From the NCBI GenBank assembly GCA_030324005.1, contig JARDVH010000146.1:26304108-26368107 (forward strand): a stretch of DNA of 64,000 nucleotides, written 5' to 3'. A program made the translations under genes and the position numbers. Position 1 is the stretch's first letter, and the number at the start of each line of letters is the position of its first letter. This document shows positions 1 through 64,000 of this stretch, piece after piece. Source of the DNA: Negaprion brevirostris. Taxonomy: Eukaryota. The notes below the pieces were generated by a model. The model saw nothing but the letters and a program-made list of their open reading frames with translations, ran no database searches and was not told where the DNA came from.

Positions 1-638
1 AAAATCCCTAGAAAAAGTTATGCCTTGTATAAAATGCAATGGCTTTTTAATGGGAAATAACTTCAAGCTACCGCTGCACATCTTTGTTGCCTCTGTAAAC
101 AATTTTATACTTAGAGTTTGAAATTTATCAACAATTATTTAAAAATCCATATATTTTTACAACTTTTTTCTTCTTTTAAAAAGTCATTGTCTTCATTTTA
201 GATTCTTTCTTAATAGTCAATCATTTATTTTGTTACCTGACAATTTAAAAGTGTGTGTTTTAAGTGCTTTCAATTTCCTGGTTTGCTTTGTGTGAAGAAT
301 TAAATTTGTTTGGCTGCCTAACATCATTGTTGCCGCATGCTAAGACATCCCCTTGACTTGGCATTGGGGAGATGTCCACCACAAACATCTCTAGATCTAC
401 GTGGGCAGCTTTCTTTGAGGCCGCAGTGGGTGGCCTTGCTTTGCTGCTGACCGCAAAGTCCAGGCCATAAAGCACAACATCTAATGGATTATGAATCACA
501 GAAAACACAAAAGTTCACATTTTGAAAAATTGATTGCTGAGCTAGAAATGTATCAGTCAATAAATTACAACAAACAGATTAAGAAACAATTTTATCAATA
601 TACTTGTTGCTCATCTGAGGCAGAAGCTTCAGATATAC

Positions 639-827
639 CTGGTGCTCTGTGATGAGCGTTTTGACCTGTTCAATGTCCTTTGGCATAGAGTCCTGATCCC
701 TCTGTACAAGCGTAGTTTCAGCCCACTGTAACCAGGCCAACAATTCATCCAATAATTCCGCATTGGTAACCAACTCTGATAGTGCGGTTGCCAATCGTTG
801 CTGGTGCTGCTTTGCCCATGTCAACAC
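639..827 (-). CDS. MACF1: MACF1 exon (VLTWAKQHQQRL...LITEHQ), 189 nt
   Basis: tctag / gtatat; last recognisable exon in the window. Confidence 0.93.
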
Positions 828-2337
828 CTAGAGATAGAATGACAAAAATAAAATTATAAATGTTCCTTTTTTTTGGCTTGATGACAAACGTAAAAATCCA
901 TAGGTAGAAAATCTTGATTGTGAAGAAGTCTGCTGCTTGCTAAAAGGTCCCTTTTCGAATACCTAACACTTGAAATTTTCAGATAATATCTTTGCCAAAT
1001 ATTGCATCATTAAAAACATACACAGAGCCTGAGAAGCTGTAAGTACACACTGTTCCTTATTTAGGATGCTTAAATGAGTGCTNNNNNNNNNNNNNNNNNN
1101 NNNNNNNNNNNNNNNNNNNNNNNNNNNNNNNNNNNNNNNNNNNNNNNNNNNNNNNNNNNNNNNNNNNNNNNNNNNNNNNNNNCTATTAAGTCTATGAGGA
1201 GAAATTAGCATCCAGAACTTCAAGCCTATTTCCATTTTATTTAAGGTAACAAATTTACAATGAGGAACCACAACTGATGATTTGTATCCAGGCTATGAAC
1301 CACAGTATGTCTGTTCTAAATAACTGTAAATGTTCTATTTACATCAAGGTGATCCTTGATATGGCACAGTCATCCAATGAGCATCCAGGCCAAGCCAATA
1401 TCCAAGCCTGTGAAATGCTTAGATCAGGTTTTTGCTATCCAATACTCCTGCAATCTCTCTAATCCTAGCCCTACTTGTCGTTAGGATATTTCCAGTTCTT
1501 CATTTGCAATTGTGAAGACAAAGCAGTCCAGCTGGATGGCTCTGACCAGAAGACTGGATTCTGACCCTGCACCAGATTAAGTTTAGTAGACACCATTGGT
1601 AACATCTCCTCCTTCAATGTGAGGATGCCCATATTCTGCTGGCTCTGCAGTCATCCATCATTTCAAGTCCACCTCTTCGCTCAGCAGGACCAAAGGAATG
1701 AGCTGGAACTACAAACTGAGCAGACCATAATCCCACTCAAGTCCATCCACTCTAAATTGGACATAAAGTTATATTCCTAGTTGTGCCACTGAACCACACA
1801 ATGGGTGGTATGAAATGCTGAGATAAAAATGATCATAATTAGGTGTAGTTATTCATTTAAAACATATCCTGAAGAGACACCAAACTTATAGAAATGCCAG
1901 TTGGAAGCTTTTCTCACCCAACATACAATCTGCTCTCAATAATGATATCAACTTCATGGAATAAAAATATATTTTAATATTAATGATTACCTGTGGTATC
2001 AGAAATATCTTCTCGCACATAATTAACTTTAGGGTAATATAATATAAAATAATGTTGGTTAAACACTATGAACGAAAGTGTAAGAACAGAGGTACTGCTA
2101 TAATTATAGTGGAGCAATAAACTGTGAAAAGGGAAAGGAACACAAGAACTGGAATAGATCATACAGCCCCCCAAGCTTATTCCGCCAATTAGAAAATGGG
2201 GAAAACAGAACATTGCAACAGTGACATTTCCTTATCTCAAACATCATCATTTGTCACACATTTAACTTAGACGAAGTAGCTTTTAAAACTGCAGTATCAC
2301 TGCAAATCAATTTCACTGTTCCCTCGCTGGGTGACTG

Positions 2338-2431
2338 ACATAGAAACCAGAAGCAGGAGGAGATCATTTGGCCTTTGGGCATGCTCTGCCATTCATTTTG
2401 ATCATGGCTGATCATCACATTCCATCTCCTG

Positions 2432-2488
<57 letters not shown>

Positions 2489-3185
2489 NNNNNNNNNNNN
2501 NNNNNNNNNNNNNNNNNNNNNNNNNNNNNNNNNNNNNNNNNNNNNNNNNNNNNNNNNNNNNNNNNNNNNNNNNNNNNNNNNNNNNNNNNNNNNNNNNNNN
2601 NNNNNNNNNNNNNNNNNNNNNNNNNNNNNNNNNNNNNNNNNNGGATCCGAACCGCCTTAGTCTTTCCTCTTATGACAGTTCTGCCATCCCAGGGATAGTC
2701 TGGTAAACCTTTGCTGTACTCCCTCTATAGCAAGGATATCCTTCCTCAGATAAAGACACCAAAACTGCACACAATACTCCTGGTGTGGCCTCACCAATGC
2801 CCTATACAATTACAGCAAAACATCCCTATCACTATACTCAAAACCTCTCACTATGAAGGACAACATAGCATTTGCCTTCTTTACTGTCTGCTGTACCTGC
2901 ATGCTTACTTTCAGCGATTGATGTATGAGGGCACCAAGGTCTCGCTGAATATCCACCTTTCTCAATTTACATCCAAATAATAATCTATCTTCCTAGTCTT
3001 GCTACCAAAGTGGATAACCTCACATTTATCCACATTATACTGCACCTGCCATGCACATGCCCGCACACACAGCTGTCCGAATGATGCTGAAGCATCTCTG
3101 CATCCTCCTCACAGCTCACCCTCCCACCCAACTTTGTATCATCTGCAAGTCTGGAGATAATATATTCAGCTCTTCCAAATCATTA
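2338..3185 (-). mobile_element. CR1-type LINE 3' fragment interrupted by poly-G and gap
   Basis: Reverse-complement CR1 RT C-terminal sequence (ALVRPHQEYCVQFWCLYLRKDIL) and tail. Confidence 0.8.
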
Positions 3186-4149
3186 GTATGTATATACATA
3201 CTTTATCAGCAAAGACTGTGATGTAATTGTCAATATGCAACTTTAGTTCCTTGGCTCATCATTATGCAGTATAAGAATAAAATGCAGCTAAGAAGTTAGT
3301 TAATTTTCTTAGGCTTGCTGGACAAAACCAGCTGATCAATTTGCATTTTGCAATACTAAAGTTCGAAATAACTTTTGTTACAATACTAAATTTTAAGATT
3401 GCATGCAAAATATTTTCACTTTGGGTAAGTCTCCACCCATACAGCACACACACTGCTCAGATAAAAAACAGATATGAGCTGCTCAAGTTCAGTTTTTTTT
3501 GGAACCACTACTGTTTTACAATGATGTGCTACCACTCCTCTACAGCTGCTGCATCATCAAATTTTCCAGTTCCCAATCATGCTCTAAAGGTAGACTATTC
3601 ATTTGCCAGTAGACTTTCCGAAGTAGCGGAAATCCCCAAATTACAGTTGCAGGCTATTCATTCTCTATTCCAATCTGTGTTCATGACAACTATGACTGAG
3701 CTGCTGGAGGAACTGCAGAGCAGAGACAGACTCTGACATTCTATGGAAAGCAAAACAGGACAGAGAGAGAGACAATTTTGCACTTTACTTGGGTTAATCT
3801 TCTGTTTGCGTAATTTTGCCTCAAATTTTTACCAATTTTACATCAGAATTCCAAATGATTAGTTCAACATACAAGTGTATGCAATAAGAAATTCCACCTG
3901 AAGACATTTTCCTGTCTTTTTAAAAAAGCTGTTCAAAACTAATATATTTAATCTCTGGTAGTAACATTAGAAGGTAACTCGCCATTCCAAGGTTTAAAAA
4001 AGTAGACGTCAGCACTGTAACTAATAGAACATTTAAAGTTAATAAAAATATTGTTTTATTTAAAAATTAAGTGCTTGAACCCCATTTTATGTAATCATTC
4101 AGCTTTTCATGAATCTGAAATCATCTGCTTCATTCCCTCTCCAACTTAC

Positions 4150-4293
4150 TTCTTCGAAGCGGGCTCGGATAATTGTGATCCAGTGTTTGACAGTGGTCAC
4201 ACAGTCTGGGTGGCACACTGCTAAAATGGCCTCTCCCATACCAGCTGCTTTATTTACATCTACACGCTTCTCTTCCACTTTCTTCATGAATTC
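4150..4293 (-). CDS. MACF1: MACF1 exon ([13 protein letters not shown]...RARFEE), 144 nt
   Basis: tccag / gtaagt. Confidence 0.93.
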
Positions 4294-4521
4294 CTGGAAC
4301 ATTCAAAAGTTAAAAGTTAACAGCTCTTGTAAAAGGACACTACATTCAAGAAACCAAAGCTCTGAATGGGATTTGAGTTAAAAAATCTTTAACACTAAAC
4401 AGATAAAAATATTTCTATTGAACATGAATCTATGGATTAATCTGTAATCCATTTCTACTATCAATGCACTGAACCTTTTAAAGGCAAAGAACTTCACTTC
4501 ACAATTCAACTGTGAACTCAC

Positions 4522-4650
4522 CTTGTGTAAATCTATCAAGGACTGCAGAGCCTCCACATCATCTGGTAGAACTCCTCGGAATCGAAGTGACTGCTCGGCC
4601 TCAGAAAGCCATTCCAGGAGAGCGTGGACAGCATTACGGAATTCCTCTGC
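4522..4650 (-). CDS. MACF1: MACF1 exon ([15 protein letters not shown]...IDLHK), 129 nt
   Basis: cacag / gtgagt; read by hand. Confidence 0.92.
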
Positions 4651-4959
4651 CTGTGGCAGAGTTCAATAATGACATACATTAGTTGTCTTCTGATATTTAA
4701 ATGAGACATTAGAGTGTCACAGCAGTTGCACTGATATTTCAAATAAATTCTATGCACATAAAAAAGAAAATCTAATTTTAATTTACAATTAAGTTAGCGC
4801 TTCACATTACTTTGAATGACCATGAGAAAAGATAATTGTGAATCACTGGGTCTATACAACTACATATGACTATACCACATAAAAGTAATTGATTTTGATA
4901 GATTGTTTGCACCCAAATTTCACTTGAGGAAAAATCCAAATTATTAATCAAAATTCTTC

Positions 4960-5475
4960 TCTTCATAGCAAGAGCTCAGGAACTGCAGATGAGCAGAAGC
5001 ATTTAGACGTCAATGCACAGAAATCACTGGAAACTAATGCACAGGTACAAAATGCAATCCAAATGGCTAAGAAAATCTTGCCTTTACCTCAAAAGGGACT
5101 GGAATAAAGAGGGGAGAAAATTATACTTCAGTCATACAAAGCCTTGGAACCCATCTGGAGTAATGCATTCAGTTTTGGCACCATACTTCAGGAGGGCAAA
5201 TTCACTAGAATAATATCAGTTCTTAAAAAGGGTTTAATTATGAGGACAACTTACATAAACCTTGTTTGTACATCTTGAGTTTAGAAGTTGAGAGTTGATC
5301 TTATCTATGAGATTCAATATCCAGACAAGGGGCTCCAATCTTAAAATTAAAATGTCATTCAGGAGAGAGTTCAGGAAGCATTTTTTCATTTGAAGGGTAA
5401 CAAAATCCAGAATTCATCCCCAAAAGGCAGTGGATGCTGGGCAAATTGAAATTTTCAAGACCAAGCTTGATAGCT
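4960..5475 (+). mobile_element. Degraded CR1-type LINE fragment
   Basis: catctggagtaatgcattcagttttggcaccatac resembles the HLEYC.QFW.P coding stretch. Confidence 0.65.
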
Positions 5476-5791
5476 GAAGTTCATCCAGGCTCAAAATGTT
5501 AGCTCTATTCTCTCTACACAGATGCTGTCTGGCCTACTGAGTGTTTGCAGCATTTTCTGTTTTTGTTTCAGATTCCAGCACCCGCAGTGCTTTAATATTA
5601 CACTGATCTTTTGGTATTAGTTACAGCATTATCTCCATCAATGAGTACAAATTACATCAGTGAATACAAATTACATCAATGTAAAATTGGGACCAGCATC
5701 ACAGCAGTATGAAATACTCCATCATACTATATAGGCAGTTACTGTGCACCTCCTTTGCCTGGTTCTATCATTAATTACTATGTGTTCTCAC

Positions 5792-5986
5792 CTGCTTAAG
5801 CGCTTGCTCAAGTCGTGTCTGTTTAGAAACAGAGAGCTTACAGACTGTGTCCCACCGAATGCTCAGTTCCTGCAGCTGAACTTTCACCCACGTCGTATCG
5901 TCGCGACTGTTTTCAATCAATTCACGAGCTGACCGTTTTAGCACTTGTACACTACTGGTTCGCTTACCAAGTTCTTTCTGGAAAAC
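5792..5986 (-). CDS. MACF1: MACF1 exon ([10 protein letters not shown]...LEQALKQ), 195 nt
   Basis: tgcag / gtgaga. Confidence 0.93.
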
Positions 5987-6191
5987 CTGCATGAAAAAGA
6001 AAATGTTTCAATGCTTAATATGAAATAGAGTTTAAGAAATCAAAAATTTAACTTAACTTTTCAGCACAAACAAAAAGCCTCAAAATTTGATAGAGACGCA
6101 CGGCTATATAGGACTGTCAGTTGGCTGTTAGATATTTCAATGAAGCAACATAAGGATGGAACGTAATGCTTTCTTAACAAGAACAGTTTAC

Positions 6192-6351
6192 CTTGTGAGC
6201 ATCCATCAAGTTCATCACTAGATCTAGGTCTCCATGAACAGGCTGATCCTCAGCTAACTGTGGTTCAACCTTATAGAGCCAATCAACAAGAGCCTGGAGT
6301 GCATCAGTAAACTGTCCTGAAAACAGGAGGGCCTCCTCCAATTTGTGCTGC
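6192..6351 (-). CDS. MACF1: MACF1 exon ([14 protein letters not shown]...LMDAHK), 160 nt, phase 2-0
   Basis: ttcag / gtaaac; read by hand. Confidence 0.92.
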
Positions 6352-6818
6352 CTGAACGGGACCAGAAAACAACAATCTTTAATACTTGGTAAAGTTATAC
6401 CCTTTTAACATTAGGTTTAATCAGTGTGAAACAAGAATCTGTAGCCAAATTAAATGGATATAGCTTATCAGTAAACAACTTCTATTTTTAAAAAAAGTGA
6501 CTGCAAGTTANNNNNNNNNNAGATTCAATCTTTCACAAAGTATCAGTAATCTATCCAGATTAAGGTTGCAGAGGGATGTCAATAAATATCTAGTTTAATT
6601 GGAAAAGCTCTCCATTTCGGCACACAAGTGTATCCAATTTCACAGGACATATATGAAAACCAGTCAGCATACAGTAAATCCAGTGACAGTGATGTTGTCT
6701 GTTTCTAAGTCACTAGTTATGACTAAATACGTTACAGTATACTAATAACTCTCTTGGTTGGAAAATTTCACTTGATCCTAGACAACAATAAGCTAAAAAC
6801 ATATTTATTCCTCCTTAC

Positions 6819-6988
6819 CTCTCCACAGATTTACCACAGACAGTGTCCCACTTATCTCGCACTTCTCCCAACAGATTATCCAATTTCTGACGGTCATCTG
6901 TAAGCGAGGCTTTTTCTTTCATGGAGCGGCCCATTCGGATTGTGGTATCATATACAGGCTGTTTCCCACCCAGAGTTTTTTGGAAATC
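6819..6988 (-). CDS. MACF1: MACF1 exon ([10 protein letters not shown]...CGKSVER), 170 nt, phase 0-2
   Basis: acaag acceptor (AAG), gtaagg donor. Confidence 0.9.
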
Positions 6989-7724
6989 CTTGTTTGAATT
7001 TAAAAAGAGCACAGCAATGTTGGAAATGTGAAAGTACAGAGTGACAAATCAGATCTCAATTTGGCAATCACAGACTTGATCATTAAAGTATTCACATTTT
7101 TGAGTTAATGCCTAAAATGTTTTATTTAATTGCCATTGGGACATTTCAAATCAGGTTACATGTGACATTATATGATTAGGTTCCAAATCTTGCAACTGAA
7201 CTTGCAAAATTATATCTGAAGGATCTAAATGCTTTGAAACAATATTGATTTGAGGACTGGACATCTGGGGAAACATTAAAACTACTCACTTGCAAAGACT
7301 TTTATCTAACCCCATGTTTTAAAACAAGAACTGCTTTTTCATTCAGAAATACTGCATAGATTTAGTTATAGTTGTCCCTGTAGTTTGATGAATTTAATCC
7401 TTTTGCCTGCATTAAGTTCTGACTAAAAGGCTCGAAGTTTGGCACCAATCTTGCACTCATTATCTTTCTGGTTTATACAATAAAGGAAAACTTCAAAATG
7501 ATAAGGCATGAATAAATGTCAACTTTGCAACTGCACAGCCACTTGGATAAGTATGCAAAGGTTTGCAGATCACCAAGTAGCAAACTGTAAACATAAGCTC
7601 ATCTCAGTTAACAATACACTAAGTGATGCTATACACTCGGGCAAAAATAGTGAAAATTGTTCACTAACTGACAATGAATGGTTAAAGACTAGACTATGGT
7701 ACGTTCAACTATTACTTTGCTTAT

Positions 7725-8760
7725 ATTTGCAGAATTGGATCCAAGATTGGCTCTGTGACAGGAAACAAAGGGTAATGGTCAATAGGTGTTTTTGCAAATG
7801 AAAAGTGGTCTCCAGTGGCACTTCACAAGGCTCAATGTTGCAGGCCTTGCTGCTTATATACATTAATAATTTGGACTAAAATGTGGGAAGCACGATTGGA
7901 AAGTTTGTAGATGGCAGAAAAATTGGTGGTGTGGTTGATAGTGAAAAGGATAGCTGTTGTCTCCAGAATTGTATCACTGGTTTGCTTGCGTGCCTGGAAA
8001 AGTGGCAAATAGAATTTAATCTGGAAAATTGTGAGGGAATGCTTTTGGGAACCACAAGCAAAGCTAGGGGATACTCAATAAATGGGAAGGTGTTGAGTGG
8101 GATTGAGGAAGTGACAGTACATATCTAAATGTCCTTAAAGTGGCAGGACAAATCATATAAGAATGTTTTCCTTAACTGGGCATGGTACTGAATACAAAAG
8201 CAAGGGCATAATGCTGAAACTGTATAATACACTGGTTAAGGCACAGTTGGAATTTTGTGTATAGTTCCAGTCACCACATTACAAGGACACAACTGCTCTG
8301 GAGAAATTACAGAGGGGGTTTACAAGAATGTTGCCATGGCTTGAAAATTGCAACTATGACAAGAGATTGGATAGACTGGATTGTTTTTGTTCGAATAGAG
8401 GAGACTGAAGGGTTACCTAATTGAAGTGTATAAAATTGTGAAGAGCCAAGATGGGGTAGATAAAAAAGACCCGTTTCCCCTGAGCTGAGGGGTCAGTTAC
8501 TAGGGACACAGACTTAAGGTGATTGATAGAAGGAACATGAGGGCAGTGGGTGCCTGAAATTCACTACCCAAATGGTGTTTGTGGCTGGAGTGTTTAAAAA
8601 ATATTTTGATCTGCAGCTAAAGTGCTGAAATCTGCAAGGCAATGGACCGGGTGTTAGAAAGTGGAATTAATATGAAACACTTGTAGTTTTTCCCCCTATT
8701 TTGGCTGGCTCAGACCCAATGGGTTGAATGTCCTGTGTTGTAACTTTTCTATGGTTCTAT
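7725..8760 (+). mobile_element. CR1-type LINE fragment (RT to 3' tail)
   Basis: WIQDWLCDRKQRVMVN, IGKFVDGRKIGG (decayed FADD), KWQIEFN, ttctatggttctat tail. Confidence 0.85.
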
Positions 8761-9455
8761 ATAGGAGGAAACTGCTGGCTTTTATTATTTGGATCATTCT
8801 GTCCTATTTGTAACAGGAATTGGAAATTGACAATTTGGATTAAATGGCATACATTTTTTTCTGGTGAGACTTGCTAACACCTACTTCTCTAAGTATTGGA
8901 TAGAATTTCCATCAATTCAAACCCTAGCAAACTAGAGTCAAATTGTGAAGTGAGAAAAAATTGCTGATGCCAATCCACATATTATCAGAAAATTCTTGCT
9001 TTTTTAAAAACTGAAAGTGTACAGTTAAAAGGTCTGCATGTGACAATATCCTGCCTTCTTGGCTGTTAGTATAGTTATCTAAATTACATTTCTCTTCTTG
9101 AAAAATCGCCATTTCTCATTTTGATTAGCAAACAGTTGTCTTTTTTTGCATGAAGTCTTCCTTGCTGGTTGTGTCCAACTGCCTGAACTGGATGGTGGGG
9201 TGCCAAACCACAAGGGACCAAGTAGGTTCCATGTCCAAGTGAAATTCGATAATCTCAAACAGTACAGCATTGAGGGTGTTAAAACTGGCCTCAGCATTCC
9301 TTAGAGGCTGTTAGAAGGTCACTATCATCAACAGGGGGTAGGCAAAGGGAATATATGAAGGGGGGGTTGGGGGGAAGGAGGAAGAAATGAAAATTGCAGT
9401 TTGAACCTGAAAGAATCAGGACCAGTTTTCTGGAATGGAGCATCGGATTTCTTAC

Positions 9456-9575
9456 CTTGTGTTTTGACAGCTGCAATTTAATTTTATCTGGATCATTGGA
9501 AATTTCAAGATCGGTGTCCAGGTTGTTTTCTGCTTCCTCAAGCCAATCAATCAATTTTTTCCAGGCTTCATAGAA
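9456..9575 (-). CDS. MACF1: MACF1 exon ([12 protein letters not shown]...QLSKHK), 120 nt
   Basis: ttcag / gtaaga. Confidence 0.93.
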
Positions 9576-10667
9576 CTGAAATTACAAAAACACAATGCTC
9601 TGAATTAAACTCACTTGGATCAAAATCAAAATAAACATTTTTGTCAAGAAGTTGCAATAGAACCCATTTGTGTTTTGTATCATCACAAACTATTTGCACC
9701 ATTAAAATAGTTGGGTGCAAGGGCCAGACGGAGCTGCGTAAGGTAAATTATTTCAAAAGCTAAAGGCTTTCAAAAATTAGCAAAAAATTCTTGGGGTAAA
9801 TGTGGGTCAACCTTTGCATCCAAGTTGCTCAATATTTTGGAACAGCTGTCTTCAGTTCCAGGCACATTGTCAAATTGAGTGAAGATACAAAAATGGTTCA
9901 AGTGTCTTATCACTGCTCATGTTACAGCGCATATCAGTTTTTAAAATTACATATCCATATTCTTTGAAGTATTAAGAACAAAATTAAATTAAAACAAACC
10001 GTTTTAAGCAGAGTAACCCAAACTAGAAATTATAATTTAAGTTTAATTGATTCTGCCTTCCTCCCGTGCAGAATCTTCACCATCATAAGTCTAGGGAAAG
10101 TGGGAAATGTTATCGTAAACCAAATACTGTCAAGTATTTTCAAGGGAGTGTATTAAATAGTGTTACTGACAGGCTTGAAGGAGAGCTCTGCAGGGTGAAA
10201 TGTTCCCCCCCCTACATAAGGATCATAATATGGACAAGGTGGCTTGCATTTTGTGATGGAGCAATATGGATATATCAAGTACATTAATCTTTATTCCAAT
10301 AATTAAATAGAATCATGTGAGAGTATCCTAAACATATTGGATTTTGCTTTCTGCTAAAATGAGAAGTTTGAGGAAAAAATGTGCTTTCTTATCATGCTTT
10401 TCATGACTACCAGGGCAGGAAGTATTTCTTAAGTATAATTATTGTTGTATTGTAGGAACCACAGCAGGTAATGTCCAGACAATCTGATTTCTGTGATGTT
10501 AATTTAGGAATAAACATTGGCCATAGGATCTTTAACATCCGTTCAATGGGTCTCAGTATCACCGTTATGTCCACCTTGATTTCTGCCTGGAGTGGGTCAG
10601 AATTAGGTCACAGGTATTTTTGAAGACATTTCCCTCATATATGCCATCTGTCAATATTTTGCACCAA

Positions 10668-10825
10668 TGCAGTAGAGGTGGTGGTATTGTCACTGGAGTC
10701 ATGATCCAGGGTAAAACTCTGGGGCCCTAGGTTCAAATCTCACAGTATTGAATTTGAATTCAATAAAAACCTGGAACTGAAAGTCTAATGATGACCATGA
10801 AATCATCGTAGTTTGTCATAAAAAT
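10668..10825 (+). mobile_element. Fragment of a second tRNA-derived SINE family
   Basis: A-box-like start and GGTTCAAATC B-box; a probable 3' end of this family is at about 41125-41235. Confidence 0.5.
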
Positions 10826-11585
10826 ACTATAATCAAGGTTATGGTACCCGGAGTAGTTTCATTATGGTCACATTAATGATTGCTGCACTGCCTGGATTGA
10901 AGACTTAAACTGGCCAGCCTAGAGAGTTTAGTTGTCCCAGGAACAAAGAGGATTTTGGAGAAGTTGACAGAATATAAACTACGAGCAATGNNNNNNNNNN
11001 NNNNNNNNNNNNNNNNNNNNNNNNNNNNNNNNNNNNNNNNNNNNNNNNNNNNNNNNNNNNNNNNNNNNNNNNNNNNNNNNNNNNNNNNNNATGTTATTAA
11101 TCAGCTATTATCATATATGAGTTTAATCTCCTCACTTGGTCTTTAAACTTGTTAAAAACAAAAAAAAACCTTGTATTTATGCAACATTGTCTCAAGAGTT
11201 TTATAGAACAACATTTGACGCTGAGCTACATGAAGCAATATTAAGCAGTGCTAACTGTTGGTCAAGGAAGTAGGTTTAAAGAAGCACCGACAATTAGCAG
11301 TGCCAAAGGCTGCAGACAGGTCAAGAAGTACAAGGGTGGCAGGCCTAACTTTTGTCAAGGTCACCTAGCATACTATTTGTCATTTGAGAAGGCCCATTTC
11401 ACTGATGAGGCAAAGGTAGAAATCAGACTGTAGGGATTCAAATATGGCATGCTGGGAAAGATGGGCATAGATTTGGGAAGCAGCAACATGTTCCAACATA
11501 ATAAACAAATCTTCCCATACAAGTGCTTTTGGCAAAAAGGCCAGGAAAAATCCAGTCTGCAAACATTCACATTGATCCTGCGTAC

Positions 11586-11792
11586 CTGCTTTGCACGTTT
11601 TCTGGCCTCATCAAGTGCTCTTCCTCTCTCAACAGAGCGCTGTACCACTTTCTCCCAACGTGACTGCACACTGAAGAGAAGGTTCTTTATCAGAACCACA
11701 TCTTGTTTTTGGCTAAGAAACTTCAACTGATTTCCAGTTTTATCCAGGTCAATGATTTGGTCACGATGGGAATTTACTTCATTAGCAAAAAT
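11586..11792 (-). CDS. MACF1: MACF1 exon ([12 protein letters not shown]...RKRAKQ), 207 nt
   Basis: tccag / gtacgc. Confidence 0.93.
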
Positions 11793-12399
11793 CTGGAAAA
11801 TAGCAACAGGCATTACCTAAACCTCTCTGCAAGGTATCTCTTTATCTTTGCCTTGTTTTGCATTCTCAGGTCTCATTAGGCAATAGGTAGAAAACATGTT
11901 GCAAGTACTCTGCAGGTACTGCTTTTTAACTGGTCATTGGGAAGTATCTCACTGTTCCCTGCAAATTATTCTGTTATTAATGTTTTTTTCATGCAGAGAA
12001 ACCCACAATATCACAGCTAAGATTCGGAATAAAGGGTACAAGCCCTCTGCCAAGAATTTAATAATGTGTACTGATGACCACAGCAAACAGCAAAATGTTA
12101 TTTCATTATGAGTACATTGTATTATTATATATTCTATCACAGGAGAGATATGTTTGAACACTTTCGTTATTTTATTAAGAATTTTGTTGAATGGATTGTT
12201 AACATAAACATTTGTATTCTTCACATCACTCCAATATTGATTTATGAATTGTTGAAAGTACAATGTATTTTCACAAACTATTAAGAGTAAAGTAAAAGTA
12301 GAAACGTTTTGGTGTGTGGACATGCTTTATAAGATCCTGAAGTGCGGCAGTTGTCAACGGACATCTTCAAGCTTCTGAATTACTGCAGTCCTCCTAACT

Positions 12400-12670
12400 C
12401 TAGCATTGAGCAGTCACCCGGTTCTTGACCTCAGTATTGAAGCAGGTGCCTGGTTCCTGATCCCAGCATCGAGCAGTCGCCTCTTTCCCAAGACCAGTAT
12501 TGAACAGTCACCTGGTTCTTACCCTCAGTAGTCGCCCAGTTCCTGACCCCAATATTGAGCAGCTGTCCCTTTCTTATCTCAGTATCGAGCAGGCAACTCA
12601 TCCCCATTCTGAATATCGAGTAATCACCCTGTTTCCCCTCCAACTGTATTGAAGCAGTCTTGTCATTCCT
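12400..12670. repeat. Degenerate minisatellite, unit about 31 bp (CAGTATYGAGCAGTCACCTGGTTCYTGACCY-like)
   Basis: About 8-9 diverged units visible by eye. Confidence 0.7.
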
Positions 12671-12775
12671 CATCCCTTGGACTGAGGCAATGCCACTTGT
12701 ACTATCCTCAAACCCAAACATGAGACTGCCTGCCATCCCTAGCTCTAATCCAGTACCCAAAGTCTAATCCAGTAC

Positions 12776-12931
12776 CTTGTGCTCATCTATCTGGAAAAGG
12801 ACTGTATCGACGATAAGACTAGGAGGTGGTGCGACATTCAGATTTTGCTCTGCTTGAGTAAGCCAATTAATGAAATCCTGCAAGGAATTCTGAAACTCTG
12901 TTGCGAGATTGAGAGCCTCCTCTAGCTTGGT
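12776..12931 (-). CDS. MACF1: MACF1 exon ([14 protein letters not shown]...QIDEHK), 156 nt
   Basis: ttcag / gtactg; read by hand. Confidence 0.92.
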
Positions 12932-13251
12932 CTGAAAAGGAAAAAAACAGGAGAGTCATAGAACGGTTACAGCACAGAAGGCAGCCATTTGGCTCACTGA
13001 GTTTGTGCTGGTTCTCTGAAAGAGCAACTCAGCTAATCCCATCCTTCTCCACCTTTTCCCTGTGTTCCTGCAATTCTTTTCTTTCCAGATAAAAAATATA
13101 GAATTGCTAGAGAGAAATAGTGAATACAACAGGAGCTAAAATTATGTTATTAAAAATCTTCATCTTATTTGGAATTATGGTGGAATATGTTTTTAAATAA
13201 ATATTGCTAATCTCCCACTTCTGATGCAGTTAATATTGTTGGCCATCCTAC

Positions 13252-13422
13252 CTTCTTTTCTGCCATCTTTGTGCTCATCGATTGCCACTTCTGTTCTAAT
13301 AACGTGACACACTGTTCAACATTAGATCCTGTAGCGTCATCTCGAGTACTCAATAAAAGCCGGCCCTTCTCGTGCAAGTTTTTATATGTCTCCTCATTAG
13401 CACAGAACTCTCTGTGGAGTTC
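13252..13422 (-). CDS. MACF1: MACF1 exon (ELHREFCANEETY...KMAEKK), 171 nt
   Basis: tttag / gtagga; read by hand. Confidence 0.9.
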
Positions 13423-14289
13423 CTAAAAAAACAGAAAGCAATCTTTACAATTAACCCTTGTGGTTGCCCATGGTTAACATATTCGAAAAAGTTTCCTTTC
13501 ACTCAGCTTTTTGAGGATCTTATGCATACATACACATATACATTTTATGAAATCATTCCACAACTTTGTCATGCATCATTCACAGCAGAAGATACTGGCA
13601 AATATTTGTAACTGATGTGCCATGGTTGAATTGTTCTATTCTGAAGTTTAAATGTCCAGGAAAAGCTGCTTGATATCTGGCATTTTGAGTGTTTACATTT
13701 TTATGGAACACAAGAGACTACGTATGGCTAGTGAGACACCTCAAACGCAATTGTCCATCATTTTAACTAAATAAAACAATAACAGAATTTCCTATAATGG
13801 TATTAACATATTGGCCTGAATCTTCTAGTCTCTAGACTGTCAGAGATCAGAGGCATGCCCAAATGTATACCATGGGACCAGACTCTGTGAAAGTCCTGAT
13901 GCAAACTAATGTGCATCGGATTCCACTGATCACTGATGATGTCATTCCTTGGAAGATCTAGGTCATCAATAACATATCACAATTTCAGCCCAAATGTTTA
14001 ACATTGACTAATATTAGGCATTAATACGACTGGTCCAAGTTTAAATATAACGTTTGCCTAACTGCTTGATACAACGCAGATCAGCTTCTGCATTCTTTAT
14101 ATCTTGAAGGAAAACTCAATATATTTTGTAAACCAACACAATATGCACCTTTTTTAAAAAAAGTGATTGGATGATTATCTGCACTATGATACTGTGTTTC
14201 TAAGAAATGTATTTTAAATCATGTATCTGTTTTAGCAGTTTGCTTTATTAACACCGGTGCAGCTGGGTCTATATCCGGAAGCCCTATAT

Positions 14290-14966
14290 TGTTACTGCAG
14301 CATCATAATTGCTCCTAATTGCTAGAATGTTTGTTTTAACCTGAATTAGTGCTATTTTTAATGTTTTTCCCTAGGGATTTGCAGCATAGGCCTTGATTAG
14401 GTTAACTGACAGGAAAATCAAGTGACTAGGTGGAGCTAGGCTTACACAGAGATATCAAGCTCAGGGCTTTTTGGGAGCTCTGAGTCTCTCCGAAGTCTGG
14501 AGACTGGGATCTGCCAGAGACTAGGTTTATTTTTCTGAACTTCTGCTGTTTGAGGATATATTGTTCCCTGGAAACTGCTGTCTTGATCTCTATCCAGAGG
14601 TGTTAAAAGCCTGGAAATCTAGCATCCATGTTAGTACATCTGTTTGTGGTGCTAACTGGTTCTGAAGAAGAGCTAAATGTCTATGGGGCATTCTGCTTAT
14701 AATGGAACTATAGAGATAGCTAGCTGTTAAGAGTTATAACTTGTCACGTTAAAGCATTTACATTGGTAAATGTTATCCTAATTCTTCTGTTGTATTCTAA
14801 CTGGGTTCTTAAATAAACTTTGTTTTGATAAATACTTCCTAGTGGGTCAGTTGAATCATACCTGGAATGAAATATCTTATGCTCACCCTAATGCCAAAGT
14901 CATAAAAGTTGGGTCTAGGCTATCTTCACAATATACCTTGGAGTTCATGAACTGGTCCCCAACAAC
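14290..14966. mobile_element. Possible solo LTR
   Basis: TGTT...AACA ends and an internal AATAAA near 14812; no clear target-site duplication. Confidence 0.35.
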
Positions 14967-15659
14967 ACCATGATCTCTTGGAAATTTCCCAGAATTAATT
15001 TGGGGGAAGAAAAGATAAAATTGACTGGGACCACTCTAGAGCATACTGTACTGACTATTTACAGATAGTAGTAAATGTTTACTCAGGGAAAATTATAGAA
15101 ACTGGAAAAACATTATATAAAGTACAACTTTTTCCCCAATGAAGTGTTCTGCTAAATGCTCTTGTACATGATTGAGCTTATAATTGGGATAATCCTCTCA
15201 ATTCTGGTTGAGGCATCATTGTCGATTATCTTGTCATATGGAGTTTCATTCCTAAATATTTTAGGAGTTTAAACTTTTGACTTATTAACTCAGGATGTAA
15301 ACTGGCATTTTGTGTGGGATGCTAGATTAAAGGTATTGGATGGTGGCCTGTTACAATTTATCTCTTGCACTCAATTGCTTTTGTAACAAATTTCCACTGG
15401 CAGTCTATTAATGAGATGAAAGTTGACAAGTCTAACTCTGTGACTGTGAACTTGCCTTTGAATTTCCATTTTGTAATTTGATCTATTTTTCCTCCTCCAT
15501 TTTTTGTCTTCACTAAGCTAATTTTTCCATCAGAAGAGGAATTACATGAAATATATTGAATATTTGCATTGGTTAGTTTCCCCATATATGCTGGCGGCAC
15601 CCATTTTTACTTCACTGTCTCTCTTGATCCCGCCAATGTCTTTAACTGTCATACTGCTT

Positions 15660-16340
15660 ATCCAGCCTGCAGTACTGGATGAGCAGAAATTTGCTCCAAT
15701 TGAATTTTAAGATGATTGAAGCCATTGTCTTCAGTCCCTGCCATGAACTCCACCCTCACCATTAACTGCATCCCTCTCCTTGGCAACTTAGAGGCTGAAC
15801 CAGATTGTTTGCAACCTCAGTGAAACATTTGACAGCAAATTCAACTTCAACCACATATCTGCACCATGACAAGGATTGCCTATTTCACCTCTAATGATGT
15901 CTCACTCTGTTCCCTGCCTCAGCTATGAATGTTGGAATCCTCATATATACCTTTCTCACCTGTGGATTTGACTTTTCTAATGCACTACCATGTTCAATTG
16001 TCTGTAAATGCAAGGTCATCCAAAATTAAATTGCACATGTCCTAACTCACATCAAATCCCATTCACCCATCAACACTGCTACTCACTGACCTATATCAGC
16101 TCTTGGATAAACAATGCCTTGATTTTAAAATTCTTCCTATCTTTAAATCTCTGTGGTGTCCTCCAGACCACTGACCCTCCTGAGGTATCTGCATTCCTCC
16201 AATTCTTTTTGAGTATCACCAATTTTAATTGCTTCGTTACCAGTAGCTGTGCCTCGTGTTGCTTAAGCCTCAATTGCTGGAATTCCATCCCCTAGTCTCT
16301 CCTCTTCTCAACCTTACTTTCCTTCTTTAAGATCACTTTA
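15660..16340 (+). mobile_element. Degraded L2-like LINE fragment
   Basis: Resembles L2 ORF2 C-terminus (AYFHL, LDFSNALL, ILKFL-type stretches); related minus-strand ends near 11165-11340 and 22850-23100. Confidence 0.55.
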
Positions 16341-16682
16341 ATGGCCACCCAGTGATTTTCTGATTGGTATTTTACGTAGATCTATGTCATACTTGGTTTT
16401 AAATGCCTTCATGAGCCTTGTGACATCTTACAAGGTTAAAGGTGCTTAGAATGCACATATTGGGTTTAGACAGAGAATGCAACAAATATATGAAATACCA
16501 CCGAATAAATAACACCACTGGCTAAAAGGAGCATTGAAACTCAAACTGTACATTTCTTAAAGGATATCTTAAAGGAGATGTCTGAAATAAAAAGTTCAGA
16601 TAAATTCCATCAAATGAAAAGGAAAAAAAATTCCTCATTTTGGGAAATCATTTGCTTTTGAAGGAGATAACAAACTCATTAC

Positions 16683-16811
16683 CAAGTGGACATTGAGTTG
16701 CTCCCGGGCTGTCTCAGGTAAACCGCCAGTGGATTTAGATGCTGCCAACTGATTCTCAACTCGGTTCAACCACTGCAAAAATTCCTCAATCTCTTCATGA
16801 AATCCTTCAGC
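16683..16811 (-). CDS. MACF1: MACF1 exon ([14 protein letters not shown]...[15 protein letters not shown]), 129 nt
   Basis: catag / gtaatg; read by hand. Confidence 0.92.
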
Positions 16812-17229
16812 CTATGAAACAAGGAATATTCAGAAAAATTACCAATCGACTAACAAAAGATAGCTAATATCCACTCATAATATAGAAATCAAATGTCAAT
16901 GCAAATAGAATTCAAATCAAAATAATATGGAAGCAGCTTTTAGTTCTATCTGAAATAGTTTGCGTGTAATTAATTTGTACCAAAGCACATATTTAAGATC
17001 AACTCAGATTGGAACTTTAGTAATAATTTACTAAATTAAATATAATGCTACTGGCCCACTAGCATTTCCAAGGCCAAACATCAATCCTCAAAGAATCAAA
17101 ATGATATGAGAAAGTAATTTCTTGCAACGTTGCAAAAATGAAGCGACACAATATTAAAGGGAAAGTAGCTACATGGAAAGAAATTAGTAGAGATCAAAAG
17201 ACACAGTGTTACAGTTGAAAAGACGTCTT

Positions 17230-18990
17230 TCCGATTGGCGGATATTGGTTTAGCTCTGCAGCTGTGCTGTGTTTTATTCACTGTTTATATAAATTATCTG
17301 GTTTTAGACTAAGTACAATGGCATTGGTTTGCTGACAATATCAATTTAGAGGGCATGGCAAACTGCGGAGAAGAATACAGAATTTAGATTGGCTGGTGGA
17401 GGATCAGATAGGCTATTGATGCAGTGCAATGCAGAGAATTATTTGGTAGTACATTTTGGGAGAAATAATTAAAATATATTGTAAGCTGGAGAATTTTTCA
17501 GAGTGCAGGAACAAAGAGAATCAAGGATACAGATATACATATTTAACAATTGCCATTTAAGAACTGAAAAAAAACTTGAGGTTCTGAGTTTTATATGTAG
17601 GGACACATAACACAAATTCAGATGTGAAATTAACATTACAAATGACAATGGTTATGCTGTATTTGCCAATTTTAGGAATTCCAACATTGGACAAATATTG
17701 GAATTGCAGGACAAGCGTAAATATTCCCTAGAATTTGTTTCAAATGCTAAATTTATAAGATTGTTACATTTTGGGACTGTCTCTTCAATTTAAGCCAAAA
17801 TGGAGTAGAATGATCATGTGACTTTGTTCTGAATTCTGCTCAACAAGAAGCTTGGCTGCTCTGGGGATAACAAGGCCCAGTTGACTTACAGGGAGGAAGG
17901 TGTATCATGTTCATAACAATGACAAGAGTGGTTGTATTGAGATGGGCAGGCTGCTAATCTCCAAGTCTCACAGGGATGTGCTAGGAACGTCTAGTTTTAT
18001 AAATGGTTACACTTTAAACAGTCTGTTTAATTCCAAGATAAAAGAGAGTTGGGGAGGTCTAGAAGAAAGCTCATTAGTGTTTCTTCTCAATATAGGGATC
18101 ACGTGATTCATGTTGTGATGGAGATCAACTTAAGGAAAGGAAAAGTTCATACAGGGTTTCTAAGACATCCCCAAAACTCTTAGACACAAGTAAGTCAATC
18201 TGCAGCTGAGAGACAGGGATGGGGGCAGTTAGTTCTGCACCTCAAGTAGAAAAAATGACAACTCTATTGGTTGTCAACACAAAGAACTCGTGTTCAGATT
18301 GAAGAGATCAAGTTTATGAAGATTTGTCGAGAGAGAAAGAATCTCCAGTATAACCTTCAAAATGAAAGTCAGTTCTGGTATTAGAAGTTACCTGGTTGAG
18401 AAAGGAAAAGAAAGGAAACAAGTCATCAGAATCTAATAATTTTGGCTCTGAGAGAATAACGTGTTCACATAAAGGACAGCATAACATATAATCATGGCGT
18501 GGGACTTTTGGTTGGGTTAAAAGGTAAACATTGTTCTTCTGTCGTTCAGAGTATAAGGTGCCTATTGAATATTGTTTAGACAGTGTTTTTTTTTTTATTT
18601 GTTATTGCTTTTGGTTTGCTTGCTGCAAAAAGTTTTACAACTTGAAATCTTGTCATGTGTCAGTCACTGGGAATTCAAATTTTAAAAGAAAAAAGTTATC
18701 AGTCTTTATGAAGATCATAACAATTGATACCAGGAATAAGAGGCTTGCTATGAAAGACTACTGAAAGAATTATGACTTTCACTAGAACAGAGGCAGTTAA
18801 GGGAGGATTTAAAAGATAAAGATTACATAAATTGTTAAGGAATAAATATCAAAGATTATGAGTGATAAATAGAGTTTAAATTCAATCACTAGCAGAATGA
18901 AGGAGAAGTTACAGGATTTTTTTTTGTAATGGCTTTTACGAATTGGAATGTTTTATTGTAAATGACAGTTGAGACAAAGAGAGATAAGGA
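17230..18990 (+). mobile_element. Degraded CR1 interrupted by a probable solo LTR at 17762-18722
   Basis: CR1-like sequence rejoins across the insert (tttataagat / tgataccaggaataagagg); insert has TGTTA...TAACA ends. Confidence 0.6.
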
Positions 18991-19155
18991 CTGAGAATGC
19001 TGGAAATACTCAGTTGGATAAATAACATCTGTGGAGACAGAAGCAGAGATAACACTTGACATGTTAATTCTATTTCTCGCTCCACAGATAGTGTCTGGCT
19101 TGTTGAGTATTTCCAGTTTTTATTTCAGGTTTCCAGCACTTGCACCATTTTACTT
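18990..19155. repeat. Inverted pair of short Penelope-like terminal remnants; single-arm relatives at about 5480-5592 and 61040-61135
   Basis: gctggaaatactca...catctgtggag mirrored by ctccacagata...tgagtatttccag. Confidence 0.55.
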
Positions 19156-19524
19156 TAACATTAAGAGAATTTGACAAGTAGTTATGAAAAAAAGCATACG
19201 AGGCAAGAGCACAGAAATTGGACCATGTAACGGAATTGATGGTCTTTTTGCTTTGCAATTTCAAAGCTTCAGAATCAATTAATAGATTTTGGTGAAAGGG
19301 ATTTATAGGTTGATGTATAACCATAAACTCAATCTGTAATTATTTTCACCAATGCTAATTAATTTCCAATTGATCTCAGGGTGACTAGAGAAGGCAATTA
19401 CAGTTTAATTGCAACATAACACAGCATCATAAGCTGTGCCATGCAAATTCTGCCAGTAATTTGTTTTGGCCTCATGTACGTACTAAAGCCCAAAGTCTCC
19501 CAATATCCTACTCCTATTGAATAC

Positions 19525-19722
19525 CTGCTGTAGAGCAGCCTCCAGTTGCTGTTCTCTCCCTTCAGTTTTCTGAAGCAGCGACTGCCAGTTCTGATTTAAC
19601 TTATCTAATCGACGCTTTAGGTTACTGGCATCCTCTCCTGCACTTGACTCCAGAAGTTCATTCCCAGCTTTATTTACAGTGTCAACTGTTGACTTGTGGG
19701 CAAGCACATCATTCTTCAGGAC
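19525..19722 (-). CDS. MACF1: MACF1 exon ([10 protein letters not shown]...LEAALQQ), 198 nt
   Basis: catag / gtattc. Confidence 0.93.
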
Positions 19723-20551
19723 CTATGGAAGTTAAAGTGTCATTTACTGAAACATGCATACACAAGTTACCTGGATTTAACAAACATAAATTTTAAATAA
19801 AACAGTAGCATTGGAATTACACTGCAGCTTTTCAGCATCCGTAAAGAGAATAATAGGTGAACCCTCTAGTGTCCTGAGGTCTATCCTACACAAGCTGCAA
19901 TTTAGGTAAAACTGCCATCTCTACTCTAATCTAAAGACCAGCCCTTGCCCTCCACTAATAGCATCTTACTCTCAACATCCTATTTTAAATATCATTACTT
20001 CAGAACAATTCGCATTATGGTCTCTCCCTATATCCTTGGTCTTACCTCTCCACTTAGCACCTTTACTCTCATACTGGCCTTCAGAATACCATACCTCTTC
20101 TGAAACATCATCATTAGTAACTGAACCATCAGCCACCATAGCCTTGTCCTCTTGACTTTTTGATCCTTATTTCATCTCCTTCTACATTCAAAAGCTTGTA
20201 AAAGGTGAGATCAGCCATCATTTATTTTTGACACTGTAAAAATACAAGTCTGTCCTACATTATGCTTTCAATTCACTTGATGGAAAAGCACGTGACAAGG
20301 AATGTTGAGCTTGTACAGCTCAATAACGGATAGCAAAACACAGTCTAAACTTAACAGGGAGTTCAAGCTTACAATGAAAACGTTATTAATATGACATGGA
20401 TATTGCATAAAAGAGTAATTTAAGATTTAAGATATCATCCAAAATGCTTAATGCTATCACTTCGCAATGTCTTATCAATTATGCATGATGCTATGATCCA
20501 ATACATGATTATACAAGATAAACCTTTGCAGAGCTGTAACTTTTGACATAC

Positions 20552-20707
20552 ATGGTGCTTGGCAAGTTCAATTTCTATGGCTTTTGGATCCCCAGTAATT
20601 GGCCTTTGTCCATCCAGCAGCTCCTCTGTATGATTCAGCCAAGTCATAAGTTCAGCCAATGCATGTTGGAACTGACCCAGTGCCAGCAGGGCACCCTCCA
20701 CTTTGTG
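20552..20707 (-). CDS. MACF1: MACF1 exon ([13 protein letters not shown]...ELAKHH), 156 nt
   Basis: cacag / gtatgt. Confidence 0.93.
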
Positions 20708-21668
20708 CTGTGGAGAAAAAAAAAAGTTCATAGTTAATAATTCAGAATAAATATTCATGTTCTCTGAAATATTCCCCAAAGTCTTCCTTCAGGTTTGGTC
20801 AGTGAAGAAATATCCAGTCATTCTGAATATAAAAAAGCTGTCAAGTACAAAATATTGAAATAGGATTTCAAGGTCATTACGCTTGTGTACCAATCCACTG
20901 CACGCCAGGCAAGGGGTTTACTGCCCATCACCTTCCCGATTCCCTCTAATTCAGTCAGGGGTGGGAAATTTGAGGACAGGCTTACTGCCCGAAGGCCAAT
21001 TGAAGCCCTTAAGCAGTTAATGATCACTCAATAACTTCATGCTGCTGCCCCAGCGACCCAACATCTCATGGGGAGGCCACCAAGTAAAAGCTGGTGGTCT
21101 CCTTGTAGATTTGGGAGCTCTCCTGCTCTGGCACCATATGGCCTATGGAGGGTTGCCCAGCAGCCAGGTCTGCATCCCCGGAAAGACAGAACCTCTGGCA
21201 GTGCAGCATTGCCTCAGTACTAAATTATTGCGTCAGACTGGATTTTGCGCTCATGTATCTGGAGTGGGACTTGCACCCCAGTCTTTGGGCCAGTTGTTTA
21301 TATTGAGGAGTCTGACAAAGACATGAAAGCAAAGCTTAATGATCTTTAATAGCTTTTTGTTAAATAAAATACTTCACAATATAGGACTTATATTCTTTGT
21401 CAATTTAGTGCTGCACTAAATATGCCAACTTGATTGTTTCACTTTAATCCCCCCCAATATCTTCAATGTATGCCAATTTGCTCAGTGTAAATCACGAAGC
21501 TAATTGCACAATTGTCATGGTCTGTTTCCTTTCATGGACCTTCGTGACTTCTGTTGTTATCTGCACAATGCCGCAATTCTAGGCTCCTGCATTGGGAAAT
21601 CTACACGAACATTATCAACACATGAAAAAATGTATTTGCAAATTAAAGTTGCAGCAGACTGCTTGTAC

Positions 21669-21842
21669 CTGTCTGTGAATAATCTTTTCTCCCAGATCTT
21701 CCCAGAGATGCTTGAGCTCGGTGAGTGGCTGCTGAATTAGGTCCCGGTCCGTGTCATCTGAGGCTCTTTTAAGCAGTAGCTCCCCCTGATGGTTCAGTTT
21801 TTCCATCTCTATTTGCTGCTGGTAAACCTCCATTTTAAATTC
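21669..21842 (-). CDS. MACF1: MACF1 exon (EFKMEVYQQQIEME...KIIHRQ), 174 nt
   Basis: cacag / gtacaa. Confidence 0.93.
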
Positions 21843-22418
21843 CTGTGGATTGCAAGTGCAGTGGGAAAGTTAAGTGATATCCATTAGGGCATGTCAAATT
21901 TCAACAAGAATGTAAATTTAAAATCCAAGCCACTGTGTGACTGTTTCTTCCCCTTCTACCATCCTCACCAGTTTTCCCCCCCTCAACCTTTGTGTTGCTG
22001 CAGTATAGGTTCATGGACATTGGTTGTTTGACAGGGTACCATACTTTATTTACTAGCTGGACAATAATGTCAGAAGGCTATAATATAAAGGGGACATCCT
22101 AATGGGCTTGATTCTGTCCTCACTTGAAGTCTAGAGGCTTTTCCCTCCCTATGCCAATGATTCCAAGGCTGACAATGCTACTGCTGTTACCCAAGTCAAT
22201 CAACATAGCACAGCCATAGCACTTTGTGCTCAATATAGTTCAGCTATTCACTGCCTATATCAGTTGAGCCATGAAATGATGGACATGTGGTAGATTTTTT
22301 CAATCCAGTCAAAGGAGCGATTGTTCACATTAGATGAAGCTATTATGAAATGGATAAGAATCGAATGTGCTAACAGAAAAAGTGGAAATGGACAACTACT
22401 TTTCTTTCATTGACCCAC

Positions 22419-22520
22419 CTTCATTTCGTTTATTTGTTGCTTCACAGTGCTGATGTCTGTGCCAACTGGAGACATCTCACCAAGTTTTATTACTGTGTTA
22501 TCCAGCCAGTCAAACATTGC
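22419..22520 (-). CDS. MACF1: MACF1 exon ([13 protein letters not shown]...QINEMK), 102 nt
   Basis: tttag / gtgggt; preceded by an 89-nt intron. Confidence 0.92.
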
Positions 22521-22609
22521 CTAAAAAATTCACAATAGATTAGGAAACATCATTTCACTCTATTCATGTTTACACTGATACTATACAGAACATTCAGAAC
22601 ATTCCTTAC

Positions 22610-22711
22610 TTGCAATGAATCTTGGTATTGTACAGCTGCCTGCATGACCTCCTCCAGTTTGTCCATCCGTTCCTTCCATGCTTTGTTCAGGTTATCCCAA
22701 GTGTAATTAAG
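22610..22711 (-). CDS. MACF1: MACF1 exon ([12 protein letters not shown]...YQDSLQ), 102 nt
   Basis: tctag / gtaagg; read by hand. Confidence 0.92.
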
Positions 22712-23304
22712 CTAGAAATAGTTATGACACAATCCATTAGAATAGAAGCATGGTCAAACAACAACAACGTGCAATTACATAGCATCTTCAACACAGTAAG
22801 ACATTCAAATACACTGTACAGAAATATAATCAGATAAAACAAGCTACCAAGACATTTAAGGTATTAGGAGCGATGGCCAAAAGTTTGGCTAAAGTGAGGA
22901 GTTTCAAGTGGTGGCTTAGAAGAGGAGAGGTGAAAATGTTTAAGGAAGGAATTCCAAAACTTAGGGGGTGCTAGTAGGTCAAGGCACTATGAATGGTGAA
23001 AAAATGAAAATTGCAAAAGGCCAGAAGTGGAGGAGTGCAGAGACCTCAGAAGATTTGGCAGGCTGGGGGAAATTACAGGAATAGGGAGGGGCAGCATTTC
23101 CTGAAAATGACCTGCATAGTTTAGTGCTTCCCATTTATTGGCTCACTCTGCATTCAAACAAATTCTCATACTTTATTCATATTTTTCCAACAAAGTGTCA
23201 GCCAAGGTAGAACACACTGATTGTATGACAGACCAGTGTCAGACTGCTACAAACTTTTGATCATAGTTTAGATACAAATTAAGTATTCTTGGTTCTGACA
23301 TTAA

Positions 23305-24070
23305 AGGCCTAATTTTACATTGCATTACACCCATTTTAGTAAAGTTGGGCAAGAAGTGAATAGTATGATCCACGCCTGCCTCAGTGCCAGTTCCCCCTTT
23401 ACCAAGGCCCGAAAATGGCTGCATGCATTTAAATTGACTTAATGGGCTACATGCCCAACTTTACCGACACTCCCCTCTTTATCACTGCGTTTGCCCATCT
23501 AGAATCAGTGTGAAACAGACATGCTTCATATAAATCCGATTTGGGAGCTCCAGATAGTGAGGAGGTAAATGCTTAGCGTCCAATGGCTCTCTGCTTGAGA
23601 CTGATGGGAGGGTCTGCTGCCACTGTGGCTGAGATTGGGTGGGTGGGGGGGATAAGGGGGTCATTNNNNNNNNNNNNNNNNNNNNNNNNNNNNNNNNNNN
23701 NNNNNNNNNNNNNNNNNNNNNNNNNNNNNNNNNNNNNNNNNNNNNNNNNNNNNNNNNNNNNNNNNTGTTGTGGGGGTGGGGTAATATCTGTGAGGGCCCG
23801 AGGGAGGCATTAGCTGGCTCAGGAGGGAAAGGGCAAGGAAGCACAGCATTCTATCTTTTTTTCTGTGCATGCGCAGTTGGAGGCACCGATCGAAACTAGA
23901 GGTTTCAGCACATTAAGCCTTGCCCGCAAGCTTCTGCAGCATGATTAGGACTCGCTGATATTTTTGCAGGCGGTGCGCATATGGGGACACCTCAGAACAG
24001 GTTGGATCTGAAACAGTCCCAGTTTCAAGTCCACTCAGCACTTAGAAACAAAATGGTAAAATAGGGCCCT
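23305..24070. mobile_element. GC-rich non-autonomous DNA-transposon/MITE-like element
   Basis: Imperfect terminal inverted repeats aggcctaattttaca / tggtaaaatagggccct, CpG-rich interior, internal gap. Confidence 0.5.
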
Positions 24071-24699
24071 GAGTGTTTAATCATGGTTATTGTAATTCGT
24101 CTTCCAGATTTACCTGTCATACAGATAACGAACTGATTTTTCATCAAGCCAGCCAACGTTACAAAGAAGACTCATTTCGAAGTTATGTGGGTTGCAGATT
24201 TGGGGTCATTATCAGATTTGCCATGATCTTATGAAATGACAGAGCAGAATGGAAGGACCAAATTGCCTACTCCTTGTTAGTTTGTTTTAGATAAACAAAT
24301 TATCTGTTAAGGCAATAACATTGTTCAAATGGGCAGGCTATTAAAATATATTTTGTTGAAATATCATCTCAGCAAACCTTTGGCACAACATTCATTTGAA
24401 CAAAGAAAAATGGACTTGACCTTGGGTAGGATTTTAGAAGCCAAAGCACATTAGAGGGGGAGCTATATGCAATGTACATAACGTTGCATTGCATGACATG
24501 TTATGCAACCTTCAATAGTATTACTTTTGGGGATATCATATTGCTTATGATTGAATATCTAAATATTCTCCATTAGTGAAATACTCAATTAACTTGGCAC
24601 TAGTCTCACATCTATTGGCCTCTTGGTCAAGTTCTTTCATACTGGTATCACCCATAGCACACATAATTCATCACTCATCATTTCAATTTAATATTTTAC

Positions 24700-24822
24700 C
24701 TCATCTATGCTTTTCTTCACTTCTGGTTTTTCAAATTCTCCACAAGCAAAGATAAGGTCTGCTCCCAAGATTCGCACAAATTCCAGCTCCTCATGGAGCC
24801 CATCTGTCTCCTCTTTAATTGT
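24700..24822 (-). CDS. MACF1: MACF1 exon ([14 protein letters not shown]...VKKSIDE), 123 nt
   Basis: ttcag / gtaaaa; read by hand. Confidence 0.92.
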
Positions 24823-25006
24823 CTGAAATCAACAGAATATTACCAGGAAATTGTTATTAATCGTGTGCACTTACCTTACTACATTCTGTTGTTTTATATC
24901 AGACTTATTGTGATTCCAAACAAGACAAATAAATGAGCATGCAACATGACTAAAACAGATTTTTTAATAAAAACTAACGAAATTCACATTTGAACCATAT
25001 CCATAC

Positions 25007-25233
25007 CTCTGCAGCCTCCTGCTGTTGTTTAATGATTGATGGGTCAATACCAGGATTCTCCAGGTCTCGCACTATATCCTGTGTGTCTTTAATAGTGGTC
25101 AGCAATGCAGCCATGTCACACCAGAACTTTTCAGCCAGGTCAAGCACATCCAGAAGTTTAATATCTCTCTCTTCACCACGAGCTTTGATATCTTCCCAGT
25201 AAAATATCATCTCATCCAATTTGTCTTGAATGG
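25007..25233 (-). CDS. MACF1: MACF1 exon ([12 protein letters not shown]...QQQEAAE), 227 nt, phase 1-0
   Basis: tttag / gtatgg. Confidence 0.93.
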
Positions 25234-26311
25234 CTAAATTATTACAAGTTGGGAAAAAAAAGCTAGACTATTTAAAGTGGTCATTATATGGTAATATAAC
25301 GATTGAATGCTGCTAGAAATGAGGCCAGAGCATACAATAAAGCATGTTAGACTCTTCAAAAAGTGACTATTCGGAGCTGTTTGATGAAGTTCACTGTATA
25401 GAACCCTTTCCAAATTGGATCAAATACCCAAATGTACAAGAACACTTGGCAAGAGCTTTGAGAATTTGTGTTTGTCTAAAACGGTATTAAATGGACTAAG
25501 TTAGTTTTTTGCAACAAATTCTAATAATCCACATACTTGATGTCCCCATTTCAGAGTTGGGGATAAAATGATTACAGCCTTTGATAAATATAGAATACAA
25601 CTGAATGCACCATACTCAAGATCTCTCCCAGCTGAGAGAATTGGAACAAAATGCAAACACAAAGGGATGCTTTGCTTTCTGTCACTGAACACAACATGAA
25701 TTAACAGCCATTTTATTCAGCCAAATAAAGATACAGGACAGAGGCACTAAAAGGCAAAGAGATCTTTATCTTTTGTTAACCTTCCAACTCACTAAAATGT
25801 GACAGAACTTATCACAAGGAGAAAGAACACATTCCGTTGTGAAGCTCTGATAAATTGAATAGGTCAGTTATATCTGTGATTAACTTGATCGGTAGGTCAC
25901 CACTATTTCCTTTGTAAAACACCTATCACTTGTTTGCAAATGTATTTGAATAGTGGAATTAAGTTTGTTTTGCCATTCATTTTACTGTTGTCTGTAGGAG
26001 CTTCTACTGCACAAAGCCGCTGCATCATGTGTGTAATTTAGAACAGTGGCTAATCTTCAATAATAATCACTGGTTGCGTGGAATTTCATTATGTGCTAAA
26101 GTGAAAATCTTCTCATTCAGTTATGTTCCTTGTATTTGGTAAAACACAAATTTAAGGAAAAACAGATACAGTATCATGTTACCATCAAGCTTTTAAAAGT
26201 TGAAATTAGAAAACACATTGTCTTCCCAGAATATCAATTTTATTGCTTCCGGATAATGTTCAAAACTTCTGATTTCTGAATGTATCCTTCCAATGGGTCT
26301 GAAAATATTTT

Positions 26312-26576
26312 AGAGGGCTGTATCAGGATGTTGCCTGGTATGGAGGGGAGGTCCTATGAGGAGAGACTGAGGGATCTGGGGTTGTTTTCACTGGAAAGAA
26401 NNNNNNNNNNNNNNNNNNNNNNNNNNNNNNNNNNNNNNNNNNNNNNNNNNNNNNNNNNNNNNNNNNNNNNNNNNNNNNNNNNNNNNNNNNNNNNNNNNNN
26501 TTTTTTTTAAAAGCTGGTCGGCGCAACATCGTGGGCCGAAGGGCCTGTTCTGCGCTGTAGTGTTCTATGTTCTATG
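26312..26576 (+). mobile_element. CR1/HER1-like LINE 3' end spanning a gap
   Basis: RMLPGMEGRSYEERLRDLGLFSLER and a (TGTTCTA)n tail. Confidence 0.8.
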
Positions 26577-26752
26577 TATCTTGAATTTGGTTTAACATCT
26601 GAAGAACAGATTCAGGAATTCAGACAGAATTTTAATGAAGAAACTATTAGCTTCTAATTTGAATTGTTAGATTGTATATCGTCAGTGGGCTTTATAGAGG
26701 CGAATAGACTTGTGATTATGCACAAATTTAAAAAAAACTTAATATTCAGTAC

Positions 26753-26984
26753 CTTTAGCTGCAGGATCCTCATCTGCTCCAGTTGACCGTCCAATTAGCT
26801 CTTCACCACGACGTTTAAGAGCTTCAAAAGACGGCTGAAGCTTTTCTAGCTCCATTGCAATATTTTTGTTCTCATTGATGTGCTCTTTAATCTTCTCAAC
26901 CTCGGCAGGTATCGATGGAGGCATCCGCATTCGATCAGCGATGTGTTCCAGGGACTCTAACATCGGATCAATCTTATCATGGAA
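26753..26984 (-). CDS. MACF1: MACF1 exon ([12 protein letters not shown]...DPAAK), 232 nt, phase 0-1
   Basis: tttag / gtactg. Confidence 0.93.
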
Positions 26985-27710
26985 CTAAACAGATCATAAG
27001 AGTAATTGGCATTGACTGAAAATTTTCTCAGAATTATTGTTCATCTGAAATTGTCTGTGCAGCAGGAACTATCTCAGTCCAAACTCAAGAAAAGCAATGA
27101 GCAGCAACACTTTAATAGACATTTTGCAGTAAAAACATGCATAGCATTTAAGTAAAATCTGTTCTTGTATCCATGTTTATAAAAAAACGCCTAACTTATT
27201 GAGGGATCGAATAATCCACTTAATTGAAGGCAGCCGATTCACCTAGATTTCCATATGATGTTGAGAAATGTTTCTATAAATCTTCTAAAAAACACATGAA
27301 ACTAGTGGAAAGAAAACAGAAATATTGACACTCTTGCATCAAATGTAATTCCATTTTTGTAGTTGGAGAAAGGGGAATTTATTCTGTGTAAGCTAAACAC
27401 AGATATTTTATTTTCCATTTCTGTTCCAACTTGGGACTACTGAAAGATTTGACCTGAGTGTTATAAAACTGTGTTACAATTATGACTAACAGTTGGGATT
27501 GGCATCTTGCTGTAAACAATCCACAAGCAAATTAGAATTCATTATGGCAAGTTATATTTTTTATGCAACTGTACAAAATGAAGACCAAAATGAGCAATTT
27601 TTAAAAATAAATATATAATGAAACAATTTTGAGATTACATAATTTATTTCATTTAGCATTTGGAATTGTTTGTTTACAATCTTGCATTTATCAAACATTT
27701 ATTTAGCAAA

Positions 27711-28053
27711 GGGCAGCACAGTGGTTAGCACTGCTGCCTCACAGCATCAGGGCCTGGGTTTGATTCTGGCCTTGCGTGACTGTGTGCAGTTTGCATGTTC
27801 TCCCTGTGTCTGCACTGGTTTCCTCCAGTTTCCTCCCACAGTCCAAAGACGTGCAGGTTAGGTAGACTGGTCATGCTAAATTGCCCCTTAGTGTCCAAAG
27901 ATGTTAGGTTAGGTGGATTAGCCATGGTAAATGGCAGGATTGCAAAGATCAGGCAGGGGGGGTTGGTATGGCTGAAATGTTCTTTCCACGAGTTGGTGCA
28001 AACTTGAAGGGCCAAATGGCCTCCTCCTGCACTATAGGGATTCCATGGTTCTA
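27711..28053 (+). mobile_element. HE1-like tRNA-derived elasmobranch SINE, near full length
   Basis: ggcagcacagtggttagcactgctgcctcacagc head with B-box-like ggtttgattc; CR1-like tail aatggcctcctcctgcact. Confidence 0.85.
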
Positions 28054-29126
28054 CGCTGGTGAAGTGGAAGATTACAAATAATCATTTTATATATTAAGTT
28101 CAATTTGCAAATTAACGTTTTTACTCACCTACAAAGATTAAAACAAGTGTTTTTGACTTGTCACAATCATAGTTAAACAAATCCCCTCAGTGTAGCCAAT
28201 CTTTTTGATTCCACGATAAATGATAGATATTTTACTCAAAACCAAACATCCCAAAGGTTGATTATGGTGAACTTTGCCTATCAATTTAGAAGACCTATTT
28301 CATAGGTTGATATCAAAAGAACAGAACAATCAATACAACAGGGACTCAAGTCAGTGACAAAGAGTAAGGGATCCATGAACAAAAATATACTATTCTGAAT
28401 ATTATAATTCCATCAAATCATATGCCAGAACTGGGTCTTTACAATGACTTATCAACGTACTTGCTGTGAAAATTTCCCTTTGACTCGGGAACCAGGATTC
28501 AAATTGAGCCCAGATGGTTGGGAGGAAATTTTATTTTCCACATAGTTGTGGAGGTCCAAACTTAAATCAATTTGAGATTTCAATCATGTTAGAAGTGGAA
28601 AGGTACCCACAATTCAGAACTAAAGACAATGACAAAATACACTCAGGCAGAAGTGGAATGGAATGATTGCTCTGGTGGAATACAGTGGTTTTTGAGGTTG
28701 AACTCAAGGCAATGATTAGAATAATTAAGTGAGGGACACATCAATCTAGTCTAGACACAGCAATAGAATTTAGGAGGGAAAAAAACACTCTTAATAATGA
28801 CATAAAAACAGACTGAGCATCAGAAATGCTGGAAATTCATTTTAACGAAAACGTCTGCTCTTCAGTACTGTGCTGTACTGTGGAACAGAGGAAACAGATC
28901 AATTCACAAAGTTCAAATCAATGTATTTAAAATTTAGCAAAGTTGAATGTACAACTCTCCATTAAGTAATACATGGCCTTTCAGAACAGCTGTAAATTGT
29001 GCAGGGACTGTTCTTTACCTGTCAAAGTTTCAGGTAACTATTAACAACAGATTTATCCAAAGAAAATAAAACAGAAAAGCAACCCTAAAGTGTAGCAGCA
29101 TCGGTTGTCCAAGGAGCTCTGCTTAC

Positions 29127-29135
29127 CTCGGCATT
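29127..29135 (-). CDS. MACF1: Candidate 9-nt MACF1 microexon (AATGCCGAG, Asn-Ala-Glu)
   Basis: Minus strand reads catctcattag|AATGCCGAG|gtaagc; phase 0-0 between ...SQSAQ and FHDK..., where I recall a 3-aa optional insert in mammalian MACF1 isoforms. Confidence 0.65.
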
Positions 29136-30033
29136 CTAATGAGATGTGATGAACACAACAATTAAACACAACGTAGCAGGAGATGTCGGCAAACAAACAT
29201 TTAATTCCACGAGGTGAGCGGAATGGAAAACAAATGACATGTTAATATGAGAACACTATGATGGAGTAACATGAGGGAATGCATTGAACAAGACAAATAT
29301 GGAAGGGAAACACTTCACAAACATTACTTTGTTTTGCCATAGCGTTTTTGTTTTTGGAAAGAACTCTGTGTGTGCCATAATATTATTTTAATTCTGTTGC
29401 ACTGGTCTCTTCCTCCATTTTGCTTCAATTGCTCCTAATTCTGGCTAGAATACCATGTCAAACAGAACTATCGTTAATTTTTATCACCAACAATGATTAA
29501 TTGACTAGCTAGCGAGCATGCATCAATAGCCACTATATAAAGAAATGTGCCAATCTAAAGAAGCAAATGGACAATTCAATCCAACTGACAGTCATTTTGT
29601 TACAGCAAAGCAAAACAAAACATCATGTGCCTTGCAAAAGTAGTGAAATCCATCACATATATAGTAGACAACTTGAAAAACTTAAAGCAGGCACTCATCA
29701 AAAAAAAGTCACTGTTTTATTTGCTGGTCAATTATTCAGTGCAAATTATTGTCCCCATCTTATTTTATTACTGCCTTTAATGTTTCTGAAACTAAACACA
29801 CAAGTACAATAGCTCTAGCATACAGTGTGCCTCTCATTTTCAAAAAGCATTACTGATGTTGGTCAAGGAGATGTCTGTGACCTAGACTTGTCAGCACTCT
29901 GCAGAAGCAAGAAGTGATAGCTGTGGGGAGCTAAAANNNNNAGCTAAAAGGATAAAAAGTTTCCCTTTTAATAAAAAAAAATTAGCCTTAAACAAAACCT
30001 ATGCAAATATATACAGCTACAATCAAAGAGTAC

Positions 30034-30237
30034 CTGAGCAGACTGTGAAATGGCTTCATCCAATGCCAAAGCCCGCTGTCTTGCATCCTGTTTTATTTTA
30101 GCATAAAGTGCTTCAGCCGTGGTATATTTCTCATGAACCATTTTACCCTCATCAGGATTCAACACCATCAACTGAGGACCAATCTTCATCAACTTATCAA
30201 TATGGGGCTTGTGTTCCGAGATTGATTCACGAAGTTG
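30034..30237 (-). CDS. MACF1: MACF1 exon ([15 protein letters not shown]...AISQSAQ), 204 nt
   Basis: aacag / gtactc. Confidence 0.93.
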
Positions 30238-31421
30238 CTGTTATAAAACAATATATAGATTTCACAGTTAGGAAGAATGTCTAAGTACATTCTGGCGTAA
30301 GACAACATCATTTGTATTAGATGAAACATCATCACTCGGGCAAGCTCAACACTCCTGTGCCCAAACAGTGAGCCACACTCAAAGAGAGTCTGGGTTAGAA
30401 CAAGGCTATAATATTTAATCACTCGCAGTAGGTTATTTGGCACTTTGAACCTGCTTCATTTTCAATAAGATCATGACTGCATCTACTTCAGCTGCACATA
30501 CCCAAATTGAGTGATATGGGGACAATTCCCTTAATATCCAAGAAACTACCAAACTTTACCTGGCCTGGAATTTACTGATGAACGTAAAGTTTCCTGAGGC
30601 AGAGAATTCCTAATGTTCACAGCATTTTTAGAGCTGAAGAAGCTCTGGGGATCATTTAGACTCAAAACATTGGCACTATTCTCAATATATCCACTATGGG
30701 GATATGTATACATATAGATTTTACATATATTAATTGGGCTGTAAACTGGCTGGGTTGCCCAGGTTTTGGCAGCTACAGTGAGACGAGGTCAGCCTCATAG
30801 GCACTTCTTACAGATCATACAAAGAAAAAGTGCTTGCTCTTGCAAGCTCACCCTCTCAACCTTATAAACCCATCACAGATACAGACATCCTATCAACCAT
30901 TCCCAACCTCTATGCTTTGGGATTGGGCCAATCCACTCTATCCCATTTCAGGGTCAGTGATTGAAACAACCGGATTCTGCAGCCTTTTGTTCAGTGTTCT
31001 TCACCTGACTGGAAGCTAAATCTGTCAGTTCAGCCAACCTCTGGGCAAGGAACCTGTCAGTGACGCAAGGCACATCATGGAGTTAAAACATAATAGCATG
31101 CAGCACAACACAAGCTCCAGGGTTTCCAATGTGCTGCCAGACCACATGCTTCAAGTGCCTCAGTTAGAATTCCTCCCTTTATGGCTGGTCTGATGTAATA
31201 CAGTCTCCTCTCCCCTTCATTGATTCATGGAAATACCATGCACAGTAGAAGTCCACAGACAACATATACAATTTCCTCATCCCCTGCTGATTATTTCAAT
31301 CCCAGTGTCATTTACTGGTGCCAATTGAGAATCTGGTTACCTGAAGTATACTGGAGGTATGTAAACACAAATGGTACTTAAAAGAAACAGGCCAAACTAC
31401 ACATTGTCCTTTTATCCTTAC

Positions 31422-31640
31422 CCTCATTTCTTCCTGTTGTAGTTTCAGCATCTCATGGTCAACAGCTGGTGGTGGGAGCTGTGTTATCAGAGTTCTGGTC
31501 TCGTCAAGCCATGGACATAGCTCCTCATATGTTTCCCAAAACTGGTTAATCAGGACTTGAGCCCGCTCTAATTGGGAGTACCTTTCAGTGTTCATCTGAC
31601 TGACTGTCTCGTACTGCTGCTGCAACAAGTCCATCTTCTC
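31422..31640 (-). CDS. MACF1: MACF1 exon (EKMDLLQQQY...QQEEMR), 219 nt
   Basis: catag / gtaagg; contains NQFWETYEEL. Confidence 0.93.
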
Positions 31641-31994
31641 CTATGTGGATTGTATACATATAGATGTACATATTTAAGATTGCAGCATAATAATTAAAAT
31701 CTCACTATTATTAAAAGAAGTTAACTGCAGGCAAATGGTTTGTTATTGGTGAGCTAGAACACATCAGCGTTATGATAGGACTGTCTTTAAAACATTTAAA
31801 GTCTAGACTGACAAATTTACATGAAATTTCTCTGAAATTGCAAGATTTCTGTATTACGGTCTGCAAGTAATGATTCATTTTGTGTCAGAAAAGTAAACAT
31901 ATAAATTCACACCATAATGTTATGAAATGGTACAATATGTAAACATGTATTCTGTTATAGTGGCTGGCCTTCTACAGAATTAAAGAAATAATAC

Positions 31995-32102
31995 CTGCAA
32001 CATAGTCTTCTGTTCATCACCACAATTACTCAAGATTTCTTCTTGAGTGTTGCTCAATTCATCTATGGAATCCTTGTGCCTTATGATATCTATTGAAAAG
32101 GC
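31995..32102 (-). CDS. MACF1: MACF1 exon (AFSIDIIRHKDS...QKTMLQ), 108 nt
   Basis: tttag / gtatta; read by hand. Confidence 0.92.
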
Positions 32103-32959
32103 CTAAAAACATTAAAGAAAAATTTGTAAAACATGAAATAAATTAACAATACTGTAAGTTCGCTAGTACACTTACTGTACATAGTGTGTAATAATCTCCA
32201 ATTTCTGGCCTCGACAGATTAAAATTAACTTTTATTTTATGTTAAAGTGATGGGCACAAAGTCATGGATGAATGAACCCTAGTTATATTAATAGAAATAA
32301 ATCAGAAGTTTTAGATAATCAGAAAATTGTACATTCTTTTTGCATGGTAAATTATGTGAATTTCAACATGAATCAGTCTATTTTGGGTCTACCGTACATA
32401 AACTGGTTTGTAAATGATATTTAAAATAAATTTCAGGCTTTGTATAAGAGCTACTAAGATGCGGACGTAAGCACCCAAAATAGGATTGAATTGTTATTTA
32501 AAAAGCTCAAACTCCCACTGGACATATGCAAGATTGGGATGAGCTCATTTGGTTCAAACGATAAAAAAAAAGTAAGTTTACAACCATCACCTATCATATA
32601 ACACATCAACTACCGCGTATGCATTATTAATATACTTGTACTCTATGGAGGGCTAGAGGGAAGAAATAAATTGTGCATAGTCTGCCAACTAACATATCTG
32701 CAAATAGTAAGTGCACGTAATTATATTAGCTTAAATTCCGCCTGCAGAATCTGACTTTATGTTGAATCCTAATCTTTTATTCACCATTGAAGTAGGCACA
32801 GAGATTAACTAATGCAAGGTAGCCTCGCTATTCTTTACAGATTTCAGACTAAACCTTAATTGGGAGATAATCTCCAGTCATTGGAGTCCTTCCCCCCACC
32901 ACTCACTTGTGTTGTGTATTGAGCCAAGTCTCAACAGTGAGGAAGAAAAGAAAAACTAC

Positions 32960-33133
32960 AATGCAGAGAGAGGCTATTTAGCCCATCAAGTCTGCACAGA
33001 CTCGCCGACACAGCATCACACCCAGGCTCTATCCCTGTAACCCCATGCATTTACCTCACTAATCCCGCTAACCTACACATCTTGGGACACTAAGGCAATT
33101 TAGCATGTGCACTTAACCTGCACATCTTTGGAC
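32960..33133 (-). mobile_element. HE1-like SINE 3' fragment
   Basis: Colinear with the 3' halves of the other copies. Confidence 0.75.
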
Positions 33134-33552
33134 TTCTCTGTGAGTTATGAACAAAATGTAAGGAATTAAACTATCTTAACAGAGGTGATTTGCCACACAA
33201 TTTTTTTCCCCTATAACTTCTATTAATGTTTCCTGAATGTTTCTTTTTGACTTGGTCAAGACACTATGATGGCCCATTGTTGCCATGGCCTTTGCACACG
33301 CTCTCAAGCCTCTCACACGCTATGTGCTGACTGGAAGGGAAACAGTTGCGAGAAAACTAATTAAAAAACAAGAAAGCAACCAAATCTTTTCAGAAGATTT
33401 AATATAGGATATGCAATAAACAAAATTGCACTGTGAAATGCATGCAGCACATGTTACAAATATTTTGTGCACAATGAAGTGCAGCATTTGTTTAAAGGCT
33501 ACCTAGGTAAATGGATATGAGTACTGCACCATATCATATACATCATTCCTAC

Positions 33553-33672
33553 CTTCTGCACCTGTAGTTGAGCTGTTGTCTGATCTTGTTCCAGCCTTAT
33601 TGGGCCCAAGGCTGTCAACTTTCGCATGGTTTCTGTTACCCAGGTAAGTTCGGAGTCAGCAGCCTGCTCATA
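33553..33672 (-). CDS. MACF1: MACF1 exon ([11 protein letters not shown]...AQLQVQK), 120 nt
   Basis: gctag / gtagga; read by hand. Confidence 0.92.
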
Positions 33673-34569
33673 CTAGCAGAAAGGAGAAGCAGCAAGGAGC
33701 ATTAAGGAAACAAAGCAGACACACAGCTGCGACAAAAACACATGGACAGAAACGAAACAGAACTGCAATTTGGAACACAGGTAGTGCCAGAAAAATTGAG
33801 TAAAACCACTTTGACTCTCAGTTAAAAAGTGTACTAGGTCATTGCTTAGAGTCGTTTCACAACTTTTTATAACAGTACACAAGGTCCACAGCTGCCGGTT
33901 GTTAAATAAAGGCCGTGTTTTGTTGCAAAGCACAGTAATACAGTGCTAAATTTAGTTTCATTTATTTTAATACAAGATGCTGGGAAGGATAATTACATTT
34001 AGCAATTTTTTTTAAATTTTGATTTAGTAAAAATAATGCAAATTAATTCTAAATTAAAACGAAATCTGGACATTCAAAATGTATCTTGTATACTGACACT
34101 GACTGTTTTGAATTGCAGATCAAAGGAATATACTTACTAGCACTCAAAACAGATTTGAATCATGTTTTACTGCATCAACCGTGGATGTTGCCAACAGGGT
34201 TAGATTTTGATTCCCAGTGAGGACAAGCAGGATAGGATAGAATAACGAATATGCAGCAATACTAAACATTATCCAAGAATTTAACCATCTCCTATGTAGC
34301 AATGTTTTAAACAAAAGAACATACTGAACTCAGCAGTGTGAGCAGTAATTATCTTAAGATTTTGATCTCTGTCTCAATTACCTGTATTTCATTTTGCAAG
34401 CATTTCAAACCCTGACAGCTGTGTAAAGTCATACCTCCTACATATGCTCCTCAACTTTACTGACGGTTTTACCTATTTATCCCATCAAAACATTCACAAC
34501 TTGAAAAAGCTTTATGTCACCTCTTCCTTGCCCTTTCTTCTTCAACATGCCTTAGCATAGCACACCTTA

Positions 34570-35040
34570 CCAAGGATATACTGATCCAGGAAGGAGTGGA
34601 GCATAGATTTTCCAGAATAATACCTGGACTCGAGGGCTAAATCAAAGGGAGATTACACAAGCTAGAGTTGTATTCCTTAACATTTAAGAAATTAAAAAAG
34701 TTAGTTGATATACTTTGTCAAGAATTTAAAAGGGAACTGATAAAGAGACTACTGTTGTTTGGGAAATATAGGGCTCAGACAAAGCATAAAGGTTAGAGCC
34801 AGGCTTTTCAGGGATGAAGTTAGGAAACAATTCTAAATGTCCAGTGTGGCAGAAATTCTGAACTTTTCTGCAAGTTGGGTCAGTTAATTTTAACTAGGAG
34901 ACAAACAGATTTTTGCTAGTCACAAATATTAAGGGAAATGAAGCACTGACAGGTACAGCAAACTAGATCACAGGTCAGCAGGCTCTCACTGAATGGTGGA
35001 ATAGGCTTGAGGAGTTAAATGATCTGCTTGTGCTCCTATA
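34570..35040 (+). mobile_element. Degraded CR1 3' fragment
   Basis: ccaaggatatac...agattttccagaataatacctgga and CR1-like tail. Confidence 0.65.
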
Positions 35041-36489
35041 ACCTCAGAGCTCTAGTGACTTATTTGAAATTTTCATGCCTTTTAGTACAATGCTTGTCAT
35101 TTATATTAAATAGCCTGCTCTGATCTGAATATGAGTGTACTTTCTTGTGAATCCTAATGAAGAAACAGGAGTTGGAAAAGGAAGCAGTTTTTCTTTGTCA
35201 GCTGTCCACACTGGTTCATGTTTATCCATATTGAATTTGAGAGGATTAAAGTTTTGAGGATACATTTGACATTGCAAAATCAAACAGTTAACACAATATA
35301 GGGTCAGGGTTATTTAAATTTCTTGTAAGATGTCAAAAGTAGCANNNNNNNNNNNNNNNNNNNNNNNNNNNNNNNNNNNNNNNNNNNNNNNNNNNNNNNN
35401 NNNNNNNNNNNNNNNNNNNNNNNNNNNNNNNNNNNNNNNNNNNNCAAAAGTAGCAATCAGAATACATCAGATGTTGAGCATTTGGAATGGACTTTAATAG
35501 TTGCAAACTAGCCCAGGCCCTGCTGCAGAATGAAAAGAGTTGTTTCGTTCGTACCATTAAAAATGTAACAGTATACGTTACCTTCCATTACTGAGGGCCA
35601 TTGCATGGCAAATTCATAATAAAACACTGCAAAGATGTTAATTTTGGAACCCATATTTCATTCATCAGCAGCTTCAGAATGTTTCTATTTCAATCCTGTT
35701 AACATTTTCAAGCATGCAGAGGAAAGCGGAACAGGTGAATTTTGTTTGATGTGGCTCTTCAGAAGGTGAAAAACCACAAAGTTTGATAGTGGAGGAGTTA
35801 GCTACTGAAGAATCAGAAAGCTCTGGAAAGTGATGACAACACATAATACATAGAACATAGCTAAGTTTAACCCTTTTAGTGTTGCATATCGTTAACAGCA
35901 TTCTACTAGCCAAGTTTCCCATTTATATTTATTTTTCAGCCTTAATCTGCAAAATTGTATTTGAAAAAGAAAGAAAAATTGAAGAATTATCAACACTCTC
36001 CAATGGAAAACTTGCATCAAAAATGTTTCTTTGTATCTCAAAAATGATATCCTTAAAGGGTTAAACATTAAAGAACTTCTAACAAGTAAGTTAGGCAAAG
36101 CACACTTTACAGCAACTAGGTACAGCAACAGTTTGACCCTGTTTCCTCAGGGCAGTGCCTTCACCGAAGAGTCAGTGAACAGCTGTCACTTATTTTGACT
36201 GAAACAGGCACAATATGCATACCTGTTCTTTCTGTCTGCAAATAACAAGGCACTGTGTAATAATATGTAGTTTCCAGTAGATGCAAATATGTCACATTGT
36301 GAGCCTGACTGATGATCTTATATTGGCTATTGGCATAATTCTTTGCAAACTGAGGATCATTGTTTACAAATCAAGTGCAGATGAAAAGCTTCAACATGTC
36401 CCTTTTTTCAGCAATACTCAAGTTCTGTACTACCAAATAATTATCTCAAACTAAACCATGCGGAGTTAAACTGTGATATGGACTTTTAA

Positions 36490-37240
36490 AAAGTTCAGCA
36501 TAATCTCTTGCCCTTTTAATAATAAAGCTCTGAATATGATATGCTCTGTTAATTGGTCTCTCAACTTGTCCTGCCATCCTCAATGATCTACGCACACATA
36601 CATTCAGATCCCTCTGCCGATGCATCTCTAAGAATGACAGCCCTCATTTTATACTGCCTGTCCATGCTCTTCCTTCTAAAATGCATCACCTCACACTTCT
36701 CATTAAACTTCATCTGCCATCTATCTGCCCGCTCTCTGTCCTTTTTAAGTTCTACACATTCTTTCACAGTTTACAATACTTGCAAGTTTTATATCATCTG
36801 CAAACTTTGAAATTATCCCCTGCATATTAAGGTGTAGATCATTAACATATGTCAGAAGAAGCAAGGGTCCCAATATCAATCCTAGAGAACACTATTACAA
36901 ACCTTTCTCCAACCTGAAAAATATCCATTGACCATTCTTGGTTTTCTATTATTCAGCCAGTTTTGTATTCACATTGTCCCTTTTATTCCATCAGCTATAA
37001 TTTCTCACAGGTCTGTTGTGTGGTATCGTATCAAATGTCTTTTTGAAAGTCTACGTGCACTACATTAGCAGCATTATCCTCACTGATCCTTTCCGTTTCC
37101 TCTTCAAAAAACTCCAGCAAGTTGATAAAATATGATTTTAACTTCTGGAAATTTATGCTGGTTCTTCCTAATCAATCCACGTTTTTCCATGTGAACTGCT
37201 AATTCCATCCTAAATGATTGTTTTAGAAGCTTGCCCCCCC
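36490..37240 (-). mobile_element. Degraded CR1 RT fragment
   Basis: atatcatctgcaaactt (reverse FADD), GLIRKNQH. Confidence 0.75.
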
Positions 37241-38320
37241 TGATTGCAAAGTAAGAAGTTGTCAGTATTTGAGACCAATAGAATATGGAGTCAAAATATC
37301 TGTTAAGGATCAAACATATTCTTTTTGAATGCATAACTGTCATTATACATGATAATATTTTCCCTTTGGATGTTCACAATTATCTTAGAAAACTGATACA
37401 ATTGACAGGTTATATTGGCATTTATGTTACTAAAAAGTATAGAATGGTTTTTAGATAAGTTTTCTCCTCTTTCTTGGATGTCTTTACATAATAATTAAAT
37501 TTTGGCTCAGAGTATACAGTCCATTCTCTTATCCACACCAAAGCTAATCTGATAGTAGTGATTGAATGCAAAAAGAGTATACTCCTACTCATTTTCCTTT
37601 ATCTCTATAGAAAAGTGCCTAGTATAACTATTGTCCTTCCCTCTTTATTGTTTCTGAGAATCTTCATCCCAGGGTTCCATTACAAGTGTGTTCTAAGGAT
37701 TAGGATACAACTAATTTAATTTGATCACAAGTTTATAGTGGAGATTCTAAGATACAAAACATTATCCAATGTCTGGCCTGTCCAATATTGTGCCTATTGC
37801 AACTGGTTAATGCACACCTTCTATAAAAGTGTTCAAATATTTCATCTTTGTGGGCTAATTAGGTGTATATAATGTTCCATGTGTCATCTATAAATTTTAA
37901 ATCAGTGTTCTCATTAATCTGCAGATATTTCAAGTTGCTGATATTTGGAGGTGTGACTTAGGATTTATCCACTCATGAGGTAACCAATACAGATCTACAA
38001 ACTTTCAACACAATAAACAAATGAGCAAGTAGTACAGGACTGAATGGAAAGGAATTGCCTCGACTTCTTCAGCCAGATCTCCAGGGCTCATGGGCCAGAC
38101 TTCTTGGAGTTCACTGGTCAGGCAGGTTATAATTTGGACAACCCTGCTTTTCAAACGTTATTGTTATAAACATTAGTTTGCAATCCTTGCTCTTACTTGT
38201 TTCCCTAACTGGCGTTTGTATTATGGCAACACCACATACATTTCAGAACAGCTGGATATGCTTTGTTAATAGGCTAAAACCATTACACAAACACATCTAC
38301 ATGTGTTTGAGAAAATCTAC

Positions 38321-38527
38321 CTGTTGTGATCTCTGAATGGCAGCATCTATTGCTTCAACTTTCTGCGTTACAGTGTCGCTGACAGTTTTGTATCGCTCGT
38401 TGGCTTCTGCCACCTGCCGATCCAGACCTTCTCGTGCTCTCCACGGCACTAATTCCAGCAGTGCATTGCTCACTTCATTAATTGTGTCCAGAACTAGCCG
38501 GTATTCCATCACTTCCTTCTTCAACTC
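38321..38527 (-). CDS. MACF1: MACF1 exon (ELKKEVMEY...AIQRSQQ), 207 nt
   Basis: tccag / gtagat. Confidence 0.93.
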
Positions 38528-38691
38528 CTGGATGTTAAGATTAGGAGCTTAATATTCAGTCAACCATACATGTCTGCAGTAATTTACCAAACATATCAGA
38601 TGATAAGAACAATAAAATGTGAATGTTATTCCATTTTCTTCCTTTCCTAGCTCATTTTTGCCGACTCTAGATGCCTGACCTCTCTGCTTAC

Positions 38692-38933
38692 CTTTTGTCT
38701 TTCATGCACCTGTGGAATCTGTTCTCCAATTGGTGACTGTGGAGTGCTTGCAGCAAGTTCAGCCTCCACAAAATCAAGCCAGCCACACAGTTCCTCATTA
38801 AAGGCCTGGAATTTTGTTGCAAGCTGCAGAACCTGCTCTAAGGTTTTCAGTGCCCTGGAACTGGAAGAAGTAATTTCCGCATAACGACTCTTAATACCAT
38901 CCAATTTCTCCTGAATTATTATTACTTCTTCAC
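38692..38933 (-). CDS. MACF1: MACF1 exon (EEVIIIQEKLDGIK...HERQK), 242 nt, phase 1-0
   Basis: cctcag / gtaagc. Confidence 0.93.
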
Positions 38934-39554
38934 CTGAGGAAATGAAATATCAGTGAAGGAAATATTGAACAGATATGCACAATAAAATAGGAATATCTTA
39001 ACATTTAAACAAGAACATGTCAAGAACTACAAAAGTCTTAGCTTTTTATTGGAACTTGATTGGACATTCCATTCAAAAAAGGACGAAAATCTCCAGTTTG
39101 AAGAACTGTAAAATTACGACTGTAAATACCTGTGAAAGGATTTTGCTTCGCCTGTGAGACTAATTTGCAAACCATCCATTCAAACTTGTTCAAACATCCA
39201 TTCATCTAACTTAGTAAATCCAAAATTCTGAAATATACCTTTTTTTAAAATTAATTGAATGTTTCAAAAGTCGTCTGCTGGTACAATACATTTAAAAACC
39301 ACGAATGGTAAATACACATCAAGTTCCATAAATAGCGTTTAAATAAACATCAATGAATGTTAATGGTGATATTTTGCTTTACTTAAGTGATTGCACGAAG
39401 AAGTGAACATCTCCATTAAACCACACTTGCTCAGAAATGTTGGTGGAAACACAAAAATAATTGCTAACGCTATGACAATGACCTAGTCAGATTATAGTAT
39501 GATTTCAACATATTTTGTGTTATACGAAGGATACAAATAACAAGGATTAAAAAA

Positions 39555-40340
39555 AAATTATCCTGGCAATAAGCCCTCAACATGGTATTTAGGGTCTGTT
39601 GCCAACTTTCCAGTGCTGTCTGGGATTCAAGATGGTACACACTCAATGTAAAGTGTCTGATGCTTAAACTATCCATGGCCTCCTTAAAAAATTTAGCAGT
39701 AAAATTGGTCTGACTGAATCTCCCTGGGTAATCCATAATGGGTAAAGAAAGCGAGCAACTCCTCCATAACCTTTTTTATCTTGACATTCTGTAATGGAGT
39801 TGCCTCTATAAATCTGACACATCCATTACGGTTATCAAATACTGGTTCCCACTTCTGGTTTTAGGGAGGGGACCTACGCAATCAATTATAACCCGTGTAA
39901 AAGGTTCTTCAAATGTGGGAACTGACATCAAAGATGCTAGTTTATCACTGCTTGTGGCTTTTCTACCATCTAACACGTATGACAGATCTGACAAAATTCA
40001 ACCACATTGTTATGTAATCCAGCTGAATAAAAATACTTCCGTGTCTTAGCCTGAGTTTTCCTCACTCCTAGATGTGGTCCTATAGGTTATGTGTGTGCCA
40101 CTCGCAATACTTCCAGTCTACGTTGCTGGTAGAATACAATCTGGTGGACTTGTGCCCATTTTTCATCTGTGCTAACTACCAAGGTCTCCAGATCCTTAAG
40201 ACTTTATCCTTGAGATAATAGCATTCTGGGATACACTCATTCCTTTTCTGAGTAGGCTTTATGATACAAATCTTTTATTGTCTGATCTTGCTACTGTAAC
40301 TCCATTAATTTTTCAGAACCACATACCTCTGCTTGTTCCT
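39555..40340 (-). mobile_element. Same Gypsy element, integrase part (3' truncated)
   Basis: HLGVRKT zinc-finger region, EPFTRVIIDCVGPLPKTRSGNQYLITVMD, GLPREIQSDQ and YHLESQTALE motifs; frameshifted. Confidence 0.85.
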
Positions 40341-41120
40341 AACAGCAAAATAGACTATTATTTAAATGGTAAAAAAAATTGCAGCATGCTGCTGTGCGGA
40401 GGGGCCTAGGTGTCCTTCTGCAAGAACTACAAGGAGTTGGTCGCAGGTACGGCAGGTAATTAAGAAGGCAAATGGAATTTTGTCCTTCATTGCTAGAGGG
40501 ATGGAGTTTAAAAACAGCGAGGTTATGTTGCAGCTATACAAGGTGCTGGTGAGGCCACACCTAGAGTACTACGTAGAGTTTTGGTCTCCTTACTTGAGAA
40601 AGGATACACTAGCACTGGAGGCAGTGCAGAGGAGATTTGCGAGGTTGATTCCAGAGTTGAGAGGGTTGGCTTATGAGGAGAGACTGAGTAGACTGGGGCT
40701 AAACTCATTGGAGTTCAGAAGAATGTGGACAGATCTTACAGAACATTTAAGATTATGAAGGGAATAGATATGATAGAAGCAGGGAAGTTGTTTCCACTGG
40801 TGGGTGAAACTCGAACTAGAGGGCATGGCCTCAAAATAAGCAGGAGCAGATTTAGGACTCAGTTGGGGAGGAACTTCTTCACACAAAGGCTCGTGAATCT
40901 ATGGAATTCCCTGCCCATGAAGCAGTTGAGGCTATCTCATTGAATGTTTTTAAGGCAAGGATAGATAAATTTTTGAACAGTAAGGGAATTAAGGGTTGTG
41001 GTGAGCAGACAGATAAGTGGAGCTGAGTCCACGAAAAGATCAGCCATGATCTTACTGAATGGCGGAGGAGGCTTGAGGGGCCAGGTGGCCTACTCCTGCT
41101 CCTAGTTCTTATGTTCTTAT
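40341..41120 (+). mobile_element. CR1-type LINE 3' fragment (copy 1)
   Basis: LYKVLVRPHLEY...LEAVQRRF...YEERL, RNFFTQR.VNLWNSLP and a (GTTCTTAT)n tail. Confidence 0.9.
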
Positions 41121-42512
41121 GGACGGCAGCAATTCAAGGTGATGGCTCACCACCACCTTCTCAAGGGCAACTAGGGATTGGCAATAAATGCTGGCCTAGC
41201 CAACGATGCCCATGTCCCAGAAAAGAATTAAAAAATTGCTTTTCTGAAGTAAAGATCACTGGCTCTTTAAGCCTATGTTGATAACTATCACACTTAAAAG
41301 TGTTACAAATACATAAAAAGAAATCCAGTCATTTCACGTGAGTTTGTTTCTTACAAATCTTCCAATCTGCAAAATACCCTTGCCTAACAGCAACTATATA
41401 CTAAATGATCTTAGGTTGTTTATCACATACTGGTCTAGAGTTCCCGGCCTCATTCAGGACCTCGATATTACTCAGCATCTGGGAGCACTGAACTGAATAC
41501 AGTGTTCCAGATGAGGCTTAATCATGGCTTTTTATAAGAACAATATGAGAGGTTTTGTTTTATCTTGGGTCCTCCATATGATACATGCTAAGACTATAGT
41601 AGCTTTTGTCACAGTTTTGTACACTGGTTGTGAATCTTTCAAGATTAGTATACGAGAACACCTTGGCCCATTTCCTGCTCAATGGACCTAGCTCTGAACT
41701 TTGCTTCGTTTTATATACTGTTAATTTTCCATCTCTATTTGCAAAATGCTACACTGATCTATATTGAGTGACATCTGACAGATGTAAGATTAGTTCTTCA
41801 TCGCATCTTGATCTAATTGTCATTTACTTTTCTTGCCTAAGGTCCTACCACCCAAACCATTGCATTATTTGCAAACTTGCAGACTGGGCTTCCAATGTCT
41901 TAATGCAGATCATCAATACAGATTGTTAGGATTGAAACTCCTACCTGTAGTCCGTCACTAGCAACTGACCCTCACACAGAAGTGCCAATATAACAATCAT
42001 TTGCATATCAGGATGTAACCAATTCCTAACCTAATTCAAAATCATCTCACTAATCTTGCTTCTGCGACAAGTGGTGAAGGGTTTAAGTTAGTAGTATNNN
42101 NNNNNNNNNNNNNNNNNNNNNNNNNNNNNNNNNNNNNNNNNNNNNNNNNNNNNNNNNNNNNNNNNNNNNNNNNNNNNNNNNNNNNNNNNNNNNNNNNCAA
42201 GAACTCCTCCTCGAGCCCACCGCGTCCAACATGGGTCGACCAATCAATATGTAGATTGAAATCGCCCATAATTAAATGTTGCACTTGCCTATGTCAGCGT
42301 TTACCCCAAAACAGAAAGGCCAACAGGACCTCAGATCTCCCCTCTTCAGGGCCACCAAGTAACAAAGAAGAACAAACAAAACTGTTTTGTTTTTACAAAG
42401 CAAGTGTTAAAAAGCCCCTTCTTCCTTTATTTTATGTCAGTGGTTTTGACCATGGGAGGTGGAAGCTATTTCATTGATGTGGATAGCCTTTTTCCATTGT
42501 GTATCAATGTCA

Positions 42513-42812
42513 CATAGAATCATAGAATCCTACATTGCAGAAGAAGGCCATTCGGCCCACCAAGTCTGCACTGACTACAATCTCACCCAGGCCCTATCCC
42601 CATAACCCCACGCATTTACCCTAGCTAGTCACCCGACACTAAGGGGCAATTTAGCATGGCCAATCCACCTAACCCGTACATCTTTGGACATGACTAGAAT
42701 TATTTTATTGTTGAACATCTTGTATTAATATTAGGGCCTGGGTAGGATTGTGGTTCGTGCAGACTCGTTGGGCTGAATGGCCTCCTTCTGCACTGTAGGG
42801 ATTCTATGATTC
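42513..42812. mobile_element. Two HE1-like SINE 3' fragments in opposite orientation (42513-42689 minus, 42734-42812 plus)
   Basis: catagaatcc... and ...gggattctatg tails are reverse complements. Confidence 0.75.
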
Positions 42813-42946
42813 TCTCTCTCATTCTCTTTCTCTCAAATTCAAAAGGAGACTTCAAATTTCTACCACAAGCATGTGTTAACGCACCCTGATGTCATTACCT
42901 GGGTGGACTCAATATAACAAGCCCCAAACTCATTTACACTCCTATG

Positions 42947-43239
42947 AAGTTAAAGTTTATTTATTAGTGTTAACACTGCAATGAAGTTACAGTGAAAATC
43001 CCCTAGTTGCTGCACTCCAGCGCTTGTTCAGGTACACTGAGGGAGAATTGAACATGGCCAAAGCACCTAACCAGCACGTCTTTCGGATTGTCAGAGGAAA
43101 CCAGAGCACCCAGAGGAAACCCACGCAGACACGGGGAGAATACGTAGACTTCGTACAGACAGTGACCCAAGCCAGGAATTGAACCCAGGTCCCTGGCACT
43201 ATGAGGCAGCAGTGCTAACCACTGTGCCACTGTGCTGCC
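42947..43239 (-). mobile_element. HE1-like SINE, variant with AATAAATAAAC 3' end
   Basis: Same head as 27711, different tail shared with 49075-49318. Confidence 0.8.
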
Positions 43240-44042
43240 TGATAGGTGGTCACACTGAAGTCTTAACAATCAGCATATAAATGATTTAGTCTGTTCACTG
43301 AATTGGCACTGAATTCTTCCTTGAATTGAATTCACATTTATAAATGTCCAAATACCTGGTAACGACCAACCAAGGAATGGGCAAAATGTGAGGAATCTGC
43401 GTTCATCCTCACTTGCTTGTAACGCTACACTTCGAAAGTACTTCTTTGGCTGTAAGGCCCTTCGAGACATCCTGAGCTTTTGAAAGGTATTGTGTAACTA
43501 AACACCTTTCTTTGTATTCCTCCCCTCTCTTGTCTTCTTTCCCCCCCCCGCCTCCCCCTATTCCTTTCCTTTCCTCCCCATCCCCAGTGTGGAATAGTTT
43601 GCCGTAGCGGGTATCCTGGTGTGGAGTAATGGGTGATGGCACTGACTCTCCCTCCCAGCAATGTTGAATAAATCTCCCTCTAGCTCACGGTGACACATTG
43701 GCTGAGGCAACTTTGCTGTCAGGGCTCGGCACTGCCCAATCTCCTAGCTGTCATCCACTGGTTGTTTTGGACTCACCCCCATTCTCTGTACAATGCATGA
43801 GCTGCATTCTAGTAAATTGAGAAGCTGATACATCGCAGGATAAGTAGTTTTTTCCAGTTAATCTGATTCATCATTTCTATCTTCAGCCAGCACGCAGTTT
43901 TAAGCACCAGATTGAATAAAGATGAAATGGTTCTTTTATAACTCACTTACTGAGCAGCAAAGATGATTCTATCGATTGCTGGTGCTGGAGGGAGAATTTG
44001 CAGCATTCACACGGGCAGCTATTGAGGTGTCCTTTGTACAGA

Positions 44043-44370
44043 CAGCACAGCGGCACAGTGGTTAGCATTGCTGTCTCACAGCACGAGGGATCTGGGTTCG
44101 ATTCCCATCTTGGGTAACTGCCTGTGTGGAGTTTGTATGTTCTCCTCATGTCTGCATGGGCTTCCCCTGGGTGTTCCAGTTTCCTCCCACAGTCCAGAGA
44201 TGTGCAGGTTAGTTGGATAGGACACGCTAAATTGGCTCTTAATGTCAGGGGTCCAGCTTGGGTAAATGCATGGGGTTATGGAGATAGGGCCTGGATGGGA
44301 TTGTGGTCGGTGCAGACTCGATGGGCTGAATGGCCTCCTCCTGCCCTGTAGAGAATCTGTGATTCTATGA
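44043..44370 (+). mobile_element. HE1-like SINE, full length
   Basis: Head, GGTTCGATTCC B-box and tail present. Confidence 0.85.
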
Positions 44371-44784
44371 ATTCTGAGCAGAACATTTTGGGTTGGAGAG
44401 GATGCAGAGGGCAAGTACTGGGATGGAACTAGAGAGGAAGGAATTCAGATTTGTGGAATTTAGTTCTGATTTTCTTCTTCAAACGAAGATGGACAAGGAG
44501 GGAGTGCAGAGAGTTGTTCAAAATCAAATCCTGACAGCCGGTTCAGTCAGCAGAGAACTGAGATTGGAGACCTAAAGGATGAGGGCTTACAGAACACATC
44601 ATTATGATCTTAGTTGCTCTTAATTGGAAGGTGGTGACAATTGACTAAACTGTAACTCTCAACGGGGAAAACCGCTTTGGGAAAGGAGTTGGCAGTACAG
44701 GAGCAACTGGATAGCATTTTTCCAGGAGAGACAGATACAGTGGACCCAATGGCATTCCTCTGCGCTGTATTACTGCATTTAGTT

Positions 44785-45108
44785 CATAGAATCTCGATAG
44801 CGCAGAGGGAGACCATTCAGCCCATCGAGTTTGCACTGACCATAATGCCCTCCTGGCCCTATTCCCATAACTCCATGTATTTACCCTGCAAATCCCTCTG
44901 ACACTAGGATCAATTTTAGCATGGCCAATCCACCTAACCCGCACATCTTTTGGACTGTGGGGAGGAAACTGGAGCATCCGGAGGAAACCCACGCAGATAC
45001 AGGGAGAATGTGCAAACTCCACATAGACAGTGACCCGAGGCTGGAATCAAACCCGGGTCCCTGGTGTTGTAAGGCAGTAGTGTTAACCACTGTGCTACCG
45101 TGCTGCCC
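44785..45108 (-). mobile_element. HE1-like SINE, full length
   Basis: Reverse-complement homologue of 44043-44370. Confidence 0.85.
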
Positions 45109-45458
45109 CTTCTTGATACCTGGACCATTCTCTGTAACTCCTGATGGCTTTTGTGTAATGTGTAATGGTGGAAGGTAGCCTGATTGGTGAACATTTACCA
45201 TCTGTTTTTCTAAAGATTGTAATTGATGTTTTTTTTCTTTCTAAAACCTTTACAAACCTTCCCAGTCACAACAGCTATGAAATGTTGTGATGTTATGCAG
45301 TTCTGATTGGACTTCATATGTCCTTCTTTTTCTGGAGCTGTTGAGTGCCCAACCCAACCCGGTCTATGGAGGAGGGATAAAATCAGTTCCGAAGCTTCGG
45401 TCAGGGGACAAATCCTGACAATGAGCTGATTGTCCAGTGTTTTCTCCCTCTTATGCAG

Positions 45459-45613
45459 ATGCTCCTCAGTCTCCAGGTACTCTGAGCCGGGAGGCTCGCT
45501 CGACTGCCAACAAGAACCGGATTGTGGCGTTGGAGAAACAGCTCGACATTGAGATGAAGGTGAAGCAAGGAGCTGAGAATATGATCCAGATGTACTCCAG
45601 CGGACCCATCAAG
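45459..45613 (+). CDS. Isolated PKN-family (protein kinase N, PKN1/PKN2-like) exon encoding the start of the HR1b Rho-binding repeat; 155 nt, phase 1-0
   Basis: ttttctccctcttatgcag acceptor, AAG|gtaagg donor; peptide DAPQSPG...[32 protein letters not shown] matches the recalled PKN motif [22 protein letters not shown]; paralogue not resolved. Confidence 0.88.
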
Positions 45614-46107
45614 GTAAGGCAGAAATTTCCCAGCATTGAGCTGGCCTTGCTGATGCCTAACAGCTGGTTGAGGTATTTGCTTTTGAGAACGAAGCAGGAA
45701 TAACCTCCTGCTGGGGTGTGTTTAGTGGTGGAGGGAGTGCAGGTGGGTGGGATTTCCTTCACCTGATCATTGGCCATCTCTGTGAAATGTGAAGAAGAAG
45801 AAGCTGCAGTCCCAGCCCTTGGTGACACAAGACAGCCCAATGGCTCACTGCGTTTGAAGCTCTAAAACAATTATAGCAGCTTGAATAGAGAAAAGAAAAA
45901 TGGTTTTGGTCATTTATAATGCTGGAAGGAATCTTCCTGTCAATAAATGACATTAGAAATAAGAGCAAGAGTAGGCCATTTGGCCCCTTAAGTCTGCTAT
46001 GCCAATCAGTAAGATCACTACTTATCTGATTGTGGCCTGGGTTCGGGTGAAGATGGCAGCGGCTGGAGGTCACCCAGGCAATGGGTATGGTCAAGATGGG
46101 AAGTACG

Positions 46108-46620
46108 GTTTTGGTCGTCTTATATGAGAAAGGATATACTGGCACTGGACAGGGTGCAGAGGAGATTCACTAGGTTGATTCCGGTGTGGTTGCCTTATGA
46201 GGTGAGACCGAGTAGACTGGGGCTATTCTCATTGGAATTCAGAAGAATGAGGGGAGATCTTAGAGAAACATATAAGATAGAAGCAGGGAAGTTGTTTCAA
46301 CTGGCGAGTGAAACTAGAACTAGGGAGCATAGCCTTAAAGTAAGGGGAAGCAGATTTAGAACTGAGTTGAGGGGAAACTTCTTCACAAACAGAGTTGTGA
46401 ATCTGTGGAATTCCCTGCCCAAGTGAAGCAGTTGAGGCTACCACATTGAATGTTTTTAAGGCAAGGATAGATAAATTTTTGAACAGTAAAGGAATTAAGA
46501 GTCATAGTGAGCGGACGAGTAATTGGAGCTCAGTCCACGAAAAGATCAGCCATGATCATATTGAATGGCAGAGCAGGCTCGAGGGGCCAGATGGCCTACT
46601 CCTGCGCCTAGTTCTTATGT
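46108..46620 (+). mobile_element. CR1-type LINE 3' fragment (copy 2, same subfamily and orientation as copy 1)
   Basis: KDILALDRVQRRFTRLIP...NFFTNRVVNLWNSLP; colinear with 40580-41115, GTTCTTAT tail. Confidence 0.9.
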
Positions 46621-48590
46621 TCCTCTACCTGCTTAGGTTTTTCCTTTACCATCTCATCAAACAGAGTGTCAGCTAACTGTACCTCAACTCCTTCATCTTT
46701 TTTGTACTCCTTTCCTGTTTCAACTTATGGCTGTGGAATCTTGTCACCACACAGTCCAGAAAAATACCAGGGTATTTTTCTTTTAATCCCTCAATTCCCT
46801 GGTTTTCTTTTGGCAATTTCACTTCAATAGGCATCACTTGCACCTGTGATCCAGCTATATTGTTTCTGTGAATAAACTATATTCCTGGAATACCCAAGTT
46901 TTCTATTATTTCCACTATCACTCCCTAGTCTTAATTTGACTTTCTAGCGATGTCTTACACAGGGGAACATTACTACTATCTTGGGAAATATTTCAGAAAG
47001 AGTGCAAATATTTTCATCTCTTACTATTCGAGACAGACTAGTTCCCATGTCTCTCAATATTTTAACTTCTTTACCTCTTCTACCTGAGTAAATCTTATCC
47101 ACACAGGTCAAGTCTTTGAAAAGGTCAGGCACTATTTTACAATCCAGCACGTGCCTAGGCTATGCACTCTCCTTCAGTTCCTCAACTTCTCTCTGGATTT
47201 CCTTCACTCCTTCAACTAATCCCACTGTTTGAGCCTCTTTTACCACATCCTTTATCCCAATGCCTTTCTTAAGCCACTAAAGTACTGTGACTTTATGTGT
47301 CCCATCTTATTACAGTGAAAACACCTGAGCTCTTTCACCTCTTTTCCACCCTTTTAAGTTTCTTTTTACACGTGATAAACTGTTCCCAACGTAATCTACT
47401 TTGTTCTTCATTGAAGGATCTCCTTCTTTTCCAATTTCTATCCCTCACAGAATGAAATTGCTGTCGGAAGCTAGATTTTCATTTATGCACTAACGTCTAT
47501 TCATCTGCCACCTCTGCAGCTCTTTTCACTGTTTCTGCTCCTCAACATGAGTCCTTATTACTTCTGGAAGTGAGTTTTTAAACTCTCCCAGCAGAATAAT
47601 ATCTCTAAGAACCTCATATGCCCTATCTTTAATGCTCTCATCTATCTATTGAAGTTACTCTGTATAATTCTTTCAAAATTAAAACAAGTCTCACCTGGTT
47701 CCTTTATTACATTTCTGTACCGTTGTCTGTATGCTTCTGGTATCAATTTGTAGGTACTTAAAAATAGCCCTTTTTACTTCATGTTCTCCGGAAGCCTCCT
47801 CTGACAGTGCTGCAAACACCTCGGTAGCCTTGTCTACCAACTTGGTCTGAATTAACCCACACCTCCTCTTGCCAGTTCATCTGTGTAGCCAATTTCTCGA
47901 AGGAAATGAAAAAGGCTTCTGCACTTATCCAAACATTATCATAATTTGATGAAATGTTTGTATATATCCCTAGCAGGCAGTTGGCTACGATGAGCTTGCT
48001 CATCATCACTCCTATCTTGCACTTTCAATTGTTATTTGGAGTCTTTTTGCTTCAAGTTCCAATTTCATCTTTTCAAATTGGACAATCTTTTCCTTTCTTT
48101 ATTTTCTCTCTTTTTCCCTTTCTTTTGCTAGGGCCTTCCTCTCTTTTCTTCTTGCTTCTCTTTTTCCCTTTCTTGTGTTAGGGTCTTCCTCTCTCTTTCT
48201 TCTACCTCCAGCCTTTAAGTTCACTTTCCAATTCCAATTGTTTCATTTGGAATTTAATTTTTTTCTAACTCCACTGTTTGATGGTTTCTCTGATATACCT
48301 AAATGCTTGGCTAACTCTGCTATAGTTTCAACTTTATCATCATCTCTGGTTAAATCCAATTTTAGCCTGTTTGCTAATTCGATAACTGTCATCTTTCTCT
48401 GTCTTTTTAAACTTTCTTGGCAAATTTGGGATGTTCGATCCTCAGAACCTCTTTAACAATGCTAAGAGCCATTTTGTCACTTTTGATTTAACTGACTGGA
48501 AGTCACCTAAATTGAACAGATTTTCCACTTCTCACTTAAGATTTATTTAAAGATCGAGGATTGTTCAAATTCCTGACCCGATCCCCCAAT
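46618..48590 (-). mobile_element. Decayed Gypsy (Gmr1-like) LTR retrotransposon, 5' part: PBS-like site, gag, zinc knuckle, protease
   Basis: Minus strand: TGGGGGATCGGGTCAGGAAT (tRNA-Pro PBS-like) near 48569-48588; gag-like AFFISFEKLATQMNW; CFHCNKMGHIKSQY knuckle near 47283-47325; VKILRDMG protease-like motif; many stops and frameshifts. Confidence 0.78.
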
Positions 48591-49074
48591 CTGTTTTTAA
48601 GCGGAGGTTGATCACCACCAAACCCNNNNNNNNNNNNNNNNNNNNNCAGATATATCACACCTTTTAGTCTGTAAAAAGTGAGAGAAGCAGTGTGACCTGC
48701 CCTTCAGCAATCCCGAGTAGTTAAATGCAAAATAAATCCCTGACATTCACTCTAAAATCAACACGTAACAATTCATTTATCTAACCAACAGTGAACAAAT
48801 TAACTAAACTATTAGTTCAAATTGATTGGCTAAATTCAAAAGCGTGCTGTCTTGGTAAAAACTACTGCTTGGCCTTTTGATACAAGTGTTTCATTTTGGG
48901 CTCCCTATGTACTTGTACTTTTAAAACAAAAAAAGCACCACCTTTTAAAGGAACCATGCAATGCTTTCTCCCCCTGACATTTTACAATTTTACCATTTTT
49001 ACAAACACCAAATTTTAACTTTCTACCTCCCAATCTACAATTATTCTACCCAACCTCGGCAAGATGGCAACCAT

Positions 49075-49318
49075 TGCTGCCTCACAGCGCCGGGGGCCCG
49101 GGTTCGATTCCTGGCTTGGATTACTGTCTGTGTGGAGTTTGCACGTTCTCCCTATGTATGCATGGGTTTCTTGCAGGTGCTCTGGTTCCCCCCACAGTCT
49201 GAAAGATGTGCTGGTTAAATGCACTGATCCAAACAGACGCTGAAATGTGGCGACCAGGGGAATTTCATAGCAACTTCATTGCAGTGTTAATGTAAGCCTT
49301 ACTTGTGATTAATAAATC
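49075..49318 (+). mobile_element. HE1-like SINE variant
   Basis: gctgcctcacagcgccggggg...ggttcgattcc head; tail as in 42947 copy. Confidence 0.8.
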
Positions 49319-49558
49319 AACATTAACAAAGGTTATATGGAAGAATCACATTTAAGGCTGGCAGACAGGAAAATACTGATTCCCCCTGTGCAAACCTTTA
49401 TTGATAGGATATTAACATAGATTAAAGTTAGGGAAAGCTTACATTTTTTGCTGCAGTAATATATAGCAGTAATGATGAAACAGAAATTAGTTAAGACAAA
49501 ATATAGTCTTGGCTTGCACTGAGAAACAGGCAAATACCAGAGCAGTGAAATGAAAGTA

Positions 49559-49865
49559 TCATAGAAACCTATAGTGCAGAGAGGGGCCATTTGGCCCATT
49601 GAGTCTGCACCAACCACAATCCCACCGAGGCCCTACCCCCCTTAACACTACATATTTACCTGCTAATCCCTCTAACCTACGCATCTCAGGACACTAAGGG
49701 ACAATTTTTAAGCATGGCCAATCAACCTAACCCACACATCTTCGGACTGTGGGCGGAAACTGGAGCATCGGAGGAAACCCATGCAGACACAAGGAGAACG
49801 TGCAAACTCCACACAGACAGTGACCCAAGCTGGGAATCAAACCCAGGTCCCTGGAGCTGTGAAGC
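49559..49865 (-). mobile_element. HE1-like SINE running into a 724-N gap
   Basis: Colinear with 44785-45075. Confidence 0.85.
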
Positions 49866-50986
49866 NNNNNNNNNNNNNNNNNNNNNNNNNNNNNNNNNNN
49901 NNNNNNNNNNNNNNNNNNNNNNNNNNNNNNNNNNNNNNNNNNNNNNNNNNNNNNNNNNNNNNNNNNNNNNNNNNNNNNNNNNNNNNNNNNNNNNNNNNNN
50001 NNNNNNNNNNNNNNNNNNNNNNNNNNNNNNNNNNNNNNNNNNNNNNNNNNNNNNNNNNNNNNNNNNNNNNNNNNNNNNNNNNNNNNNNNNNNNNNNNNNN
50101 NNNNNNNNNNNNNNNNNNNNNNNNNNNNNNNNNNNNNNNNNNNNNNNNNNNNNNNNNNNNNNNNNNNNNNNNNNNNNNNNNNNNNNNNNNNNNNNNNNNN
50201 NNNNNNNNNNNNNNNNNNNNNNNNNNNNNNNNNNNNNNNNNNNNNNNNNNNNNNNNNNNNNNNNNNNNNNNNNNNNNNNNNNNNNNNNNNNNNNNNNNNN
50301 NNNNNNNNNNNNNNNNNNNNNNNNNNNNNNNNNNNNNNNNNNNNNNNNNNNNNNNNNNNNNNNNNNNNNNNNNNNNNNNNNNNNNNNNNNNNNNNNNNNN
50401 NNNNNNNNNNNNNNNNNNNNNNNNNNNNNNNNNNNNNNNNNNNNNNNNNNNNNNNNNNNNNNNNNNNNNNNNNNNNNNNNNNNNNNNNNNNNNNNNNNNN
50501 NNNNNNNNNNNNNNNNNNNNNNNNNNNNNNNNNNNNNNNNNNNNNNNNNNNNNNNNNNNNNNNNNNNNNNNNNNNNNNNNNNNNNNNNNAAAACTAAACT
50601 TAGGTGCAATTTAAAAAAAAACTCACTCTTGCAGAATATTAAGCAACACTTTTTAAAATGTGTACTTTTTAACTCATTCACTACTAAGGGTAGGATTGGG
50701 CTTTGTTCCAACTCCATTTCTTGACGCTAGGAAGCTGGCAGATGGTGTCTTTATGCACTGTGCACAATGGGTGCCAGGCTTTAATAATTGACAACACAAT
50801 GGCAACAGAATAAATGAATTAAAAGGCGTGATTAAAGTTTGCATCTTTGAACTGAAAAAACCTGTGGCCACTTATTGTGTAATTTTCCTCATTTGGATTC
50901 AATAACTAGTTTTATTAAAACATTCCAAGCAGTTCAATACCAAAAACAGAAAATAAAAAAGTTTTGAGTGTTTCTTAATTGTTTAC

Positions 50987-51071
50987 CTGTAGTTTGTTTC
51001 AGTAAAGCCTGTCCATTTTTAATGGCTTGATCGACATTCTTCTTCCGGGATATAATGTCATCATTCAGAGC
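50987..51071 (-). CDS. MACF1: MACF1 exon (ALNDDIISRKKNVDQAIKNGQALLKQTTG), 85 nt, phase 0-1
   Basis: tgtag / gtaaac; read by hand. Confidence 0.92.
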
Positions 51072-52231
51072 CTACAAAGGAGATCATAGCAGCTGCTTAA
51101 TAAAAGGATGGTGAGGTTTCTACGGAAACATCATTCCTGCTTCTCGTGACTCTAATGCAAAGGGGTCCAAAAAGGACTGAATCTGAATCGTAGCCAAATG
51201 CAAGTAAAATTACAGAGCAGCTGCCTTGATCAATGCTGGGAATTGCTGTGAAATGAGCAGCAATTCCTCAGAATCCATGCTTACAACTTTTCATCACAAA
51301 ATTATTTTAAGTCAGCATTAGATTATGTTGGTAACAGCATAGTCGTTTTATGCTGAATGTTGTTTTACAAGCCATATGTACATGACTTTAAAGCTATTAA
51401 TCAAATAGTTCAAAATGAAAAGATCAAAATGGATGATCAAAAAAGTGCAATTAGCAGATAAGCCAAAATTTTTTTTTAGAAAAATCGATATGCCTATAGA
51501 GTTACACTAAAATACTGATTGTCTGATGATTAACTTCTCAAATATTGGTCTATGCAGCCTTCTGGCCTATCAGTTGAACAACTCAATGCTGGTATTCACG
51601 GATATCATGAACTAAATGCTTGTGCCAAATGTGTTTACATCCATACCTCAGATTAGTAAATATTTTTATTCTGTTCTTTAGAATGCAACAATTAAATAGT
51701 CTAAGTATAATCAAAACAGAACTAACTTCTAACTGTAATATTCCTGCGCAAATCATATAAAACAGATTGATAAGATGGACAAAGAGGCACCATTGTCGTT
51801 TCACTTTAGTCTCCATCTCATATGCATATACTTTAGGCTACATGAATTTGATTTCATATTTCAGTGTACATTTCTTTATTTTAAAACATTTACAAGCAAT
51901 GCAATATGAAGACAAATCGTGAAATCTAAAAGTGTAGAGTAAGAGGAATAACAAATGCAACAGTAGGAAGATATTCAGGATTTTAATGTGAGGTGTAATT
52001 TCTTAGGATTTAAAAAATAGCAAGATAGATTGAGGCAAGTTACTTTAATTGCAACCTTTATGAAGATAATGTAGAAACAAATGCTAAAATTGAACCAAAG
52101 AAACAAAAAAATGAAGTAATTAAAATCAAAATGATATAAAAAATTAACTATCAACAGAAAATTGGTGAAGCGTGGATTAAGTTAACTAAATTAATGCAAC
52201 AGAAGAAAAACTTTAAAATAAAATGAAATAC

Positions 52232-52558
52232 CAGCTGCTCTGTGTGTTGTTTGTGCAGGATGTCAGATTTGTAATCTTTGATGGTCACCAGACTGAGCTT
52301 GTCCTGAACATCAGCCAGCCAGTTCAACACCTCCACTTCTTCCTCTCCAAAGATCTTGGCATTAGCAAGGGCTTGTTGGAGCAAAGCTGCCTTTCGGCTG
52401 CACCTGCCCCCAATCTCCCTATACTGAGTCTGGATAGACTCCAATTTGTCCTCTACCATCTCCTGGTCTGCTTTTGCGCTCAACGTCATGAGAAACTGGC
52501 CGACACTGACTGCCTGTTGGATGTTCTGACTTTGATTTGTGATGTCGTCCTCTAAGGC
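52232..52558 (-). CDS. MACF1: MACF1 exon (ALEDDITNQSQ...HKQHTEQL), 327 nt = 109 aa, phase 0-0
   Basis: ttcag / gtattt; one spectrin-repeat length, resembles recalled MACF1 ALEEDIENHA...FGEDEVEVLNWL segment. Confidence 0.92.
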
Positions 52559-54973
52559 CTGAACCAAGGATAAAATTATAGCATAAAGAAAACATGATTA
52601 TGAATTGAAAATTTTTAACAAAAAAAGCTGATGCATCAAAATAAATTTCAACAAAAAAGACACATATTGCACCTTTAACATGGCAAAACTTTCCATGGTG
52701 TCACAAAAAGAGAAAAAGGAACTGGGAACATCTTTAATTTAATCTAGATCAAATACCATTTATACAGGATTTAGCAGAGGAAACATTAGGCCTTAAATCT
52801 GCAATGGCCAGTTTAATCCAAAAATAAAATTAGTTATTTTCTTAGCTGATAACAAATTTGACAAAGGATTGCAGTTAGTGTAGCTGAGAGAGAAAGTCTG
52901 GACCAAAATTATGTTAAACTGGCCGGGCAAAAAAAAATCTTGATGCAACTTCAAAAACGTTTTCAAATTTGCTTTGAAGCCAAAAATGAACTTAATAACA
53001 AATGACCTGTCTGAATACAAGAAAGCAAACATCTGCAAAGCTAATTCTTCCCAATCTATAATGCAGGAAACATCTTAATACTTTATTACTGTTTTTTGTA
53101 TGCAACATTTCTACATTAGTAATATATAAATAAAAACATGCCCATAATATATAAATGCTCAGCCAATTCCGCAATCACTAGGAACGGAGTTGAGATTGGC
53201 GAACAGGTTATTTTTAACTTTTTTTTAAAGTCAGGCACTTTAGTTCCATTAATTTGGGCGTTTGGATTTTCACCTATGTTCTAAAGGTGACACAACTGGA
53301 TGCTACTAGTTCATACTATTCATACCTTTATGTCTTTTTCTAATGCCTTCAACCATTATCATTTATGCTTAATGTGGCAGACACAGTGAAGAGTGGAGTT
53401 GCTCTAACACTCTCATGAATACTGTTTATTAATAACCAAAGTGGCAAGAAAACATAGATGACTGATCTTAAAAGTATTTCACTGTTTGCAAAATAAAGCT
53501 CACCACAGATGCAGGACAGCACACCCTATCTGAGTGCAATCAATTAGCACAGCAAAGTTGCAATAATTAAGAATTTAATATAGTCTCAAAGGTTCTCCAA
53601 TAGGTTGGCCATCTAGTGACTGACTGAGCCAAAGAAATCAGCAAGTTTTAGGTCTTATGCTAGGAGTTAGTTAGCCTCAGCTAGGACAGGAATAGGACTC
53701 TTGGCTCAGGCAGACAGAAATCAAGCAGGGTTCCATTCCTTGATGGTGAATCTAGTTTGACGCACACATTTGTGGGTGTTGATCAAAGACAGCACTGGCT
53801 TGATTGTGAAGTCCCCTGGTAATGCAGCCTGCTGAAAATTACTTCCATCAATTCTAACAGAGGAATAAAAGTCACTTGAGTGGGGCATTAAAATATGCCT
53901 GTGGAACCTTATCCCAGCAAAAATTCAATGCATTTAGAAGAGCAGAGAAAACTAGCAACATGAAAAAGGGAATAATCTCAAGAGCCACTGAGTGGAGTCC
54001 AATATTCATTGAAAACGGGAATGGGGCAGGGTTGAAAGAGTTTCATTAAAGTTACAGTTGACAATTATTTTTAACAGATACATTGAACATAAAAGTAATG
54101 ATTTTTTGCAATAAAATGTTAGAAACCCCTATTATTAAGTTCTTTGCAATAGCAGGCAAAGCTACATTACTTTCATTTAGGGAGTTAACAGGCAATGTAT
54201 TGAGACACAACAGGTGGTTTTGCGAAAATGAAAGATAGTTTGGGTAAGAATGAATGAGAGATACATGTACATGTATACAGAAAAAGTTCTTGCTAAGGAT
54301 AAATCCAATTGGATCTGATTTTAGTTCAAATCAATAAACCAGATTCTGGCGTGTCGCCAACAAAAGTAGTAATTCTTCCTTCAGTTGAATGGCACTGTGA
54401 AAACTTGGCTTACTCCCAGCTTATTTTCTCTTCCTAGTGTTTCCTTGTCATCCATTAAAAGCAAAACAGAAAAGAAAAAGTTTGAACTCTTCTCAGTCCA
54501 AACAAAAGGAAGCTTGTTTTTCTTTCTCATACCATCACAGCATTTGACAAGTGTTGTTACGGTGAGGGAGGGGGACAAAAAGGTGATTGTGTTGGATTTT
54601 CATTTCAACATTTCATTTACTTAAAACCAAAAAGGACTCCTGTACATTTTTGCAAATCATTGCAAATATATATATTTATACACAAGGTTTATGGTGCATT
54701 ATTTCCTTTCCAGGATGATTGTTGTTTTTTTTAAAATGGTGAAGGAACTGCAGAGTGAGGATATTTTGCAATCATAAAGTCCATACGTGACTTCAGTAGA
54801 ACAAAGTTAGAACTGATTCTGATGCATTGTGAACAAAAGAATACACAAAACTTGCATGTTTTATTTACTATAACAAGAAAATAAAGTCTGAAAATGTAAT
54901 AATTTTACATTGTTTAAAGCTAAACCAGTAAAATGCCACAAATGAAGTTATACCATGGGATGATGCCACTTAC

Positions 54974-55133
54974 CTTATGGCGGGTAATTTGCTGCTGGAT
55001 TTTAGCAGTTTGAGTTCCTACAGGTTCAGAGTTGGCCAATTTCTTCTCCTTGCTGGTTAACCACTCATTCAAGGGCTCCACTGTCTCGTGGAACTGCTTT
55101 GCAATGACTAATATATCCTCTAACTGCCTCTGC
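54974..55133 (-). CDS. MACF1: MACF1 exon ([16 protein letters not shown]...QQQITRHK), 160 nt, phase 2-0
   Basis: tgcag / gtaagt; read by hand, not in ORF track. Confidence 0.92.
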
Positions 55134-56917
55134 CTGCATTAACACATAAAGCACATAGTCTCCAACTGCTTAAATATTATTGTGGTGCAAACATTTACAC
55201 AAACAGCATGAGAAATCATTCATGGTGACTGCATTCAATTAAACAAAATCTTAATAGCCTCATTCTTACACATAGTTTAAAATCTGTGGGCATATAAGCT
55301 GGAGGAGTAGACAATGTGCACAAATACATTACATGTGGTGCAAAGACAGGTGCGAGCGTAAGAAGCAGTCGGTGTGAATATTTGACTGGGGCAAATTGAC
55401 AAACAACAGAATAAATGACTGTTCAAATGATTATGTGCACAGACTATTGAATTATGGTTACATTTAGTGATTTTTTTCCCCCCTCAGAGAGCTGAAATAT
55501 GTTCATGCAACAGCAGAGTACATTTTTGTAACTGGATGTAGAATATTTTTCTAATGAGAGCCTCTGGTTTATTTTAATGAGTAAAGACAATATTTATTAA
55601 ATGTTATAGCCGCTGTTGTTTTGTTCTTTGGGGAACATGTTATATGGTTAACACACGTTAAGTTTTCTTCTAAGCCGACTCTTCGGATAAATATAGGTTT
55701 TGGATTTGTAAGGTCTATAATCAGATGTTCAAATTTGACAGCTTTAGTTATTAAGCAGAATGAAGCTTCCATTATAGCATTCAGAAGGCACTTTCTCTTA
55801 CAAAGCTACCAGTGCTTCAGATACACATCTAGTATTACTACAGCCAGGGATCAAATATACAACACCCCTCACTACACAACTGTGGATTTAGAAGAATTCA
55901 CTCAACTATAGAGAAAAGGAAGTAATAAATCACATAAAATGACAACCACTGAAATTGACCTTCTTTGCATCTGTGCAGATATCCCTTTGCAAATGGCAAT
56001 ATAGCTGTTTGATTTTTAAAAAATGGATTTGTTTGTACCAAATATGATGCTCATCCCTAGTATTTTATAGGATTTCGGAATAGGAGTGAGAAAATGGTTT
56101 TGTGCCAATGTGTTTTTTTTAAGTCGAAACAGTTGACCATTTGTCTTCCACCCAATGCCCAAACATCTAACAGATAGTGCAATGATACGAATGGATCTAT
56201 AGATTTTAAATGGAGTAAAGCTATTAAGTTGGGTTTGCTTCAAGTTGTTGTAATCCAGTTGACAGTGACCCCTCTGCACAGCTGTGCATGCACATATGCA
56301 GTCAAGTGTTTACAAGTCCAATAGGCATCACAATAAAAGCTTTCCTCCACATTTGACGAGGTGTGGTAAAATCTCACCATTGATTCATACAAGCTGTTCA
56401 TGCAAATGTTTGCAAAATAAACAGATCTCAAGGTTTTGTTGAATTCAGATGGAACAAGTGTCTGCTTTGCTTTTTATGCATTTTCTGTATTCTTTACATG
56501 TATGTAATTAACCAAACCAATGATTTGGAAATCTTTTCTGCTTCCAATCTTTTCCCTTTAATATTTCATTGGTACAATGGAGCCTAAAAATTTAAAAACA
56601 TTAAAATTCTAGTTTTGCTCAACTGACTTTAATGTTGTTTGTTCAATCTTTCTATGGTACTGATAAGAAAGTTTGGTATTCACAACATATTTATATTAAA
56701 AGTTAAGGAAACACAACTCATCAAAACTAGAATGTGTAATGTGTCTCAATTTTGACTTCAAACTCTCCACGACTGACTAAGAATGACTATGGTGGGAACT
56801 TTTAATTTTGGAAAACTGAAATGTTTCCACAAAGCTGTTTAAAAAATATCTTGATTTACACACACAGCAAATATAATGGTTTTGTCTCTCCCATATGAAC
56901 ATGAAAAGATCCTGTAC

Positions 56918-57084
56918 CTTGCTGCGGCCTTGCTGAGCAAACCATCCCATCTCTCTCCCAGACTCTGTAGTTGTTTCTGAATCTTTTCTTTTTCAGCTGT
57001 TTCTGCTGACTCTGCTATTCTCTCCCCTTCTGCCTTGATAATCTCCACTGTGGATTTGCGATCATCCAGTAGTCTTTGCAAGAG
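56918..57084 (-). CDS. MACF1: MACF1 exon ([10 protein letters not shown]...LLSKAAAR), 167 nt, phase 0-2
   Basis: cccag / gtacag; frame continuous with neighbours. Confidence 0.93.
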
Positions 57085-57674
57085 CTGGGCAAAAGAAAAG
57101 CAAAAATGACAACAGTTGCCAAAAGGCTTTACATTTAAATCTCACATTTTTGTGGAACACTGCTAAAGCAACTGCCCTGGGAGGCTGCTACATGTATAAG
57201 CCTTTCTGAACTTCTTTATGCTTTCCACATTCTTTGCAAGATACTGCAAAAATATTTTCCATCTTTTCAGCTCTTATTCTTGAGTTTTATAGAATGCTGA
57301 GCATTTTAAGAAAAAAATAAGTCCTTGGTCTATAACAGATTTTCAATCCCATATGATGCAACAATAAACCAAAATAAAAATAGTTACTTCTTCCTCTCAC
57401 TATACAAACAGCTGCTTGACCTATGTGCTTGTCTATGCACAGGGAGGGAATGGACGAAAAATAAATACTCCCCCCCAAAAGAGACGAAGTAGTTTGAAGT
57501 CTTGCCAACACTTAACAGCCTGAAAAGAGATCTGTTCCTTGTTGAAGATTTCACTGAGTTGGTTCGCCCTTCAGTCCAGTCTGATGCAACAGCAAGTTCC
57601 CAGTCACGCTTACCACAGACAGATTAGATCCTGCTACAGGGTATTCCAGCTTTTTCGAATGTACAAGATGCGAA

Positions 57675-58420
57675 CAAAGAGCATTAGTCCATTCGGCCCC
57701 TCAAGCCTGTTCCACCATTCCATAAGATCATGGCTGATCCAACTGTGGCCTCAACTTCACAATCTATCTCCTCCAGATACCTTTCAATTCCACTGATCAA
57801 GAACTTATCTGCCTCTGCCTTAAAAACATTCAATGATCCTGTCTTCGCTGTTTTCTGGGGAGAAGAATTTCATAGATTCACGACCCCCAAAGAAAAAAAT
57901 TCTTCTCATTTCTGTCTTAAAACGGGAGACCCCTTATTTTTAAATTATGCCCCCCAGTTCTCCTCTCTACCACAAGGACAGCATCCTTTCAGAACTCACC
58001 TTGTGAAGTCCCCTCAGGATCTTACATGTTTCAATAAAATCACCTCTCATTTTTCTTAATTCCCATGGATATAGGCTCTACCTGTCCATTCTCATACCCC
58101 TACCACAGCAATCATTCAAGTGCACCTTTTCTGAACTGCTCCTCACAGATTTATTTATATCCTTTCTTAAATGAGGCCAAAAATGTACACAGCACTCTGG
58201 ATGTGGTCTCACCAACACCCTCTACAACATCCCCACTTTTATATTTTATTCCCTTGCAATAAACAACATTGCATCTACATTCATAATAACTCGTTGCACT
58301 TGCATAATGTTTTGCGATTTGAGACAGGACACCCAGACCCCTCTGTCTGCAATCTCTCTCCATTTAAATAACATGCTATTAAGTTCACGTTTCCCATCTT
58401 ATATTCCATATGCTAACTTC
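57675..58420 (-). mobile_element. CR1 3' fragment
   Basis: Reverse-complement CR1 tail and RT C-terminus. Confidence 0.8.
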
Positions 58421-60331
58421 CCTACAGCTGCACTGCCTTAACTCCAAAAACATACATCAACAAACATTTGCACTCTCATCAAGTTCAATGCAGATCAAAT
58501 ATTTTCTTTACACAAAAAAAATTTTATAGAATTTTCAAAATCACTTCAGAAATGATTAAATATAAGGAAACTATCTAAATTGGATTAACAATATTTCAAG
58601 CCCCTTTAAAAACCACACACTACTAAGCGCATGAGGCAGGATTTTACGGCCTCGCTCGTCCCAAAACCATAAAATCCTGTCCGAGGTCAGCTGATCTTCC
58701 CACGGTCCATCCCTCGCCTGCTCTAGTTCTGGTGGCAGGTGGGGTGGTTCTGGCCATTATGTTCTGAGTGTTTTGTTAATACATGTAGTTAAGTATTCAG
58801 TACTGAATGGGTTCAAGAGTCCATTGTATATTTCACTGTTTTACAGACAGATTAGCTAACTTGATAAATGGAAAAATATGTCTTATAAATGTCCAAAACT
58901 CCTGAACCACTGAAGGGAAAAATAAACCCTCAATCCGAATCCTTCTATTAGCAGCAAAGAACAGTGGTGCGAAATAGTGGAACCAGAAGTGCTGCCTGAC
59001 CAATATAAACTCAGTAATCAAGAACAAATTCAGTTAAGTATTAAACTTCCATTAATGTCAGCACAAAACAGATCATCCTAAGAAACCTCCATGTGTCAAT
59101 TTACTGCTTTTGCGAGCACCAATAAATCAAAATTGCTTCAAACAATACACGTGACTTCATATTCTTGGAACTACAATAAAACACAATAGCCCATGTTATC
59201 CAGAATGTGCAACAGACAAAAGTTACAATAAGTAAGAAAGCAAGTAGAAAAACGTCACTGCTATTCACCAACACAGGAGATGATTCAACAGAAACCGCTC
59301 GAGGTTCACAGTTGTTGCTACAACAACAACATCAAGGCTGGAATTCAGTAATAAGAAAATGCAGTACACAGTCCAAAATGCAAACATTTTACCAACAGTT
59401 CCTGGAACTGCAAGGGGATTGAGATTTTGTTGAAGGCAAATCATGTCAGTAAACAAATTATACTCATCAGCTAACAAAACTAGGATGAGAGAAGAATTGG
59501 CGAATGTTGACTGGGGGAGTGCGTTGGAAGGTAGGTCTGCTGAGGAGCAGTGGAGGNNNNNNNNNNNNNNNNNNNNNNNNNNNNNNNNNNNNNNNNNNNN
59601 NNNNNNNNNNNNNNNNNNNNNNNNNNNNNNNNNNNNNNNNNNNNNNNNNNNNNNNNTCCTGCTCCTATTTCTTATGTTCTTAAATTAGTCAATTTCAATT
59701 TAAAACTCCCCTGTCCCATTTGCACAGCTTTTTTTCTTGCACTACTCAGATAATGAAAACTTTGAAGCTGGAACAAATTTTAGGGCAAGAAAACTGATGT
59801 GGTCTATTAAAAAAAAGAGCAATTGCTTTCATGAAAAGTTGTTTCACAAAAAACTCCCTTTTGCTTTTAGGCAGGTGAGGCATAAGAATAATGTGCCACT
59901 TTCTCATGGTCATATTATATACAAGTAACATGACAGACATTTCAAACCTTCACACTGTACATCAGCAAAACAAAAAACTCTGACAAACGTCATATCGAAG
60001 GCAGTGCCCTTTAAGAAGTTATAGAAATGTGGCAACGAGATAAGTTTTATTTTACCAATGAACTGGAGAGAAGTATAGTGATTTTTGCTATTCAGATTTG
60101 GCACAGATTCAGTGGATGGCCACTTGTTCATCTCTGATTACAGAACAAATGTCTCTTTGTAGTCTATATTCTAAAAATAAAAAATGCAGCAGGGTTTTCT
60201 AAAAGTTTGTTCCAAGTTTCAAATTTCACCCCCATTAAAAATGCAGTTATTAAAACATAAACCACCAATGTTTGAGCTTATTTACTCAAAATAATTCAGA
60301 TCAACTGACTCACTCCTACAATGTAAAATAC

Positions 60332-60502
60332 CTTCTGTTCTTGAATTTGTGCCTTCACCACTTTGTATTCTGCTGATGGAGGTTTCTGATTGGCAATCAG
60401 TTCTTCAGTATCTGTAAGCCAGCTCAACAAAGGTTCCAAAGCATCCTGGAACTTTCCACGGTGCAACAGTGCTTCTTGTAACTGGGATATACGTTCTGCC
60501 AC
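60332..60502 (-). CDS. MACF1: MACF1 exon ([13 protein letters not shown]...AQIQEQK), 171 nt, phase 0-0
   Basis: ttttcccag acceptor, gtattt donor, spectrin-repeat peptide. Confidence 0.93.
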
Positions 60503-62784
60503 CTGGGAAAAAAAACATTTCTTATTACCCAATATGGTCTTAACAACTCTACTTTAGAGATCCCCTGCAGAGATCCAAGCCTCTTAGAGGAAAAATTAAA
60601 AGAACACAATTAAGCCAAAGGGAAGGGGGAAGTAGTGATAAAGAAAGAAGAGCACTGTGGGCAGAGGAGCCCTGGGGGAAGNNNNNNNNNNNNNNNNNNN
60701 NNNNNNNNNNNNNNNNNNNNNNNNNNNNNNNNNNNNNNNNNNNNNNNNNNNNNNNNNNNNNNNNNNNNNNNNNNNNNNNNNATTGATCTGTGAAAAAGAC
60801 TGGTGTTGTGGGATTTCTTTCTGTTTGACATGTTTCCAACATAGCTTTTTTTTAAATCGAAGCTCCAGTGTATAAGAAATTCTACTTTTAGGTGTTTAAA
60901 ATTTTCCTAAATGAGCATGTTGCAACAAGCTGTCACCAAAGATCTATGTACTTTTCCCTAAGTAAAATTTCCTGAAAAAATGGTATCCAATGAAGCATTT
61001 CCACAAGAGGGTTAAAATTTGTAAATTATCCAACGTCAGACCTGATGGAGGGTCACTCAGCTGAACTGTTAACTTTGTTTTTCTCCATCTTTGTGGATAC
61101 TGACAGATTTTTTAAGTACTTCCAGCATTTTCTACTTGCAATAATTCACAGTATTTTACTCTTTCTGAAGTATATTATGGCAGCACTCAATATAACAGAA
61201 TTTAAACAAGTTTACCAAGTCTCAAGTTCTTGCAGCACTATACTTAAGAGCCTGCAACAGCATACTGTATTTGCTGATTAATTAGGACACTCAATCCATT
61301 TGAAGGTACGTTACAGATAAATATTAACAATTTTGAAACATTTATTATATCCTCATAACTGCCCCATGTTACCACCAAAACCCTCCCAATCCCAAAGTCC
61401 TCAGTGCAGTTATGCTGCAAAACTTTAGTGAAATTGTTTAAAAGAGGTTGAAGCAATACCTGCTGATCAAGTTCGGTAAGTGTAGCTTCCTTTTGCTCTC
61501 CCTGCTGTTTGGACTTACTCATTTCTTCAATAGTTTTTAACAAAGAGGATGGTTTCATCATGTACAAGAACCGGCACAGATTAGAGATCTGGAGATAGGA
61601 AAATACACACACACACATATACTGCTTAAAACATTGCTTAGGGATTTTATTGCATTCTGTGCACCAGTTCCATTAGGTGTCATTCACAAAATTATATTTA
61701 GTTCTTTCTCAGCAGCCCACGTAAAGAACTGAAATCCGAAACGCACAGGTTGAAACTGTATAGAGCAAGCTGGAGACCATCAGGAAATCTTTCACAGAAA
61801 GTGACATCTCCCCATGGTAGAAAAATTTAGGTAAAGACTCTGGAATCACTTAACTACGGATGCCGTGAATTTAACATAGGAAATCAGGGTCTGATTCTCA
61901 GAACAGGAAATCAGAGTCTGTTTCTGATTCTCAGAATTCTGAGATACAGGCTGCTATCTGTGCCAAGTCCCTAAAAACGGGCCATCGTCTCTCAGTGCAC
62001 TTTAAAACATTTAAAAGACCATTATGCAATCTTGTAACACCGGTTCTAATAAAGCATTTCATATCCTAACAGCAAATCTGCATACAGACAATCTTCAACT
62101 CACTTATTAAATTTATGCCTCTAGGTACTAACCAATTCCCACTATTAGAATCCTTCAAAACTGTGAATAGCCCTATCAATTTCTTCTTATCTTTTTGCTT
62201 CATCAGAATGAATGTTTCTCCAAACTGTAGTCACCACACTCAATCCTCTACAACTTTATCACCAATCACTTCCATCCACAGCCCAGGTATCACATAAGTG
62301 AATCCCTTCAGAACCTTCTTGACTGGAGAGAAATCCTTCATTTTCCTCAGTTAGATATTCCTCAGTTTATGACCCAAAAATATCTTTAAAAAATGTGGAA
62401 ACTTCATACAATTGTAAATATTAAATGCAACTAAATTGGTTAATTTGAAGACGCACATACTGTGCTTCTTTCTACATTTCTGCACTACTGACAAAATGAA
62501 ATTTGCCTCCTACCTTCAAATCTGGATCCTTTGGTACATAAATGCTTCCTTTGTCAAGAAGTTTTGAAATTATCACTAAGCTAAGGTGTCTTCTTAGTTG
62601 CCTAGAAAAATATTAGTCCAGTAAATTACAAATTACTACAATCTTAAAGATCCTGTACAATTACATTCACCATTCTTTTTTCCAATTGTCATTTTTATTG
62701 AATAGGTATAAATGAGCAAACAGTTTTAAAGCAGTCATAGCATCATAATGCATGACTACCTTTGTAGGAGTTACTGCACTGCTC

Positions 62785-63935
62785 ACAATATACATCAACG
62801 ATTCAGATGCAGGGGACCAAATGTGATATTTCCAAGTTCACAGACAACACAAAGTTAGGTGGAATTGTGTCTTGCGAGGAAGATGCAAAGCAGCTTCAAG
62901 GGGATTTGGAATAGACTTTGACAGGCAGGTGGAATATAATGTGGAAAAATGTGAGGATATCTGCTTTGGTAGGAGGAGCAGAAGCAGAGAGTATTTTTTA
63001 AAATGTAAGAGACCAGAAAGTGTAAATGTACAAAGATATCCAGGTGTCCTCATTAATAGATCATTGAAAACTTTCATGCAGGTGCAGCAAGCATTAGGAA
63101 GGCTAATGATGTGTTAGTTTTTAAATCACAGAAACTTTGGGCACAGGAGTAGCAAAGTTGGATAGAACCTTGTTTAGACTGCACCTGGAATGCTGTGTGC
63201 AATATTGGTCAAAGTATATCATTTCCACAGAGGCAGTGTAATAAGGAATCACATGTTCAGGATGGCTGGACTGCCCCATGAAAAGAAAATGGGAAAATTA
63301 GGTCTGTATTCTCTAGAATTTTGCAGACCGAGAAGTGATCTCATTGAAACCTAATAAATACTTAAAAGGACAGACAGGGTAGACGTAGGCAAGATGTTTC
63401 CCCTGGTTAGGGAGTCTAGACAGTAAGAAGTCTCAACACTCGGTTAAAGTCCAACAGGTTTATTTGGTAGTAAACGCCACTAGCTTTCGGAGCACTGCAC
63501 CTTCACCCGACAAAGGAGCAGCGCTCCAAAATCTAGTGGTGTTCACTACCAAATAAACCTGTTGGACTTTAACCTGGTGTTGAGAGACTTTTTACTGTGT
63601 TTACCTCAGGCCAACGCTGGCATCTCCACATCAGGCAGTCTAGAACCAAGGACATTAACTTCAAAATAAGGGAGAAGCCGCTTCAGACAACGACAAGAAC
63701 TGTTTTCAAAAAAAGGGTTGTGAGTATTTGGCATTCTCCACTCAATATAGCTGTGGAAGCTCAGTTATTAAGTATAAAGCAGAGATTGGCTGATTTCTAA
63801 ATACCAATGACATAAGGGGATTATGGGGATAGTGTGGAGGTGTGGGCATTGAAATGGATGATCAGCCATAATCATACTGAATGGTGGAGCAGGCTTAATG
63901 GGCTGAATGGTCTACTCTTGCTTCTAATTTCCTCT
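62785..63935 (+). mobile_element. CR1 fragment (RT to tail) hosting a nested palindromic insertion
   Basis: atttccaagttcacagacaacac (decayed ISKFADDT), YNVEKCE, CR1 tail. Confidence 0.8.
63421..63636. mobile_element. Palindromic Penelope-like pseudo-LTR insertion with 8-bp target duplication AGTCTAGA
   Basis: About 85-bp inverted arms (63421-63597); AGTCTAGA at 63413-63420 and 63637-63644; degenerate hammerhead-like core. Confidence 0.7.
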
Positions 63936-64000
63936 GCACTATATGTACTGTAGCAGTTGAAGCAACAGTTCACCACCACTTTATCAAGAGCCACCTGATC

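Follow-up and report, generated by a model that had tools for sequence, protein, structure and literature searches.

Two like elements placed around a cargo, with a duplication outside them, give bacterial composite transposons of the Tn9/Tn10 type their appearance. In hominines, an lcr16a circle was integrated by recombination between SVA elements, as set out in the available part of that report (Damert 2022, PMC9132208). Duplications through circular intermediates are treated in the accessible portion of a review (PMC3420103), which covers cattle KIT, tilapia vasa and an Alu model for segmental duplications. Among the entries listed by literature searches, titles and abstract openings showed no shark or CR1 case, a result that is not proof of absence.

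We analyzed a window of 64 kb (the whole stretch of DNA under study) from a shark draft assembly, in which a block bounded by two CR1 fragments had been likened by the first-pass annotation to a composite transposon. Two like elements do flank the cargo (the CR1s are 82% identical), but the comparison failed on mechanism. The ends are LINE 3' fragments without transposase that encode only the C-terminal part of the CR1 reverse transcriptase (RT) and are 5'-truncated at different points. Among the 25 of 27 inverted-repeat pairs listed, none joined the outer ends of the block.

The host intron, the Gypsy element and the outer duplication

In the assembly, the layout of CR1, cargo and CR1 interrupts a decayed Gmr1-like Gypsy element within one MACF1 intron. 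The features are as follows (TSD, target-site duplication).

38692..38940, minus strand: MACF1 exon 3' of the intron (P0170 residues ~5530-5612, tblastn 94%)
39557..40333, minus strand: 3' part of the Gmr1-like Gypsy, covering the zinc-binding and core regions of integrase, decayed and shortened (matches of 29/29 homologues)
40334..40340, plus strand: left TSD copy, 7 bp, TGTTCCT
40341..41120, plus strand: CR1-1, a 5'-truncated CR1 with ORF2 residues 346-573 of P0121, 3' UTR and two tail units
40938..40983, plus strand: 46-bp tract identical between the CR1 copies, candidate switch point (partner 46444-46489)
41121..42097: left half of the cargo, the 3' end of another repeat followed by an old, decayed CR1 RT remnant (minus strand)
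42098..42197: unsized scaffold gap of 100 N
42198..46102: right half of the cargo, PKN intron DNA that begins in a younger CR1 endonuclease piece
42198..42275, minus strand: the younger CR1 endonuclease piece (61% amino acid identity)
45459..45613, plus strand: 155-bp kinase exon of the PKN family with intact AG/GT, opening the second HR1 repeat (PF02185, E 3e-9)
46103..46622, plus strand: CR1-2, 5'-truncated, same subfamily, with ORF2 residues 423-573 of P0121, 3' UTR and tail
46618..46624, plus strand: right TSD copy, 7 bp, its initial 5 bases compatible with the CR1 tail as well
46625..48249, minus strand: Gypsy 5' part, decayed gag-like and protease-region remnants (tblastn with SCAN-bearing polyproteins)
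50976..51071, minus strand: MACF1 exon 5' of the intron (residues ~5504-5535, tblastn 91%)

P0170 is annotated as MACF1-like, and all 30 of 30 tblastn matches to MACF1 exons were complete and ordered. The Gypsy homologues carry PF02023 and PF00665, and their matches end near 39557. On the two flanks these matches are collinear and leave no room for RT between the protease region and the integrase that follows it; with SCAN-type gag relatives as well, the element has the organization of the Gmr1-like group, a name that we take to denote Gypsy elements with integrase directly behind the protease region. The 3' part carries stops and frameshifts. When the flanks were translated separately, the duplicated 7-mer fell in the same codon phase on each, and the spacing of flank matches agreed with the window within 1-19 residues in 13 of 29 homologues; 15 of the 29 lacked a match near the right junction, and one further homologue with matches on both sides was omitted from this count as its match entered CR1-1. 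The claim that removing the block restores a continuous Gypsy frame held for the local codon phase and not for the element, which is full of stops and frameshifts.

A sequence search confirmed TGTTCCT at both reported positions, and all 7 of 7 bases of the outer duplication of the resident CR1 match. This 7-mer occurs 7 times across the window, and an exact match of at least 7 bases was found at 0.7% of 3000 random position pairs. The overlap of the right copy with the CR1 tail, also suggested earlier, was borne out: 5 of its 7 bases fit the tail, and the CR1 alignment ends at 46622. As far as the sequence allows, these data demonstrate that a single CR1 insertion into the Gypsy element created the 7-bp duplication, in keeping with the earlier proposal that one CR1 inserted there first. 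The duplication is no proof that the 5-kb cargo belongs in the MACF1 intron; it proves only one former CR1 insertion.

The CR1 copies and the cargo between them

The two CR1 3' fragments at the block ends are both on the plus strand, as reported. CR1-1 starts exactly at 40341, and both copies reach the ORF2 end and the 3' tail; the ORF2 C-terminus, the 5' truncation and the short tandem 3' tail are those of CR1 LINEs. Compared with P0121, a CR1 ORF2 relative carrying PF00078, the end pieces showed 75-87% amino acid identity, with tail units present. A similar tail is found at another, gap-collapsed CR1 (59657). The two copies share 82.2% identity over 544 columns; they are 14% apart, mostly unique at the k-mer level, with decay of ~7% each. 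The 46-bp tract is the longest that they share, is not beyond chance (permutation p = 0.056) and encodes the same residues as P0121. A mosaic test of low power against P0121 detected no divergence switch along either copy; divergence is even, and only ~130 bp lie beyond the 46-bp tract. Metagenomes scanned with a 26-base piece of this tract gave 0 matches, and a scan with P0121 confirmed 11 of 50 candidate stretches at best-segment identities of 37-72%, none of them of this subfamily. A word-based listing of sequencing runs gave at least 24 from 12 studies, of which one contained half or more of the words (0.67) and none was listed for RNA; these shares carry no weight as evidence here.

The PKN exon and the gap inside the cargo were both present as first described. 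That the cargo is foreign to the MACF1 intron was supported by the PKN exon and by the white shark, in which the MACF1 protein derives from a 115.8 Mb sequence and the PKN protein from a separate 37.2 Mb sequence. Its two halves differ. The RT remnant left of the gap has 26-33% amino acid identity and contains stops. GC content is 0.387 in the left half vs 0.464 in the right; the left value lies below all 59 overlapping right-half windows (0.441-0.489) and falls among the usual values for the host (442 windows, mean 0.373). The best GC change point is 42999 (support 42045-43089), compatible with the gap and not pinned there. Of 10 SINE-like loci in the window, 5 lie in the right half and 0 in the left, so the description of the cargo as SINE-rich stands for the right half and fails for the left.

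No sequence overlap was found across the gap at 42098-42197, and the chance of a gap falling inside the cargo is ~0.44. A single LINE spanning it was ruled out, since the flanking pieces differ in age. At the two remaining 100-N gaps by which a CR1 is interrupted (26401 and 59557), the far side opens with a CR1 3' end; this is not so here. The window holds 13 gaps, 8 of exactly 100 N, and one is preceded by a 56-base G run, which is typical of short-read data. That a MACF1 exon occurs in 7 of 7 inner pieces does not establish gene-guided scaffolding, since 10.7% of random-cut trials match this. One gene-guided scaffolding tool does insert 100 Ns, according to the available part of its description (PMC5834899).

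The PKN exon showed 0 differences over 51 amino acids from P0001. Against 23 cartilaginous-fish orthologue records it showed 0-6 differences, with 0 in 3 of the 23. Under 7% neutral decay, the chance of zero change is 2e-4, and the exon limits neutral decay to at most 2.4%. Because the CR1s have decayed by ~7%, the undecayed exon must be either a working exon that is misplaced or a very recent copy. A tblastn search of the window with PKN proteins revealed no further PKN piece. The exon runs antisense to MACF1, and its length of 155 bp is not a multiple of 3; shuffling into MACF1 is therefore impossible, and the exon mobilization envisaged earlier has no coding outcome.

Origin of the block

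We consider it probable that the block is an assembly chimera, in which contigs were mis-extended through CR1 and joined at the gap. As far as the sequence shows, target-primed reverse transcription long ago placed a 5'-truncated CR1 in the decayed Gypsy element of the MACF1 intron; the CR1 tail paired with 5 target bases, and the insertion produced the 7-bp duplication. The true locus would then read Gypsy, a single CR1 of ~0.8 kb, Gypsy. The left contig may have entered this resident CR1 and exited in another copy of the subfamily, the right contig may likewise have crossed into a CR1 copy within a PKN intron, and scaffolding would have ordered the two pieces along MACF1, with 100 N as a placeholder between them. 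Extensions into two different loci appear the more likely variant; the other is a crosswise-resolved repeat node with a single PKN-intron copy.

The chimera is favored because it needs a gap in the cargo and one is present, because the halves are unlike at that gap in GC, SINE count and LINE age, and because the exon is undecayed, the draft fragmentary and the inner duplication no longer than 3 nt. This last figure is the best exact match, vs 7 outside; the test is weak, as CR1 copies are often without visible target duplication or may lose it. The missing inner duplication, the unlike halves and the undecayed exon thus spoke against a real recombination importing the cargo, as the first-pass annotation had proposed, and for the assembly artefact that it had named as the rival. 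Several findings count against a chimera. Both sides must err at the same repeat, and the CR1 copies are old and mostly k-mer-unique. Even in a single locus, old LINE sequence may have another GC content than DNA rich in SINEs, and the change point is not fixed to the gap. The complete, ordered MACF1 exons and the lack of another PKN piece indicate no other such error here, and a real case with the same architecture has been published (available part of PMC9132208).

That real case lends weight to a recent insertion, by homeologous repair of the broken resident CR1 on PKN-flanking CR1s or by a PKN circle entering via CR1, which we judge unlikely here, though it is the most credible alternative. 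It predicts that hybrid CR1s bound the block and that the old 7-bp duplication is outermost. The outer duplication, the same-orientation, same-subfamily ends and the foreign cargo are as predicted, the 46-bp tract is a possible crossover, the SVA elements in apes show the same layout (PMC9132208, in the part available), and the gap may merely hide a young CR1 of which 42198-42275 is the start. However, the inner duplication predicted by the circle version is absent, the cargo halves are unlike, the low-power test saw no divergence switch along either CR1, and exon decay of at most 2.4% means that the recombining CR1s would already have been ~9-14% apart. It is accordingly doubtful that a recent germ-line recombination between CR1 copies 9-14% apart, perhaps still polymorphic, moved a PKN piece of at least 5 kb between chromosomes into the MACF1-intron CR1.

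Very unlikely is a 5' transduction, in which an active CR1, working in trans, reverse transcribed a piece of unspliced PKN pre-mRNA that terminated with the CR1-2 tail, and synthesis broke off within CR1-1. The block does end in a LINE tail that shows microhomology over 5 bases, the sense of the PKN exon is that of both CR1s, a duplication bounds the whole, and the tail resembles that at 59657. Such an event would nevertheless require its 5' end to hit, by chance, a copy of the same sense and subfamily; CR1-1 is decayed throughout, which argues against a fresh template switch, and the two parts of the cargo are dissimilar in GC, in SINE number and in the age of their LINEs. Finally, a chance 7-mer match between two unrelated Gypsy pieces that are merely adjacent, for which 5 of the 7 bases could derive from the CR1 tail, is largely refuted by the null rate of 0.7%, by the collinearity of the flanks in 13 homologues and by their shared codon phase, and we give it almost no credence.

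Significance and comparison with known systems

If the block is an artefact, a double mis-extension through one LINE can mimic a cargo between elements with a target duplication, and the assembly has displaced a working exon from its own gene. Scans of repeat-rich drafts should then ask whether similar blocks contain an unsized gap and an exon free of decay. If the block is real, repeat-mediated interchromosomal duplication, as with Alu and SVA in primates, would extend to CR1 in cartilaginous fish; the block would be a shark CR1 counterpart of the SVA case, with no coding effect on MACF1. In slowly evolving genomes rich in repeats, CR1 fragments would then serve as landing pads when DNA is copied between chromosomes, and outer duplications would be a means of counting such events.

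Bacterial composite transposons share with the block only its look; the duplication here is explained by a single CR1. In the lcr16a case, in the available part of the report (PMC9132208), exon-bearing cargo likewise lies between retroelements of the same type, and the duplication of the resident element is outermost. There, however, the flanking SVAs are shown to combine two subfamilies, an inner duplication is present, the cargo is permuted relative to its source and the BAC sequence is continuous. The shark CR1s belong to the same subfamily and diverge evenly from P0121, no inner duplication was found, and the cargo is cut by a gap. As in the cattle KIT, tilapia vasa and Alu cases (PMC3420103, in the portion accessible), gene pieces lie on another chromosome and the signature consists of repeats or circle order; those cases have been validated and are much larger, whereas the shark block offers a single antisense exon in a draft. 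A further likeness is to an ordinary nested CR1 in a Gmr1-like Gypsy element, with which the locus shares 5' truncation, tail microhomology, a short duplication and a decayed host, and from which, the cargo aside, it shows no difference.

The host intron and its CR1 insertion

The window covers part of a MACF1 gene of a shark, read from the minus strand. Thirty tblastn matches to a MACF1-like protein, P0170 (>55% identity), form an ordered and complete series over residues 5228-6943, and the block under study (40334-46624) sits within a single intron.

38692-38940, minus: MACF1 exon on one side of the block's intron (tblastn against P0170)
40334-40340 and 46618-46624: left and right copies of the 7-mer TGTTCCT
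40341-41120, plus: CR1-1, the first CR1 fragment
41121-46102: cargo, cut by a 100-N gap at 42098-42197
45459-45613, antisense to MACF1: PKN kinase exon (start of second HR1 repeat), 155 bp
46103-46622, plus: CR1-2, the second CR1 fragment
50976-51071, minus: MACF1 exon on the other side (tblastn against P0170)

The assembly is a draft; this 64-kb stretch has 13 gaps, of which 8 are exactly 100 N long. A 56-G run beside a gap (2433-2488) is probably a short-read artefact. The gaps at 35345-35444 and 29937-29941 have exact overlaps of 11 and 8 bases across them, which may mean that the contig ends overlap or that an insertion was left out and its duplication remains.

The first-pass annotation had proposed that a single CR1 first inserted here, and this held up. 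Both copies of the 7-mer were confirmed, CR1-1 starts immediately after the left one, and CR1-1 and CR1-2 end in a common tail and match the C-terminal part of P0121, a CR1 ORF2 relative (75-87% identity). The suspected tail microhomology was also borne out, as the right copy opens with 5 bases that fit the CR1 tail too; such microhomology is expected of target-primed reverse transcription. Among 3000 random position pairs, 0.7% gave a match of at least 7 bases. Both flanks match SCAN-bearing Gypsy polyproteins. Of 29 homologues, 13 have a distance between their matches on either side of the junction that agrees with the window within 1-19 residues (15 had no match near the right junction and one, whose match extended into CR1-1, was dropped). 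The codon phase of the 7-mer is identical in the two flanks. Of the continuous Gypsy frame originally described, the local register thus stands but not an open frame, because the element is decayed throughout. As judged from sequence, the site was made by a single CR1 that inserted into a Gypsy remnant and left a 7-bp duplication.

Several other repeats were seen. The charged, gag-like region of the Gypsy has a tandem 50-base duplication (82%) at 48093-48192. About 65 bases ahead of CR1-2 lies a CR1 3'-end fragment in inverted orientation (45950-46039). At 41121-41235 and about 63930-63994 a CR1 3' end is directly followed by the same other-repeat 3' end (74% identity over 136 bases), as would result from target preference or from a family that is itself chimeric. 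MITE-like hairpins at 63431-63585 and 19000-19116 have arms of 73 and 55 bases, 89% and 71% complementary.

Composition and age of the cargo

PKN-derived DNA lies between the two CR1 pieces in this assembly. The exon has intact splice sites and differs from 23 cartilaginous-fish records by 0-6 residues (0 for 3 of the 23). The intron start behind it matches read-through in a Mustelus asterias PKN model (87.7% over 73 residues), and the 64-kb window contains no further PKN exons. The exon mobilisation suggested earlier would be without consequence for MACF1 coding, since an antisense exon of 155 bp cannot become part of its mRNA. The white shark records for MACF1 and PKN are on sequences of 115.8 Mb and 37.2 Mb, respectively, so the cargo source is probably another chromosome. 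That Mustelus model (XP_078090894.1), the sole Mustelus match within the top 120, is a PKN of 288 residues without kinase domain that runs from this exon into the intron, the next exon being absent; in that genome, too, the region around PKN may therefore be rearranged or difficult to assemble.

CR1-1 and CR1-2 are 82.2% identical over 544 columns (86.3% if each gap run is counted once), which would place each about 7% from a common source if decay was equal. The PKN exon, in contrast, shows no change at any of its 119 non-synonymous sites or at the 4 splice bases, which bounds the decay of a free copy at 2.4% or less (95% bound); the chance of zero change at 7% decay is 2e-4. Arrival of the cargo at a time when the two CR1 copies were still young and similar is therefore excluded, and the exon is either the working exon, misplaced, or a very recent copy.

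The 100-N gap divides the cargo into two dissimilar halves. GC is 0.387 on the left, much as in the host (mean 0.373 over 442 windows, of which 25% reach 0.387 or more), and 0.441-0.489 in 59 of 59 overlapping windows on the right. The best change point is 42999 (support 42045-43089), a range that takes in the gap without being pinned to it. Only the right half deserves the description SINE-rich: of 10 SINE-like loci in the window it contains 5, and the left half none. Minus-strand CR1 faces both gap sides, endonuclease then RT, an order that at first sight points to one element. A single CR1 spanning the gap was rejected, as the RT remnant has 26-33% identity and is rich in stops while the endonuclease piece reaches 61%, so that they belong to different elements. 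At the two other 100-N gaps cutting a CR1 the far side opens with a CR1 3' end, whereas that of the cargo gap does not. A gap inside the cargo does fit a chimera, as noted at first, but its mere presence is weak evidence because the chance of one in a 5-kb stretch is already ~0.44.

Origin of the block

We consider it likely that the block is an assembly chimera: contigs from both sides would have passed through the single CR1 into other CR1 copies, and the mis-extended pieces would then have been scaffolded in MACF1 order. This requires two errors at one old repeat, or a single crosswise error, which the inner duplication test and GC disfavour; moreover, the rest of MACF1 is correctly assembled. 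Recent homeologous recombination is a clearly less probable alternative. One exact 46-bp tract is common to CR1-1 and CR1-2 (p = 0.056; its residues equal P0121); it may mark either a crossover or an assembly node and favours neither. No switch in divergence from P0121 was found along either fragment, a comparison with little power, and metagenome scans gave no DNA of this CR1 subfamily. We regard 5' transduction of PKN pre-mRNA as very improbable, and chance as more so still. These rankings are judgements from several weak lines rather than computed odds. The block is not a composite transposon, because it ends in pieces of LINEs and its duplication is that of the CR1 which inserted first. 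Most probably, an assembly artefact is superimposed here on a nested insertion of an ordinary kind.

The titles and abstract openings searched held no shark or CR1 case of retroelement-mediated duplicative insertion. A published SVA case has the same layout, with chimeric ends and both outer and inner duplications (PMC9132208); at the shark block, however, the best match for an inner duplication, the target duplication expected for an incoming element, is only 3 bases. If real, the block would work like the retroelement-mediated duplicative insertions described for primates (PMC9132208; reviewed in PMC3420103), and would join them as a further case.
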